From assembly GCA_964460215.1 (NCBI GenBank), contig CAYWQM010000014.1, positions 892 to 64,891 of the forward strand: a DNA stretch of 64,000 bases. The letters run 5' to 3'. Below the pieces are notes generated by a model, which had not been told where the DNA came from, did no database searches, and was given only the letters and a program-made list of their open reading frames with translations. Source of the DNA: an uncultured Lentisphaerales bacterium. Its GTDB lineage: Bacteria; Verrucomicrobiota; Lentisphaeria; JABSQK01; CAJWLW01. Shown piece by piece: positions 1 through 64,000 of the stretch; the first letter of the stretch is position 1; every line of letters starts with the position of its first letter. The translations under genes were made by a program, and so were the position numbers.

Positions 1-1719
1 GAGCCGCGCGCCGTAGTCGCGAAGTATGACGAGGCGGCATCCGAATACACGCTGTGGTCGACTACGCAGATGCCGCATCTGCTGCGCGGCGAAGTGGCGC
101 CACTGCTTGGTGTCGATATCGAGAAGCTGCGGGTCATTGCACCCGATGTCGGCGGTGGATTCGGCGCCAAGGCGAACGTTTATCAGGAAGAAATTCTCGC
201 GCCGATCGTGGCGAAAGCCCTCGGCCGACCGATCCGCTGGGTCGCCTCACGCCAGGAAGATAACACCGCTACGGTGCATGGCCGTGCCCATGTCGACTAC
301 ATGTCATTCGCTGCCAGCAAGGACGGCCGTATCGAGGGCGTCAAGTACAAGATGTTCGCCGATGTCGGTGCACGTTACACGCGCATGACGCCGTTGATTC
401 CGCCGCTGGCGATGTGGATGTCTACCGGCTCGTACGATGTGCAGACGCTGCGCTACGAGATCATCGGTGTATTCACCAACACGGTGACGACCGAGGCTTA
501 CCGCGGCGCCGGTAGGCCCGAAGCTATTCATATTGTCGAACGAACGGTTGATAAGCTGGCGCACACGCTCGGTCTCGATCCGACCGAGGTGCGGCGGAAG
601 AATTTCATCCAGCCCGATCAGTTTCCGTACGACACGCCTTCGGGCATGCGTTACGACTCCGGCGAGTACGAGCGTGCCCTGGACAAGGCTCTCGGGTTGG
701 TCGACTACAAGGCCCTGCGTGAGCGCCAGGAAGAGCAACGCAAAGCCGGCGGCCCGCTTATGGGTATCGGCGTTTCCACGTACATCGAAATCTGTGGCTT
801 CGGGCCGCATGAGTATGCCAACGTCACCGTCGAGAAAGACGGCGCTGTGACGGTGCTGACTGGCAGTTCACCGCATGGACAGGGACATATCACGACCTGG
901 TCACAGCTGGCGGCGGAGACTCTGCAGGTGCCGATCGAAAAAATTACTGTGAAACATGGCGATACCGGTATCGTTCCCGACGGCGTCGGCACCTTCGGCA
1001 GCCGCAGCGCGCCGGTTGGCGGCGTCGCGGTGTTCAATAACGCCAAGGCCGTGGCGGAGAAGGCCGGCAAGATCGCTGCCCACCTGCTCGAGGCTGCAGC
1101 CGACGACGTCGTCCTGGAGGACGGCAGTTTTCATGTGAGTGGTGTGCCGCAGCGCGCGATCTCCTGGGATCAGGTAATCGAGACTGCCAATTCCGGCAGC
1201 CTGCCTGCCGACATCGACAGTGACTTGAGTTCCGAAGAAGCTTTCACCGTCGGACCACAGGGCGAGACCTTCCCGTTCGGCTGTCACGTCTGTGTTGTCC
1301 AGATCGATCCGGAAACCGGCGTGTTGACGATCGAGCGCTACGTAACGGTTGATGACTGCGGTCCGGTGATCAATCCGATCATCGTCGACGGGCAGGTCCA
1401 CGGCGGTCTCGTCCAGGGGCTCAGCCAGGCCTTGTTCGAAGGTGTGATTTATGACGACGACGGCAATCTCCTGACCGGTTCGTTCATGGACTATGCCTTG
1501 CCACGCACGCAGATGCTGCCGCACTTCGAGACCCACCGTACCGAGACCCCGTCGCCGAATAATCCGTTAGGCGTCAAGGGTATTGGCGAAGCGGCAACCA
1601 TCGGTTCGACTCCGGCCGTCGTCAATGCCGCAGTCGATGCCATGGCCCATCTCGGCATTACCCATCTTGACATGCCGCTGACGCCTGAGCGCCTCTGGCG
1701 TGCCATTCAGGACGCTTAG
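1..1719 (+). CDS. Molybdopterin-binding subunit of the xanthine dehydrogenase / aerobic CO dehydrogenase (CoxL-like) family, C-terminal part. The reading frame is open from position 1, so the gene starts upstream of the window.
   Basis: Frame 1 is open from nt 1 through the stop at 1717-1719. The translation (…GGGFGAKANVYQEEILAPIVA…GRPEAIHIVER…) matches conserved blocks of molybdenum hydroxylase large subunits. Antisense ORFs inside it are taken as GC-rich noise. Confidence 0.8.
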   Translation, partial: EPRAVVAKYDEAASEYTLWSTTQMPHLLRGEVAPLLGVDIEKLRVIAPDVGGGFGAKANVYQEEILAPIVAKALGRPIRWVASRQEDNTATVHGRAHVDYMSFAASKDGRIEGVKYKMFADVGARYTRMTPLIPPLAMWMSTGSYDVQTLRYEIIGVFTNTVTTEAYRGAGRPEAIHIVERTVDKLAHTLGLDPTEVRRKNFIQPDQFPYDTPSGMRYDSGEYERALDKALGLVDYKALRERQEEQRKAGGPLMGIGVSTYIEICGFGPHEYANVTVEKDGAVTVLTGSSPHGQGHITTWSQLAAETLQVPIEKITVKHGDTGIVPDGVGTFGSRSAPVGGVAVFNNAKAVAEKAGKIAAHLLEAAADDVVLEDGSFHVSGVPQRAISWDQVIETANSGSLPADIDSDLSSEEAFTVGPQGETFPFGCHVCVVQIDPETGVLTIERYVTVDDCGPVINPIIVDGQVHGGLVQGLSQALFEGVIYDDDGNLLTGSFMDYALPRTQMLPHFETHRTETPSPNNPLGVKGIGEAATIGSTPAVVNAAVDAMAHLGITHLDMPLTPERLWRAIQDA

Positions 1720-1816
1720 AGCGTCTGGCGGCGTGCCGCAAGACGTGGGATGTGTGGAATCTGCAAGCATCAGCCTTGGCTTGCAGCGTTTAACTCGTTG
1801 ATTTGAGGAAAGAGCC

Positions 1817-3220
<1,404 letters not shown>

Positions 3221-3222
3221 TC

Positions 3223-3816
3223 ATGAACGATACGATCATCGAAAAAATTAGTGGCACCGCGATGCCGTTGCGCGGGGACGATATTGACACCGACCGCATC
3301 ATCCCGGCGCGGTATCTGCGCTGTGTCACGTTTGACGGACTCGGTGAACACGCCTTCGAAGACGACCGCAAGCAGGACCCCGGCCACCCATTCAACCAGG
3401 CACGTTTCGACGGTGCCGCGATCCTAATCGTCGGCCGTAATTTTGGTTGCGGATCATCGCGCGAGCACGCCCCGCAATCCCTGTACAAGAGAGGTATCAA
3501 GGGAGTCATTGGCCAGTCCTTTGCCGAGATTTTCTTCGGCAACTGTAATGCCATGGGTATGCCTTGTATGACGGTGGATGCGGACACCTGCGAGGCACTG
3601 TTCGTTGCTGCCGAGTCCGATCCCCCGCCGAACTTCGAAATCGACGTGGCCGGCGGCACGATCCGTTTCGGCGACTGCAGTGTCCAGGGCGGCATGCCGA
3701 GTGGGCCCCGCGAATCATTTCTCGCCGGTACCTGGAATGCCACGGCAGTTCTGCTGGAGTCTGCTGATCACGTCGACGAAGTGGCGGCGAAATTACCGTA
3801 CATCAATGGTTTCTGA
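3223..3816 (+). CDS. leuD: 3-isopropylmalate dehydratase small subunit
   Basis: 197 aa with LeuD/aconitase swivel-domain blocks (RGDDIDTDRIIPARYL, GRNFGCGSSREHAP). Starts 2 nt after the leuC stop, consistent with translational coupling. Confidence 0.9.
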   Translation: MNDTIIEKISGTAMPLRGDDIDTDRIIPARYLRCVTFDGLGEHAFEDDRKQDPGHPFNQARFDGAAILIVGRNFGCGSSREHAPQSLYKRGIKGVIGQSFAEIFFGNCNAMGMPCMTVDADTCEALFVAAESDPPPNFEIDVAGGTIRFGDCSVQGGMPSGPRESFLAGTWNATAVLLESADHVDEVAAKLPYINGF

Positions 3817-4071
3817 TGTTGTGCGGCTGGCCGCGCATTGTCATGGTACCGCCACGAGTGATTGGTCCGAGTAACAACCTGTCGATATCGAATTCACCGT
3901 TACCGGTACAAACCTCAGTAGCCGCTGACCCATGCAGCCTTCGCTGTCTGCTACTGCTCTCCCTCATCGGACTCGCTTGTTGGAAGTATTTCACCTGACT
4001 TGGGGCGTCGTGGACTTGTTGCGCGGTGCATGCCTGCCTGCGTTTCACCATGATATTGTTAGGTGGATGAC

Positions 4072-5418
4072 ATGACAGGGAATTCGGCGCATATTGCAGC
4101 CATGGAACCACGCTGGATTATGAAGGATACAGATCGCCATCGCCGGACTTTTCTCAAAGGAATCATTGCCGGTCTTGCAACCCTGCCGCTGGTGCCGCGC
4201 GTCGACGCAGCCTTGACCGCCTGGCTCGATGGTCTGGCGAACGATCTGGCTGCCAACACCGCAACTGGGGATTACTGGCAACGTTTGCGTCAGGAGTTCC
4301 TTACCCCCCCGCACCTGCTGCATTTCAATACGGGCAGCCTGGGGGCCACGCCGCGCGCGGTGATCGAGGCCGTTGCCGACTACATGCGAGAGCTGGAACG
4401 GGACCCTGTCGGCCAGGCCTGGGGGCCACTGCGGGAACTGACCGAGGCGGTCCGACACGAGGCGGCGGCTCTGATCGGCGCGGACCTGGAGGAACTGGCG
4501 ATCGTTCGCAACACGACCGAGGCGATGAACGCGATCGCATCGGGCGTCGATCTGAGACCCGGCGACGAAATCCTCACGACCGACCACGAGCATGCCGGCG
4601 GCATGATCTGCTGGCAGTACCTGGCGGAGCGGACGCAGGCCAGGATCGTTCAACTGGAAATGCCTGTCCCGGCGACCAGTGCGGATGAGCTGGTCGCCCG
4701 CGTCGCTGAACATATCAACGAGCGCACGCGAATATGCAGCTTCAGCCATGTCGATACGTTCACCGGCGTGTGCCTGCCTCTGGCGCGGATTGCCGAATTG
4801 ACCCGGCCGCGCGGTATCCTGCTGGCATGCGATGGTGCCCAGGCGCCCGGTATGCTGCAGGTCGATGTTCACGCATTGCAGGTCGACACCTATGCTTCAA
4901 GCAGCCACAAGTGGATGCTCGCACCAAAAGGCTCCGGTCTGCTGTACGTGCGTCGTGCCGTGCAGGACCGTGTGCGGCCGCCGCTGCTGCGATCGGGGTT
5001 CAGTTGCTACTCGGGCTCGAGCGGTACCCGCAACGTGCCCCACATCATCGGGCATGGTCTCGCAGTCGACATGCACCGACTTTTGACGCCGCAGAAAATT
5101 GAGAACCGCTGCCTGGCGCTGCGCGACGGATTAGCGCAGCGGTTGCAGGAACTGCCTGGTGCCCGTATCCTCAGCCCCACCGCTGCCGAGCTGCGATCAG
5201 CCCTTCTCGCGGTGACTTTCGAGGGTCGAGATGCCGGTGACATTTATCGTGCCCTGCGTGAGCGGGACATTGTTGTCAAGGCCTTGCCGGCCACCATGGT
5301 CGTTACTGACGGATTGCAGCCGCGCAGTTACAACGCTCTGCGTTTTTCAACTCACATCTACAACAGCGAAGCCGAGCTCGACCAACTGACAGAAGCGCTG
5401 GCGCAGTTGACGAGGTGA
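4072..5418 (+). CDS. Class V aminotransferase (cysteine desulfurase / isopenicillin-N epimerase-like, PLP-dependent) with an N-terminal twin-arginine (Tat) signal
   Basis: Motifs HFNTGSLGATP and SSSHKWMLAPKGSGLLYVRR (PLP-lysine region). RRTFLKGIIAGLATLPL is a Tat motif. The track ORF begins at GTG 4063; ATG 4072 is preferred because AGGTGGA lies 5-11 nt upstream. Confidence 0.8.
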   Translation: MTGNSAHIAAMEPRWIMKDTDRHRRTFLKGIIAGLATLPLVPRVDAALTAWLDGLANDLAANTATGDYWQRLRQEFLTPPHLLHFNTGSLGATPRAVIEAVADYMRELERDPVGQAWGPLRELTEAVRHEAAALIGADLEELAIVRNTTEAMNAIASGVDLRPGDEILTTDHEHAGGMICWQYLAERTQARIVQLEMPVPATSADELVARVAEHINERTRICSFSHVDTFTGVCLPLARIAELTRPRGILLACDGAQAPGMLQVDVHALQVDTYASSSHKWMLAPKGSGLLYVRRAVQDRVRPPLLRSGFSCYSGSSGTRNVPHIIGHGLAVDMHRLLTPQKIENRCLALRDGLAQRLQELPGARILSPTAAELRSALLAVTFEGRDAGDIYRALRERDIVVKALPATMVVTDGLQPRSYNALRFSTHIYNSEAELDQLTEALAQLTR

Positions 5419-5428
5419 CTTGCGACGC

Positions 5429-6835
5429 TCAGGCCCTCGTCGTGTCGGGGCACGCGTTTGCGTTTTTTTTTGTGTTGCCGTCCATCGCTGCGTTTGAGGG
5501 CATCACCGCCGCCCAGTGATGGGCCAGCAACAGCATCGCCACGGGCGCGATATGGAGCGTCAGCCGCGGCTGCGTGCGATCTACTATAATGTCCCAATTG
5601 CCGGGACGAATCACGTAGACGTAGAGGTACAATGCGAAATGGGCCAGCACGAAGCTCCATAGCACCAGGATCTGGGCCTTGCCGGATCGGCGGGCTGTGA
5701 CAACAGCAAGTATTGGCAGGACGAACCAGAGGCCGTTCCAGCTTCGCCAGTCACCGATGTAACTCCACATTTGCTCGAGAATCAGCGGTAGACGCGACCA
5801 TGGAATTTCAGTGATTGTTATCGCCGGCAGGTATATCGGGGCTTTCGGTAAAGCCGAGGCAAACAGAAACCAGGGTGCGGCAATGGCGATGACGATTGCG
5901 AAGAAGGCTGGAAGCCACTTCAGTCGTTTGACGTCCCGGCTTGCCAGTGCGACGACGCAGATGCCGCCAGCGAACAATCCCATGAAAGCGATACCCTCGC
6001 GCTTGCAGAACAGACAGCAGGTCGCGAAGAACATTGCCTGCATCAGATGCCGCGGCTGGTTCGATGCAGTCCAGCGCACAATGAAAAGCACTGCACCAAA
6101 GTAAAACATCGACAACGGTACGTCGGCCATGCCGGTACCAGCCGACTGCAGCAATACGGGCATCAGTGCAAAGAGCGATAACAGTATAGCTGCACGCCAG
6201 GCCGGCAGCTTGTCGCGCATGCCGGCATAGAGCATCAGCAACAGCGCGACGTAGATCAGCGGAAAGACTGCTTTGACCAGGACATCCTCGATGTTGCCCG
6301 TAAACCCGTTCACGCCTGCTGCAAGAAAAGGAACCATCAACGGATAGCGTTGATGCAGCGGCTGGAAATGCGGATTGTGGAAATAGTCTGCCGCCAACAG
6401 TGGATCGGTAGTCACGGCCCGGGTCTTCATCCCCCAGAGCAGATAGCCGTCCCATTCGTAGCAGACATGGCCGAGTGCATGCACGGAAATGATCGTCAGC
6501 CCGAGCAACACTGGAAGCAGCAGCACAAACACCGTGACCATTTCCCGCAGAGAATTCGACGATTTCTCTCGTGTCGGGGTCAGCTTGCGTCCGCGGCCTA
6601 CGAGGACAGCGATCAGGGCGATCGCAACGATAGCGATGATCGCACCGCCCAAGCGCGAGGGGATCAGTCCGATCAGCGACAGCCAGAACCAGCAGAGCCC
6701 CGCGCCCCCGAGACCGAAGGCCAGCACGCGTGCCGCAAGTTCATGCAGCGGTAATGTCGGCGATTCCGCCAGAGCCAGGGCCAGAGCCATGCCAAGTACA
6801 ATAAAAACAAGCAGATACAGCATCAGCCAGATCAT
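5429..6835 (-). CDS. Polytopic inner-membrane protein, possibly a GT-C-fold glycosyltransferase or polymerase-like protein (at least 10 predicted TM helices)
   Basis: 468 aa, strongly hydrophobic with many TM segments. Its ATG overlaps the stop of the upstream minus-strand ORF by 4 nt (ATGA). The family assignment is tentative. Confidence 0.6.
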   Translation of the reverse strand: MIWLMLYLLVFIVLGMALALALAESPTLPLHELAARVLAFGLGGAGLCWFWLSLIGLIPSRLGGAIIAIVAIALIAVLVGRGRKLTPTREKSSNSLREMVTVFVLLLPVLLGLTIISVHALGHVCYEWDGYLLWGMKTRAVTTDPLLAADYFHNPHFQPLHQRYPLMVPFLAAGVNGFTGNIEDVLVKAVFPLIYVALLLMLYAGMRDKLPAWRAAILLSLFALMPVLLQSAGTGMADVPLSMFYFGAVLFIVRWTASNQPRHLMQAMFFATCCLFCKREGIAFMGLFAGGICVVALASRDVKRLKWLPAFFAIVIAIAAPWFLFASALPKAPIYLPAITITEIPWSRLPLILEQMWSYIGDWRSWNGLWFVLPILAVVTARRSGKAQILVLWSFVLAHFALYLYVYVIRPGNWDIIVDRTQPRLTLHIAPVAMLLLAHHWAAVMPSNAAMDGNTKKNANACPDTTRA

Positions 6836-7410
6836 TGCGGCACCGTATCGACGCGGCGGGTCGTCCTGTGGATCTGGCCGTCCTTATAGTAGAAAGTCAT
6901 GACGTAGTGAATGCCGTGCAGCCTCAGCCAGTTGTCGTCCGGCAAGTTGTTATTCGCGATGATCGACTCAGCGCCGGTCAGGGTGGCCTCAGGCGGTGCC
7001 ACGTAAACCTTGCGTGGATGCAGAACGTAGGTGCCGCGCATGAAAAAGACGTAAATCTGTTTTCCGTCCTTCTCAGGGTCAATGCCGTCGAAGTGGATGA
7101 AGAGGTTGCCATCCGGTGCCAGGCGGCGGAACAGATCGTCGATCGCGGGCAGGTAAGCCCGGTCGAACCGATCGCTCTTGAGTTTCTCGTCGACAGCCAA
7201 GCCCGTGGTTTTCACCCCGAGCATGTCCCGGTTGAACGCCACCCCTGTGACACTGTGCCAGACACTGAAAAGCAGCAGTGCGACAAAAGCAGTCGTGAGT
7301 CCCCAGTCGAGCTGTTTTACTGATTGTTCATCCACAGTTCCAGCACCATCAGTGCGAAGATCGCATAACTGTAGTCTGCCCGGTTCGCGCCGTGTTCGTT
7401 GATCAGCCAT
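6832..7410 (-). CDS. Hypothetical membrane-anchored protein, with one TM helix after an Arg-rich N-terminus. The start is uncertain: the longest ORF overlaps the asnB 3' end by 94 nt, and a GTG at 7335 would cut the overlap to 19 nt.
   Basis: The ORF sits in a tight minus-strand operon between asnB and the membrane protein, with a 4-nt overlap downstream. Protein-like composition, with a TM segment LTTAFVALLLFSVWHSV. No recognisable family. Confidence 0.5.
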   Translation of the reverse strand: MADQRTRREPGRLQLCDLRTDGAGTVDEQSVKQLDWGLTTAFVALLLFSVWHSVTGVAFNRDMLGVKTTGLAVDEKLKSDRFDRAYLPAIDDLFRRLAPDGNLFIHFDGIDPEKDGKQIYVFFMRGTYVLHPRKVYVAPPEATLTGAESIIANNNLPDDNWLRLHGIHYVMTFYYKDGQIHRTTRRVDTVPQ

Positions 7411-9179
7411 TGCAGACGTGAGCGGTCGAAAAAACCGTCGTTCACCAATTTCCCCTCGGTCAGCAGCGCCTGTGTCTGGTCGCGCCAGTCGCCGCGCAGC
7501 CAGCGCGCGATCGGCACGCCGAATCCCATTTTACGGCGCGAGAAAATTTCTTCAGGGAGCAGGTCACGAAAGGTGTCCATAAGAATGCGTTTACGCGTCA
7601 TGCCCTGTTGTTTCCAGCGATCCGGCAGTGCCAGTGCGAGCTCGACGACGTCGGGGTCCAGGAACGGGCTTCGCACTTCGAGTCCGTGCGCCATCGATGC
7701 CCGATCGACCTTGACCAGGATATCGTCGCACAGATACGTCTTGAGATCTACTTCCATGATGCGGTCGATCAGCGCTTTCGGCGGTCCGGGATCGTGGTCC
7801 TTGAGAAAAGACACGGTTGCGGGCCACTCAGTCTCCAGCAACTGCGGGCCGTAGAGTGATTGCTTTAACGGCGATGGACACCGGGAAATGAGGCGCAGAT
7901 AACGATCGATACCGTCCTCCTCGGAAATTTCCAGCAACCGCTGCAGCCGTCCGAAGAACGTACGTTCCTCGGTTTTCGGTGGCAGCATCCGGCGCATTGT
8001 CCGGCCGATGCTGCGGCGCATGGCGCGCGGCAAAAGCGCCATGCACCGGCATAGCTTCATTATTCGATAGCGATAATAGCCGCCGAACAGCTCGTCCGCC
8101 GCATCGCCGCTCAGCGCCACGGTCACATGCTCGCGCGTAAACCGGCTGAGCAGCGACATGGGCAGCATGGAAGCGTCACAGAACGGCTCTTCGAAATCAC
8201 CGACGATACGCTGCAGGTGACTGAAATCGTTGGGTGCCACTTCCAGGAAGTGGTGGTCGGTAGACAGGTGGCCGGCAACCATTTCGGCATAGGCGCGTTC
8301 ATCGTATTTTTTCTCCGGGAACCCGATCGAAAATGTTTGAGTCCGCGTCCCTGCCTGGTCGGCGAGCGCACAGATCAGGCTGGAATCGACACCGCCGGAA
8401 AGAAACAGTCCCACCGGCACATCTGCCACCAGTCGCCGTTGTACGGCAGTCTGCAGCCGTTCGCGCACGGCTTCACAGGCGGCGGCGTAGTCCCCTCCGA
8501 AATCGCTGGTGACCGATGGTTCCCAGTAGCGGGTCATCGTCAGTGAGGCGCCATCCCAGAGGGCATAGTGCGCTGCCGGAAGTTTGTGGACTCCACAATA
8601 AATCGTCCGCGGTGACGGGATGTACTGATATTCGAGATAGTCATGGACCGCGGTGCAGTCAACGCGGGTATCGACCCAGTCCACGACGCGCAGCGATGCC
8701 GGACCGCTGGCGAAGGCGAAGCGGCGGCCTTCCTGTGCATAAAACAGCGGCTTCTGTCCGAGGCGGTCGCGGGCGAGAAAGATGTGGCCGGAATCGACAT
8801 GCACAATAGCGAACGCGAACATGCCGTTGAGCTCGTCCAGCATCGCTGGGCCGCGTTCCTCGTACAGGTGCAGCAGAACTTCGGAGTCGGTTTCGGTTTT
8901 CAGGGTGTGGCCGTTGCGTATGAGCCGCTGTCGCAGTGCCGCGTAGTCGTAAATTTCACCGTTGAAGACCAGTGCCAGGGTCCGATCTTCGTTGTACAGG
9001 GGTTGCCGCCCGCCGGCAAGGTCGATGACCGACAAGCGCCGATGCACCAGGCCGATGGCATCATGAACAGCGGTGCCACCATCGTCCGGGCCGCGCTTGA
9101 CCAGCGGTACAGCCATTGCCGCGAGCAGCTCGATGTCGGGCGGACGTTCAGGATTAAAAATGCCGGCGATACCGCACAT
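7317..9179 (-). CDS. asnB: Asparagine synthase (glutamine-hydrolysing), AsnB family
   Basis: 620 aa with an N-terminal MCGIAGIF class-II glutamine amidotransferase nucleophile and the synthetase-domain blocks (SGGVDSS…). Confidence 0.9.
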   Translation of the reverse strand: MCGIAGIFNPERPPDIELLAAMAVPLVKRGPDDGGTAVHDAIGLVHRRLSVIDLAGGRQPLYNEDRTLALVFNGEIYDYAALRQRLIRNGHTLKTETDSEVLLHLYEERGPAMLDELNGMFAFAIVHVDSGHIFLARDRLGQKPLFYAQEGRRFAFASGPASLRVVDWVDTRVDCTAVHDYLEYQYIPSPRTIYCGVHKLPAAHYALWDGASLTMTRYWEPSVTSDFGGDYAAACEAVRERLQTAVQRRLVADVPVGLFLSGGVDSSLICALADQAGTRTQTFSIGFPEKKYDERAYAEMVAGHLSTDHHFLEVAPNDFSHLQRIVGDFEEPFCDASMLPMSLLSRFTREHVTVALSGDAADELFGGYYRYRIMKLCRCMALLPRAMRRSIGRTMRRMLPPKTEERTFFGRLQRLLEISEEDGIDRYLRLISRCPSPLKQSLYGPQLLETEWPATVSFLKDHDPGPPKALIDRIMEVDLKTYLCDDILVKVDRASMAHGLEVRSPFLDPDVVELALALPDRWKQQGMTRKRILMDTFRDLLPEEIFSRRKMGFGVPIARWLRGDWRDQTQALLTEGKLVNDGFFDRSRLQWLINEHGANRADYSYAIFALMVLELWMNNQ

Positions 9180-9193
9180 GAGGATTTGCAGAT

Positions 9194-9217
9194 TTTCGTT
9201 TTGAATTTCGTTTTGAA
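9194..9217. repeat. Perfect tandem duplication of a 12-nt unit (TTTCGTTTTGAA x2) in the asnB/pyrE divergent intergenic region
   Basis: Read directly: 9194-9205 and 9206-9217 are identical. They lie 15-38 nt upstream of the asnB start codon on the minus strand. Confidence 0.8.
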
Positions 9218-9338
9218 AACCAGGCAGAACACAGGGTTACACCATAATGCGCCAATACGCTTTGGACTATCGGCGACGTAACAACGATGTAACAGGAAAT
9301 CTAAAGGATGCTATAGTTTAACTCATCCAGGGGAACGA

Positions 9339-10013
9339 ATGGAAACGTACAAGCAGCAGTTTATCGAGTTCATGGTGGCTTCCGACGCCCTGACGTTCGG
9401 AGAGTTCGTAACCAAGAGCGGTCGGCAGACGCCGTACTTCATCAACAGCGGTAATTTCGCGGACGGCCCGCGCATTTCGCAGCTTGGGGAGTGGTACGCG
9501 CAAGCCATCAACGACCGGGTTGGCAGCGGCTGCGACAATCTGTACGGCCCGGCTTACAAGGGTATTCCGCTGGCGGTGACGACGGCCGCGGCGCTGTGGA
9601 ACTTGTTCCAGCATCGGGTCACCTACACGTTCAACCGCAAAGAGGAAAAGGACCACGGCGAAAAAGGCGCGCTTGTCGGGCATCGCTATGTTGGCGGCGA
9701 GAAGGTCCTGATCATTGAGGATGTGGTTACTGCGGGTACATCGGTACGCGAGTCGCTGTCGCTGCTCAAGGCGATCACCGACGTTGAAATCGTCGGTGTA
9801 ATTGTCTCGGTAGATCGCCAGGAACGTGGGCAGGGCGAGCGCTCGGCACTGGACGAACTTCAGGACGAACTGGGTATTCCGACCTGGGCGATCGTTACGC
9901 TCGACGAAATCATTGAGCACCTGGACGGCCGTGAAATTGCCGGTCGCGTCCTGATCGACGACGAGATGCGTGGAAAAATCGCTGCCTACCGCGACCAATA
10001 CGGCGCCCAATAG
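9339..10013 (+). CDS. pyrE: Orotate phosphoribosyltransferase
   Basis: 224 aa with a PRTase motif (VLIIEDVVTAGTS) and the OPRTase N-terminal block (FGEFVTKSGRQTPYFIN). AGGGGAA RBS upstream. Confidence 0.9.
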   Translation: METYKQQFIEFMVASDALTFGEFVTKSGRQTPYFINSGNFADGPRISQLGEWYAQAINDRVGSGCDNLYGPAYKGIPLAVTTAAALWNLFQHRVTYTFNRKEEKDHGEKGALVGHRYVGGEKVLIIEDVVTAGTSVRESLSLLKAITDVEIVGVIVSVDRQERGQGERSALDELQDELGIPTWAIVTLDEIIEHLDGREIAGRVLIDDEMRGKIAAYRDQYGAQ

Positions 10014-10028
10014 AGCGGGCGATGGCAA

Positions 10029-11804
10029 TCAGCTCAGTACGGCCTTTATTCGGCGTACACCGCGGCTCGAGCTCTCTTCTTTCTTGATCTTAAAGCTGCC
10101 GAGTGTGTTCGTGTTCTCCACGTGCGGGCCGCCGCAGATCTCCTTACTGTAGTCGCCGATCGTGTAGACACTGATGCGTTCGCCATAACGTTCCTCGAAG
10201 AGGCCGATGGCGCCGCCTGTTTTTGCTTCGTCCACAGTCATCTCGTCGCGGCTCACCGGGTGGCCCACCTCGATATGCTTGTTGACGATCGTTTCAACTT
10301 CCGTTAGCTGCTCCTTCGTCACCTTTTCCGGATGCGAAAAATCAAAACGCAACCGGTCTGCCGTGATGTTCGAGCCTTTCTGCGCCACATGATCGCCGAG
10401 CACGTCGCGCAACGCCTGGTGCAGCAGGTGGGTGGCTGTATGCAGGCGGGTGGTGTACTCGGAATGATCCTGAAGACCACCCTTGAATTTGTCTTCGGCA
10501 CCCAGGCGTGAAGCGTCCTGATGTTTTTCGAAGGCCTTGTTATAGCCCGTTTCGTCGACCGTGAAATCGCGCTCACCGGCCATCTCGATGGTCAGTTCCA
10601 GGGGGAAGCCATAGGTCTGGTAGAGGTCGAAGGCTTTCCGACCACTGATGATTTTCTTTTCGACGTGTGGTGGAAATTTATCGACCATTTTGTTGAATTC
10701 GCGTTCGCCGCGCTCGAGTGCGGCGGCGAACTGCTCTTCTTCAAGCTCGAGTTCTTTGAGGATGACATCGTTGCGTTGTGCGAGCTCCGGATAGATATCG
10801 GAGTACTCTTTGATTACGACCTCTCCTATCTGGGTACAGAACGGGCTGCCCGTAGCGATCCCCAGCCGGCGCCCTTCACGCACTGCCCGACGGATGAGGC
10901 GACGCAGGATGTATCCCTGGCCGAGGTTGGACGGCGTGATGTCTGTCGACAGAATGAAGGTCGCCGACCGCAGGTGCTCGGCAACGATGCGGCCGCTGCG
11001 GTCCTGGCGCGGATCGGCATGGCCGGATAACTCCTTGAGCCTATCGAACAGCGGCGTGAACAACTCGGTGTCGTAGCAACTGGCGCAGCCTTGCAGGATG
11101 GCAGTAACCCGCTCGACGCCCATGCCGGTATCGACATTCATCTGCGTGAGCGGTTCGAAGGTGCCGTCGGCCGTCTTGTTGTACTGCATGAAGACATCGT
11201 TCCAGATCTCGACCCACTGCTTGTTTTCGGAATCGAAGGTCTCGGGCGCCGCCCCGTCGCCAGTCCAGTAAAACATCTCGGTGTCTGGTCCGCATGGTCC
11301 GGTATTGCCGGCGGGCCCCCACCAGTTGTCCTTCTTTGGCAGTTTGGCGATACGGGTTTCGGCGATGCCGAGCGACTGCCATTTGTCGAGGGACTCCTGG
11401 TCGAGTGGTGCATCCTCGTCACCGGCGAACACGCTGAAAGCGAGACGGTCGACAGGCAAGTTGAGGTAGTCGCTGGAGGTCAGGTACTCGAAGCTGAACT
11501 CGATCGCTTCCTGTTTGAAATAGTCGCCGAGCGACCAGTTGCCGAGCATTTCGAAGAAGGTCAGATGCACGTCGTCGCCGACTTCCTCGATATCGCCGGT
11601 CCGGATGCACTTCTGGTAGTTCACCAGGCGGATTCCGGAAGGATGCGGCTGTCCCATCAGGTACGGCACCAGCGGATGCATGCCGGCTGTCGTGAAGAGA
11701 ACCGTCGGGTCGTTCTCCGGCACCAGCGAGGCACTCTTGATTTCGCTATGGCCTTTGCTTTTGAAAAACTCGATGTAACTGCGTCTGAGTTCCTTGGCAG
11801 TCAT
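10029..11804 (-). CDS. alaS: Alanine--tRNA ligase, short form of 591 aa. Catalytic, tRNA-recognition and editing domains are present; there is no C-Ala domain.
   Basis: N-terminal class-II aaRS AlaRS blocks (FTTAGMHPLVPYL, QKCIRTGDIEEVG, FFEMLGNWSLGDYFK) and editing-site motifs HTATHLLHQA (HxxxH) and CGGPHV (CxxxH). The stop lies 15 nt from the convergent pyrE stop, so there is no room for a C-Ala domain. Confidence 0.85.
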   Translation of the reverse strand: MTAKELRRSYIEFFKSKGHSEIKSASLVPENDPTVLFTTAGMHPLVPYLMGQPHPSGIRLVNYQKCIRTGDIEEVGDDVHLTFFEMLGNWSLGDYFKQEAIEFSFEYLTSSDYLNLPVDRLAFSVFAGDEDAPLDQESLDKWQSLGIAETRIAKLPKKDNWWGPAGNTGPCGPDTEMFYWTGDGAAPETFDSENKQWVEIWNDVFMQYNKTADGTFEPLTQMNVDTGMGVERVTAILQGCASCYDTELFTPLFDRLKELSGHADPRQDRSGRIVAEHLRSATFILSTDITPSNLGQGYILRRLIRRAVREGRRLGIATGSPFCTQIGEVVIKEYSDIYPELAQRNDVILKELELEEEQFAAALERGEREFNKMVDKFPPHVEKKIISGRKAFDLYQTYGFPLELTIEMAGERDFTVDETGYNKAFEKHQDASRLGAEDKFKGGLQDHSEYTTRLHTATHLLHQALRDVLGDHVAQKGSNITADRLRFDFSHPEKVTKEQLTEVETIVNKHIEVGHPVSRDEMTVDEAKTGGAIGLFEERYGERISVYTIGDYSKEICGGPHVENTNTLGSFKIKKEESSSRGVRRIKAVLS

Positions 11805-12030
11805 AAAAAACCTCGATAGTCAGAGGGATTCACAGGCAAATCGCGGCAAATTTTAGTATAATGGTACATCGCTTGTGATGCAACGGATTAGCGACGACCT
11901 GCAGTACTTGTGTTCACTTTGGGAATCCAGGCATCTCGCCTGATCGTGGGAGATGTGCTTTTTAACCTAACCCAACATACCGCAGTGCGGGGAGCCGCCG
12001 ATTAACACGCGGATATTGTAAGGCGGGCAT

Positions 12031-12070
12031 AAAAAAGGCTTTCAGGAATTCCTGAAAGCCTTTTTGAAAA
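12031..12070. terminator. Bidirectional rho-independent terminator: a perfect 12-bp stem (AAGGCTTTCAGG/CCTGAAAGCCTT, loop AATT) flanked by an A-run and a T-run
   Basis: Read directly. It sits immediately downstream of the minus-strand secreted-protein gene that ends at 12087. Confidence 0.6.
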
Positions 12071-12086
12071 GTTTTTGCCGCCGACT

Positions 12087-12554
12087 TTACGGATTGAGGA
12101 TAGAGGCGATATGATCGTCGATAACTTGTTGAATATAGGCACCGCACTCTGTCGTATCGGCAACGCCGGGGACGGCGCTGTCATCGCAGACGTCGAATGG
12201 GGTGGTGCCGCTACTGATCAAGCTTCCAATCAACACCTGGGCGCTCGTCAGGTTTGACTGGCTGGCGAGTTGCACGCATAGTTCGGCGAAAACACTGTCA
12301 ACCAGTACACTGCAGGGTTGGCAGGCGCAACCATAGATCGTTTGTGGGATGAACGTCGATTCGATTGTCTCGCCGTCGGCAATAGTGCTGGCTCCACCGG
12401 TGCTGGCGATGCTGCCGTAGATGGAATAACTGCCGTTGTCCGAAGAACCGCCGCCGCCGGTAACCGCCTCTGGGCAAATGGTTTCGTCGGAACCCAGTAC
12501 ACCGCCGGGTGCACAAAGGCATGCTGCAATAACAAATCCGAGAACCTTTTTCAT
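12087..12554 (-). CDS. Small secreted Cys/Gly/Ser-rich hypothetical protein (signal peptide, 8 cysteines)
   Basis: 155 aa with an N-terminal MKKVLGFVIAACLCAPGG signal-like segment. A terminator lies just downstream. No family recognised. Confidence 0.55.
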   Translation of the reverse strand: MKKVLGFVIAACLCAPGGVLGSDETICPEAVTGGGGSSDNGSYSIYGSIASTGGASTIADGETIESTFIPQTIYGCACQPCSVLVDSVFAELCVQLASQSNLTSAQVLIGSLISSGTTPFDVCDDSAVPGVADTTECGAYIQQVIDDHIASILNP

Positions 12555-12791
12555 ATTTTTACCCTCGCAATAACCTGGTTAAACCGCGGGTTCTCCCGCA
12601 GGTTAATACAGAAAGTATAAGAAATACCGCAAGCGATTGCAAGAAAAAAAAACAAGCCTGTTTCGGCGGCCTCCGCTGGCCGCCCATTTTTCTTGCCTGC
12701 GGGGCCCGGAGAGCAGGTAGAACAGGGCTTTTGGCCGAGTGGCGGTACGACGTCACGTCCCAGCGTTCGCGGGACTTGTGCTGCCAAGGGG

Positions 12792-13616
12792 TCAGTCGCT
12801 GCCGGCGAAATTCGAGGATTCGCCCAGGCCTTCTGGGCCCATGGCGTTATAGCCGCCGTCCACAGGCAGATCCGTGCCGGTGATGAACGAGGCGTCGTCA
12901 CTGAGCAGGAAGAGTGCCGGGCCGGTCATCTCGATCGGGTCGGCACAGCGACGCAACATGGAGAATTTACCCCACACCGGATCCCATTTCTCGATTCCAC
13001 CACCGGCGGTCTCTGCGGCCTTGATCACCTCGCGTGTCCAAGTCCAGCCCGGGCTGATGCTGTTCACACGGATATTGAACGGCGACAGGTCGAGCGCCTG
13101 GCACCGGGTCAATTGCGACACGGCCCCTTTGGAAGCGTTGTAGGTCCAGCGGTCGCCCTGGGCGATATTGGCGGAGATGCTTGAGATGTTGAGAATGGCG
13201 CCGCCACCGGCGTTTTTCATTGGTGTCGCGGCAAATTGCGTCATACGCGCATAGCCGACGGGGCCGACGAACAGGCTGCGCTCCCAGTCTTCGCCAGTGG
13301 CGTCGAGGCCGGCGGCATTGAAGGAGAATGCGTTGTTGACCAGATAATTGACGGCACCGAATGTCTCGACGGCCGTATCGACGACTGTGCGGCAAAAGTT
13401 TTCCTGCATATGATCGCCCAGGCAGAACCGGACGTTGTATCCAGCCGCCTTCATCTCGGTCTCCGTCTCGGCGCCTTCCGGTTCGATCCCGGAGAAGACC
13501 ACGGCGGCACCTTCGCGGCAGAGATCTTCGGTTATCGCGCGACAGATCCAGAAGGATCCGCCGGTGACGATCGCGACTTTACCGTCGAATCGATCAGTGA
13601 TTGCCCGGCGTTCCAT
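12792..13616 (-). CDS. SDR-family oxidoreductase (short-chain dehydrogenase/reductase)
   Basis: Start placed at the ATG giving MERRAITDRFDGKVAIVTGGS (Rossmann TGxxxG), with a catalytic YNASK motif. GGAGAA RBS upstream of 13616. The longer track ORF (to 13889) has a non-protein-like N-terminal extension. Confidence 0.85.
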   Translation of the reverse strand: MERRAITDRFDGKVAIVTGGSFWICRAITEDLCREGAAVVFSGIEPEGAETETEMKAAGYNVRFCLGDHMQENFCRTVVDTAVETFGAVNYLVNNAFSFNAAGLDATGEDWERSLFVGPVGYARMTQFAATPMKNAGGGAILNISSISANIAQGDRWTYNASKGAVSQLTRCQALDLSPFNIRVNSISPGWTWTREVIKAAETAGGGIEKWDPVWGKFSMLRRCADPIEMTGPALFLLSDDASFITGTDLPVDGGYNAMGPEGLGESSNFAGSD

Positions 13617-13641
13617 GTTTACAATTCTCCGTCTTTGCAGA

Positions 13642-14946
13642 TCAGTTCCATATGTGTGGGTCGCCACCCTCGACCACCGGCATTTTCGGCTTGATGCGTG
13701 ACGGCGCTTCGGCCGGTGCAGCCTTGACCGGCAGGGTGCCGGTGGGGGTGAGTATGCTGTTGAGCGCATCGACTCCCGGCGCATCGACCGCCAGCAGCGT
13801 GGCCGTTGTCGAGTTCCGATTGAACCCGACGTAGACGCGGCCATTGTCTTCAATCTCGCCATGCACCTTGTCGATGTGCAGAACGCCATAGGTCAGGCGT
13901 TCAACCCGGTCGTAATTGCGATTACCCTTGCCGACGCCTTGTCCGGTGATCGCGACGTAGGCCGGGCCGTCGGTGGAGAAATGATTCTTTTGACCCCCAG
14001 TGACATCGGCACGGCGCTTGAGCTTGGCACCTTTGATCGGGTGGTTCTTGCCAAGCTGGGCCCATACCCAGCTGCCCAGGGATTCGGCATTGGCGTTGCG
14101 GTGATTGGTGAAATCGGCCGCGGACTGTGCAGCAGCGGCCCGTGCAGCATCTGCTTTCTGGGCGGCGGCAATGCGCGCAGTTTCGTTCTGCGCTGCTCGG
14201 AGCTGTGCTTCATTGGCTGCGGCCAGTTGCGTGCGTGAATATTCGCGACCGTCCGCGAATACCATATCGGTATCTTTGGTGAGGCGGGTCAACGCAGTCT
14301 CCATGGCGCCCTGGTAAGCAGCGCGGATTTTTGTTTTGGCTGGGGCGCTGCCCGAGCCGTCGCAGCGTCGGCACTTGCCGGGTCGTGTGCCGGAACCGCC
14401 ACATGCCTGGCAGTTGCCGCTGCCATGGCACTTGGGGCAGTTGCGTGTTGTCGCCTCCAGCCCATCGGTCGTGGTCGCAACCTGGCCGTTCTTGCACGAT
14501 TTTCGGATGCATTTGCCATCGGTAATGGGCCTCCCGGTCTTATACGATGTGCACTTGTCACAGCGTCGCGAGCCTTTGCCGGTGCCGGTGCATTTTGAAC
14601 AGGTGTCGTGGATGTTCATCTGATTGAGGAGCGTTTCGTAGCCGACGTCGGGCAACAGCTTATCGAGGAATTTACCGACTTTCTCCGCGGCCTTGTCCTC
14701 GCCGTGCAGCGTACAGCCGAGCGCCAGCGCGATGAGGACGTCGGTGTTTGCTTTGCCGTCCTTGCGCTTGAGCATGGTACGATACAGGGAGCTGACAGCA
14801 TTTTTGTCGTCCGGGTTCAGGTAGGCAGCCTTGGCTGCCGGCACGATGACGGCCCTGGCCTCGCTTTCCCGATCGGCGGCTGCCGGTAGAGCGGCCAGGA
14901 GGGATGCGATGAAAAGGATAGAAAAACAGGTGGTTCCGAGGTTCAT
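13642..14946 (-). CDS. Secreted protein with four DnaJ-type CxxCxGxG zinc-finger repeats (CR-domain-like) plus Ala/Gln-rich coiled-coil-like and C-terminal regions
   Basis: Signal peptide MNLGTTCFSILFIASLLAALPAAA. Repeats CSKCTGTG, CPKCHGSG, CQACGGSG, CRRCDGSG, plus extra CxxC pairs. Start at 14946 is supported by GGAGAC 8 nt upstream; the track ORF begins 6 codons earlier. Confidence 0.7.
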   Translation of the reverse strand: MNLGTTCFSILFIASLLAALPAAADRESEARAVIVPAAKAAYLNPDDKNAVSSLYRTMLKRKDGKANTDVLIALALGCTLHGEDKAAEKVGKFLDKLLPDVGYETLLNQMNIHDTCSKCTGTGKGSRRCDKCTSYKTGRPITDGKCIRKSCKNGQVATTTDGLEATTRNCPKCHGSGNCQACGGSGTRPGKCRRCDGSGSAPAKTKIRAAYQGAMETALTRLTKDTDMVFADGREYSRTQLAAANEAQLRAAQNETARIAAAQKADAARAAAAQSAADFTNHRNANAESLGSWVWAQLGKNHPIKGAKLKRRADVTGGQKNHFSTDGPAYVAITGQGVGKGNRNYDRVERLTYGVLHIDKVHGEIEDNGRVYVGFNRNSTTATLLAVDAPGVDALNSILTPTGTLPVKAAPAEAPSRIKPKMPVVEGGDPHIWN

Positions 14947-15051
14947 GAAGCTGTCTCCGTGCATTTGCCGAATTTACGCAATTTCGGAACAGAAAAATAT
15001 AGAGTTTTGCTTCGAAATGCAAGGTCTTCCCGGGCAGACCGGGGCCAGTTG

Positions 15052-16197
15052 TTAAGGATCATCATTGGCCACCGTCAGCTCCATGACATGCACGTACATT
15101 CCGGAAAACAGGTACAGCCTCCCACCGATACGCCACGGGGAGATACAGCCGTCGGCAGGCGACCAACGTGAATAACCGCGTGGATCTCGAGTGACGGTTT
15201 TAAAGTCGGATGTCCTGCCGAAAATGAGCCGGTTGTCGCCGTCAAACCGGACGCTTTCCTGCCAAGCCAGCAGATATTCGGGATGCCCCGCGGCATTTGT
15301 GCCGAGATAGCCAACAAATGCCGGCCGATAGACCCCGTCGCGGCCATCGCCGCCGTCGTTCTGGTGGATGACGGGATTCTCGGTGAAGTATTTCCAGGTG
15401 CGGCCGTCGGCTGAGGTGCCGAATCCGAGGGACGGCGGTGTGCCGTCGGTCGAGGTGCCGCGCAGGAAAGCCAGCCAACGGCCGTCCGGCAGACATTGGA
15501 CGGCATGGTATGATGACGCCTCGTTCATCCATGCGGCGTCGGTCACTGGCAGCACCGGCCGCCACGGCGGCATCGTACCGTCGGCGTGCTCGACTGTCCA
15601 CTGGTGGGAGGCGAGATCCGCAGTCGTTGCCAGGGCCGTGGTCTGGTAGTTGGTTTTGGTGTGGGCGTGATTGAAGTAATGGAAGTACATGAACCAGAGC
15701 TGCGCGGCCTCGTTCCACACCACCCATGGACTGGAGTTGTGTGAGGGGTCGTCCGGGTTAGGGTTGTCGGCGTGGAAGCTCGGGACCACCTGGTTGTCAT
15801 TGCGGCCGGGGACTCTCACATCTTTCGAATACGGTCCGGCTATCTGGTCGGCGACCGCCACGCCGATACCGGAACGCGGATCGTGGTGGGCATAGTAGAG
15901 ATAATATCTGCCGTCCGGCTGTGGTCCATGGTCGTTGCGCGCGACGGTCGGATATCCGAGGCTGGCGCCGCCGCCGGCCGGCCAGTTCGGATTTTTCCAG
16001 GTCGAATGCTCCCAGTCCTCGGACTGTCGTAAAATCCGGTGTGTCTCGACCACTTCGAGCGGCAGGTCACCATCGAGGTCCGACAAGTCGACACATTTTA
16101 AGTTGTTATCCAGCACCATGCGAGGCAGCGTATCGCCGACACTGGAACTCACGGCCATGAGGGCTGCGAGCAGGATAAACAAGCGATTATACTGCAT
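15052..16197 (-). CDS. Secreted hypothetical protein, possibly a beta-propeller glycoside-hydrolase-like fold
   Basis: 381 aa with an N-terminal signal peptide (MQYNRLFILLAALMAVSSSVG). Trp/Asp-rich composition. Overlaps the upstream minus-strand gene by 11 nt. Family not confidently recognised. Confidence 0.6.
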   Translation of the reverse strand: MQYNRLFILLAALMAVSSSVGDTLPRMVLDNNLKCVDLSDLDGDLPLEVVETHRILRQSEDWEHSTWKNPNWPAGGGASLGYPTVARNDHGPQPDGRYYLYYAHHDPRSGIGVAVADQIAGPYSKDVRVPGRNDNQVVPSFHADNPNPDDPSHNSSPWVVWNEAAQLWFMYFHYFNHAHTKTNYQTTALATTADLASHQWTVEHADGTMPPWRPVLPVTDAAWMNEASSYHAVQCLPDGRWLAFLRGTSTDGTPPSLGFGTSADGRTWKYFTENPVIHQNDGGDGRDGVYRPAFVGYLGTNAAGHPEYLLAWQESVRFDGDNRLIFGRTSDFKTVTRDPRGYSRWSPADGCISPWRIGGRLYLFSGMYVHVMELTVANDDP

Positions 16198-17773
16198 CGA
16201 AATAAGTCAGGTCCGCCCCGAAGTTTTCCATCGTTGCAACGCTGTCACCGCGTAGATCGACGCAGATCGGCTGAATATGCAGCTTGCCGGAGAGGGTGAG
16301 CTTATTGCTGACCAACGGCATCTGCAGGCGGATCGTCTCGCCGGCGGCGACGTTGCTGAAAAACAGATAGCCCCCCGTCCGCCGCTGCGGCGGTTTGCTG
16401 TTGGCGATCGTGATGTCGTCGGGCCGCAGCCATGGCGGCATCCGCACCGACAGCGGTCCGGAGTGTTTCGGTGTGATCGCCAGGCAGTCATTGGTATATG
16501 GCGATTCAAGACGGGCAGCGTCGTTGTCGACGTCGAACAGCAGATTAACAGAGATGCCGGCAGGCCCGCGTCGGGCGGCTTCGCGCCACGCCTCACACAG
16601 CGAACCTACAACGCCACCGACGATGTCCATGTTGAACGAAATACGACCGTTGTCCTTGCCCGCGCCGACGGAGGAATGGCCGTACGGTGCCGGGAAGCCG
16701 AAAGCGCCGAGGTGGCGGTCGGCGACGTTGCGCAGGCCGTCGAGTCCCTCCGGGTTCGGCGGGTCGACGATCCACGACGTATCGCGCACCTGACACGGCA
16801 GCAGGTGACAGCGCAGGATACGCTCGGCATCGTGATAGCACTCGGCATAGCCCCAGCGCCCGAGAATCAGCGCGGTCTCGAGGATGTCACCGCTGTTGTT
16901 GGCTTCGCCGTGATCGGATCCTTCCTGGCCGACAATTTCCGGTGACCAGCCGATCTCGTCGCGCATCTGTAACAGGCCGTTGTCATAGAACGCCTTGACT
17001 ATCGACATCAGGTTGGCGTCTCTGAGCAGGTCCGCCAGTTGTGCCAGCGACGAAAGCACACAGGTGATCGAGTGGATGTGATTCGTTACGAAGCGGTCGG
17101 GATCAAAGCTGCCGTCCGCCGTGAAGAACCGTGTAACGGCTATTTCCTTCATGACCAGCGCCAGTTCGAGTGCCGGGCCGTAACCGGTGGCCCGGTAATA
17201 CTTGACCAGCGGCCCGATCATGCGTCCCTCGCCGAGGATGAAGTGCCCGGCTCCCTGTACGTTGAGTCCGAGCATTTCCAGCCTCGGCACGTCCCATCCG
17301 TCCTCTGCGGTCCAGTAGTCGTTGACCGTGTCGATACAGCGTTCGGCCAGGGTGCGAGCATCGTTGTCGTCGCGGAAAGTCACCAGTGCGCCGAGTGCGT
17401 GCATGCCTTCGCGCAGGTTGTGCGGGACGAAATTGAGCGGCTCCGCATCGATCGTCTGGCGATTGAGTGGCAGCGGCAACTTGCCATTGAATGACAGGAA
17501 CGCAGCGCGCCGGTGGTTATCGACGGCTTTCTCGTCGATGTCGATGCCCAGGGCATCCTCGGCGTTCAGCAAGGCATTGAGGTGGCGTCCTGGTACATGC
17601 GCCTCGCTGTGATAGGAACAGCTGCCTAAAGCCGTTTCCGGCCGCACTTTCGAGCTGAAAAACGGGACGTTGTCGTCATCGGCGTTGAAGACGCAGTGCA
17701 TCGTCCGGCAACCCAGCTCGATAGCGGCGGGGATGCTGGTCGTGTTGACGCTTTGAACTCGGGTCATTGGCAT
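16187..17773 (-). CDS. Large hypothetical protein of about 528 aa, possibly an alpha/alpha-barrel-type enzyme. Function unknown.
   Basis: Long clean ORF. Start placed at 17773 (MPMTRVQ…), which leaves a 25-nt gap to the upstream SPFH gene rather than a 44-nt overlap. No RBS. Homology not recognised from sequence alone. Confidence 0.55.
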   Translation of the reverse strand: MPMTRVQSVNTTSIPAAIELGCRTMHCVFNADDDNVPFFSSKVRPETALGSCSYHSEAHVPGRHLNALLNAEDALGIDIDEKAVDNHRRAAFLSFNGKLPLPLNRQTIDAEPLNFVPHNLREGMHALGALVTFRDDNDARTLAERCIDTVNDYWTAEDGWDVPRLEMLGLNVQGAGHFILGEGRMIGPLVKYYRATGYGPALELALVMKEIAVTRFFTADGSFDPDRFVTNHIHSITCVLSSLAQLADLLRDANLMSIVKAFYDNGLLQMRDEIGWSPEIVGQEGSDHGEANNSGDILETALILGRWGYAECYHDAERILRCHLLPCQVRDTSWIVDPPNPEGLDGLRNVADRHLGAFGFPAPYGHSSVGAGKDNGRISFNMDIVGGVVGSLCEAWREAARRGPAGISVNLLFDVDNDAARLESPYTNDCLAITPKHSGPLSVRMPPWLRPDDITIANSKPPQRRTGGYLFFSNVAAGETIRLQMPLVSNKLTLSGKLHIQPICVDLRGDSVATMENFGADLTYFDAV

Positions 17774-17798
17774 CTTGTCCGGCCGACTGCGAGGCGCG

Positions 17799-18893
17799 CT
17801 ATTTCCCTGCCGCTTCCTGCGGCAGCAGGCGGCGGAGAACATCCTCGATACTCAACGGATCCATAGCCCCGTCACGATTCGAGTTGACGATGATGCGATT
17901 GAACTGCAATCCCTGAATAGCCTGCATGGCGTTGTAGTAATTGCCGCCCGGCTCACTAAGCGCGGCGGTCAGGCCTTCGATGCGCATCGCCTCTTCGAGC
18001 TGCAGCAACAGCTTTGCGCGTGCCTCGGACTCGGTGTAGACGCGATCGGCTTCAGCCTGTGTTGCCTTGACGTACAACACGGTCTGAGCATCAATTTCGG
18101 CAATGGCGATCTCGTTGGCGCTGCGTAACTCCTGCAACTTCTTGTCCCACTCGGCTTCCGCGATCTTTACGGCGGCCTTGATCTCTCGCTCCATGCCCTT
18201 GGTGACCTTCTCTTCCTCGAACTGTCCGAGCTTCGCCTCCTCCAGCTTGGAAAGCTGTTTCTGCAGCTGTTTGTCCTGCAGTTTGCTCTCGTACTCGGTT
18301 TGGAATTGCAGGCCCCGGATGAGGATCGACTCTGCCTTGAGATGGAACACTGCCAACTCCGCGTTGAGGACGGTTACGGTGGAGCCCTGGAGTGCCATGC
18401 GCATATCGGTGTCCTGATACTCTTCCGAGGTCAGCTTGGCGAGCTCAGAGCGCAACACGCCTTCCATCGTCGACTGTGCGCGGTCCTGATAACTGCGCTG
18501 GATACCGTCCTGGACGATCTGGTGAGCTTTATCGGGGATGATACTGTAGAGCACGCTGACGTCGAGATACGCGATGTTGTTGTCCCGGGTCCGAATGTTC
18601 ATTGTCTTGCGAAGGCGGATGTTGTGCGACACCTGCTGCTGAGCGGTATCCTTGCCGACGAAGTGAATCACGTGCATGCGCTGGTCAAGCATGTGCCAGC
18701 GGTACAGCGGGCGAAACGAGAAATGATAGCCCATGCCATGGTCCTCGGCGACGACACCACCGGCGCCGAAGAGATGTTGTTGCACACCGAAGGTGGCAAC
18801 GGGCACCTTTTGGAAGAACATGCCGAGCAGCACCAGTTTGATGAGAAGGGCGATCAGGACGAGACCGGCGATCGTATAGAGGACTTTTCTCAT
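17799..18893 (-). CDS. SPFH/band-7 family protein (HflK/HflC/prohibitin-like), membrane-anchored
   Basis: 364 aa with an N-terminal TM (YTIAGLVLIALLIKLVLL), then an SPFH-like region and a long coiled-coil tail. 4-nt overlap (ATGA) with the upstream paralogue. Confidence 0.8.
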   Translation of the reverse strand: MRKVLYTIAGLVLIALLIKLVLLGMFFQKVPVATFGVQQHLFGAGGVVAEDHGMGYHFSFRPLYRWHMLDQRMHVIHFVGKDTAQQQVSHNIRLRKTMNIRTRDNNIAYLDVSVLYSIIPDKAHQIVQDGIQRSYQDRAQSTMEGVLRSELAKLTSEEYQDTDMRMALQGSTVTVLNAELAVFHLKAESILIRGLQFQTEYESKLQDKQLQKQLSKLEEAKLGQFEEEKVTKGMEREIKAAVKIAEAEWDKKLQELRSANEIAIAEIDAQTVLYVKATQAEADRVYTESEARAKLLLQLEEAMRIEGLTAALSEPGGNYYNAMQAIQGLQFNRIIVNSNRDGAMDPLSIEDVLRRLLPQEAAGK

Positions 18894-20035
18894 TTTGCAC
18901 CTCCCGCAGGCTGGTTCAGTCGATCATATACACCTTCGACTGCCAGGCGGTCGGGGGTGGGGTCCTGCTGGTACGGTACAACATCGATCTTCATCTCGGC
19001 AATCTTGCGGGCGTATTCGCGCCAGACGATGCCGCGCCCGTCCGTGGCGTAGGCGCCGATTTCCTTGCGTAGGCCGTCGATCTCGTTCCGGTACTTGACG
19101 TTGAGGCCCTTCGCTTGGATCTCTGCCTCGCGCAGCAGTGCCGCAGCGGCATTCGTCCGTTCGATCTGATAAGCGTCCGCTGTTTTTTCACCCTTGATTC
19201 GAGCCTGTTCCGCGGCCAGCCTGGCCGACTCCAGGTCTCCGGTCAATTCCTGCTTGGCCACTTCCTTTTCGCGATTGACACTGGCCAGTTCCGTTTTCCG
19301 TGCGTTCGTGAGTTTCTCGCGCTGAGCCTTCAGCCGTTCGACTTCCTGGTTGGCCACTTTGCGTTCTTCAATCGCCTTTTCGTAGGCCGCATCAAACTTT
19401 GGCTTTGGACAGATCAACTGGACGATGAGAAGCCCGTGCGGTTGGAGCATGTCATTGAGGCGCCGCTGTGCAGTCTCGATGGCGACGCCGTACTTGGTCG
19501 GGTCGGTCACTTCCGCGACAGAGAAGCGGCCGAACTCGTCCCGCAACACCGACCGTGCCAGGCTACGGATCCAGAACTGCTTGAACTCCTCACCAGGGCC
19601 GGACTCGTTGAGTACGTGCCCGGCTTCGGCGGTCAGGATCTGGTACTGAATCTCGAGCGAGTCGAACCAGAAGTTGCTGCCGTCCATGGCGCGCACGGTC
19701 AGCTTTTGGACGCGGTTCGCGTCCAAATCATAGGAGCCTTCCATGACGAACTTGTTCGGGGTCTTGTCGAGAATGAAAATCTCCTGTACAATGGGCAGGT
19801 GAAACTTGATCCCCGGCTGGGTGATGATCTCCTGGTTCCCAGACAGATAGTTCACTTTGATTCCGACCTGCTCGGCGGAGATTTCCCGGTACATCCGCAG
19901 GTTGATCACCAGAAAGATCAGCCCGATAAAAATGATGAAAAAGGGGATGATCCGCCTCGCGCCATCAAGGTCAAGCTCAGGTGGTTTGAGTCGTTTAATG
20001 CTGATGTTGAGCCTCCGCAAATAATTTTCTGCCAA
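18890..20035 (-). CDS. SPFH/band-7 family protein (HflK/HflC-like), membrane-anchored; partner of the previous gene
   Basis: 381 aa with an N-terminal TM (IIPFFIIFIGLIFLVI), then an SPFH-like domain and a coiled-coil tail. Forms a tandem pair with 17799..18893. Confidence 0.8.
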   Translation of the reverse strand: MAENYLRRLNISIKRLKPPELDLDGARRIIPFFIIFIGLIFLVINLRMYREISAEQVGIKVNYLSGNQEIITQPGIKFHLPIVQEIFILDKTPNKFVMEGSYDLDANRVQKLTVRAMDGSNFWFDSLEIQYQILTAEAGHVLNESGPGEEFKQFWIRSLARSVLRDEFGRFSVAEVTDPTKYGVAIETAQRRLNDMLQPHGLLIVQLICPKPKFDAAYEKAIEERKVANQEVERLKAQREKLTNARKTELASVNREKEVAKQELTGDLESARLAAEQARIKGEKTADAYQIERTNAAAALLREAEIQAKGLNVKYRNEIDGLRKEIGAYATDGRGIVWREYARKIAEMKIDVVPYQQDPTPDRLAVEGVYDRLNQPAGGAK

Positions 20036-20323
20036 ACCTACACATTCTCTCAGATTGCAACGGGCCCTAACTTAGGGTCGCTTCCACCAATTGCCACAAC
20101 GTATGGTTGCATTGCGCCAAAAATATAGGCGACATTGACGTACCGATCAGCTGCAGCCACGACAGAAACCGGCGCGCGTGGAAATGTCTACGCACCTTTA
20201 TTCGCGGGACTTACAATGGTGGCGCCCAGGAATAGATCGAATACGGTTTTCCCGCGTAGTTGTATGGACGAAGACTGTGTTTTCCAGTGCCGGACCTTGT
20301 TCGCCATTCACTCGCGACGCGAA

Positions 20324-20914
20324 TCAGAGCGCGTCGCGGTCGGCCAGCGCCTTCAGTTCACCCAGGTCGCCGGCGCGTTCGGCCAGGGCTTCGGCTTCCC
20401 TGGCAGCCTCGGCATTGGCCTGGGCTTTTTCGATCTGATTGCGGATGGTGCTGTTGTAGTAGATAACGTATGCCGTGGCATTCTCGGCCGAGCTTACCGA
20501 AATCGAAATATCGGCAGTAGTCAACAGCTTGACGATCCCCGGATCAGTGAAGTATTTCTCGGCCAGCGTCTGCTGGATCAGTTTGATGCCGAGCGGGTCA
20601 GACTTTGCTGTCTTATCCTCACGCAAATCCATTGTCAAACGGACGTGGAAAAGCTGATCGTTGAGGAATTGATAGCGGATCTCCGTGATCGTGCCGTCGC
20701 CGGATGCAACATACTGGGCGTATCCACGCTTCTCCTTCACCAACTGTGCGCCTGGGACCACCATCTGCAGCTCAGCAGGGCTCTGTCCCCATTTTGTCTG
20801 ATCATAACCTTCAATGATTTTCGGTGGATCGACAATCGGTTCCGGGTCATCGACTTCCTGTGCATGAAGGGCAACGCAGCTGGAGAATAGGATGAGTGCG
20901 AGCATTCGGTTCAT
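20324..20914 (-). CDS. Secreted hypothetical protein of 196 aa with a signal peptide
   Basis: N-terminus MNRMLALILFSSCVALHAQ. No family recognised. It is the 3'-most gene of the secreted-protein cluster. Confidence 0.6.
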   Translation of the reverse strand: MNRMLALILFSSCVALHAQEVDDPEPIVDPPKIIEGYDQTKWGQSPAELQMVVPGAQLVKEKRGYAQYVASGDGTITEIRYQFLNDQLFHVRLTMDLREDKTAKSDPLGIKLIQQTLAEKYFTDPGIVKLLTTADISISVSSAENATAYVIYYNSTIRNQIEKAQANAEAAREAEALAERAGDLGELKALADRDAL

Positions 20915-21011
20915 GGCGATTATATCCTGTTTGGTTTTTTGGCACCAATAAAAAGCCCGGAAGCCAAAATATGACTTCCGGGCGTAGGAATTGAAATGTC
21001 TTCGCCAATTA

Positions 21012-23261
21012 TTACGGCGTCTTCGAGTCGATCAGCCCTTGGGTGTTGCTGAGCATGGATGCCAGGCAGTCCGCTTCGTCGCCGAACGTGCCGGGGCAGA
21101 CATTGACGCTGATCAGGGCGAGCTGGCCAAGCGTGTCGACGTAATTGGTAACCGCTGTAAAGTTGACCAGGTCCGTGCCCAGCGTACACACGGCGTTGAA
21201 GACGATCGCCTCGATGTCGTCGCAATTGACACAAGCCGTGCCGGGTCCCTGCGGCCCCTGCGGCCCCTGTGCGCCTGTGGCACCGTCGTTGCCGGTCGGG
21301 CCCTGCTCGCCCTGCGGGCCTGCCTCGCCTGCCGGGCCTGCCGGTCCCTGTTTGCCCTGCGGTCCCTGCTCGCCCTGTGAGCCCTGCGAGCCGCCGCCGG
21401 CCGTTTCCCATGACGCCAGACCATCACCATCGGAGGTCAGGACTTTACCTGCGCCGGGTTCGCCGCCGGTAATTTTTATCTGCCCGGCAACTTCAAGCTT
21501 GGCTCCCGGATTCGTTGTTCCAATGCCGACTTCGCCGTCTGACATGATACTGAGATGATGATTGTGACCGCCGCCACCCGACAAGCTTAGGAAGTTGTCT
21601 GATGCCGAGCTGCCCGCCGCGCCAAAGACCGCCGCGGTCGATTTCGCGTTGTTGTTGGCTTTGATCACGAAATCAAGCGGCACATTGTCACCGCCGCCGT
21701 TCGCCTCCAGCGTAAGAGCCCTGCTGTTGCTCAGTTTTTTGAGGTTGAGTCCGCCGCTGGGCAGCAGTACCATGTGAGTATCGACGGAGTTAACGGAGAA
21801 GACCAGTGAATTATCGCCCGCCGAGCTGCCGGCTGACCCGTAAATCCTGGCAGTGGAAGCCGCATTGTTGTTGGCCTTGATCACGAAATCAAGCGGCACA
21901 CTGTCACCGCCGCCGTTGGCCTCCAGCGTAAGAGCCCTGCTGCTGCTCAGTTTTTTGAGGTTGAGTCCGCCGCTGGGCAGCAGTTCCATGTGAGCATCGC
22001 CGTTGTTAGCGGAGAAGACCAGGTAGTTATCGCCAGCCGAGCTGCCGGCTGCCCCGTAAATCCTGGCAGTGGAAGCCGCATTGTTGTTGGCCTTGATCAC
22101 AAAATCAAGAGGCACATTGTCACCGCCGCCTTTCGCTCTGAGCACGACGGTCTGTGAATTTGTCAAATCGCCGGCAATCAGCGAACCACCGTCGCGAATC
22201 CAGTCGCCATCATCGCCGCCGCCGGCGCTGCCGATGGTGCCGGCATCGCGGGCGTGCACTGTGCCATCGGCGTCGACTACCAGGACACTGTCCAAGCTGT
22301 CGTCGGCCGGGATATTCCCCAACTGCACGTGCTGGGTGTTGGCAAGGACTCTGATCGCCGGACCACCGACACCGCCGCCCTGGCCGAACATAACCATGCT
22401 GCCCGCACCAGAGTTGCTGTAGCCAATGCCGCCGCGTCTGGAGCCGTCTTCCTCGAAGGTGATGATTTTGTTGTTGTCGCCTTCGAGAACCAGGGTGCCG
22501 GTGCTGTTGGAGATGCCGTTCTGCGAGACCACCAATCGGCCGGTCGAGTCATTGCTGCCACCGATCAGGGCATCGCCGTTGGCGACGTGGAAATCGGCCG
22601 CCGGATTGATTGTCCCGATACCGACCTCGCGATTATTGTTGATTGAAATATCCGGGCCGCCGACACCAGCGCCCTGGGCGAAGATCACGACCGCATCGGC
22701 TCCGGCATTATGGCCGATACCGCCGCGGCGGGTGCCGTCTTCGTGGAAGTTGATAAGCCGGTTGCCGTTGCCCTGCAGGATCAGCATCGGCTGCCCGGTA
22801 CCGCTGAGGCCGTCTTTCGAGAGCACCAGGCGCGGCACGAAATCGCCGAGCTCACCCGGATTGTCGCCGATCAGGACGTCTCCGCTGCCTTGTCCGTCGG
22901 CAAAATGATAATTGAACTGGTCATTGGGGTTGGCCGTACCGAAGCCGATCTGCCGTTCATAGCCGCCGCTGATCGAAATGTCGGCATCATTGATGCCACC
23001 TTGATTGGCGAAGAAATTCAGGCTGCCCGAACCAGAGTTGTTGTGACCAATACCGCCGCGGCGCGTTGAGCCTTCGACAAAATTGATCTGCCGGTTGTTG
23101 TTGCCGTGGATGAACAGAGCTGCATCGTTGTTGCCGGTCGCGCCATTCCGCTCGATCGTTACGGGGCTATCCCCACCGCCGAATGTTGTCTGACCATGGG
23201 CGGCAACGCCGATCAGGCTTGCTCCAATGAGTGTGACGATAAGTTGGGTAGTGCGATTCAT
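21012..23261 (-). CDS. Secreted repetitive fibre-like protein. It has N-terminal 90-100-aa repeats, three ~71-aa near-identical tandem repeats, a phage-tail-fibre-like motif, a collagen-like GXY tract (about 17 triplets) and a Cys-rich C-terminal tail of about 75 aa.
   Basis: 749 aa. Signal peptide [24 protein letters not shown]. The motif [24 protein letters not shown]…[16 protein letters not shown] resembles a tail-fibre-domain signature. Collagen tract [65 protein letters not shown] upstream. Confidence 0.8.
21240..21401 (-). repeat. Collagen-like Gly-X-Y triplet tract (coding) inside the fibre-like gene
   Basis: Residues about 621-674 of the protein give an uninterrupted G-X-Y periodicity, rich in Gln/Pro/Glu. 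Confidence 0.8.
21569..22130 (-). repeat. Near-identical tandem coding repeats (about 213-216 nt per unit, 2.6 copies) inside the fibre-like gene
   Basis: Protein repeats GGGD(N/S)[21 protein letters not shown](A/S)AGSSAGDN…[13 protein letters not shown](S/N)SRALTLEAN. The DNA copies are visibly near-identical, e.g. ccgcattgttgttggccttgatcac(g/a)aaatcaag(c/a)ggcaca(c/t)tgtcaccgccgcc occurs three times. Confidence 0.85.
22332..23099 (-). repeat. Three degenerate ~100-aa coding repeats (N[RK][LQI]I[NT]F.E(D)G[ST]RRGGIG[HY]…) in the N-terminal half of the fibre-like gene
   Basis: Seen in the translation at residues about 55-160, 165-260 and 262-345. Confidence 0.7.
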
Positions 23262-23310
23262 GACGATCTTTACCTTTTCTAGTTGTTTAGTTGTGTGGAT
23301 TTCAAACAGA

Positions 23311-23334
23311 CAAAAATCCCCGAAAAACCCGGGG
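23311..23334 (-). terminator. Candidate minus-strand hairpin (CCCCG-loop-CGGGG) followed by a T-run, lying between the ubiquitin-like gene and the fibre gene
   Basis: On the minus strand the sequence reads CCCCGGGTTTTTCGGGGATTTTTGT. It is about 370 nt downstream of the ubiquitin-gene stop and about 50 nt upstream of the fibre-gene start. Weak. Confidence 0.35.
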
Positions 23335-23705
23335 TCTGCTGTCAGTCACCGCGTTGCGGCAATACCGACAATCGTGGTTTCACGGCTCAGTTATTCCTAT
23401 GGTATAAGAAATTCCCCGACAGATTGCAACCCCTTTCCTAAAAATGTTCCACTTAGCCGGAGGCGGGCGTCGTCGTCGATCAGACCGGGTGAGGTCGACG
23501 GCAAATGGCCAGGGGGATCCCTTTGGCGCCGCTTGGGATCAACTGTAGGTGGCGCCTGTTCAATCAAAGAGTCCGTGGACCTTCGTGAAGCGGGAGATAT
23601 CGCCGGGATCACCGTTGTCGAGGTGGACCGGTCGTCAGAATATCGTGACCGTCGAACCGCTGCCGATGTCGCGAATGTCGGGGCCGACCGAGTCGTTCAG
23701 GTTGA

Positions 23706-24224
<519 letters not shown>

Positions 24225-24387
24225 TTATTGTCGGCAGAAAAAAAATCCTGCTGATTTTTTTGAATCCAGAGGCGTAGTCTTACCCCCCATTTTCCAGTAT
24301 CCACCTTATTGTAGAAAACTCCCCAAATTATTGCAAGCTTTTTTGGGTATGGCGCTTCCTTCCCATAATATCGACGCGTTCGATCCG

Positions 24388-24443
24388 AAGATATATATAT
24401 ATCATAACTATCTATATATAAACATTTTAAGATTCTCATAAAT
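24388..24443. other. Strongly AT-rich tract with an (AT)6 microsatellite plus a second TATATATA, in the 556-nt divergent intergenic region between the ubiquitin-like gene and the acyl-CoA synthetase gene
   Basis: Sequence gaagATATATATATATcataactatcTATATATAaacattttaagattctcataaa, in a genome that is otherwise >60% GC by eye. Probably promoter/UP-element DNA or a horizontally acquired remnant. Confidence 0.6.
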
Positions 24444-24763
24444 GGGGTGTTGGGTTTGTGGCAAGATCATTTTTCACTGGGTTTTCCCGGATAGCTGTAA
24501 TGTGAATAATGCAATGCCCTCCCGCGTTGATTTCGTCTTCCTTGCCGACACCCCATCTGCAGAAGCTGATGCCGGGCAGCATCGCTATCATGTAGGCATC
24601 GGATACGGCTGGCGAGGCCGGCTGCGCCTGCGGACGCTCCATCCAATATGTCCATCGCAAAAAAGACGAGATCACTGGTGCCCGCTGGTCAGGCCGGTCA
24701 CCTGTGCGCTGTTATTCGCGACGCTCGTCGGTTACTTTTCCCAGGCTCATGGAGACCTGACCG

Positions 24764-26278
24764 ATGAACCTGATTGAAACTTTTCAGCCCAGTCTGCGCG
24801 GCAGGGCCGACAAGCCGGCGCTTTGGTTCGGTGACCGGTGGTATACGTTCGGCGAGCTTGATCGCCAGTCCGATGCCGTGGCTCACGCGTTGGTCAACGA
24901 CTATGGTGTCGGCCGGGGCGATCGGGTGTCGATGTTTCTCGGGAACTGCCCGGAGTTGATCGTCTTTTATCTGGCCGGCCTCAAGACCGGCGCCATTGTG
25001 GTGCCGATAAATATTCTCTATCGCGACCGGGAGCTGACGCATCTGCTCACCGATGCTGAACCGCGGGTGCTTTTATGCGATCCCCAGCGGTTTGAGGTGC
25101 TGGCGCCATTGCGCCATCAATTCGATGCTCTCGAGCAGATCTTTGTCACCGGGGCCGATACGCCGGCGACGACGCGGGGGTTCGGTGAGTTGACTGAATC
25201 CGTTCCCGATACGCCATTGTCCGTTGCGGGGATCACCGCCGATGATCCGGCGCTGATGATCTACACCTCCGGCACTACCGGACGTTCCAAAGGCGCCCTG
25301 CTGACGCACCACAACCTGGTCTCGAACATTGTTACGCTGCTGCAGTGTTGGCAGTGGACTGCCGCCGATCGTTTCCTGCTGGCGCTGCCGATGTTCCATA
25401 TTCACGGCCTCGGCAACGGGCTGCACGGTGCGCTGGCATCCGGCTGCACGACCTTTTTGCTACCGCGGTTTCACGCGGATACAGCGTCTGAGCTGCTGAG
25501 GCGCGAGAAGTGCACGCTTTTCTTCGGCGTGCCGACGATGTATGAACGCCTGCTGGAGCATGCAGACGCCGATGGCGCGGTGCCGGCGGACATGCGGTTG
25601 TACGTGTCCGGCTCGGCGCCGCTGTCCCCCGACACCTTTGCCCGTTTCAAGACGGTGTTCGGCCACGAGATCCTGGAGCGGTACGGCATGTCGGAGACCG
25701 CGATGATCACTTCCAACCTCTATGCCGGGCCGCGGGTCCAGGGTTCAGTCGGCAAGCCGCTGCCGGGTGTGTCCGTGCGCATCGTCGACGAAGCGGGCGT
25801 GTCGGTTGCCGGTGACGAAACGGGTGAGATCCAGTTGCGCGGGCCGAACGTGCTCAAGGAATACTGGCGCCAGCCCGAGAAGACGGCCGAGGCGTTCCAG
25901 GACGGTTGGTTTCGCACCGGCGACTTGGGGCGCTACGATGCGCAGGAGAACATCATTATTTGCGGCCGAGCCAAAGAGCTCATCATCTCCGGCGGCTTCA
26001 ACATCTACCCGCAGGAGATCATCAACTGCTTAGTCGACCACGCCGGTGTCGTCGAGGCCGCCGTCATCGGTGTGCCGGATCAGCGGCGCGGCGAGCTGCC
26101 GAAAGCCTATGTAGTAGCCGCCGAGCCGGTGCCGACCGAGGCGGAGTTGACAGCCTACTGCACGGCGCAGCTGGCCAGCTTCAAGGTGCCGAAGCGGATC
26201 GTTTTTCTAGACGCCCTGCCGCGTAATGCGATGGGAAAACTGCAGCTGCAAAACCTGCCGGAGCGCGATTGCATCTGA
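24764..26278 (+). CDS. AMP-dependent synthetase/ligase (acyl-CoA synthetase, ANL superfamily)
   Basis: 504 aa with an AMP-binding motif (YTSGTTGRSKGA) and A-domain core blocks (GYGMSET, GWFRTGDLG, K at PKxxxGK). GGAGAC RBS upstream. Confidence 0.9.
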   Translation: MNLIETFQPSLRGRADKPALWFGDRWYTFGELDRQSDAVAHALVNDYGVGRGDRVSMFLGNCPELIVFYLAGLKTGAIVVPINILYRDRELTHLLTDAEPRVLLCDPQRFEVLAPLRHQFDALEQIFVTGADTPATTRGFGELTESVPDTPLSVAGITADDPALMIYTSGTTGRSKGALLTHHNLVSNIVTLLQCWQWTAADRFLLALPMFHIHGLGNGLHGALASGCTTFLLPRFHADTASELLRREKCTLFFGVPTMYERLLEHADADGAVPADMRLYVSGSAPLSPDTFARFKTVFGHEILERYGMSETAMITSNLYAGPRVQGSVGKPLPGVSVRIVDEAGVSVAGDETGEIQLRGPNVLKEYWRQPEKTAEAFQDGWFRTGDLGRYDAQENIIICGRAKELIISGGFNIYPQEIINCLVDHAGVVEAAVIGVPDQRRGELPKAYVVAAEPVPTEAELTAYCTAQLASFKVPKRIVFLDALPRNAMGKLQLQNLPERDCI

Positions 26279-26472
26279 GTGGGCTTATACAGTCCGAGCA
26301 GCGGGACGCCGCGCCATCATCCTACCCGGCGGCTTCGACAACGTCCCGCCTCTGGTGCAATCCCCGCCTCAACGCACGTTGCTGAATTGCTGGTGACCAG
26401 TCGCCTGATCGATGCCGTCCAGGGCCTGGAAGGAGGAAGGGAGAAGGAATTCCCATCTGAGGCCACGATTAT

Positions 26473-26706
26473 TTGACTCCCAAAGTTGAGCGCTTAGCCT
26501 TACCAGAGGTTCAGCCCGACCGGATATCGAGCCGACTGGCCGAGCTCGGGTTCGATTTGGAAATTCCGATCCTGGACCTTTTGCCGGGGCTGCAGCAACT
26601 TGACACAGACAGCCTGTACCATCAGAGGGACGGACATTGGACACCGGCCGGCAATGAGGCTGCAGCTGCCATTATCACGCCATTCATTCACTCGCTGACA
26701 CCGTGA
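26473..26706 (+). pseudogene. Orphan fragment resembling the catalytic D-x-H block of an SGNH/AlgX-AlgJ-type hydrolase. Probable gene remnant.
   Basis: The 77-aa ORF has a TTG start and ends …YHQRDGHWTPAGNEAAAAIITPFI, a D-G-H-W / H-x-x-x-G-x-x-A pattern typical of SGNH block V or the AlgJ DxHW motif. It lacks the N-terminal Ser/Gly/Asn blocks. A 34-codon signal-anchor-like mini-ORF (GTG 26703: MKKQTKRRLKISAIVVTAAGAVVIATALALILPH) follows, out of order. The surrounding 800 nt has no intact gene. Confidence 0.3.
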
Positions 26707-27074
26707 AGAAACAGACCAAGCGTCGTCTGAAGATATCTGCGATAGTAGTGACCGCTGCGGGAGCCGTGGTTATTGCCACCGCGCTCGCGCTCATTCTGCC
26801 GCATTGACCGAGGCCCAGGCCTGTGCCGTCGCGGCAAGGCGCACGTAATATTCTGTCATGCCAGGCCCGCCCCGAATGGCACTATGACAAGGGTTGGGAA
26901 AAGATGGAAGAAACAGTGCCAAGTGGCGTTCGTCTGGTGCCGCGCTGAAGGCTCGCCAGTAGTCGCCCGGGATAAATGCCGCCGCCAATTGCCAACCCCT
27001 TGACGTCGGGTCCGCGCACTGCGATACTGTTATCTCGATTCATCCTTCCCAACCAAGAACCCGGAACCTTTCTT

Positions 27075-28355
27075 ATGAACTGGCAAGCAGGCATTGGACG
27101 ACGCATCATCACGCCGGAGACGCCGGTATGGCTGGCGGGATACAGCACGAAACGTGCACCGGACGGCAAACTCCACGATCTCTGGGTCAAAGTGCTGGCA
27201 CTTGAAGCACCGGACGGCAGCCGCGCTGTCCTGGTCACGACCGATCACATGGGCATGACGACGGCGATTTCCGACGGCCTGTACGCCGAAGTCAACCGCC
27301 GCTTCGGTATCGAGCGCTCGGCGTTTATGGTGACCTTCTCCCACAACCACTGCGGGCCGGTACTCGAAAACGACCTCTTCGACTACTACCCGTTCGACGA
27401 CGAACAGATACGTTTGGTCGCCGAGTACACCGACTGGATGTCGCAGCGCATCGTCGACGCCACAGCGGATGCAATCACCAGTCTGCAGCCGGCCGAGCTC
27501 GCAACCGGCGAAGGCACATGCACGTTCGCCGTCAACCGCCGGGAGAACAAAGAAGAAGAGGTCGCCGTCGGCAAGCCGCTCAAAGGTGTCGTCGATCATT
27601 ACGCGCCCGTATTGACGATCAAGGACGGGGCGGGCGGGCTCATGGGTATCCTGTTTGGCTATGCCTGCCATCCGACGACGCTGAGCTTCTGCACCTGGTG
27701 TGGTGACTATCCCGGGTTCGCTCAATTAGAGCTGGAAGCCGCACATCCCGGCGCTACCGCGATGTTTTTCAATGCCTGCGGTGCCGACATGAATCCCATC
27801 CCGCGGCGTACCGTTGGGTTGTGCGAGAAATACGGCCACATGCTCGCCGAAGCTGTTGAGGACGTGCTGGCAGGGCCGCTGCAACCGCTCTCTGCCGGCC
27901 TTGGCTCAGCATTCGAGTTCGTCGATCTCGACTACGACGAGATGGTCACGCGCGAGACGCTGCTGCCCATCCTTGACCACGAGTCGCAGCTAAAGGTGCG
28001 GTGGGCAAAGCGCATGCTGAAGTTGATCGACGACGGCGTCGAGTTCCCGACTTCATACCCGTACCCGGTGCAGGCGTGGCGCCTCGGCGAATTGCTGTTG
28101 ATCGGCCTCGGCGGCGAAGCCGTCGTCGACTACAGTCTGCATTTCAAGAAGGCGTTCGGTCCCGGGACCTGGGTGTGCGGCTATGCCAACGACATGGCGG
28201 CGTACATCCCGTCACGCCGTGTCTGGGAAGAGGGTGGCTACGAAGGAGGCCCTCACCTCGACGAATACGGTCGCCCGGCCTGGCGTTGGGCCGGCGATAT
28301 CGAAGACCGGATCGCTGCCACCGTGTTGCAGGTCGTGACCAGCGTACGAAAGTAG
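27075..28355 (+). CDS. Hydrolase resembling neutral/alkaline (non-lysosomal) ceramidase
   Basis: N-terminal pattern GRRIITPETPVWLAGY…LWVKVLALEAPDGSRAVLVTTDHMG…FSHNHCGPV matches the ceramidase N-domain consensus (ITP…LAGY…A+ALvL…D…THTHsGP). Start placed at ATG 27075 (MNWQAG…); the longer track ORF has a non-protein-like 33-aa extension. Confidence 0.65.
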   Translation: MNWQAGIGRRIITPETPVWLAGYSTKRAPDGKLHDLWVKVLALEAPDGSRAVLVTTDHMGMTTAISDGLYAEVNRRFGIERSAFMVTFSHNHCGPVLENDLFDYYPFDDEQIRLVAEYTDWMSQRIVDATADAITSLQPAELATGEGTCTFAVNRRENKEEEVAVGKPLKGVVDHYAPVLTIKDGAGGLMGILFGYACHPTTLSFCTWCGDYPGFAQLELEAAHPGATAMFFNACGADMNPIPRRTVGLCEKYGHMLAEAVEDVLAGPLQPLSAGLGSAFEFVDLDYDEMVTRETLLPILDHESQLKVRWAKRMLKLIDDGVEFPTSYPYPVQAWRLGELLLIGLGGEAVVDYSLHFKKAFGPGTWVCGYANDMAAYIPSRRVWEEGGYEGGPHLDEYGRPAWRWAGDIEDRIAATVLQVVTSVRK

Positions 28356-28714
28356 AACGGAACTTTGTGTCCGTTCGTTCCGTCACCGACCACTTCCTCG
28401 CCGAGTCGATCGAAGTGGCGTCGAAGCGACGTGCGTTTTCACTCTGATGGGATTCTACGGCGATTGTCCGGGTGCGAATGAACGCCTTTTGGCGGAAGTG
28501 AGAAAGCATCCGGAGCGGCGCATCCCGTTCGTAACTGTAGACCCGAAACTCGATCAGTCAGCAGTGGAAGAACTCGAACGTTGCCTGGCCGACTACGTCC
28601 ATGCAGCAGCAGGCCTGATCAAAACGCAACCCAACCTTTATGCTTGTACATGCGTTCCACGCGCCGGGGATTTTCGCTATCTCGTAAAGATGGGCGGAGC
28701 CGACAATTCCGGCC

Positions 28715-30094
28715 TCAACGCTTTTTCTCGAAGGTGGGCAGCATGCCGCGGGAATTGGCCATGAGCGACTTCAGCATCTTCTCGGCGCGTTGCGGCGGGA
28801 TGGCGCACGCATCGACCTGCATCGCCTGCAACGCCAGTCGCCGGTCGCCGGTCACCGCCGCATCGACGACGAGCTCCTGCCAGGCAATAAGCTGACGCAG
28901 CATCAGCTCGAGCGCCGGCGGCGCCGTGCCGGCATGAACCGGACGGACGCCGGCCGAATCAGTGACTGCCTCGAGCTCGAGCACTGCTTCGGCAGGCAGG
29001 TTCGGTACGGCGCCGCGGTTCGGCACGTTACAGATGTGCACGCGCCGCCGTCCGGCCGCGATATCGGTGATGAGGCGGGCGGTGCCCTCGGCAGTTGTTT
29101 CGCTCTCCGGTTCGTCCGGCAGCTCGACGCGGGCCAGGCCGGCGGCGTAGTCCTTCAGCATCTGCTTGCGGCTGACCATCTGATCCTGCTGCCGCAGATT
29201 CTCCAGTGTCTCCTTGCCGTTGTAGAGGGCCTGCACGGGTTGGGCATAGTAGTTGTCATTCAGGGCGAACGGCAGGTTGTTCTGATCGGCCTGCGTCAGA
29301 TAGGGGTAGAACTCGATCAAATGGTCATCTTTCGGATATACGAGCCAGTGGCCGTACACCTCGCTGAGTGCGGTCGTCATTTGGTGTTCCGGGTTCGCTT
29401 TCAGACGACGCACGCACTGGCGAAATCGCGGTATGACATCCTTGCCCCGGTGCCGCATCCGGGTAAACCAGTGGTAATGATTCGTACCGATCCAGACCGT
29501 CTCTAGCTCATCCGCCGGGATACCAAGAATGCGAGCCGCATTGGCGATGCCGTTCTGGACGCCGTGACAGATTCCGACGATGCAAGGCACATCGGAATAC
29601 TTCTCCATCGCCCGGCACAACGCTGCCATGGGGTTGGCATGGTTGAGCAACAAGGCGCCCGGCGCATGCTTCTCCATGGCGCGACAGATCTTCATGTGGA
29701 TCGGGATGCTGCGAAACGCCGCCATCATCGCTGCCGGTCCGGCCGTGTCACCGACGACCTGGGGCACGCCGTGTTGCGAACAGATCAGCTTGTCTCCGAG
29801 GTGTACCGGTGAACTGTAGTAGCCGGCACTGCCGGAGGCGCCGGCACCGCCGATCGACGTCAGAACGAAATCACTTCCGTCAACTGCTTCCGCCAGGGTT
29901 TTCGCAACGCGGAGCCTGAGGCGCGCACCGGTTTCGCGACTGAAGCGGCGCGCAGTCTTCGCCATCAGTTCGGCGCGCTCGTGGTCGATGTCGTACAAGA
30001 CAATTGTGCTGCCGCGCATCTCTGCGGTCAGCGCAAAATCAGCCAGCGGCCGGACAAAATACAGGCCGCCGCCACCTAGGCAGGAAATTTTCAT
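28715..30094 (-). CDS. Glycoside hydrolase family 4 (NAD+/Mn2+-dependent alpha-glucosidase / 6-phospho-glycosidase type)
   Basis: N-terminal MKISCLGGGGLYF Rossmann motif and GH4 blocks (…CHGV…). AAGAGGA RBS about 12 nt upstream. Confidence 0.85.
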   Translation of the reverse strand: MKISCLGGGGLYFVRPLADFALTAEMRGSTIVLYDIDHERAELMAKTARRFSRETGARLRLRVAKTLAEAVDGSDFVLTSIGGAGASGSAGYYSSPVHLGDKLICSQHGVPQVVGDTAGPAAMMAAFRSIPIHMKICRAMEKHAPGALLLNHANPMAALCRAMEKYSDVPCIVGICHGVQNGIANAARILGIPADELETVWIGTNHYHWFTRMRHRGKDVIPRFRQCVRRLKANPEHQMTTALSEVYGHWLVYPKDDHLIEFYPYLTQADQNNLPFALNDNYYAQPVQALYNGKETLENLRQQDQMVSRKQMLKDYAAGLARVELPDEPESETTAEGTARLITDIAAGRRRVHICNVPNRGAVPNLPAEAVLELEAVTDSAGVRPVHAGTAPPALELMLRQLIAWQELVVDAAVTGDRRLALQAMQVDACAIPPQRAEKMLKSLMANSRGMLPTFEKKR

Positions 30095-30618
30095 GGTCGG
30101 TTTTATCCTCTTGGTCCGAGTCAGATCCTAATTTCTCGTCTTCTGTAATGAAAACAAGGAATTTAACCACGGATGAACAGTGATGAACACGGATCATGTC
30201 GAACGGTGAAGTCATCAATGAACAGCAATTTATATTTTTTCGGGCTGTCGGTGTCCATGCTTTATAGTGAGCCATGAAGCGTTTGACCCTTATCGAGTTA
30301 CTTGTCTATCACTCCGAGAACTGGTTCGCTGCCGGGCCCGATGATTCCGGGACAGCACTCAGTTACGGCTGGAATGTTTTGACTTTCGCCGACTTCGGCG
30401 GAGTTGACTGTGGGTAGACCTGTTGGGAGCCGGCCCCGAATATCGTGAAGCAGTGCAAGTTTGAGAACTCATCGGAAACGATGCACGCGATGGATATGGA
30501 CAGTGCTTACGCGGGAGCGTATATCGAGCCGACGACGTGGTCGGCGATCTGCATCGCCTGGCCGAACTTTAAGACAGGAAATTGGTGGGATGCGACAAAC
30601 ACCCAGGCGCGGGATTAA

Positions 30619-30695
30619 ATGGTGGGCGGTAATGGACTCGAACCATCGACCTCCTGGATGTAAACCAGATGCTCTAGCCAACTGAGCTAACCGCC
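30619..30695 (-). tRNA. tRNA-Val (anticodon UAC), with CCA encoded
   Basis: Reverse complement: GGGCGGTTAGCTCAGTTGGCTAGAGCATCTGGTTTACATCCAGGAGGTCGATGGTTCGAGTCCATTACCGCCCACCA. 7-bp acceptor stem, D-arm GCTC/GAGC, anticodon stem TCTGG/CCAGG with loop TTTACAT (U33, anticodon TAC, A37), T-arm GATGG-TTCGAGT-CCATT. Confidence 0.85.
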
Positions 30696-30758
30696 CGCTG
30701 TTTTGGGTTCGGCAGGCACCGGTGACAGTGCTGGCCGATTGTTAGGATAACATACCCG

Positions 30759-30772
30759 AGGTCGGCTGAAAT
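30759..30772 (+). promoter_or_regulatory. Copy 1 of a repeated 14-nt motif, AGGTCGGCTGAAAT (extended match about 19/22). The second copy is at 37808..37821.
   Basis: Exact 14-mer shared between two intergenic regions. Chance expectation in 64 kb on both strands is about 5e-4. This copy lies 370 nt upstream of the epimerase gene at 31142. Confidence 0.4.
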
Positions 30773-31141
30773 TGAACCGAGCCCCGGGCAATCTCGCCGG
30801 CCGTAGGCCGAGCCGATCGTTCGCCAGGTCCCGATTGTGTGCCGGCACAGGCATCGAATACTCGGGATATCACCGCGTTGCGACCTTCCCCGCCCGCCTG
30901 TAAAATGTTGAGATCGACAACGACTGCTGATTCGGGGCAATCCCCATCTCGATTCCCCACAGGTCACCGATAACTCGACAGATTGCAAAGGCCGTCCCGT
31001 AGAATTCCATCAATCTGCGGGTGAATAATTCTGTGAGCAATAGGATTGCCCGCTTGGTTGCTTTCGCTTCTTGAATGGTGGAACAGGGGCAACTAATTTG
31101 AATCCGCCTTATCACATCAGCTCAACAAGGACATCCAAGAC

Positions 31142-32146
31142 ATGAACGTATTAGTTATCGGCGGCACCGGGAATATCAGCCTTGGGATTGTCGCGGCGTT
31201 GCTGAAACAGAATCACGAGGTTGTGATGTTCAACCGCGGACAGAACCCCGATCCGCCACCACCGGGTATAAGGGTTATTCACGGGGATCGCTACCGGCGC
31301 GAGGATTTCGAACAGAAGATGCAGGCCGAAAAGTTCGACGCGGTCATCGACATGATCTCCTATAGCGCTGATGATGCTGCCTCGGCTCTTCGGGCGTTTC
31401 GCGGGCGGGTCGATCATTTCATTCACTGTTCGACGGTGATGACCTATGGTCCGCCGTTCCCGTGCAACTGCATCAATATTGAGGAAAGCGCCCCGCTCAA
31501 TGGTACGTCCGATTATGGTCTCGGCAAGATTGCTGCCGACCAGTTGTTGCTGGAGGCGCACGCCGAGGATGGATTTCCGGTGACTGTTCTCAAGCCCTCC
31601 TATACGCATGGGCCGGGCATGAAGGTGTATCGGCAGCTCGGGAACGGTGGGGAATGGATCGATCGTCTGCGCAAGGGGAAGCCGATTCTCTCAGTGGGCG
31701 ACGGGCTGAACTATTTCCAGTTTCTCGCTTCGCGCGATGCCGGGGTTGGTTTTGCCGCCGCGCTCGGGAGATCGCAGTGTTTCGGTGAGGTTTACAACAT
31801 CGTTCACCCGCAGGCGCGGACATGGGACGAGTGGCACCGTATCGTTGCCGAAGCATTGGGCGTTAAAGCCGAGATTGTCCACGTCCCGCAAGATACGTTG
31901 ATTGCCGTTGACCCTGAACGGTTTGGTGATTTGCGGCAGAACTTCGCACACACGCAGATATACAGTGGTGCGAAGCTTGCCAGGGATGTCCCGGAGTTTC
32001 AGCCGACGACGCCTCTTGTAGAGAGCGTTGCGGCGAACATCGAGTGGATGGACAAGCACAGTCTTGTCCCCGACAGCGACGCCGATGACCTCGAGGATCG
32101 GATCATCGCAGCGGTCGAAAACCTTCCAACCAAGGTCGCATCATGA
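31142..32146 (+). CDS. NAD-dependent epimerase/dehydratase family protein (extended SDR)
   Basis: N-terminal MNVLVIGGTGNISLGIV (GxxGxxG). 334 aa. AAGGACA RBS upstream. Confidence 0.85.
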   Translation: MNVLVIGGTGNISLGIVAALLKQNHEVVMFNRGQNPDPPPPGIRVIHGDRYRREDFEQKMQAEKFDAVIDMISYSADDAASALRAFRGRVDHFIHCSTVMTYGPPFPCNCINIEESAPLNGTSDYGLGKIAADQLLLEAHAEDGFPVTVLKPSYTHGPGMKVYRQLGNGGEWIDRLRKGKPILSVGDGLNYFQFLASRDAGVGFAAALGRSQCFGEVYNIVHPQARTWDEWHRIVAEALGVKAEIVHVPQDTLIAVDPERFGDLRQNFAHTQIYSGAKLARDVPEFQPTTPLVESVAANIEWMDKHSLVPDSDADDLEDRIIAAVENLPTKVAS

Positions 32147-32913
32147 GTAACCGGCGCGTGTTGATAACCGGTGGTGCGGGATATTTGGCAGGATTCATCG
32201 TGGACGCTTTGCGTGACACCTGTGAACTCACTCTGCTGGACCGGGTGCCGCCGCCGGACTCGGATCCACGGGCGGACCTCCCGTTCGTGAAAGCCGACAT
32301 CACCTGTTACGACCAGGTGCAGGCGGCCTGTAAAGGCCAGGAGCTGGTGATTCATTTGATTGCCCTGGTTCGTGATCGATTCGGAGTGCCTGCCGATGTT
32401 TACTGCGATGTGATGGTGAAGGGTACCTGGCATGTGGCGCAGGCCTGTGTGGAGCAGGGAATAAAACGACTGATCAACATTTCATCTATTGTTGCTTTGG
32501 GTTGGCCGGCTCCTGAGGATATACCAAGCCGTCCGGAAGCCGGCGGCAGATTCGTGGATGGCGACCTGTTTTACGCCCTGTCCAAAGGCCTTGGGGAAGC
32601 CGTTGGCAAAGCTTATCACGAAGCGTATGGGCTGGAAGTGATACACCTGCGTCCGGGCGTCATTGCCGGCGACGGTTTGAACAAAGGTCCGCAATTGCCA
32701 TCCGAGCCAACCGATCACTGGTTCCTGTATGTCGACCCCAGGGATGTGGCGCAGGCCGTTGCCTTGGCCGAAAAGGCAGCAATAAGCTATGGCACCTACA
32801 ACATTGTGGCCGGTCGCGCGGATGGGATGTTTGACTGGTCCGGTGCCGCTCGGGATCTGGGCTATTCACCACAGCATAACTGGCCGGAAATTCCGGAGAG
32901 AGGCGGTTCATGA
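32143..32913 (+). CDS. NAD-dependent epimerase/dehydratase family protein
   Basis: MSNRRVLITGGAGYLAGFIV Rossmann motif, with a YxxxK-like motif (YALSK). 4-nt overlap with the previous gene. Confidence 0.8.
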   Translation: MSNRRVLITGGAGYLAGFIVDALRDTCELTLLDRVPPPDSDPRADLPFVKADITCYDQVQAACKGQELVIHLIALVRDRFGVPADVYCDVMVKGTWHVAQACVEQGIKRLINISSIVALGWPAPEDIPSRPEAGGRFVDGDLFYALSKGLGEAVGKAYHEAYGLEVIHLRPGVIAGDGLNKGPQLPSEPTDHWFLYVDPRDVAQAVALAEKAAISYGTYNIVAGRADGMFDWSGAARDLGYSPQHNWPEIPERGGS

Positions 32914-33605
32914 ATCTGACAGGAAAACGCGTGTTGGTTACCGGCGGTAATCGTGGGCTGGGTTTATCGGTGGTCAAGGCCATGGCCGCGGCCGGTGCAG
33001 AAGTTTTCGCCTGGGGACGTAATCAAGAGGTATTGGCAGAAGCGGCTGAATCATTGAGGGAAATGCCCGGTACCTGCTCCTTTCACCGGGTAGATGTTTG
33101 CGATGAACCGGCAGTGATTGCTGCCGTCGAGGCGATGGGACCGGTCGATGTGCTGGTCAATAACGCAGGGATCGCTCGCACAAGACCGGTCCTGGAAACT
33201 TCGACCGGAGAACTCGAAGACGTTCTGGCGACAAATGTGGTAGGAGCATTTGTTGTCATGCGCGAAATTGCCAGAGGGATGGTCGACAATGATGGCGGGT
33301 TGATCATCAATGTGGCATCGGATGCCGCAATCATGGGGATCAGCGGGATGGGGCCCTATTGTGCCAGCAAGCACGCGCTGCTTGGCATGGGGCGGAGCGT
33401 TTCCGCGGAATTGCGGGAGCACGGTGTTCGGGTTACCACCTTTTGCCCCGGGCCGATCAGTACCGACATTCTGGGGCCGGGAACAGCAAACCCGGACAGC
33501 ATGGACCCGGACGCTCTGGCCGAATTTCTCGTCGGCATCGCCACCCTGGATGCAAGAATTGAGATCCAGGATTTACTGGCCGAACCAATGCCGCCAAGGG
33601 CATGA
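32910..33605 (+). CDS. SDR-family oxidoreductase (classical short-chain dehydrogenase)
   Basis: KRVLVTGGNRGLGL (TGxxxGxG), NNAG, and a catalytic YCASKHAL motif. 4-nt overlap with the previous gene. Confidence 0.85.
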   Translation: MNLTGKRVLVTGGNRGLGLSVVKAMAAAGAEVFAWGRNQEVLAEAAESLREMPGTCSFHRVDVCDEPAVIAAVEAMGPVDVLVNNAGIARTRPVLETSTGELEDVLATNVVGAFVVMREIARGMVDNDGGLIINVASDAAIMGISGMGPYCASKHALLGMGRSVSAELREHGVRVTTFCPGPISTDILGPGTANPDSMDPDALAEFLVGIATLDARIEIQDLLAEPMPPRA

Positions 33606-34024
33606 TTCTTATCACTGTCATCCCATGGGGCTGGGTGTTAAGGATTTGTGGTCGAGTATTGGTAGGCCGGGAACGGTGTTCCACGTGACGTCGGCTTGCC
33701 AAATCGATGTCGCAAGGCGAAAGGGGCGTCGACGATACACGCCAGCTCTCAAGAGTCAATTGCCGTACTTGGGATATGGAGGATGAAATGGATGCAAGGG
33801 ACCAGGTGAGGGAGAAAATCCTCGGTGACGCAGGCGAGCAGTTTTCCTTTGTTTAAGATGGGCGGCGGTCGGAAACATTTATAAAAAACTGGGAACGTCG
33901 TCTGGAAAGTAAAAAGCTGGACGAGAACAAGACGTCACACATTCTGACCTTCACCGATGAGGAAAGCGGGCTGCAGGTTGCATGTGAGGCGATCGAGTAT
34001 GCAGACTTCCCGGCGCTCGACTGG

Positions 34025-35815
34025 GTGATGCGGTTCAGGAATAACGGCCAGACAGATTCGGCTATTCTGGAGGATGTGCTGCCTTTGGATGTTGCCTTTG
34101 GGGCGGAGAAGGAAAGTAACGTTTTTCTTCATTATCCGCGGGGCAGCTCGGCGACCCGGGAAGATTTCAGTCCGGTCGAGGTGCCACTGACTTTGGCAAG
34201 CAGCAAGACGCTTGGCTGTATGGGCGGCAGATCGTCGAACGCCGGAGATGCTCCGCCCGACAATGAAGGGGCGATGCCCTTTTTTAATCTGCAATTCGAC
34301 GATGGTGGGATTATCCTTGCCATTGGCTGGTCCGGCTCCTGGAAGGCACAGTTCGAGCGCGACACACAGAGCGTTTTGAGTGTGCAGGGGGGGATGGAGC
34401 ACACGCGCCTGAAACTCTTGGCTGGTGAAGAAATCCGCACGCCGAGGATATTGATGCTTTCCTGGGAAGGTGCGCGGTTGAAGGCTCATAACCAGTTTCG
34501 CAAACTGGTCCTGGCTCATTACACGCCGCTGCAGGCAGGCAAGCCGGTGCAGATGCCGTTTTCCGCTAATTCCTGGTCACTGCACAATTGCGGCTGTGAA
34601 GTATCGGAAGAGAATCAGATTGACCTTATCCGCAAGTACAAAGCCAAGAAGATTCCTCTGGAATGTTACTGGCTGGACGCGGGTTGGTACGAAGGGGTCG
34701 ACGGTGTAGAGCGCTGGGGCGAATGTGTCGGGAACTGGTCCCCCAAGAAACGGACATTTCCCAACGGATTCCGGGCGCTTGCCGATGAGGTCGCCAAAGC
34801 CGGGCTCGGATTCGTGCTGTGGTTCGAGCCGGAGCGTGCCAAGCCCGGAACTCAGATGTACGAGGAGTTTCCGCAATGGATGATTATGCCGGACGAGGAC
34901 ATCATCAGGGCAAGGCGGAAGACGCTGCAGTGGGAACAGCCGTGGACCGACAAGGTGGAGGCGCTCCCGGACTTCGGCAATCCGCAGCTAAGGGAATGGT
35001 TCACCGATCACGTCTCTTCGATGATCGAGGAATACGGCGTCACGGTGTTTCGCCAGGATTTCAATTTCGACCCGGCGGCATATTGGCGTCTGGCCGATGG
35101 TGAGGACCGGGAAGGGATTACAGAGATACGCTTTATCGAAGGCCTCTATGAATTCTGGGAAGAACTGGTCCGGCGACATCCGGGTTTGCTGATCGATAAT
35201 TGCGCCAGTGGCGGGCGGCGGATAGATCTGGAAACCATGGCGAGAAGTGTTGCTCTCCACCGCACCGACAATGCCGGTGAGCCGGAAGCGGCACAATCCC
35301 AGACGATGGGGATCAATCTCTACTATCCATGCGCTGGCACCGGTATTTTCGCGGATTCGGGCACGGTGGATAGATATTATTTTCGAAGTTGCCTGGCCGC
35401 AGGGATGCAAATTGCCTGGGACATTTATTCGGATGATCTTGATTCAGCGGCAGCATGCGAGATCGTCGAGGAATTCAAGTTGCTGAGACCGTTGTATTAT
35501 GGAGATTTTTACCCGCTTACCGTTGAGAATTGCAGCAGAATCAGTGATGTGTGGTGCGCCTACCAGTTGCATCGGGAAGATTTGAACCAGGGGGCCGTAG
35601 TTGCTTTTCGCAGAGAAAACAGCCCGTACCCTGTGGCGAAGTTGAAGCTGCATGTGCTGGATGCGGCAGGCACCTATGAATGCACCGATATCGACACGGA
35701 TGACAAGACCGTATTTACGGGTGAGGAACTGATGGAAGAAGGTCTCGAGATTGTCATGGCACAGGCGCCGGACTCGAAGATCTTCATGCTCGATGCGATC
35801 AGGGACCATCGCTAA
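34025..35815 (+). CDS. Glycoside hydrolase family 36 alpha-galactosidase (short form, without the N-terminal beta-sandwich domain)
   Basis: GH36 signature blocks YWLDAGWY and IDNCASGGRRIDLE (CxxGGGR nucleophile region). The ORF starts at GTG 34025 / ATG 34028. An in-frame open, protein-like stretch upstream (33857-34024) contains no ATG/GTG/TTG. Confidence 0.8.
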   Translation: MMRFRNNGQTDSAILEDVLPLDVAFGAEKESNVFLHYPRGSSATREDFSPVEVPLTLASSKTLGCMGGRSSNAGDAPPDNEGAMPFFNLQFDDGGIILAIGWSGSWKAQFERDTQSVLSVQGGMEHTRLKLLAGEEIRTPRILMLSWEGARLKAHNQFRKLVLAHYTPLQAGKPVQMPFSANSWSLHNCGCEVSEENQIDLIRKYKAKKIPLECYWLDAGWYEGVDGVERWGECVGNWSPKKRTFPNGFRALADEVAKAGLGFVLWFEPERAKPGTQMYEEFPQWMIMPDEDIIRARRKTLQWEQPWTDKVEALPDFGNPQLREWFTDHVSSMIEEYGVTVFRQDFNFDPAAYWRLADGEDREGITEIRFIEGLYEFWEELVRRHPGLLIDNCASGGRRIDLETMARSVALHRTDNAGEPEAAQSQTMGINLYYPCAGTGIFADSGTVDRYYFRSCLAAGMQIAWDIYSDDLDSAAACEIVEEFKLLRPLYYGDFYPLTVENCSRISDVWCAYQLHREDLNQGAVVAFRRENSPYPVAKLKLHVLDAAGTYECTDIDTDDKTVFTGEELMEEGLEIVMAQAPDSKIFMLDAIRDHR

Positions 35816-37556
35816 GTGGTGCAATGACCGCATGTCCGGCCGTCTCGCGGTGTTGTTGAATGGCTGCGGCAACCGGGGAAGGAACCTCCTCACCACGGTC
35901 GCGGCGTTTGTCGATTTCCTCGAGAGCCCGGAACAGCGTGTGGCAGGCTTCCTCGTACCCCTGACCGGTAAACCGCGAGACCAGGCGCGTGCCCCGGTCG
36001 ATCAGTTTCTTGTTGCTCGGGGAGACCCAGACCATGCAGTTTCCAATGACCCGGTCCATGCGGCACATGGTGGCGGTTGACACGGTGTTCATGACCAGCT
36101 TGACCGCGAGATGATCCCAGAGCTCGAGTGGACTTGCGGCACAGTCGCAGTCGACATGAAAGTCCGGGGCGTCACCGGCGACGCGGTTGCCTATGTGCAA
36201 TACACGGGCCTGCTCATAAGCCAGCCGATCGTCCGGCCCCGCACATTCGTCGCCTGCGAGCAAACGGATACAGGCCGATCCCTCGCCGCTGCGCTGCTCG
36301 TCCAGTGTGCAGCCGATTTCGAACTTGTACAGCTCCGCATTGTTCAGCGTCGGCGGTTCGGTCAACAGGTTGGGCGGTGCCTTCATCTCCTCGTAGTCCT
36401 TTCGGGTCCAGGTCAGCCCCCGGGGCGCGCGCTCGAGTAAAGACATCCAGGCTGCTTCTGTCGACCGGCTCGGGTGTTTGGTAAAAGCCCAGGACAGGGG
36501 TGAGCGCTGATCATCACGCTGCCGAAATGGCGGGACCATGAAGGTTGGCGACCGTTCAGTGGTATCTGTCAGGACGTCCAGGAGAAACGCCTCTGCGTAA
36601 TAGGTCAATAAGCCCTGCTGTTCGTAGAGGGTCTGCTCAAAGGTTGTCAACCGGGCGAGCACGTCGATACGTTGTCTGATGCCGCCCACCAGCCTGTCGA
36701 ACGTATCGGCGTAACATTCGATGGGAGGCGCCAAGGCGGCGTATTGGCTTTCGGGAAGCGTTGATTTCAGGAAAGCCAACAGTGCCTGCTCGAGGGCTGC
36801 GCCGATAATCAGGAGTTCACATGTCGTGGCCTGCATCCGGGTCGACCCCATGATCGCCATCGGTCCGGTGGCCAGGTCCAGTTTAGTAATAGCACGTTCT
36901 TCAATGACCTCCCTGGAACGCTGCACCTCATGGGCCAATAGCCCGGTGGGGTTGTTGTAGACAAAGAATACCTCCGCACCCCGATCGAGCCCCTCCCAGG
37001 CAGTGCCGATAACAAACGATGTTTCACCGCCCTCTGTGATTGCAACCACGACGTCCCCGCCGGCCACCCCCGTTTCACGCAGCTGGCGGCGTCCGAAATC
37101 CTCGAAATCCTCAAAACCCTCAACCGATTTGATCAGGGCAAAATCGCCGCCGGCCATAACGCTGAGCACAAGGTCGGCATAGCCCCGGGAGTCGAGCGAC
37201 AAGCCGTTCAGCTTGTCTGGAAGACGTCGCCAGAAGCGGCGCCAGCAGGCTTCCAGCAAGATACTCAAGCGACCTGTGGCACCACAACCGGTGAAGACAA
37301 TTCGCCGCTTTTCGCGTATGGCCCGTTCAAAAGCACAGCGCAAGCGGTCAAACCCGGATGATCGCAACACCGATCTGACAACCGGTGCAATGTCATCATC
37401 CACCGACAACAGGATATCCAAGCCGTCTTCGAGGCTTGTGGCGATTGTTTCAGCCAGGCTTTCTGTCTTTGGGTGCGAACCTTCGGTGTCCAGGGCGCCG
37501 AGGCGAAAAGCCCTGTCATGTTCGAGAAACGCTTCGGCTTGTTGATTGGAATTCAT
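35799..37556 (-). CDS. Double-SIS-domain protein of the GCKR / N-acetylmuramic acid 6-phosphate etherase (MurQ) family
   Basis: 585 aa with MurQ/GCKR-like blocks GCGATGRL, STRMQATT and GNCMVWVSPSNKKLIDR. The length fits the two-SIS GCKR-like architecture. Overlaps the GH36 3' end by 17 nt (convergent). Confidence 0.7.
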   Translation of the reverse strand: MNSNQQAEAFLEHDRAFRLGALDTEGSHPKTESLAETIATSLEDGLDILLSVDDDIAPVVRSVLRSSGFDRLRCAFERAIREKRRIVFTGCGATGRLSILLEACWRRFWRRLPDKLNGLSLDSRGYADLVLSVMAGGDFALIKSVEGFEDFEDFGRRQLRETGVAGGDVVVAITEGGETSFVIGTAWEGLDRGAEVFFVYNNPTGLLAHEVQRSREVIEERAITKLDLATGPMAIMGSTRMQATTCELLIIGAALEQALLAFLKSTLPESQYAALAPPIECYADTFDRLVGGIRQRIDVLARLTTFEQTLYEQQGLLTYYAEAFLLDVLTDTTERSPTFMVPPFRQRDDQRSPLSWAFTKHPSRSTEAAWMSLLERAPRGLTWTRKDYEEMKAPPNLLTEPPTLNNAELYKFEIGCTLDEQRSGEGSACIRLLAGDECAGPDDRLAYEQARVLHIGNRVAGDAPDFHVDCDCAASPLELWDHLAVKLVMNTVSTATMCRMDRVIGNCMVWVSPSNKKLIDRGTRLVSRFTGQGYEEACHTLFRALEEIDKRRDRGEEVPSPVAAAIQQHRETAGHAVIAPLSDGP

Positions 37557-37807
37557 GGTTTCACGCCTGGGTTGCAGCCGGAGTCTCCAGAATGTCCGCT
37601 TCGACGGGCATTGCCTTGATCTCGATCAATTTCCGCATTTTGGCCGGATCGTCCGCAAGTAGGTGACAAGGAGTTGCCGTGTCCGGACTGAACGTAACAT
37701 GACACCTCGCCGCCGATCCTCCACTGCACCGGTGCCTGGATCATATCGCTGCCGTCGATACTATGCTGACCGGTAGACCGACAAACTGAGCCCATTGATA
37801 GACCTGC

Positions 37808-37821
37808 AGGTCGGCTGAAAT
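37808..37821 (+). promoter_or_regulatory. Copy 2 of the repeated motif AGGTCGGCTGAAAT. It is immediately preceded by a perfect 12-bp palindrome GACCTGCAGGTC (37801..37812), and a GTAGAC-N4-GTCTAC inverted repeat lies about 75 nt downstream.
   Basis: Read directly. It sits in the 460-nt divergent region between the GCKR-like gene (minus) and the TPR gene (plus, start 38016). Confidence 0.4.
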
Positions 37822-38015
37822 GCAATCGAAGTTCCAGTGGCGGGTCATTGCAAACGATGCCCGTCTAGATACATTAATCTTTTGCTGTAGACCGGTGTCT
37901 ACAGGCACATTCCTCACGTGCCAAACCGGTTTTGTGGTGTTCCACCACTCGTGCTGCCCTATCTGCGGGTAAGCATGTGGTCGGGACAATTGTCATTTGC
38001 AACCAGGACGGAGTC

Positions 38016-39497
38016 ATGGCCGAGAAAGCAGAAGAACTCGATTTGCAAGCCGAGGAAGAGGAAGAAGAAATTGAGATAGAACTTGTTGATCTTCAAGAGA
38101 TCACCGAGAAGGAAAAGCGTCTTTACGACACTGCCCTGAGTGCACACGAGAGGAAGAACTACGCCTACGGCATTGACCTGCTCCGGACGCTGCTCAAGAA
38201 ATATCCGGGCCTGATCGAGGCGCGCATGAAATTGCGTGAGATGCAGATGGATCGTCTCGGCAAGGTTTCGGCGCTGAGCCAAGGCCTTGCCACTGTCCGC
38301 GCCCTCCTGCCGTATCTCAAGGTAAAACGTCTCGCAGCCAAAGGGAATTACGCCGAAGCCCTCGACGCCGGCGAGGTCGCCATGGGCATGGACCCGACCG
38401 CGTGCTTCCCATGCATCGTCCTTTTTCGCGCCGCCGAAGCTGCAGACGTCGACGCCATCTGCCTGATGGCGCTCGAACAGGCAATCGAGTTCCACCCGAA
38501 AAGTCTGCAGGTGCTCGACTGGCTGGCGCAGCTTTACTCACGCATGGGCATGGGCAAAAAGGCTCTCGTTTGCCGTCAGAAAATCTTCGAAACACGCCCC
38601 AACGACCTGCAGGCCGAGGCTTTTGTAAAGGACGCTATCGCCGAGGCCGCCATGGACGAGGGCGGCTGGGGACGCGTTGCCGAGAGCGATGGCAAACTCG
38701 ATTACCGTTCACTGATCAAGGATACCAGCGAAGCGGTACGCCTTGAGCAGCAGGACCGTACAGTCAAGGGCGACGCCGCGACCGAATTGATAGACGATTT
38801 GTTGAGCCAGATCGCTGAGCAGGATACTATCGACCGGCGCAAGAAAGTGGCGGAACTCTACCTCGGATCCAGCGACTTCGAGAACGCCCTGCTACACTAT
38901 GAACGCGCTCAGGAGCTTTCCGAGGGCGCCGACCCCTCGATCGAAGCGGCAATGACCGGGATCTACGGACGCCAGTACGATGCTGCCATCCGCGAGTGGG
39001 AGGCCTATGTCAAGAGCGAGGAAATCACCGACGAGCAGCGGCAGGAGGGCGAGGCGCAGGTCGCCGAGTTGAAACAGCAGAAGCTGGCGATGTTCCTGCA
39101 ACGCTACACGGAGCGCGTCAAGCGCTACCCCAACGATGTGCCCGAACGCTTCAAGTTCGCGACATTGCTGTGGGAGGACGGACAGGTCGACGAAGCCTTG
39201 CCTCATTTCCAGGTGACGCAGCGCAACGCACGGTTCAAGCAGGAGTCCACTATTTATCTGGGACGGTGTTTTGCCGGCAAGGGCCAGCATGATCTGGCCA
39301 TCGATCAGTATCAGGCCGGTATCGCAGAGCTCGAAGTGATGAACGCCGTCAAGAAAGACGCGCTCTACAGTCTCGCAAAATCCCTCGAGGAGGTCGGGCG
39401 CACTGACGAAGCGATCGACCAATACAAGGAAATCTACGCTGCCGACCTCAGCTACCGTGATGTCGCCGACATCATCACGCGCTCGTACGATAGTTGA
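38016..39497 (+). CDS. Tetratricopeptide-repeat (TPR) protein with an acidic N-terminus
   Basis: Start placed at ATG 38016 (MAEKAEELDLQAEEEEEEIEIELVDLQE…), with GGACGGAG RBS 4-10 nt upstream. Multiple TPR-like A/Y/L-rich repeats. The longer track ORF begins 28 codons earlier, with no RBS. Confidence 0.7.
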   Translation: MAEKAEELDLQAEEEEEEIEIELVDLQEITEKEKRLYDTALSAHERKNYAYGIDLLRTLLKKYPGLIEARMKLREMQMDRLGKVSALSQGLATVRALLPYLKVKRLAAKGNYAEALDAGEVAMGMDPTACFPCIVLFRAAEAADVDAICLMALEQAIEFHPKSLQVLDWLAQLYSRMGMGKKALVCRQKIFETRPNDLQAEAFVKDAIAEAAMDEGGWGRVAESDGKLDYRSLIKDTSEAVRLEQQDRTVKGDAATELIDDLLSQIAEQDTIDRRKKVAELYLGSSDFENALLHYERAQELSEGADPSIEAAMTGIYGRQYDAAIREWEAYVKSEEITDEQRQEGEAQVAELKQQKLAMFLQRYTERVKRYPNDVPERFKFATLLWEDGQVDEALPHFQVTQRNARFKQESTIYLGRCFAGKGQHDLAIDQYQAGIAELEVMNAVKKDALYSLAKSLEEVGRTDEAIDQYKEIYAADLSYRDVADIITRSYDS

Positions 39498-39658
39498 TCC
39501 GGGTTGACGGTGCTGTTGCAGTATTTTTGTATTTGCATTTCCTGCCGTGTGGCTCCGTCCAGCGAAACCGAACTTGATATCTGCGCCTGAGTTGTCCCCC
39601 TGACCCTGATTCCTGATTAGACTATTTGCGCCGCCGCCGGATTGAATTACGTTGACCT

Positions 39659-40453
39659 ATGCAGCAGTACCTCGATCTTATGCGGCATGTCCTCGAGCAT
39701 GGCGCCGAAAAACACGACCGCACCGGCACCGGCACTCACAGCGTCTTCGGGTACCAGATGCGATTCGACCTGGCTGCCGGTTTCCCCTTGCTGACGACCA
39801 AGAAACTCCATGTCAAGTCGATCATCCACGAGCTCTTGTGGTTCATTGCCGGCGACACGAATGTCAAGTACCTGACCGACAACGGCGTGCGCATCTGGAA
39901 CGAATGGGCTGATGAGAACGGCGATCTCGGCCCGGTCTACGGGCACCAGTGGCGCCACTGGGACACACCTGAGGGCGGCCACGTTGATCAGCTCCGGCAA
40001 CTGCTCGACCAGCTGCAGAGCAATCCCGATTCACGACGATTGCTGGTCTGCGCCTGGAACCCCGGTGATGTCGGGCGCATGGCGCTGCCGCCCTGCCACT
40101 GCCTCTTTCAGTTCTACGTTGCCGACCGGCGACTCTCATGCCAGTTGTACCAGCGCAGCGCCGATATCTTTCTCGGGGTGCCGTTCAATATTGCTTCGTA
40201 CGCGCTGTTGACGTTGATGATCGCGCAAGTCGCCGGCCTCTCACCCGGCGAATTTGTCCACACCTTCGGCGACGCCCACCTGTATACCAACCATCTCGAG
40301 CAGGCCCGGCTGCAGCTCAGCCGAGAACCGCGCGAACTGCCCGGAATAGTGCTTAATCCGGCGGTGCAGTCGATCTTCGACTTTACTTTCGAGGACTTCG
40401 AACTGCAGGCCTACGACCCGCACTCCCACATCAAGGCGGCGGTGTCGGTATGA
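39659..40453 (+). CDS. thyA: Thymidylate synthase
   Basis: 264 aa with canonical ThyA blocks ([24 protein letters not shown] active-site Cys, DAHLYTNH). Confidence 0.95.
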
Positions 40454-40947
40454 GCCTGGCGATTATCGCCGCAATCGCCGGCAACGGCGTCATCGGCCGG
40501 GACAACACCTTGCCCTGGCATCTGCCGGACGATCTTAAATGGTTCAAGCACCATACCCTGGATCACACCGTCATCATGGGGCGCCACACCTACGAGTCGA
40601 TCGGCCGACCGCTGCCGCGGCGGCGGTTCATTGTCGTCAGCCGCAACCCGGCATTTACTGCCCACGGCGTGGTCGCGGCACCGTCGCTGGCTGCTGCACT
40701 GGCAGCGGCGGGGCAGGACGATATATTTATCATCGGTGGTGCGGCACTGTTCCGCGAGGCGCTGCCGTTGGCCGATCGGCTGTACATCACCAGGATCCAC
40801 GCCGAGGTGGCGGGCGATGTATATTTTCCCGACCTCGACATCGAAGAGTGGATCACGGTATCGTCGGAACCGCACGCGGCGGATGAGCGACATGCCTATG
40901 CGTTTTCGTTCGAGATTCTCGACCGCAAGCGCCCGGGTCAAAAATAG
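40450..40947 (+). CDS. folA: Dihydrofolate reductase
   Basis: 165 aa. [33 protein letters not shown] is the classic DHFR N-terminus. 4-nt overlap with thyA. Confidence 0.9.
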
Positions 40948-40962
40948 AATCAAGGGTCAGAT

Positions 40963-41349
40963 GTGAAAGCCATGCCACTGTTGCTCGCCGTGCTTTTGGC
41001 CGGGACGTCCTGTCAGGTGTTCCAGAGTACTGACATCGATGATGTCATGCGCGGTGACACCAAGAAACACCTGGTCCCCGGCGTTACGACGCGCGAGGAC
41101 TTGCGTGCCAAACTTGGGAACCCGGACAAAATCGAGACGACCCGGGGCAATCCTGTGTGGACCTATGAGTGGACCACGCGCGAGCGGCGCACTGCCTATT
41201 CAGGCCGGCGCATCGGTGAAGAGCGCGACGCCTATCGCGACCTGCCCGGCTACACCCACTACATCACCAAGACCACCGTGCTGACGCTGTTCTTTGACGA
41301 GGACGGACTCCTGGTGAAACACCAGATGTTCTCGCCGGACGGCCAGTGA
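40963..41349 (+). CDS. Small outer-membrane lipoprotein (SmpA/OmlA / BamE-like)
   Basis: 128 aa. Signal + lipobox (LLAGTSC). LVPGVTTREDLRAKLGNPD resembles the BamE/OmlA fold motif. Confidence 0.55.
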   Translation: MKAMPLLLAVLLAGTSCQVFQSTDIDDVMRGDTKKHLVPGVTTREDLRAKLGNPDKIETTRGNPVWTYEWTTRERRTAYSGRRIGEERDAYRDLPGYTHYITKTTVLTLFFDEDGLLVKHQMFSPDGQ

Positions 41350-41368
41350 CGGCGCGTCCCGGTTCGGT

Positions 41369-41959
41369 GTGATGCCCGATACCCTGTCGATCCTTACCGG
41401 TGAATATGAGCGCCTCCGCCTGGCTGCCGGTCATGCCGCGATCGAATTGGACCTGGGCTGCGGCAAAGGTGGATATCTGCTCGAGCTTGCCAGACGCTTC
41501 CCCGACCGCCTAATCATCGGTGCCGATGTCATGCTGGGGCGACTGCGGAAGATCAAGCGCAAGGCCGAGCGCCGTGACCTGGACAATGTCATGTTGCTGC
41601 GCGTTGAAGCCTGGTCGCTGTTGCCGCTGCTGCCCGACGGGGTGCTCGATCGCATCCACATCCTCTGCCCGGACCCGTGGCCGAAGGCCCGGCACCGGGC
41701 GCATCGATTGATCACTTCGGAGTTTCTCGGGCGGTTGGCCGGCAAGCTCACCGCGACCGGGGTGTTGCATCTGGCGACCGACAACGGGCCGTACCTGGAG
41801 ACGATGCGGGCGGCGATTGCGCCGTTGGCAAGCTACCGCGAGGATCGGGAGGGAATCAGGGATGCGGTCGATATCCAGACGGATTTCGAGCGCGGCTTCG
41901 CAGCCCGGGGCGTCGCTGTCGGACACCTGAGCTATCGGCGTGAAGAGCAGCTGGTTTGA
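41369..41959 (+). CDS. trmB: tRNA (guanine46-N7)-methyltransferase
   Basis: 196 aa with a SAM-MTase motif (LDLGCGKGGYLLELA) and TrmB blocks (HILCPDPWPKARH). Confidence 0.85.
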   Translation: MMPDTLSILTGEYERLRLAAGHAAIELDLGCGKGGYLLELARRFPDRLIIGADVMLGRLRKIKRKAERRDLDNVMLLRVEAWSLLPLLPDGVLDRIHILCPDPWPKARHRAHRLITSEFLGRLAGKLTATGVLHLATDNGPYLETMRAAIAPLASYREDREGIRDAVDIQTDFERGFAARGVAVGHLSYRREEQLV

Positions 41960-42162
41960 CTACGCGCGGAGCTGGGGGACAACGGTCCGAATGACTGGTC
42001 AACACGAGAAGGTGACGTAGGTCAGGGGTACCGTGTCGTTCCGCGGTTGTGTCAGCGGCAATCAAGACGGATCAGCCCTGATTAATCTATCTTGGGCCTC
42101 GCCTCTCGCGGCAAACAGGATGTCGGCAACCGTCAGGTTAGTACCAAACGCTATCGACTTGT

Positions 42163-43170
42163 TTAGTCCGGAAAGTTTGGCGTGCCGGTGGCATCCGGAT
42201 CTGTTCCGCCAGAGGTGAGTGGATGACCGCCGCCTCTCCAAGTGACGCCGCCGTATGTGCGCGGGAAATTCGCACCGGTTACTGCAGCACTTACGGGGGC
42301 GGCAGCCCAGTTACCGGAAATGCCGGATGCCCCGTATCCTTTCACATGACCATCAGCGAAAACAACGTTGGCTTTGCCGCCGCTGTCGTTATAGCTCCCG
42401 CCATGCCGTAATCCCAAGTTATAGAACGGCGTGTAGGACTGGTTCGGCAGGGCAACCCCTACCGTATGTCCACCGCCGACAACGGCGTGCCTGGAGTCGC
42501 CCAGTAACGGTATGACCGATGGCGAATCGGCAAATCCCTTATCAGAAGCGGAGGTAAAAAGGCAGGAAGTCATCTTGCCGCTGTTGCCAGCGTAGCAACA
42601 TTGACCTTTATCCATCGTCACTGGTTTGAGCCAGACAAATGCACCGTAGGTAGAGCCACGCGGCGCCCACTTAGCAGTGTTGCCGCTTGTGGTGGTCCAG
42701 TTACTGATTGGGATGTCTCCACTGACAGCTGAATGGCTTACGAAGTTGGCTCGAGCATCCGCATCCGTCTTGAAGTCTACGTCGGCGGGGCACCAGTTGA
42801 TTTGCACATCCAACCAGTAATTTGCAGCGGAGGTGTCCACCTGTTCGTAGTATCCGCCATCGTTGAAGGTCTGCCACCAGACAATGTGTTTGCCCAAGGG
42901 ATCGTTAAAGCCGCACTCCAACCCAGTCAGCACCCCCGCTCGTCCGGCATACGGACCCGGAAAGCTGCCCTTTGAATCACCCATGTACATCGCATAAATC
43001 TTTCCCCACTGACTCAGCTGGCTGGTGCAGGAGATGCCGCGCGCCGTCGCTCTGGCTTTTTGCAGCGCTGGCAGAAGCATGCCTGCCAAAATAGCGATGA
43101 TTGCGATAACGACCAGCAACTCTATCAGAGTAAAGTGTTGCCCTCGCTTTTTCATGGTCAACGAATTCAT
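42163..43170 (-). CDS. DUF1559-type protein: prepilin-type N-terminal cleavage/methylation domain + H-X9-DG C-terminal motif
   Basis: [40 protein letters not shown] (class III signal / pseudopilin-like), and C-terminal [12 protein letters not shown]. Start at 43170 is supported by AGAGGAAA RBS; the track ORF begins 20 codons earlier. Family typical of Planctomycetes/Verrucomicrobia. Confidence 0.85.
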
Positions 43171-43316
43171 TTTGTATTTCCTCTTAAAGTAGGATTTCGG
43201 AGATGTAAGTTTTCCTGTAAACCGCCCCAAATTACTTTGGTAGCGTTAGTTTAACACAAGGAGTCGACCATGCAAACCGGACAGAGGCAAGGTTCACCGA
43301 ATTTAGCCGTACCCAT

Positions 43317-44168
43317 ATGACGAAAAAAAAGCTGATTCAATTGCTCGTCGATCTCGACCTCCGCCCGAGCCGCAAGCTCGGACAAAACTTTCTGATTGAC
43401 AATAACATCCTCGATATCATTGCGGGCCACGCTGCCACTGCTGCCACCGGCAATTTCATTGAAATCGGCGCCGGCACCGGCGTACTCACTGAGCGCCTCG
43501 CAGCCCTCGGCCGGGTTACCGCCATCGAATATGACAACCGCCTGGCAGAATACCTGCAAAACCGCTTCAGCCGGAACGATCAGGTGACCATTGTCCACAA
43601 GGACGCTGTTCGTCTGGATTATGATCAACTGGCGGACGGACCCTACGATTGTATCGCCAATCTGCCCTATGCCGCCAGTACCGCCATCCTCGGCAGGCTC
43701 ATGGCGACTGCCAATCGCCCAGCCTTCATCCTGGTGCTTCTGCAACGGGAGATGGCCGAGCGTCTGACCGCAGAACCCCGATCGAAAGCCTATGGCAGCC
43801 TGACCGTACGGTTGCGTTCGTGTTATGATGTCAAGATTGTTAAACAGGTTTCTGCCAACGTCTTTTGGCCGATACCCGAGGTTGATTCCTCACTGGTTGC
43901 CATGCGGATCCGTGATGATGCCGCCGACTGCGACCTCTCCCGGCGCCTTTCTAAACTTACGCGGCTGGCCTTCAGCCAGCGCCGCAAAAAACTCCCGGGC
44001 GTCCTCGCCCGTCATTACCATCCCTCGACCGTTGTCGAAAGCTTCGACCGGTTCGGAATCGATACCGATATCCGCGCCGACGCTCTGCCCATCGCCGACT
44101 ACCGCCGGTTGGCCCAGGCCCTGCCGGCCCCGGAGCAGTCAAGTGCGGATTCGGATGTGCAGGATTAA
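43317..44168 (+). CDS. rsmA: 16S rRNA (adenine1518/1519-N6)-dimethyltransferase
   Basis: 283 aa. RPSRKLGQNFLIDNNILD and EIGAGTGVLTERL SAM motifs are typical of KsgA/RsmA. Confidence 0.9.
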   Translation: MTKKKLIQLLVDLDLRPSRKLGQNFLIDNNILDIIAGHAATAATGNFIEIGAGTGVLTERLAALGRVTAIEYDNRLAEYLQNRFSRNDQVTIVHKDAVRLDYDQLADGPYDCIANLPYAASTAILGRLMATANRPAFILVLLQREMAERLTAEPRSKAYGSLTVRLRSCYDVKIVKQVSANVFWPIPEVDSSLVAMRIRDDAADCDLSRRLSKLTRLAFSQRRKKLPGVLARHYHPSTVVESFDRFGIDTDIRADALPIADYRRLAQALPAPEQSSADSDVQD

Positions 44169-44501
44169 TGCCGAAAACCTGCGTATGACGCGCAACTCGT
44201 TCTATTAGTCCTCAATATCAGGCCGGCGATGATTGCTGCAATTGGCCGGTGCCTGTTGAAAAATCCACGAATTGTGTGAATTACACGCTTCCACACCCGA
44301 AAACACCGAAGAAAGTATAGAAAAAACCGATCGTTTTTGCAACCTTTTTCGTCTGTTGCAGGTGATCCTTGCAAGACAACAACCGGCAAAAAAAAAGATA
44401 AAAATCAGAGAATCCGTCTCTGCATGGATACAAATCACATTGGTTCGAGAAAAAAAATGGCACCGGGCCGGCCGTTCCACAACAACACATTCGTAGCTGT
44501 A

Positions 44502-47500
44502 TTATTCGCTCGTATCGAACCACGGCAGTGCCTGCCAAACCCGGACGTCGCGACCGGAGCCGGCCAGCGCCAGCTTCAGATTGTCCGGGGACAGGGCCAT
44601 CGCGTGAACTGGATTTTTTCCCGGTATCGCGAAAAGCTCATTGCCGTCGGTCACCTCCCACACCCGTGTCAGCCGATCGGCGCTGCCGGAAAAAAGCCGC
44701 CTGCCGTCAGCTGAAAAGATCATATCCGTCACGGCCGCATCGTGTCTGGTCTGTCGCCAGAGGAGGGTACTGTCGAGTTGCCGGACTTCGCAACTGCCGT
44801 CGCGGTACCCTACAGCCAGCAGCCCTTGTGCACTGACCGCGACAACTGAGACCGGGGCGCCACCGTCGAATCCCCCAGTTGCCGCTCCGGTTGTCACGTC
44901 CCAGAACCGTACGTTGCCGTCATCCCCGGCCGAAACTGCCTGGCGACTGTCGGGAAGGAAAGCGACGGTCCTTACCGCTCCCTGATGCTGGTTGAATGTT
45001 TGCAGCGCTTGTCCGCTATCCGTTTTCCACAAGCGTGCCGAGCCGTCGAGGCTTCCTGTCAAGATGGACCGGCCATCGGCGGCGGCGGCGGCGGCGGTCA
45101 CCAGATCCGCGTGCCCGTTGCATTCGATCGGCGCCAGCTTGCTGTCCAGTGTCCAGATCCAGGCATTGTTTCCGGCGGCTGCCAGCAGCCGGTTGTTGTC
45201 GAGAAAGACGACTGCTGCCACGGTAGTTTCGTGACGCAGTGTTGGTATTGCTTCCGTGTCCTTCCGTGGCCATAGATAGACCATGCCGTCGTTACTGCCG
45301 CTGGCCAGTCGCCGGCCGTTCGGGCTGTACGCCAGGCAGCGCACGTCACCCGTATGCCGGCGATAGGTGCGGGGCATCGCATCGTTGGCGATCCGCCACA
45401 CCTTGATGCGGCCGGCTGCATCGGTGCTGGTTACCGTGCCTGCGTCGGTGAGTACCACACGGGTGATTGCCTCGCCCTGTCCGCTGAACGTGTGCCGCAG
45501 CGACTGCAGGCCGATATCCCAGATGCGAATAGTACCATCGCTGCTGCCGGCCGCCAGTACACCCTTGATCGCTGCCACTGCCGTGACCGGGCCTGTATTC
45601 TCGTTCATTGTCATGACTGTGCGAGCGTTTTTCACATCCCAAAACGTCACACTCCCATCCGCAGTCACGGTGAACGCATGCGGCGTGTTCCGGACAAACC
45701 CGATATCGACAAACCGGCCGGCCAGGGTTTCGTGCCGGCGATTTCGCAAATCGTGGATTCTTGCTTCACCGACTGCATCCAGGCTGACCAGCCAGCGGCG
45801 GTTGATAGCCAGGGCAGTGACGGCGTTGGTGTGTGAATCAGGCAGCACGTGACTGTTGCCGAAATCGTCGCCTGTCCACGCGCGCAGGGTGCCGTTTTCG
45901 CTGCCGGCAACGATGACCCTGCCGTTCGTTGATGCGGCGATGCATGTCACCGCACCGTCTTGGCTGCCAAGCGTCTGGAATTCGCTGCCGCGCCAGGTGC
46001 GCACCAGGCCGTCGTCGCTGCCGGTGACGATTCGGCCACTGCTGTCGAGTGCCAGACATCGGGTACCTGCGGTCACGCGACCGAGCTCGGCTTCCGCTAT
46101 GTCCGCGGCGGTGTTCCACACGACGACACTGCCGTCCGGCCCTGCCGTGACGACCTGCTCGCCGTTGCTGCCGGCGGCCATGGCGCGCAAGGGGCCGCCG
46201 GTATCGATCTGCGCTATAAGGCGATCCGCCTGGCGTCGCAATCGGCCCCATTCCCAGTGGCGCGCGGTTGCCGGGCACAGGTCCAGTTCCTGCATTACCG
46301 CGTCGTAGCGTTGGTTTTTAAGTGCTGCTGTTGCTAGCCGGAGCCGATAGGCGTAGCTATACCGTGTGCTTGTCTGCTGCAGCTCGGTGATCCTGCCGTC
46401 GCGAGTGCTCACCAGGTTTTCCTGTCGCTGCGCTTCGGCGCGGACAATCGAGGCGTGATGCTCCAACGCTTCGATGTAGCGCTTGTCCAAGGACGTCATC
46501 TGATGTCGCCGCTCGAGAGCGAAGAAGAACGCCACGATCAGCAGACTGATGATCGCTATACTGGTCGCGATCAGGCTGGCCTCCCGCTGGTTACGCTTGA
46601 ACAACAGCCAGGATCGCTTCCACAGGCCGGCGCCTTCTACCGATGTGGCGTATCCGGCGAGGTACGCCTCGATGTCGGCTCTGAGATCTTCGACTTTCTG
46701 ATAACGCTGCGCCGGATTCTGGGCCATCGACTTCATCACCACCGCCTCGAGTTCCGGTGGGATCGCGTGGTCCGTTCGCTGGCCAGGCGGCACGATCGTG
46801 CCGCGTCGCGTCTGGCGTATCATCTCCTTCGGCGTCTCGCCGACGATCGGGCACTTGTGGGTCAGGATCATGTACAGAATTGCCCCAAGCGAATAAATGT
46901 CCGTACGTTCGTCCTGCTGTGCCACGTTGCCTTCAGCTTGCTCAGGAGCCATGAAGCCCGGCGTGCCCCGGATGATCCCGTCTCGTGTTGGTGTGCTGCC
47001 ATTGGCGGTCTGGCTGCCAATGGCCGTTCCTGTCCGCTGTGGTGTTTCGCGGCTGAGCTGTTTGGCCAGGCCCCAGTCGAGCAGGATCACCTCGCCATAG
47101 TCTCCGATCATGACGTTGTTGGGCTTAAGGTCCAGGTGAATGATGCCACGCGAATGCGCGAAAGCGGTGGCATCACAGAGTTTACCGAAGTCCTCCAGCA
47201 TCGAGCGCAGCGGTTTCCTGGCGACGATGTCACCGTCGCCGTCCTTCAGGCGCATAACCAGGTCATAAAGATTGGCGCCCTGCACCCAGGTCATCGTGAA
47301 GTACGGGTCGCCGTGGATCGACCAGCCGATATCGTGGACCGGCACGATATTGGGGTGTTCCAGGTGGGCGACAATCCGCGCTTCGCGTGTGAATCTGTCG
47401 ATAAGTTCGAGGTCGCCGTTGGCGCGGAGTACGACTTTCATCGCCACCTCGCGTTGCGCGGCCAGGTCGCGGGCCCGCAGAATGCAGCCCATGCCGCCCA

Positions 47501-47699
47501 GGGCGATGACGTCGAGGATTTCGTACTTGCTGTCGGGCTGCCAGGCATCGCGCGCGATCGCCACCGCCTCGTCCATCAATTCGGCGTGCGACCGGCCGTC
47601 GTGTTCAGCTTCATTGTTGACACGGCTCGTGTAGAACTGCGAAAAGTCCGGCAGGTCGCTGCTCGATTCGGGCCCGTATGTACCGCTGTCGCTGGTCAT
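44502..47699 (-). CDS. Ser/Thr protein kinase (Hanks-type) with one TM helix and a large C-terminal WD40 beta-propeller region
   Basis: 1065 aa. Kinase subdomains (AMKVV, HRDLKPNN, DWGLAK, GTPGFMAPE). TM segment SLIATSIAIISLLIVAFFFAL. Many WD-like repeats (…GSDDGLVRTW…, SGSNDGMVYLW, TGSLDGSARLW, …). Confidence 0.85.
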   Translation of the reverse strand: MTSDSGTYGPESSSDLPDFSQFYTSRVNNEAEHDGRSHAELMDEAVAIARDAWQPDSKYEILDVIALGGMGCILRARDLAAQREVAMKVVLRANGDLELIDRFTREARIVAHLEHPNIVPVHDIGWSIHGDPYFTMTWVQGANLYDLVMRLKDGDGDIVARKPLRSMLEDFGKLCDATAFAHSRGIIHLDLKPNNVMIGDYGEVILLDWGLAKQLSRETPQRTGTAIGSQTANGSTPTRDGIIRGTPGFMAPEQAEGNVAQQDERTDIYSLGAILYMILTHKCPIVGETPKEMIRQTRRGTIVPPGQRTDHAIPPELEAVVMKSMAQNPAQRYQKVEDLRADIEAYLAGYATSVEGAGLWKRSWLLFKRNQREASLIATSIAIISLLIVAFFFALERRHQMTSLDKRYIEALEHHASIVRAEAQRQENLVSTRDGRITELQQTSTRYSYAYRLRLATAALKNQRYDAVMQELDLCPATARHWEWGRLRRQADRLIAQIDTGGPLRAMAAGSNGEQVVTAGPDGSVVVWNTAADIAEAELGRVTAGTRCLALDSSGRIVTGSDDGLVRTWRGSEFQTLGSQDGAVTCIAASTNGRVIVAGSENGTLRAWTGDDFGNSHVLPDSHTNAVTALAINRRWLVSLDAVGEARIHDLRNRRHETLAGRFVDIGFVRNTPHAFTVTADGSVTFWDVKNARTVMTMNENTGPVTAVAAIKGVLAAGSSDGTIRIWDIGLQSLRHTFSGQGEAITRVVLTDAGTVTSTDAAGRIKVWRIANDAMPRTYRRHTGDVRCLAYSPNGRRLASGSNDGMVYLWPRKDTEAIPTLRHETTVAAVVFLDNNRLLAAAGNNAWIWTLDSKLAPIECNGHADLVTAAAAAADGRSILTGSLDGSARLWKTDSGQALQTFNQHQGAVRTVAFLPDSRQAVSAGDDGNVRFWDVTTGAATGGFDGGAPVSVVAVSAQGLLAVGYRDGSCEVRQLDSTLLWRQTRHDAAVTDMIFSADGRRLFSGSADRLTRVWEVTDGNELFAIPGKNPVHAMALSPDNLKLALAGSGRDVRVWQALPWFDTSE

Positions 47700-47813
47700 G
47701 GGCGTACTCGTAAACTATTTGGTGTTTGCGCGAGGCTGTTGCATGGTCTTACATCGGTGATCTGTGGCTCGACAGTGGTGCGTTTGGCGATCGCACGTTA
47801 CCGGGACATGTAC

Positions 47814-49082
47814 TCAAGCGTCCTGGCTGTCATTCGGCGTCGGGACCACGTGGGTACCGACAATCTTGTCGTGAAAGGCTTCGCCGTCGCGATCCCACAA
47901 TGCCCAGAAGAATCCGAACCCGAAAGGAGCCATCGACAACCAATAGCAGGCGGCCCGAAACAGTGCTGGCCCAGCAGTCAGACGTTTGCCGTCCCGATCG
48001 ACAACGCAGAGTCCACAAATCCACTTGCCGATTGTACGGCCGCGCCAGGCGACAGCGATCCAGGCGTACAGCGTCAGCACTAGCGGCCAGGCCCGCGGGG
48101 ACTGGTGCACGACGATCAACACCAGCAGCGCGTCGATCAGGAAGGCACCGGCGCGTTGGGCGCGGCCGGCAACTTTGACGTTTGCCTGTCGTGACAGCTC
48201 GGCGGCAACGCGGTCGAGCGCCTCCAGCAGCTCCTCTGCTGTCTGATAGCGATGACGCGGCTTCTTCTCCATCATTTTACAGATGATGTCACATACTGCC
48301 GGTGGCAGGTCGGGATTCTTGATGCTCGGGTGCGGCAGTGGTTCACTGATGTGTTTGCTCATCACCGCAAAGGCACTGTTGCCGCTGAACGGCGCTTCGC
48401 CGGTGCACAGGTGGTAGAAGGTGGCGCCGAGTGAATAGATGTCGGAGCGGGCATCGACGTGTTTGGCGTCCTTGGCTTGCTCAGGTGCGATATAGCTGGG
48501 CGTACCAACGCCAACGTCGGTGCCGGTAACGCTCATGTAATCGCGGCCGTCGGTGCATTTGGCGAAACCGAGGTCGGCGAGTTTCGCGGTGCCATCTGCT
48601 GTCAGCATGATGTTTTCAGGCTTGATATCGCGATGAATGATCCTGTGCTGCGCCGCTGCCGCCAATGCCGCCGCGACGCTGCGCACGATGTTGATCGCGC
48701 GGGGGACCTGAATGCGTCCTTCGTTTTCGAGAAGCTGGCGTACGGTACCGCCGTCGATGTATTCCATGACGATATAGTGGGTGCCGTCATCAGACCCGGC
48801 GTCGACGGTGCTGACTATGTTGGGATGATTGATGCGGGCCGCAATGCGCGCTTCCTTGATGAAGCGCTCGATGTATTGGGGATTCTCCCGGGCCAGTTGC
48901 GGTGTCAGTGTTTTTACGGCGACGGGGATATCCAGATCAGGGTTGCGGCCCAGCGACACTTCGCCCATGCTGCCGCGGCCCAAAGGGCTCGAGAGGCTAT
49001 ATTTACCGAGCTTCACCAGCGGTGTGGCGATGGTTTCGTCCACACCGCTGTCGGTGGTCGTTTTTTGATCGTCGACGTTCAT
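47814..49082 (-). CDS. Ser/Thr protein kinase (Hanks-type) fused to a C-terminal RDD-family membrane domain
   Basis: Kinase motifs (GRGSMGEV, AVK, HRDIKPEN, DLGFAK, GTPSYIAPE). C-terminal TM region with R…D…D spacing (…AWRGRTIGK…VVDRDGKRL…WDRDGEAFHDK). Start placed at ATG 49082 (MNVDDQ…); the track ORF extends 69 codons further with poor coding character. Confidence 0.8.
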   Translation of the reverse strand: MNVDDQKTTTDSGVDETIATPLVKLGKYSLSSPLGRGSMGEVSLGRNPDLDIPVAVKTLTPQLARENPQYIERFIKEARIAARINHPNIVSTVDAGSDDGTHYIVMEYIDGGTVRQLLENEGRIQVPRAINIVRSVAAALAAAAQHRIIHRDIKPENIMLTADGTAKLADLGFAKCTDGRDYMSVTGTDVGVGTPSYIAPEQAKDAKHVDARSDIYSLGATFYHLCTGEAPFSGNSAFAVMSKHISEPLPHPSIKNPDLPPAVCDIICKMMEKKPRHRYQTAEELLEALDRVAAELSRQANVKVAGRAQRAGAFLIDALLVLIVVHQSPRAWPLVLTLYAWIAVAWRGRTIGKWICGLCVVDRDGKRLTAGPALFRAACYWLSMAPFGFGFFWALWDRDGEAFHDKIVGTHVVPTPNDSQDA

Positions 49083-49317
49083 CTGGTTATGCTTGTCAGA
49101 CTGTGTGGGTGTATGACAACAGGCTGCCAGTCGCAGAATATACAGCCGTAGATGCAGTCTGGCGAGTTGCCTCTGTTCGCAGGCAACGACAACGCTGTGT
49201 CGATCACTTCGAATGGCCTTGCACTGCACGAAGGGCGGGTCTATCTTTCTCGTTTTCCATGCCGTTTCCGTGACCGACCCGAGCGACACAACTTTCTACC
49301 CCACGCGGTTATCGACC

Positions 49318-50190
49318 ATGCCGTCGTTTCGAGATTATCTGCAACTGACGAAGCCGTCCATCATGATGCTGGTGGTTGTTACCGGCGCTACCGGATTGGT
49401 GATGGAAAAGACGTTTCTGTCGCAGCCGTTGGATTTTCTGCTGGTTCTGGCCGGGTTGTTCCTGACTGGTGGTTCGGCGAACGCGTTGAATCAGTATTTC
49501 GAGCGTGAGCTCGACGCGAAGATGACACGCACGGCGAAGCGGCGGCCATTGCCTACCGGCAGGATCAGTGCCGGTCGCGCTCTTGCGTTCACGATCGTCA
49601 TCGGCGTAGCAGGTGTGGCGCTCTTTGCCTGGCGCTTCAACATCCTCAGTGCCGCTCTGGCCCTGGGCACCGTTCTTTTCTACGGTTTTTTCTATACGCT
49701 GTGGCTCAAGCCGAACACGACACAAAACATCGTCATCGGCGGCGCCGCCGGCGCCATGGCACCGGTCATCGCTTGGGCTGCTGCCGCGGGGACTATAGCG
49801 AATCCGGTGCCGTGGATTCTCTTCGGTATCATCTTTCTGTGGACGCCGCCTCACTTCTGGGCGCTGGCGCTTTATCTGAAGGACGATTATCGCAAGGTCG
49901 ATTTGCCGATGCTGCCGGTCATCAAAGGCGATGAAGCCACGCTCACACAAATCTGGTATTACACACTCGCGGTTGTCGCCATCAGCCTGTCGTTGCTGTG
50001 GTGGGCGCCCGGGATTCTCTATGCCGTTGCGGCGGTGTATTTCGGTGCGATGTTTATCAACAAATCCTTCATTGCCCGGCGGGAGCAGACCGAGATTTCC
50101 GAGCGCAAGCTCTTCGGCTACTCGATCCTTTATCTTTTCGCCCTCTTTTTCAGTATCATCATTGAAGGGCTGGCGACCTTCGTCGTGTGA
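49318..50190 (+). CDS. ctaB: Protoheme IX farnesyltransferase (heme O synthase)
   Basis: UbiA-family blocks (NALNQYFERELDAKMTRTAKRPLPTG; second Asp-rich loop). Start placed at MPSFRDYLQLTKPSI, the canonical CtaB/CyoE N-terminus. Confidence 0.85.
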   Translation: MPSFRDYLQLTKPSIMMLVVVTGATGLVMEKTFLSQPLDFLLVLAGLFLTGGSANALNQYFERELDAKMTRTAKRRPLPTGRISAGRALAFTIVIGVAGVALFAWRFNILSAALALGTVLFYGFFYTLWLKPNTTQNIVIGGAAGAMAPVIAWAAAAGTIANPVPWILFGIIFLWTPPHFWALALYLKDDYRKVDLPMLPVIKGDEATLTQIWYYTLAVVAISLSLLWWAPGILYAVAAVYFGAMFINKSFIARREQTEISERKLFGYSILYLFALFFSIIIEGLATFVV

Positions 50191-50286
50191 CGCGCTCGTC
50201 TGTATGAATTATCCTCTCGAGCGCAGTTTATAGGGTCTGCCATGTCAAAGGCCGCGATGGTGTAGTGCCAGCCGCTCAGCCTATGA

Positions 50287-51732
50287 TTACACGCTGACAT
50301 CCTCGGCCACAGCGGCCTCACCCTCGTGCTCGGAAAGCAGCGGATCGATGACTTCCGCGACAAACTCTTTCACCTGCTCCGGAGCGCGGCCGATGAATTG
50401 TGATGGGTCGCTGGCAAATGTATCGAGCCGATCATGGATTGCTGCGAACAGGGCATCGCCGGCAATACGCTCAAACAAGTCATTCTCCACGCCTTCGTCT
50501 TTGACGCGCTGGGCGCTGGCGACCGAATGCACGCGGATCGCCTCGTGTAGCTCCTGGCGGTCGCCGCCGGCTGTGACGCAGGCCATGAGGATTGCCTCGG
50601 TCGCCATGTACGGCAGTTCCTCATCGATGTGCTTGCGGATCATTTTGGGCCAGACCCGGAAGCCGTCCATGACATTGGCGGCGATTTGCAGGATGACGTC
50701 GGTACCCAGGAAGGCTTCCGGCAGCGAAAGCCGGCGATTTGCTGAGTCGTCCAGGGTGCGTTCGAACCACTGGGTGGCATGGGTGTTCGAGGCGTTGTCT
50801 GTCAGTGACATGATGTAGCGTGCCAGCGAGCAGATACGTTCGCTGCGCATCGGGTTGCGCTTGTATGCCATGGCACTGGAACCGATCTGCTTCGAACTGA
50901 ACGGCTCGTCCACTTCCTTGAGATTCATCAGCAGGCGGATATCGGTTGCCGTCTTGTGGCAGGACTGCGCGATGGCCGAGAGTGTCGAAAGCACGCGATA
51001 GTCGATCTTGCGGCTGTATGTCTGGCCGGTGATCGCCAGCGTATGATTGAACTCCATCTGCTCGCTGACCAACCGGTCGAGCTGTCTCACTTTCTCGCCG
51101 TCACCGTTGAACAGCGCCAGGAAAGTCGCTTGTGTACCCGTGGTGCCTTTAACCCCGCGGAACGGCAACTCCGTGAGCAACCGCTGTACTTCCTCGAAGT
51201 CGAAGACAATATCCTGCAGACACATCGCCATGCGTTTACCGACGGTCGTCAACTGTGCCGGTTGGTAATGGGTGAAAGCCAGCGTCGGCAGGTCGTGCCA
51301 GGACAGTGCATGGTCGCGAGTCAGGCGAATCAGCCGGACCAGCCGTTGCTTGACGATCTGCAGGCTGTCACGAATCTGGCACAATTCGGTGTTGTCGGTG
51401 ACGTAACAACTGGTGGCGCCCAGATGGATGATCGGCCGGGCCTCGGGGCACTGCTCGCCGAAGGCATGGACGTGGCTCATGACGTCGTGCCGCGTTTCTC
51501 GCTCGATCTTTGCGGCCCGCTCAAAGTCGATATCGTCGACGCAGGCTTCCATTTGCGCAATCTGCGCCTCGGTAATTGTATCGACACCGAGCTCGCGTTC
51601 GGCACGGGCCAGCGCTACCCATAACCGCCGCCACGTCGAAAACTTTTTCTGCGGCGACCAGATGTAGCTCATTTCCGCACTGGCATAGCGGTCGACCAGT
51701 GGGTTCTCATAACGATTCTTTGTTTCGCTCAT
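50287..51732 (-). CDS. purB: Adenylosuccinate lyase (long form)
   Basis: 481 aa. Fumarate-lyase signature GSSAMAYKRNP and an ASL N-terminus (YENPLVDRYAS). Confidence 0.9.
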   Translation of the reverse strand: MSETKNRYENPLVDRYASAEMSYIWSPQKKFSTWRRLWVALARAERELGVDTITEAQIAQMEACVDDIDFERAAKIERETRHDVMSHVHAFGEQCPEARPIIHLGATSCYVTDNTELCQIRDSLQIVKQRLVRLIRLTRDHALSWHDLPTLAFTHYQPAQLTTVGKRMAMCLQDIVFDFEEVQRLLTELPFRGVKGTTGTQATFLALFNGDGEKVRQLDRLVSEQMEFNHTLAITGQTYSRKIDYRVLSTLSAIAQSCHKTATDIRLLMNLKEVDEPFSSKQIGSSAMAYKRNPMRSERICSLARYIMSLTDNASNTHATQWFERTLDDSANRRLSLPEAFLGTDVILQIAANVMDGFRVWPKMIRKHIDEELPYMATEAILMACVTAGGDRQELHEAIRVHSVASAQRVKDEGVENDLFERIAGDALFAAIHDRLDTFASDPSQFIGRAPEQVKEFVAEVIDPLLSEHEGEAAVAEDVSV

Positions 51733-51952
51733 TCCGTCATGAAGTCCTATAGTTGAATTTCACGTGCCCCCGTGCATTTTTAGACAATGCGGCTACAATA
51801 TGAGGCCCGACTGCGACGTTGCAAATTGCCCCGAAACTACCCCTTACATCGGGAAGTGGTCAGTAGCTGGATCAGAATTCGTTCCTACCGTGGCCCAATT
51901 GCCCGCGGTTATCGCGAACCGTCGTTGCAAACGCCGCAACTCTTACGAATAT

Positions 51953-52342
51953 ATGCTGTCTCAAAAGCAACAAAACGCCAGCCGCCATTATGGTGTGATT
52001 ATCCAGGTGCACGACCTGGCACAGGTCAAGGCGTTTTACCAGGACACCTTGAAACTGACGGGTCCGACCGTCGACAGCACGTTTTGGGTGGAGTTTGCCT
52101 TGCCCGGCAATGGTATTGTCGCCCTCGAGAAGTGCGAGAATGTCGTGCCGACAGCGCGGAAGCGGGAAATTTCATGGATGTTGCACGTCGACGATTTCGA
52201 AGCAAAAGTGAAGGATTTGCGTGATTGCAATGTACCGGAAGTCCGACCGTCACTCGATATTCCCGGCAAATGCTGTCACACCTTTGCCGATCCGGAGGGT
52301 AATCCCTTCACGGTCTACGCCGACGTGCCAGATGCCGAATAG
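51953..52342 (+). CDS. VOC-family protein (glyoxalase / bleomycin-resistance / dioxygenase fold)
   Basis: 129 aa starting at ATG 51953 (MLSQKQQ…). A betaalphabetabetabeta-like pattern (HYGVIIQVHDLAQVKAFY…) is visible. The longer track ORF N-terminus is not protein-like. Confidence 0.55.
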   Translation: MLSQKQQNASRHYGVIIQVHDLAQVKAFYQDTLKLTGPTVDSTFWVEFALPGNGIVALEKCENVVPTARKREISWMLHVDDFEAKVKDLRDCNVPEVRPSLDIPGKCCHTFADPEGNPFTVYADVPDAE

Positions 52343-52396
52343 GGCTGAGCACTTTTTCCGGCGATCGTTCGCCTTTAATATCTCCAGGTTTGCCTG

Positions 52397-53308
52397 ATGA
52401 CTGATGACCAGTTGCTTAACGCTTACCGCGCCATGTGCCGCATCCGGGCTTTCGAGCTGCGGCTCAATGAACTTTTCCTGCAGGGCATAGTCCCCGGCAC
52501 CACCCACCTGTGTATCGGCCAGGAAGCTTGCGCGGTCGGCGTCAATATGGCCCTCAGCACCGACGACATGGTATTCAGCAACCATCGCGGACACGGGCAC
52601 CTGCTGGGCCGCGGCGGCGATCCCGCGCGGATGTTGGCGGAGATTTTCGGACATCCACAGGGCTACTCCGGCGGGCGCGGCGGCAGCCAGCACATGGCGG
52701 TCAAGGACCTCAACTTCATGGGTACTCACGGCATCACTGCCGGGACTATACCGTTGGCTGTCGGTGCTGCGTTGAATCGTAAAATTCACCGGCAACCCGG
52801 TGTTGCCGTGGTTTTTTTCGGAGAAGGGGCCATCGGCGAGGGCATTTTTCACGAGAGCCTCAACATGGCGGCGATCTGGAAACTGCCGGTACTTTTTGTC
52901 TGCGAGAACAATCAGTATGCCATGTCGACCAACCACGGAGATATTTCACCGGTCGGCAATGCTGCCGATCGCGCTGCTGCCTATGCGATGACCTCCCGCA
53001 TCGTCGATGGCAACGATGTTGCTGCAACGCATGCAACTACCGCAGCGGCGCGGTCCGCCGTTGCCGCCGGGGAGGGCCCTGTCTTTATTGAACTGCAGAC
53101 CTACCGGATCAGCGGTCATTCGCGTGGTGACGAGTGCCCGTACCGCAGCCGCGAAGAAGAAGCACAGTGGGCCGAACGCGATCCCATCGTGCGGCTGCGA
53201 AAGCGGCTCGCGGATGCGGGGCTGTGGACCGATGCTGCCGATACGGCGCTCGAAACGCAATTGGCTGCGGAGCTCGCAGAAGCCGAGGAGATCGCCCGGG
53301 AATCATGA
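52397..53308 (+). CDS. Thiamine-diphosphate-dependent dehydrogenase E1 component, alpha subunit (pyruvate/acetoin/branched-chain 2-oxoacid dehydrogenase type)
   Basis: 303 aa. A TPP-binding motif (GEGAIGEG…ENNQYAMST) and a phosphorylation-loop-like region (YRISGHSRGD). Confidence 0.85.
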   Translation: MTDDQLLNAYRAMCRIRAFELRLNELFLQGIVPGTTHLCIGQEACAVGVNMALSTDDMVFSNHRGHGHLLGRGGDPARMLAEIFGHPQGYSGGRGGSQHMAVKDLNFMGTHGITAGTIPLAVGAALNRKIHRQPGVAVVFFGEGAIGEGIFHESLNMAAIWKLPVLFVCENNQYAMSTNHGDISPVGNAADRAAAYAMTSRIVDGNDVAATHATTAAARSAVAAGEGPVFIELQTYRISGHSRGDECPYRSREEEAQWAERDPIVRLRKRLADAGLWTDAADTALETQLAAELAEAEEIARES

Positions 53309-54291
53309 GTACGACTCGACAAATCTCCATGTCTGCCGCTATCCGTGAGGCGCTGACGACACTGTTGCGTGAGCACGAAGAAGTTTTTCTTATCGGCGAG
53401 GACATCGGTGTCTATGGCGGTGCGTTCAAAATCACTCGCGGCATCGTTGATGAGTTCGGTCCCGAACGCATTATCGACACACCGATAAGCGAAGCCGGCA
53501 TCGTCAGCGTCGCGGCCGGTGCCGCACTCATGGGCAGTCGGCCGATCATCGAGATCATGTTTATGGACTTCATGGCGCTCGCTTTCGACGGCATCATCAA
53601 TATCGCCGCAAAATGGCAGGCAACCTACGGTGACGAGTTCGCCACGCCTTTGATCATTCGCGCCCCTGCCGGCGGTGGCCGCAACTATGGGCCGACGCAT
53701 TCCCAGAGTTTCGAGGGACTGTTACTTAATGTTCCGAACCTGACCATTTGTTGCCCGTCGAATCCCGCGGATGCGGCCGGCTTGCTCCTCGGAGCTTACG
53801 ATGCTGCGACGACCGTGATCATGGTCGAGCACAAGACCTTGTATGCTCGCCAGGGGCCTGTGGCAGAGCAGCTGCAACCTGTCCCGATCGGGCAGGGTGC
53901 CAGGCTGCGCAGTGGCAGCGATATTTCACTGATCGCTTACGGGCGGCATGTCTCGGCGGCACTGCAGGCGGCCGAGATTCTCGCGGCTGAAGACGTCCAG
54001 GCCGATGTCATCGACTTGCGCACCGTCAAGCCGCTGGATGCTGCCCTCATTCTCGATAGCCTGTCCAATACCGGTCGCGGCATCAGCATCGAGGAATCAC
54101 CGGTTATTGGTGGTGTCGGTGCCGAGATCAGCGCGGTGGTCATGTCGTCGGCGTTCGAGTACCTCGAGGCACCTTTCGCCAGACTCGGCGCCGCCGAGCA
54201 GATCATCCCGTGCAGCCCCGCCCTCGAGTCCGCCTGTTTCCCGTCGGTTGACAGCATCGCGGCCAAGGCCCGCGAACTGATGAGCTACTGA
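53305..54291 (+). CDS. Thiamine-diphosphate-dependent dehydrogenase E1 component, beta subunit
   Basis: Start at MSTTRQISMSAAIREAL, with a 4-nt overlap with the alpha gene. Transketolase-like pyrimidine-binding and C-terminal domains (EHEEVFLIGEDIG, DTPISEAGIVSVAAGAAL). Confidence 0.85.
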   Translation: MSTTRQISMSAAIREALTTLLREHEEVFLIGEDIGVYGGAFKITRGIVDEFGPERIIDTPISEAGIVSVAAGAALMGSRPIIEIMFMDFMALAFDGIINIAAKWQATYGDEFATPLIIRAPAGGGRNYGPTHSQSFEGLLLNVPNLTICCPSNPADAAGLLLGAYDAATTVIMVEHKTLYARQGPVAEQLQPVPIGQGARLRSGSDISLIAYGRHVSAALQAAEILAAEDVQADVIDLRTVKPLDAALILDSLSNTGRGISIEESPVIGGVGAEISAVVMSSAFEYLEAPFARLGAAEQIIPCSPALESACFPSVDSIAAKARELMSY

Positions 54292-54458
54292 GTTGCTGCG
54301 TAGATGTCTGAACCAGGCCCTGCACTGGTGTAGGTGACCGCTCCAGTCCACGCATGTGAGTTAGGGGCCAATCGCCGCCATCCATGCAGAGAAGGATCGA
54401 ACAGGCAGATGCATAGACGCGGGGAATGTGGCGTAAAAAGAAAAAACGCAGCGCTGGC

Positions 54459-55325
54459 TCAGTTGATCGAGATGGAGTAGCTGGCGTAGTTGTTTTCCTC
54501 GTCATCCTGCAGGGTGTAGAAAAAGAATTCGTAGCCCAGTAGCAGCCCCCACGGCCCATAGTTGCGATTGCCACCGTCGGTAAGCTTTCCCATCAACTTG
54601 CCGCGCATCTTCCGGCTGCGCAGCCGCACTGTGCGCGAACCCCACGGTCCGCGGATCTTGGCATGCTTGACGGGGCCGGAGAATTTTGCGTTCCGATCGG
54701 TGTACTGATAAAATTTCTTGTGGGTCCGGCCGTCGACCAGTTCACTGGTCTCCAGAACGAAACGCTTGAGCATCTTATCTGGTACGTCAAGCTTGTATGA
54801 ACCGTCCCGGTTCGGTTCGTTCTCGCTGTCGCTGGCCAGCGATGGGATGGCGGTATTGACGATGAACTGAATTGGATTTTTGATTCCGGCAACCTGCTGG
54901 TGGCGGCCGGTGACACGTATGGTCGATTGGGCGAATTCGTACTTGATCGTGAAACTGAGATTGCCTTCGAGCCGCCCGGTCAACTCGATGCTTTTAGGAT
55001 TGCGCATCGGTTCTGCCGGGTCGTAGTATGCCGCCACGTTGCGGCGCTGGATCTCGCGCTTGGTGCGATGATAATAATTGCCCGCTGGCTGCCCGAAGAC
55101 GATCGGCTTGCCGACAATCTCCCCGTTCTGCTTGAGATAGATGCGCATGACGCCATCGGTGTGCAGCCGGGCGGTGAAGTTGTCTCGTTCATACAGGGCG
55201 TAGGTCGTTGCATCGGTACCTGTCTCTTCGAGCGCCGGCAGCAGCGATCTTACCGGGCCACTGCGCGTGCCGCTGCCAAAGGCGCTGGCGGCGAGCACGA
55301 GTGTAATGATCAGGTACCTGGTCAT
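54459..55325 (-). CDS. Secreted hypothetical protein of 288 aa
   Basis: Signal peptide MTRYLIITLVLAASAFG. No recognisable family. Confidence 0.55.
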   Translation of the reverse strand: MTRYLIITLVLAASAFGSGTRSGPVRSLLPALEETGTDATTYALYERDNFTARLHTDGVMRIYLKQNGEIVGKPIVFGQPAGNYYHRTKREIQRRNVAAYYDPAEPMRNPKSIELTGRLEGNLSFTIKYEFAQSTIRVTGRHQQVAGIKNPIQFIVNTAIPSLASDSENEPNRDGSYKLDVPDKMLKRFVLETSELVDGRTHKKFYQYTDRNAKFSGPVKHAKIRGPWGSRTVRLRSRKMRGKLMGKLTDGGNRNYGPWGLLLGYEFFFYTLQDDEENNYASYSISIN

Positions 55326-55590
55326 CTCTAACCTATGGCAGTTACTGATTTGAGTAGCGGAACGAACGAATCGGGCAACACATAACTATGAAACAACCGC
55401 CTACTATACAATGTCTATGGCCGGCGGGGAAATCATTGCGCCCCGCATTGGACGTGAGATAATTCACTTGCCGTGCGGTACACCTCCGGCATCCGTGCGT
55501 GCGTATCCAGACAGCGCCTGCCATGGCTGATCAAAGATGGCCTCAGCGGCATAACACGTGCGGAAATAGGATCGCGACGGGACTGAAACC

Positions 55591-56217
55591 TCAGGCTTCG
55601 AGATGGATGTCGAAAACAACGGTGTCGATCCCGTCGACATCCGCCTCCACTGCCAACACGCGGTGTGTGGCGTGTTGGCTCGAAGCCCAGGGGTCGTCGT
55701 CGATGTGCGGGTCACCGGCGAAGTACAATTGGGAGATCAGTTCCCGATGCCCGGCGCCGGTGACGCGGAAGTGGATGTGCGCCGGCCGGAACTGTCGCCC
55801 ATTGAGATAGCGGCCCGGCATGATCGTGGTAAAGGCGTACCCGCCGCCGTTATCGACCCGTTGCCGGCCGCGCAGGCGGAAGTTGTTCGAGCGGTTGTCG
55901 TATTCTCCGTTATCATCGCATTGCCACACGTCGACTACGGCGTCTTTCACGACGGTTTTGCAGTCACTGCCGATGACGCGGCCTTTAACGACCAGTTTCC
56001 TGCCTTTAAAACCATCCCCGGTGAGATCATTGCGGAAGGGTGCGTTGCGGCGGTAGAATGGTCCGAGAATATCGTCAGTGGTGAGGCAATCACCGGCGGT
56101 TTCCCCGTCTGCTGCTGATCCCAGCGTACTTATTGACAAAGACACGGCAGCAATGGTCCAGGCGCCTTGCTTGAGAAAGGTGCGTCGGGAGATATCAGCT
56201 GTCGGGCGTTGCTGCAT
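55591..56217 (-). CDS. Protein resembling an intradiol ring-cleavage dioxygenase (protocatechuate/catechol dioxygenase-like core), with a Tat signal
   Basis: SRRTFLKQGAWTIAAVS Tat motif. LGPFYRRNAP…GRVIGSDCKTV…DVWQCDDNGEY…AHIHFRV matches the intradiol dioxygenase beta-sandwich pattern (Y…Y…H.H). Starts 8 nt after the stop of the upstream FGGY kinase gene. Confidence 0.65.
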   Translation of the reverse strand: MQQRPTADISRRTFLKQGAWTIAAVSLSISTLGSAADGETAGDCLTTDDILGPFYRRNAPFRNDLTGDGFKGRKLVVKGRVIGSDCKTVVKDAVVDVWQCDDNGEYDNRSNNFRLRGRQRVDNGGGYAFTTIMPGRYLNGRQFRPAHIHFRVTGAGHRELISQLYFAGDPHIDDDPWASSQHATHRVLAVEADVDGIDTVVFDIHLEA

Positions 56218-56225
56218 CTGCTTTT

Positions 56226-57788
56226 TCAGACACCATAGGTTGTGTGCAGTTCCGCCAGGAATCGCTCGGTCAAATCGGCATACACCGCGTTTGTTTCAGC
56301 CGGGTGGACGGCGATATCCGCGGCGGGTGCTGCGAAGTTGGCAAAGAGTTCCGGCCAGTCGACGTCGGTGCAGGCGTGTGCCGCTCTCAGCGCCGCGCCG
56401 AGGGCGGCTGAGTTCGAAACGTCGATAGTTTGCACTCGGGCGCCGAAGACATCAGCAAACACTTGCAGAATACCGCGGTTTCTCGACGCTCCACCGGTGG
56501 CCAGCAGGGTTTCCGGCGTTTCGTCGATCCAGGTGGCGTGCAGACGCATGCTGACGGCTTGGGCCTCGACGATGCCGCGAGCTGCAGCGGCCGGGTTCCG
56601 CCAGGCAGTAAAGTCGTCGTCGCCGATCAGTTTGAGTTGCGGCTCGAGGATGACCGGGGTGATCTCCGACTCGATGTACGGCAGCATGAAGTTGCCGTTA
56701 TTACCAGGCGCAGTGTCGAGAATCGCGCTGCTGAAGGCGTCCCAGTCCATGCCAACGCGGTTAGCGACGTGTTCACGGGTGAGCGAGCCGTTCTTGAAGC
56801 AGATAAGGCTCATGAATCCGCCGGCAGGGTTGCCGAAGACATGGCCGTAACCTTTCGGATCGGTCCGGGGCGCTCGCATGGCGCCGAAAAACGTATCGCT
56901 GGTGCTGAGGCTGATGATGGCCGAGCCCGGGGCGGCCCCGCCCATGCCGATGAGGCTGCAAGGATTGTCCCCCGACCAGGCGATGACCGGGGTATCCCCT
57001 GCGAAACCGTATTTTTCGCAGAAATACGGCGCGAGCTCTCCCGTTACGGTATTCGATGCAGCGACCGGTGGCAGTTTATCGGCCAGTCCGGGGGCGGCGG
57101 CGTCGAGCATTTTCGGGTCCCAGGTGCCGGCAGCCAGATTGAGGAGGTTCATGCCGGCTCCGTCGCCAAAGTCGATCGGCACATCGCGGCCGCTGAGCAG
57201 GAATGCCATGAACGAGCTGACCAGATAGATGCGGCCCGTTGCTTCGTAAGTATCGGGATCGATTTTGTGCAGCTTGCGGATCTGCGATGCTGGAAAACGC
57301 TCGATTGGCCGTGAGCCAGTGACTGACACGACGTACGCGTCGCCACCTACGGCGTTAGCTAGTTCACGGCATTCCGCTGTGGTGGAGCTGTCCATCCAGA
57401 TCGGTGAAGTTTGACGGGTGAGCAGCGGCCGTACCTGATCAACCAGTGGCTGGCCGCTGTCCCAGTTTGCGGAGTCCGAAAATCCTGGTTTGAGGTAGAC
57501 AGTGCCGTGTTGCTGGCCGGATCCGCTGATGCCGCGGATGTTGCCCCAGTCGAATCCGTCGGCACGGCATTTCTCGAACAGATAGTCGAGGGCTTCGACC
57601 CACATAAGCGGGTCGGCGTGCCGGACCAGGGGATCCGGATTGGCCAGGAAGCCGGCGGGCGACTCGTAGGCCGGCAGCACGTCACCGAAATTGGCCGCAG
57701 CGTCGAGCACTGTCTCGCCGGTGTCAAGGTCGACGACTATGGCGGAGAGGCTTTGGGTACTGGAATCGAGGCCCAGGAACTGGCGCAT
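56226..57788 (-). CDS. FGGY-family carbohydrate kinase (xylulokinase-like)
   Basis: 520 aa. N-terminal LGLDSSTQSLSAIVVD (FGGY_N) and C-terminal GGASRN…GAALRAA (FGGY_C) blocks. Confidence 0.85.
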   Translation of the reverse strand: MRQFLGLDSSTQSLSAIVVDLDTGETVLDAAANFGDVLPAYESPAGFLANPDPLVRHADPLMWVEALDYLFEKCRADGFDWGNIRGISGSGQQHGTVYLKPGFSDSANWDSGQPLVDQVRPLLTRQTSPIWMDSSTTAECRELANAVGGDAYVVSVTGSRPIERFPASQIRKLHKIDPDTYEATGRIYLVSSFMAFLLSGRDVPIDFGDGAGMNLLNLAAGTWDPKMLDAAAPGLADKLPPVAASNTVTGELAPYFCEKYGFAGDTPVIAWSGDNPCSLIGMGGAAPGSAIISLSTSDTFFGAMRAPRTDPKGYGHVFGNPAGGFMSLICFKNGSLTREHVANRVGMDWDAFSSAILDTAPGNNGNFMLPYIESEITPVILEPQLKLIGDDDFTAWRNPAAAARGIVEAQAVSMRLHATWIDETPETLLATGGASRNRGILQVFADVFGARVQTIDVSNSAALGAALRAAHACTDVDWPELFANFAAPAADIAVHPAETNAVYADLTERFLAELHTTYGV

Positions 57789-57902
57789 GGGTGGGGTCCG
57801 GAAATTGGTTGAAATGTGAAATAGCTGAAGCGCGATGGGAAAGGGGAAAAACCTGAATGACGCGCCAGTTGTCCGGTTTCAGGGGTCGGCAGTTTCAGCC
57901 GG

Positions 57903-58772
57903 TTAATTTGAGGTGGTGCCGACCGTGCCGTTTGCGGGCGATCCGGTCGGCGAAAAAAGACCTTCATCGAGCATTTGCCGCTCGATCTCTTCGCGGAGCT
58001 CGGCTTCGATCCTTTCGTAGTAAATGGCTTCCCTGGCATCGACATCGGGCTTGACCTCGTTTTCGATGATGGTCGAGACCGCGACAAACGAACCCCGCCT
58101 TTTGAGGTAACCGTGTTCGAGAAAAACACCGGGCTTGATTCTGGGTATCTCTTTCTCGAGGAAATCGCGTCGCGGCAGTTGGTAATTGATTTTGACGTGG
58201 TGGGCGCGGTATTGCTTGTTCTTGTCCGCGTCGAAGGAGACTTCGGAATGCGGTTCGAGCAGGTCCCGGATCACGATCCAGCTGGTGTCGATCTTTATTT
58301 TCGTCTGGCTGGCGCCGCCAAAGGTGCCTTTGTAGCGGCGCTTCTGCGGGCCTACGAGGACTTCAATCGGATCTCCGGCTGCGTAGAACGGAAACTTTGT
58401 CACGGCCTCTGCTATCAAGTCTTCACGCAGCGACGGTGGGTACTCGAGGTCACAACTTGCGTTGGCGCGCTGTTCGATGACAGCATTAATCTCGTCGACG
58501 GAGAGCATGTTTTCCGGCAACTGATCGAGGTCGTAGTTGGTCAGTTTCAGCAGCAGTTCACGGGTCGGGGTACGGCTGTCGAAAGGCTTGACCCTGGCAC
58601 GTGCTTTGGCAAAGCGCTCTTTCGCGATGCTCTTGACCTTCGCCAGTTGTTCTTCCGAGAGCTGGAGCTCCGGACCTTCTTCCGCTTCTTCGGAGGCCTT
58701 GCATCCGATCAGGAGCATTGCCATCGCCAGTAGCAAGGGAATGCAAACTAAAGTGAAGTGGGAACAGCGCAT
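57903..58772 (-). CDS. Hypothetical lipoprotein (signal + lipobox LLIGC)
   Basis: Start placed at MRCSHFTLVCIPLLLAMAMLLIGC; the longer track ORF adds 35 non-hydrophobic residues. No family recognised. No RBS. Confidence 0.5.
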   Translation of the reverse strand: MRCSHFTLVCIPLLLAMAMLLIGCKASEEAEEGPELQLSEEQLAKVKSIAKERFAKARARVKPFDSRTPTRELLLKLTNYDLDQLPENMLSVDEINAVIEQRANASCDLEYPPSLREDLIAEAVTKFPFYAAGDPIEVLVGPQKRRYKGTFGGASQTKIKIDTSWIVIRDLLEPHSEVSFDADKNKQYRAHHVKINYQLPRRDFLEKEIPRIKPGVFLEHGYLKRRGSFVAVSTIIENEVKPDVDAREAIYYERIEAELREEIERQMLDEGLFSPTGSPANGTVGTTSN

Positions 58773-58873
58773 GACAATAGCTTTTGTGGATTCGTCGTGT
58801 TCGTTGGGTCCGGTTGACCCGGGGAACGAAAACCTTGACGGCTCCGTTAATCTACGAACTTTGGGCTTGGAGG

Positions 58874-60298
58874 TCAATGCTGTTTTTTCTTCGGACGGTA
58901 GATGTGGGTGCTGGCGCCCCCGACCATTTCCGCAGCTTCCATGACCGTTTCCGACAGCGTTGGGTGCGGGTGGATGCTGAGTTTCAGGTCGGTGGCCAGC
59001 GCTGCCATCTCTACAGCCAACACGCCCTCGGCGATCATCTCACCAGCACCGGCGCCGCAGATGCCGACACCCAGCACGCGTTCGGTCTCGGGGTCAAAAA
59101 GAATCTTGGTGAGCCCATCCGGGCGATCGATCGAGATGGCACGGCCGGACGCGGCCCATGGGAACTTTGTGACGTTGACCTCGCGTCCTGCGGCCGCCGC
59201 TTCCGTTTCGGTGAGGCCGCACCAGGCGAGTTCGGGGTCAGTGAAAACGACGGCCGGAATCGCCTCGGCCTCGAATGCCACACGCTCTCCTGCGATGACT
59301 TCCGCTGCCACTATACCTTCGTGTGAACCCTTGTGAGCCAGCATCGGCTCGCCAGCGATATCACCTACGGCGAAGATATTTGGTACATTCGTCCGTCGCT
59401 GCGCATCGACAGTTACGAAGCCGCGATCGTTGACCGCAATTCCGGCATTCTCCAAACCCAGGTCCTGCGAATTCGGTCGACGGCCGACGGCGACCAGGAT
59501 GTAGTCGTATTTCTGTATCGTTTCGTCCGTCTCACCATCGAAATGGACTTCGAGGCCGCTTGACGCTTCCTCGACTTTGGTGACCCGCGTATTGAACATG
59601 ATATTTTTGAACATCTTCCCCAGCCGGCCCTGGAGGACTTTCACGAGGTCCCGGTCGGCACCGGGCAGCAGGCCGTCGGTCATTTCGACAACTGACACCT
59701 CGCTGCCGAGACTGGCATACACGCTGCCGAGTTCGAGACCGATGTAGCCGCCGCCGATGACCAGCAGCGACCCGGGAATGGCAGGCAGCTCCAAACCGCT
59801 CGTCGAGTCGAGCACACGCTCACTGTCGATGGAAATGCCCGGAATCTGGGTCGGGTGTGAACCGACCGCTACGATAATGTGCTCCGCCGTGATGCTGGCA
59901 GCGCCGCCGTCGGTCAGCGCAACTTCGATCGTGTTGGCATCCTTCAGCGTGCCGCGACCCTGAACATGATCAACGCCGCGGCCTTTACGCAGCATACCGA
60001 GGCCGCCGGTCAACTGCTCAATGACACTGTCCTTCCAGGCGCGCAACTTGTCGAGATCGATCTCCGGCTTGTTGAAGCCGATGCCCCAGTTGCCTGCTTC
60101 GGCTGCTTCATTGATCAGCTTCGACACGTGCAGAAGCGCCTTTGACGGGATGCAGCCACGATACAGACAAACACCGCCGGGGTTCGGTGCCAAATCGATA
60201 AGTGTTGTCTCAAGGCCGAGATCGGCGCACTTGAAGGCGGCTGCGTAGCCCGCCGGACCACCGCCGAGAACCGCCACCTGTGTTGTTTTATCTGACAT
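58874..60298 (-). CDS. lpdA: Dihydrolipoyl dehydrogenase
   Basis: 474 aa. FAD motif VLGGGPAGYAAA, redox-active disulfide GGVCLYRGCIPSK, an NAD motif and a C-terminal HPHPTLSE interface motif. Confidence 0.9.
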   Translation of the reverse strand: MSDKTTQVAVLGGGPAGYAAAFKCADLGLETTLIDLAPNPGGVCLYRGCIPSKALLHVSKLINEAAEAGNWGIGFNKPEIDLDKLRAWKDSVIEQLTGGLGMLRKGRGVDHVQGRGTLKDANTIEVALTDGGAASITAEHIIVAVGSHPTQIPGISIDSERVLDSTSGLELPAIPGSLLVIGGGYIGLELGSVYASLGSEVSVVEMTDGLLPGADRDLVKVLQGRLGKMFKNIMFNTRVTKVEEASSGLEVHFDGETDETIQKYDYILVAVGRRPNSQDLGLENAGIAVNDRGFVTVDAQRRTNVPNIFAVGDIAGEPMLAHKGSHEGIVAAEVIAGERVAFEAEAIPAVVFTDPELAWCGLTETEAAAAGREVNVTKFPWAASGRAISIDRPDGLTKILFDPETERVLGVGICGAGAGEMIAEGVLAVEMAALATDLKLSIHPHPTLSETVMEAAEMVGGASTHIYRPKKKQH

Positions 60299-60519
60299 GT
60301 AACCCTCTACGTATAAGTGAGATATGAGCAGTTAGGAGTTTGCTCCAAAAGACAAAAGAAGCTGGGCTCCCAGCCTCACACACAATCCGTCATTGTAACG
60401 GCGACTTCGCGAAAAACAACAGCTATATGTGTTTTTTCGCTTGACATGAAATCGGACTTGTCTTATGCTAGTACCCAACGGCAACGGCTATTTACAGATA
60501 TCCAGTAAGAGGTAGACCC

Positions 60520-60840
60520 ATGAATCTCGGCATCACCGACGAAGCGCGCAAGCGTATCGCCAATTCGATTCAATCCGAAGATCAGTTCGTACGTATCAGC
60601 GTTATTGCCGGCGGCTGTTCCGGAATGACCTATGATGCGACGATCGATTCCAAGATGGCGGATGATGACGAAGTCGTTTACCAGGAAGGCGAGTTCCGTG
60701 TTGTCACCGACATGCACAGCAGCCTGTTCCTTGATGGATTGACGATCGATTATTCTGATGACCTAATTCAGGCCGGGTTCCGCCTCACCAACTCCAATGC
60801 TTCCAAATCCTGCGGCTGCGGCGCCAGTTTTGCAGTCTGA
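60520..60840 (+). CDS. Iron-sulfur cluster insertion / A-type carrier protein (HesB/IscA/ErpA family)
   Basis: 106 aa. GGCSGM…NSNASKSCGCGASF has the three conserved Cys of A-type carriers. Confidence 0.85.
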   Translation: MNLGITDEARKRIANSIQSEDQFVRISVIAGGCSGMTYDATIDSKMADDDEVVYQEGEFRVVTDMHSSLFLDGLTIDYSDDLIQAGFRLTNSNASKSCGCGASFAV

Positions 60841-60859
60841 TGCCGGCGGCTGAACCAAG

Positions 60860-61081
60860 TTGTTAACTATGAGTATCGAACCGGTTTCCCTGCTCGGCGG
60901 CGAGTCCGTCTATTGCATCAACGAAGGCCAGTTGCGCGATGCGGTACGCCTGGCTGACGAAGATCCTGAGAGCAGTCCGAAAATTCAAAGTCAGTTGGAG
61001 GCTATCGAGGCGTCGTTGACGCGGAACGAGCGTGCTGCCTTGGCTTTCGTTATCATAGAACGCTTGCGCAAGTCCGTTTGA
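60860..61081 (+). CDS. Small hypothetical protein of about 70 aa between the two Fe-S assembly genes
   Basis: ORF only. Gaps to both neighbours are short, consistent with co-transcription. No family recognised. Confidence 0.35.
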   Translation: MLTMSIEPVSLLGGESVYCINEGQLRDAVRLADEDPESSPKIQSQLEAIEASLTRNERAALAFVIIERLRKSV

Positions 61082-61109
61082 CCGAGCAGCACCGCCGAAA
61101 ACAAGCACC

Positions 61110-61679
61110 ATGACTACTGTCCCCGTCGAAATCAATCTCGAGTTTACGCCGAACCCGAATACGCTCAAGTATACCCTGAATCGTCGTTTGCTGCTTACTG
61201 GTGCGGAGAACTTCAAGACTCGCGACGAAGCTGAAGGGTACTCGCCGCTCGCCGTCAAGTTACATGATCTCGACTCAGTCTCCGGCATCATGATCGGGCC
61301 GTCTTTTATCACGGTCACGCTGTCGAGTCAGGACAACCTGCGCGAGCTCAACCGCCAGATCATGAGTGTTATCAAGGAGCACCTCGAGTCCGGCGAGACG
61401 ATCGTTACGCCGCGCGACCCCGAGGAGATGCGGGAGAATGAGACGGCGGCGGCCCAGCGCATCCGCGAGATCATCGACACCGAAGTGCGACCCGCTGTCG
61501 CTATGGACGGCGGCGATATTACCTTCGAGAGCTATGATGAGAACGATGGCAAGGTCTACCTCTATATGATGGGCGCCTGCTCGGGCTGCCCAAGCTCGCA
61601 GATGACGCTGAAGGACGGGATCGAAACCCGCTTGCGTCAGGAATTCCCCGAGATCAGCGACGTTATCCCGATCAATTGA
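61110..61679 (+). CDS. NifU-like Fe-S cluster scaffold/carrier (Nfu_N domain + C-terminal NifU CxxC domain)
   Basis: 189 aa. C-terminal MMGACSGCPSS motif (CxxC) and an N-terminal Nfu_N-like region. Confidence 0.8.
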   Translation: MTTVPVEINLEFTPNPNTLKYTLNRRLLLTGAENFKTRDEAEGYSPLAVKLHDLDSVSGIMIGPSFITVTLSSQDNLRELNRQIMSVIKEHLESGETIVTPRDPEEMRENETAAAQRIREIIDTEVRPAVAMDGGDITFESYDENDGKVYLYMMGACSGCPSSQMTLKDGIETRLRQEFPEISDVIPIN

Positions 61680-61819
61680 GAGCGTCGCTCTCCCCCCATG
61701 TACGTGTCGCTGGCGCCGGAGTACAACCCGCCAGGCTCACAGCGGCAGATTGATACCGGTAAAGACAGGGACATGATTCCCGGCGTATCCCAGTGTTGAC
61801 GGGCTCGGACTCAAGTCCT

Positions 61820-64000
61820 TCACGGACTCGACGATTCCCCACTGTCGCTGCCGGTTTCCACAACCGTTCCGGCGGGCGATCCAGCTTCCGGTCGGACGAT
61901 CTCGTGGATGTCCTCGTACAACGTATCGATCGGTTCCCGGGCAATGAACGGGGCCATCAGATCAAAGGGAATGTGCTTCTCGCTGGTCCAGGTGATTGCC
62001 AGTAGAAGTCGTAGCGTCGGGAAGTCATCCATCTGTGTGACCTCGGTGTGCTGGTGGATGAGGTGGCCGATGATCTGGTTCTTGAGAAAAAACTCCTGTG
62101 GCATGACGATCAACTGTGTGCGCCCAGGCAGCCACTCGATCTTCGGCCGGCCGGCCTCGAGACCCTTCACTTCATTGGCAGCGAAGTCCGCGTGCCATGT
62201 GTTGGTGGTATTGAACGCGATGATATTGCTGGCGGTCCCGTCTTCATCCCGTTCCAGCACTACGATGAAGCCCTCCGGTTCGAGCATGCCTGCGAGCAAC
62301 GCGTAGATGGAGAAGAGGCTGCCCTTCTTTTTTTCCCAGAGCAGGTCGGGTGGCAGGAATCCCGCGGCGTCGGGATCGATCGATAGGTTTTCGTGGACGT
62401 AACGGAACGCCTGTTCGACCGTTGAAAGATCGGGAAACTGCGCCGCGGCCTTTCGGCGGTGGGCATCGCACACAAAGAGCTGTACCCAGTAATGACAGTC
62501 GGCGACGTTGAAACCGCTGCTCAGCAATTCTTCCTGCCAGTCCTGTCCCGTGGTCAGTGGAAAGAACAGTGGGTCGATAAAGGCGCTTTCGATTGGTTCG
62601 TGCAACTTCTGAGCCGTGACGATGGCGTCGACGTATTTCTGCATGACCATTTGCCGCCGCCAGGTAACAGCCAGTTTCCTGACTTCGTCCCGGCCATGAT
62701 GCTGCTCGATCCATTGGCGATAGATGCCGTCGAGATGCGGTTTCAACAAGAGCATTTGCTCGAAGCGATTGGTTATTGCCAGGCTGACGAGCAGCCGCTG
62801 GAACGCCGGCGGCCGGCGCGGGTACAGTTCACATTCGCGAAGATAGAATTTCAGGGCCATTTCGTGGTCGCCCCCGTATGCCAGAACTCGCCCGAGTTTT
62901 TCGTTGATGTGCGCGAAGTTTGCGTCGAGCTCATAGGTTTTGAGTAAATGCAGCTTCGCTCGTTCGACGTTCTCGAGGCGGGCAAGCGCGACAATGCCGG
63001 CGAACAGGTGAGCGCGAACGTTGCCCGGGTCGATCCGGGTGATTGCCACGTAATTCTCGTAGGCGTTGTCGAACCGGCCGTTGTCTTCCTCGATCTGGGC
63101 ACCGCGAAAATGCCAGCTGATCCGCATCGATTTGATGCCGATCAACGTGGCGCTGAGCAGCCCGGCCATGAGGAGCAAAGACACCGCTGCTCTTTGACAC
63201 TGGAAGCCACCGCTTTTCTCAGGCAATTCGTCACGCATGGTCAACAGCCGCTGCCAGCATAGTCCCAGCGCGAACATTGCAACGATATTGCCGGGCTGCT
63301 GCACCAGCGACATGTCGAAGAAGGCGTGGAAGTAAATGAGGAGCGCCAAGGGCCGGCCCAGATTGAACCAGGGGTCGTCGGGATCGTTGCGCCGCAGCAT
63401 TCCGGCGAGCAGGAGCAGCCATGTCACGGCGGCGAGGACACCGGCCTGCGCGGCGATGTTGAGAAACTCATTGTGCGGGTGAATGCTTACCGGAGCGGCC
63501 ACGGCGGTGCGATCATGATAGCGCGACTTCATGCGGTAAGGTGCGTACGCCTTGGTGAATTGCCCGGGCCCGACCCCCAATGCCATGTCGAACGGTTGAT
63601 TTGCAGTAGCGGCTGCGTTGTTGTCGGAGAAGAAACTGCGCCCGCCTGCCAAAATTGGGTCGTGGTCGACGATCATATGCACGGTACTGACCCACATCGG
63701 CAGCCGGATGTCGGTCTTGATCGTCTCTGCCGGCAATGTTGGATAGCGAGTCAATACCACGAAGGCAATCAAAGTACCGGTGAGACCGAGAAAAACGGTG
63801 AGCAGTATGCGTTCGAGCTTGCGGATGTGGGCGTAGCACAGCACGATGCCAAGCATGATCAACGCCAGCCAGGCGCCGCGGCTGTAACAGCGATAGGCCA
63901 GTGCGAGGGTAATCGGTGCGGTAAGCACAGCCGCCACAATGCTGCGTGATACCAAGTTGCCGAAAACTTTGCGCTGCTTGAGAAACATGAACGCTACCAG
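61820..64000 (-). CDS. O-antigen ligase (Wzy_C)-type polytopic membrane protein fused to a TPR-repeat region and a large C-terminal domain. The N-terminus probably lies beyond the window end.
   Basis: A 722-aa ORF from ATG 63988, but the frame stays open up to nt 64000. Wzy_C-like motif HPHNEFLNIAAQAGVLAAV. Several TM helices, then TPR-like repeats (NAYENYVAITRIDPGN…). Confidence 0.7.
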   Translation of the reverse strand: MVAFMFLKQRKVFGNLVSRSIVAAVLTAPITLALAYRCYSRGAWLALIMLGIVLCYAHIRKLERILLTVFLGLTGTLIAFVVLTRYPTLPAETIKTDIRLPMWVSTVHMIVDHDPILAGGRSFFSDNNAAATANQPFDMALGVGPGQFTKAYAPYRMKSRYHDRTAVAAPVSIHPHNEFLNIAAQAGVLAAVTWLLLLAGMLRRNDPDDPWFNLGRPLALLIYFHAFFDMSLVQQPGNIVAMFALGLCWQRLLTMRDELPEKSGGFQCQRAAVSLLLMAGLLSATLIGIKSMRISWHFRGAQIEEDNGRFDNAYENYVAITRIDPGNVRAHLFAGIVALARLENVERAKLHLLKTYELDANFAHINEKLGRVLAYGGDHEMALKFYLRECELYPRRPPAFQRLLVSLAITNRFEQMLLLKPHLDGIYRQWIEQHHGRDEVRKLAVTWRRQMVMQKYVDAIVTAQKLHEPIESAFIDPLFFPLTTGQDWQEELLSSGFNVADCHYWVQLFVCDAHRRKAAAQFPDLSTVEQAFRYVHENLSIDPDAAGFLPPDLLWEKKKGSLFSIYALLAGMLEPEGFIVVLERDEDGTASNIIAFNTTNTWHADFAANEVKGLEAGRPKIEWLPGRTQLIVMPQEFFLKNQIIGHLIHQHTEVTQMDDFPTLRLLLAITWTSEKHIPFDLMAPFIAREPIDTLYEDIHEIVRPEAGSPAGTVVETGSDSGESSSP

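Follow-up and report, generated by a model that had tools for sequence, protein, structure and literature searches.

Collagen-like surface proteins are familiar from several bacteria and include Streptococcus Scl1/Scl2, Legionella Lcl, and Bacillus BclA, the hair layer of Bacillus spores. In vertebrate collagens, registration elements lie at the C-terminus, such as the cystine knot of collagen III and the cysteines at the COL1/NC1 junction of FACIT collagens. Phage tail fibres, another group of relevance here, fold in the cytoplasm. The system closest to the locus described below is the mosaic adhesive trimeric (MAT) fibres of Bdellovibrio bacteriovorus, represented by Bd2133 (PDB 8OND), Bd1334, Bd2439, and Bd3182, for which a capping-loop motif, V-G-G/N-pi-x-x-P-x-x-x-L, has been described (Caulton et al. 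2024, PMC10769870).

Our analysis of the window (the whole 64-kb stretch of DNA) indicated that the product of a minus-strand gene at 21012-23261 is probably a MAT-like mosaic fibre, a variant of an already described fibre kind. The open reading frame list confirmed 749 codons plus a stop codon. The protein is an exact member of a public protein collection (P0001) and has no name on record in NCBI, ENA, or JGI. All four elements listed in an earlier note on this DNA, namely a tail-fibre motif, a collagen tract, N-terminal repeats, and a repeat of about 71 aa, were found in this frame, and its reading of the product as a secreted fibre-like protein is supported. The features are as follows.

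21012 to 23261, minus strand: complete fibre gene (open reading frame list; identical to P0001; 16 homologues)
23190 to 23261, minus strand: putative signal peptide, aa 1-24, read from sequence (basic N-region, hydrophobic core, A-x-G/A-A end)
22200 to 23189, minus strand: N-terminal domain of three ~100-aa modules, aa 25-140, 141-239, and 240-354 (self-alignment; direct-repeat family D4)
21510 to 22157, minus strand: array of three 72-aa (216-nt) units, aa 369-440, 441-512, and 513-584 (TRF period 216; unit identities; offset-216 identity profile)
21942 to 22157, minus strand: repeat unit u1
21726 to 21941, minus strand: repeat unit u2
21510 to 21725, minus strand: repeat unit u3
21706 to 22052, minus strand: patch hypervariable between near-identical strains, which also holds the indel zone of strain L001 (comparison with L138 and L001)
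21408 to 21536, minus strand: capping-loop/terminal beta-helix module, aa 576-618 (phmmer match to Bd2133)
21240 to 21392, minus strand: collagen-like tract of 17 uninterrupted Gly-X-Y triplets, aa 624-674 (Pfam PF01391; triplet count; 9-nt periodic DNA repeats)
21015 to 21239, minus strand: C-terminal Cys-rich domain, aa 675-749, CxxC...C...[C]...C...C...LIDSKTP (invariant Cys columns)
20955 to 20983, minus strand: terminator-like hairpin 29 nt past the stop codon, with a 12-bp stem, 8 G-C pairs, and a T-run (consensus scan; pattern match only)

The architecture is that of a secreted, probably three-chained fibre in which modules like those of phage tail fibres are joined to a short stalk of collagen and a small Cys-rich end domain. 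Judged from its residue pattern, the leader is a Sec-type signal peptide, and it is kept in relatives P0005, P0008, and P0009 although the module that follows it differs. An Rfam scan of 20000-24800 detected no leader or riboswitch at E <= 1, and a promoter scan upstream of the gene found no sigma-70-like site above background, sigma-70 scanning being uninformative for this phylum.

The tail-fibre signature proved to be a real and widely shared fibre module. A phmmer match to Bdellovibrio Bd2133 (8ond_A) aligned aa 571-628 with chain residues 203-262, which form the end of the second beta-helix of Bd2133 and the linker before its tip. With a 65-aa query, the match to Bd2133 reached E 1.2e-7 and weaker matches were obtained to 8oml, 8ol4, and 8ojn; the module is homologous to the solved trimeric beta-helix fibres Bd2133, Bd1334, Bd2439, and Bd3182. 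It is common to 8169 protein cluster representatives and present in 45 of the 52 viral loci fetched; phrog_366 and phrog_28668 also match over it. Within the 749-aa protein, cap-type motifs occur at aa 105, 213, and 578. Partner domains among 60 cap-module proteins were Peptidase_S74 (10), YadA_head (6), Collagen (5), Lcl_C (2), Peptidase_G2 (2), and Phage Tail Collar (1). The nearest matches outside the family carry S74 (P0027) or Tail Collar with Gp10_C (P0028), and one relative, P0010, combines the same 72-aa units with an S74 domain at its C-terminal end.

The likeness to MAT fibres extends beyond the cap. As in that group, the gene is chromosomal and its product has a signal peptide, beta-rich modules are closed by a V-G-x-G-x-x-P-x-x-x-L capping loop, and the last cap, a strand, and a short linker run into a swappable C-terminal unit. 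Evolution is likewise mosaic, with several paralogues per genome, and the S74 end of P0010, which contrasts with the collagen and Cys domain of the window protein, has its counterpart in 13 of the 21 MATs. Module maps revealed a mosaic of exchangeable parts, and swaps among relatives break exactly at the cap motif: P0004 and P0006 share 376 aa at 100% identity as far as GNVGIGTSSPG, beyond which they are unrelated, and P0008 and P0009 are likewise alike up to the cap motif and then unrelated. Unlike the MAT fibres, this protein has a collagen triple-helix tract, collagen having 0 occurrences in the MAT paper (PMC10769870). Its C-terminal unit is small, Cys-rich, predicted to be helical, and conserved across the family instead of varied; it is the modules in the middle and at the N-terminus that vary. 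The host belongs to the PVC group and is not a predator. No sign of the conserved ~130-aa domain at the N-terminus of MATs was seen when aa 24-360 were searched by tblastn (E <= 1e-3) against four Bdellovibrionales loci (L025, L069, L074, and L082), which may or may not contain it. Nor does the protein belong with YadA-type trimeric autotransporters, since no YadA_anchor or YadA head/stalk Pfam match was found at E <= 1 and the C-terminus is predicted to form three short helices.

The three N-terminal repeats of about 100 aa described previously are present, with 34-40% identity among themselves in self-alignment and an invariant RRGGIG core. Each module closes with a cap-type motif, degenerate in the case of VQLGNIP. 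The domain weakly resembles the repeats of P0114, a 2693-aa fibre-like protein (31% identity, E 1e-8), and is missing from P0005, P0008, and P0009. The tandem repeat downstream also exists, with a unit of 72 aa and 216 nt, but its description as near-identical was an overstatement: u1 and u2 share 85% of their DNA sequence, and u3 is only 56-63% identical to either. TRF placed the repeat at 21645-22136 (2.3 copies, 92% matches) or, alternatively, extended it to 22218 (2.7 copies, 82%). The best stretch reaches 95.6% over 135 nt (21865-21999 vs 21649-21783), and the longest exact run common to the units is 48 nt. Relatives carry 2, 3, or 5 copies, and the units group by position across the family, distant relatives included. 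A full-length AF2 monomer model (mean pLDDT 37.6) hinted weakly that the 72-aa units contain beta strands. Both repeat types, the N-terminal and the 72-aa one, are restricted to a few Lentisphaeria relatives, as is the six-cysteine domain at the C-terminus.

The collagen tract was likewise found where expected, although it spans 51 residues and not the 54 previously counted. This uninterrupted (Gly-X-Y)n sequence, with a Gln-rich Y position, matched the PF01391 profile at E 4.4e-6 and 26.8 bits, 0.4 bit below the gathering cut-off of 27.2, and the precomputed annotation of P0001 includes the same family. The tract comprises 8-20 triplets in relatives. Collagen and Cys domain always occur together at the C-terminus with 2-5 residues between them, 2 in the window protein, and a minimal protein of this type (P0022, 137 aa) consists of the pair with a lipobox-like leader. 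The Cys domain was found only in Lentisphaeria proteins. Its AF2 model contains three helices (pLDDT 75, pTM 0.62), and searching PDB and BFVD for similar folds with this model brought up nothing at E <= 0.001; the top TM-scores, 0.47 for a saposin-like protein in PDB and 0.54 for an uncharacterised phage protein in BFVD, were treated as no match. The fourth conserved cysteine is a tyrosine in the window protein, which leaves five cysteines, so a simple three-disulphide scheme cannot hold in this allele.

With Scl, BclA, and Lcl, the protein shares a short prokaryotic Gly-X-Y tract lacking hydroxyproline, an adjoining non-collagen domain expected to trimerise it, repeat-length polymorphism between strains, and, presumably, the form of a surface filament. 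By contrast, its flanking domain is C-terminal, Cys-rich, and predicted to be helical, and is not an Scl V domain, a BclA C1q-like domain, or Lcl_C. Beta-helix fibre modules, which those families lack, make up most of the protein, and polymorphism among close strains resides in the 72-aa array and not in the collagen tract. The Scl1 and Scl2 models (NCBIfam NF038330 and NF038329) scored 34.5 and 31.4 bits where their cut-offs are 400 and 325, and matched over the collagen tract only. Pfam and NCBIfam searches of the 749-aa protein detected no anchor motif (LPXTG, beta-barrel, or T9SS CTD), an LPXTG sequence being absent altogether. As in vertebrate collagens, cysteines stand a few residues past the last Gly-X-Y triplet (GPG-TA-C-VN-C), a placement that would allow a disulphide lock between chains and zipper-like folding from the C- to the N-terminus. 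The parallel is no more than an analogy.

Variation among strains is concentrated in the repeat array, and the length variation that the earlier note had anticipated does occur. Strain L001, which is 99.7-99.9% identical, shows an exact 216-nt in-frame gap corresponding to one unit less, together with 3 other mismatches in the gene. The gap was placed at 21885-22100, its exact position being ambiguous within the repeat, and the indel produces a u1/u2 hybrid unit. In L138, which comes from an independent assembly and represents a third allele, 749 aa long, 44 of the 46 in-gene differences fall inside a 347-nt patch with 12.7% divergence, compared with a background of ~0.2% over the other ~12 kb. 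All 25 aa changes of this allele lie at aa 404-526. Near-identical strains differ almost only inside the internal repeats of the fibre gene. A tblastn search for silent donor cassettes or paralogues with the protein against the 64-kb window matched only the fibre gene itself.

Could the number of repeat copies and the mosaic patch have been produced by collapse, expansion, or chimeric strain joining during short-read metagenome assembly? All the sequences are indeed from such assemblies, and many family members end at contig ends in or next to the gene, which indicates that assemblers struggle here. We nevertheless consider this explanation very unlikely: the 48-nt maximum of exact identity between units falls short of customary read lengths and final k-mer sizes, the three-unit form of 749 aa recurs in two independent assemblies, the two-unit allele of L001 is a clean in-frame hybrid, and unit types keep their positions across distant relatives. 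Tandem coding repeats with such highly similar stretches might be taken for an on/off surface antigen switching by slippage, as had been suggested. That reading is scarcely credible, given that the 216-nt unit is a multiple of three (3 x 72) and the observed indel is in-frame, so that copy-number changes alter the length of the protein and keep its frame. The collagen-tract repeats have a 9-nt period and would also remain in-frame. Scans of the gene and its 5' region for repeats with units longer than 3 bases found nothing frame-shifting, nor is any such repeat visible in the 5' sequence. Because the changes are in-frame, they represent size and antigenic variation instead of on/off phase variation.

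Two further explanations concern the origin and role of the fibre. The prior suggestion of a tailocin or prophage remnant, a tail fibre stranded in the chromosome, draws on matches to PHROG tail-fibre families and on the order of cap motif, then collagen, found on viral contigs as well. However, neither the PHROG nor the viral matches extend beyond aa ~550-690, and a tblastn search of 50,697 phage records with aa 1-620 found nothing. As previously stated for the neighbourhood, phage genes are lacking, in that Pfam detected no phage-family, integrase, or tail gene in the 30 largest ORFs of the 64-kb stretch, whose families are only housekeeping, carbohydrate-active, kinase, and similar ones. 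The GC content of the gene resembles that of its surroundings, and the same housekeeping neighbours, in the order AMP-ligase, ubiquitin, fibre, 196-aa ORF, and two SPFH genes, are syntenic in five related assemblies. The signal peptide and Cys-rich domain point to folding outside the cytoplasm, which also argues against a prophage remnant; we consider this origin highly improbable. Less easily set aside, though still unlikely in our view, is a structural role without adhesion, in which the protein would form, much like the BclA hair layer, a surface nap or extracellular matrix (a coat, a spacer, or an aggregate network), with fibre length set by repeat number. The collagen stalk with a globular end is analogous to BclA-type filaments, neither a lectin nor an adhesin tip domain was recognised in the 749-aa protein by Pfam and NCBIfam searches, and the best-conserved parts of the family are structural, namely the collagen, Cys domain, and 72-aa units. 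On the other hand, the prediction for the C-terminal domain is helical, not a C1q/TNF-like jelly roll, and variable N-terminal and middle modules combined with diversification among strains are more typical of molecules that diversify under selection, whether for evasion or for recognition, than of a plain scaffold.

We favor, as the probable reading, a mosaic surface fibre that is homotrimeric, exported by the Sec route, and encoded by an uncultured member of the Lentisphaeria; it would be a chromosomal, MAT-type relative of the tail fibres of phages. The earlier idea of a domesticated adhesin or fibre fits this published concept (PMC10769870). For such a fibre, the signal peptide would export the chain from the cytoplasm, whereupon the six-cysteine helical domain may trimerise and become disulphide-locked directly against the last Gly-X-Y triplet. 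This domain would bring the 17 triplets of the collagen helix into register, and the helix could then zip toward the N-terminus. Because the helix would zip from a registered end, the three chains would be aligned for the beta-rich modules (the 72-aa and ~100-aa units) to fold, each being closed by a VGIGTxxPxxxL capping loop. The Cys domain may thereby do the job of the cleavable S74 chaperone of related fibres. A C-terminal element that starts trimer folding, as proposed here, would follow the same logic as in phage S74 tail fibres and tailspikes (K1F endosialidase and T5 pb1), with which, as with collagen-containing fibres (phrog_366 and phrog_5073), the protein also shares the cap module and the order of cap, then collagen. 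Unlike those phage proteins, it has no S74, carries a signal peptide, stands outside any phage context, and shows no similarity to them beyond the cap and collagen region. The finished fibre would project from the cell and might bind particles, polysaccharide, or other cells.

Diversity could arise by homologous recombination on two scales. Unequal crossing-over or gene conversion in the 216-nt array may generate in-frame changes in length and sequence, and modules may be exchanged at the conserved cap-motif codons. More tentatively, the Lentisphaeria Cys domain may be an undescribed module for collagen trimerisation and registration, a substitute for S74 that is not removed, with cap-motif codons serving as recombination joints and the 216-nt array reshuffling the fibre at strain level. 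We regard this extended reading as possible but doubtful; if true, it would provide a cellular counterpart of phage tail-fibre mosaicism in a free-living marine bacterium, outside predators and pathogens. The favored reading, if correct, suggests that MAT-like chimeric fibres are not peculiar to the predator Bdellovibrio but serve bacteria generally as a surface device, which an uncultured PVC-group bacterium of marine origin here combines with a collagen stalk. Three alleles from almost identical genomes offer a clear natural case in which localised recombination diversifies a surface protein, and the locus could be used as a marker in strain-resolved metagenomics. As a compact, non-cleaved collagen trimerisation tag, the C-terminal domain could also be of interest for engineering recombinant bacterial collagens.

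The Cys tail of the neighbouring ubiquitin protein (CxxC...C...C...C) appears similar by eye to the C-terminal domain of the fibre, but a common domain was rejected, as BLASTP gave no match and hhalign a probability of 0.2%. This secreted ubiquitin is identical to the human protein at 70 of 73 positions and merits separate attention.

The fibre gene, a minus-strand ORF at 21012..23261, encodes a 749-aa protein identical to the public protein P0001. All four elements that the earlier note had described in it (a tail-fibre motif, a collagen tract, N-terminal repeats and repeats of ~71 aa) were found, in the following layout:

aa 1-24 (-), hydrophobic leader
aa 25-140, 141-239 and 240-354 (-), three ~100-aa N-terminal repeats with 34-40% mutual identity and an invariant RRGGIG core
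aa 369-584, window 21510-22157 (-), three 72-aa units (Tandem Repeats Finder, 216-nt period)
aa 576-618 (-), cap motif [43 protein letters not shown]
aa 624-674 (-), collagen tract, 17 Gly-X-Y triplets without interruption
end of the protein, cysteine-containing C-terminal tail of 75 aa

The collagen tract, described before as 54 residues long, counts 51, and Pfam Collagen matched the protein at E 4.4e-6, 0.4 bit below cut-off. Tandem Repeats Finder reported the 72-aa array as either 2.3 copies with 92% matches or 2.7 with 82%. Calling these repeats near-identical at the DNA level proved too strong: units 1 and 2 share 85% identity, unit 3 shares 56-63% with units 1 and 2, and the longest exact run shared by the 216-nt units is 48 nt, the best stretch being 135 nt at 95.6%.

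A sequence search against solved structures matched aa 571-628 of the fibre protein to Bd2133 (8OND), a fibre of Bdellovibrio. When the query was cut down to the 65-aa motif region, Bd2133 was recovered at E 1.2e-7, and three more Bdellovibrio fibres (8OML, 8OL4, and 8OJN) gave weaker matches. A capping-loop consensus, V-G-G/N-pi-x-x-P-x-x-x-L, has been defined at trimeric beta-helix edges in the mosaic adhesive trimeric (MAT) fibres of Bdellovibrio, and S74-type phage tailspikes also have this feature (PMC10769870). The cap motif of the fibre protein, VGIGTxxPxxxL, aligns to Bd2133 where the second beta-helix finishes and a short linker leads into the tip domain. At E <= 0.001, aa 1-620 retrieved 8169 cluster representatives in an exhaustive HMMER search; of the 150 matches listed, nearly all align via aa ~550-620. 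Sixty proteins carrying the module gave the consensus [44 protein letters not shown], and Pfam detected Peptidase_S74 in 10, YadA_head in six, Collagen in five, Lcl_C and Peptidase_G2 in two each, and Phage Tail Collar in one of these 60. The nearest matches outside the fibre family were P0027, which carries S74, and P0028, which carries Tail Collar and Gp10_C. The module is present in Bacteroidota, Patescibacteria, Elusimicrobia, Bdellovibrionales, Planctomycetota and others, and also in viral contigs. The tail-fibre-like motif of the earlier note is therefore a genuine, widespread fibre module rather than a chance likeness.

Resemblance over the whole protein was confined to 17 proteins among 5.8 billion clusters. 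A Lentisphaeria MAG, L005, is the nearest genome (76% identity across aa 323-749), and it alone, of all loci fetched, has the 72-aa units and the C-terminal domain; for the N-terminal repeats there are no more than weak relatives elsewhere, and viral loci share the cap segment with the fibre and nothing more. The N-terminal repeats, too, are modules delimited by caps, and are 31% identical (E 1e-8) to repeats of a 2693-aa fibre-like protein. A profile search with the C-terminal domain yielded nine additional proteins, most of which end at contig edges; all four with a source name are from Lentisphaeria. One MAG supplies two of the nine, so the family has paralogues, and one of the nine, P0022 (137 aa), is made up of just the domain preceded by a lipobox-like leader and a short collagen tract. 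Six cysteines of the domain are conserved in the family. AF2 modelled the domain from a 14-sequence alignment as three helices (pLDDT 75, pTM 0.62), and Foldseek found no significant match to this model in PDB or BFVD.

At aa 714 (window 21120-21122, -), the alleles of the window and of the near-identical strains L001 and L138 encode Tyr for the fourth conserved Cys (TNYVDT, versus ADCVDT or NECVSV in others), leaving an odd cysteine count in the C-terminal domain. Proteins P0018-P0026 are mostly fragments that begin within the collagen tract at a contig end, suggesting that genes with this domain routinely break short-read assemblies and that the family is therefore probably under-counted.

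The earlier note saw no phage genes nearby and considered a prophage or tailocin remnant as one possibility. Its observation holds for 30 ORFs over the 64-kb window, in which Pfam found no phage, integrase or tail genes; the families present include aconitase, asparagine synthase, alanyl-tRNA synthetase, SPFH, glycoside hydrolases, Ser/Thr kinases and an O-antigen ligase-like protein. GC content is even throughout the window. Five related assemblies (L001, L002, L003, L005 and L138) share one gene order, with an AMP-ligase, the secreted ubiquitin, the fibre, the 196-aa secreted ORF and two SPFH genes, among which only the fibre gene is noted to vary so widely, from 569 to 1086 aa. A tblastn search of aa 1-620 against 50,697 phage genomes gave no match, and the signal peptide and disulphide-rich domain fit folding outside the cytoplasm, unlike phage tail fibres. 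Because of this genomic context, the absence of a phage-genome match and these two protein features, a prophage or tailocin origin is not supported.

A homotrimeric fibre is the most likely form of the protein, since its cap module is homologous to solved trimers and collagen tracts require three chains. In every case the Cys domain is present and adjoins the last triplet (GPG-TA-C-VN-C), the position held by the S74 chaperone in P0010, a relative with 72-aa units. On these grounds we propose that the Cys domain would trimerise and become disulphide-locked, nucleating C-to-N zippering of the collagen helix, which would in turn register the beta-rich modules. Pfam and NCBIfam detected no anchor motif in the protein; from MAT precedent and the pattern of diversification, we infer a surface location and an adhesive role. 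The protein would work like a MAT fibre or a phage tail fibre, and it has a demonstrable module common to both. Membership tests placed it outside the Scl, BclA-type, YadA-type and prophage tail-fibre classes. Compared with described MATs, it has an added collagen stalk, a conserved, novel, Cys-rich terminus that is predicted to be helical, variable modules in its N-terminal and middle parts, and a non-predatory host.

The earlier note saw in the repeats a potential for length variation, between strains or phase-variable. L001 is 99.7-99.9% identical to the window along 22 kb, and its fibre gene differs by three substitutions and one exact 216-nt in-frame gap; the first unit left in L001 joins the N-part of window unit 1 to the C-part of unit 2, a hybrid that would be expected of unequal crossing-over. 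A third allele, again of 749 aa, occurs in L138; it is identical at aa 1-403 and 527-749 and has all 25 of its amino acid differences within units 1-2. At the DNA level, 44 of its 46 in-gene differences lie at 21706-22052 (12.7% divergence versus about 0.2% elsewhere), a pattern characteristic of a recombination or conversion tract. Because the 72-aa units group family-wide by position, into first, middle and last types, a three-unit array is old and the 2- and 5-unit forms are derived. In larger rearrangements, cap motifs mark the exact breakpoints: P0004 and P0006 match at 100% over 376 aa until GNVGIGTSSPG and are unrelated beyond, and P0008 differs from P0009 by an extra module placed between two VGIGTD motifs. 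Every observed change, whether indel, patch or module exchange, is in-frame and thus produces length and sequence variation, not on/off switching; of the two possibilities raised earlier, variation between strains stands and phase variation is not supported. An assembly artefact is an unlikely source of the repeats and their variation, since no exact shared run exceeds 48 nt and independent assemblies again contain the three-unit form.

The 196-aa ORF (window 20324-20914, -), which has a signal-like leader and no Pfam match, is the immediate downstream neighbour of the fibre gene, with a strong terminator-like hairpin between the two. It is kept in L001, L002 and 13 cluster members, is 93 aa long in L003, and has no ORF in L005. 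Upstream, a second terminator-like hairpin (window 23318-23334, -; 7-bp stem and T-run, no Rfam match) sits in the 444-nt gap following the ubiquitin ORF, 57 nt ahead of the fibre start codon, and could be the end of the upstream transcript or a leader element. Prepilin-type N-methyl/DUF1559 genes are typical of PVC-group genomes, and in L002 one of these (6882-7571, -; 229 aa, SBP_bac_10) lies between the ubiquitin and fibre genes, which are therefore not a fixed operon.

The ubiquitin gene (window 23706-24206, -), which adjoins the fibre gene in L001, L002, L003 and L005, encodes 166 aa with a signal-peptide-like leader and a ubiquitin (Pfam E 6e-32) identical to human ubiquitin at 70 of 73 positions (differences T22S, V26I and A28T). 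It lacks the C-terminal Gly-Gly, having LRLQAQ for LRLRGG and then a Cys-containing tail. The known bacterial case, BfUbb of Bacteroides fragilis, a secreted antibacterial toxin, is only 63% identical to human ubiquitin (PMC3352274, PMC5705921), so the window protein is far nearer the eukaryotic form. In L005 (1253-3634) and L003 (5324-7624) the gene encodes 766-793 aa, comprising ubiquitin, a Cys linker and a ~600-aa DUF6345 region; the window gene is truncated, but downstream, outside the ORF (~23640-23700, -), the final codons of the long version (GPDIR...TVTIF*) can still be read. An additional indel in L138 (130 alignment columns, window 24000-24249) leaves a 77-aa ORF, and the gene appears to be decaying in the window lineage. 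Elsewhere in the window, two eukaryote-type Ser/Thr kinase genes are adjacent (44502-47699 and 47814-49289, both -), one encoding a 1065-aa protein in which the kinase is joined to a long WD40 beta-propeller array, and the second a kinase with an RDD domain.
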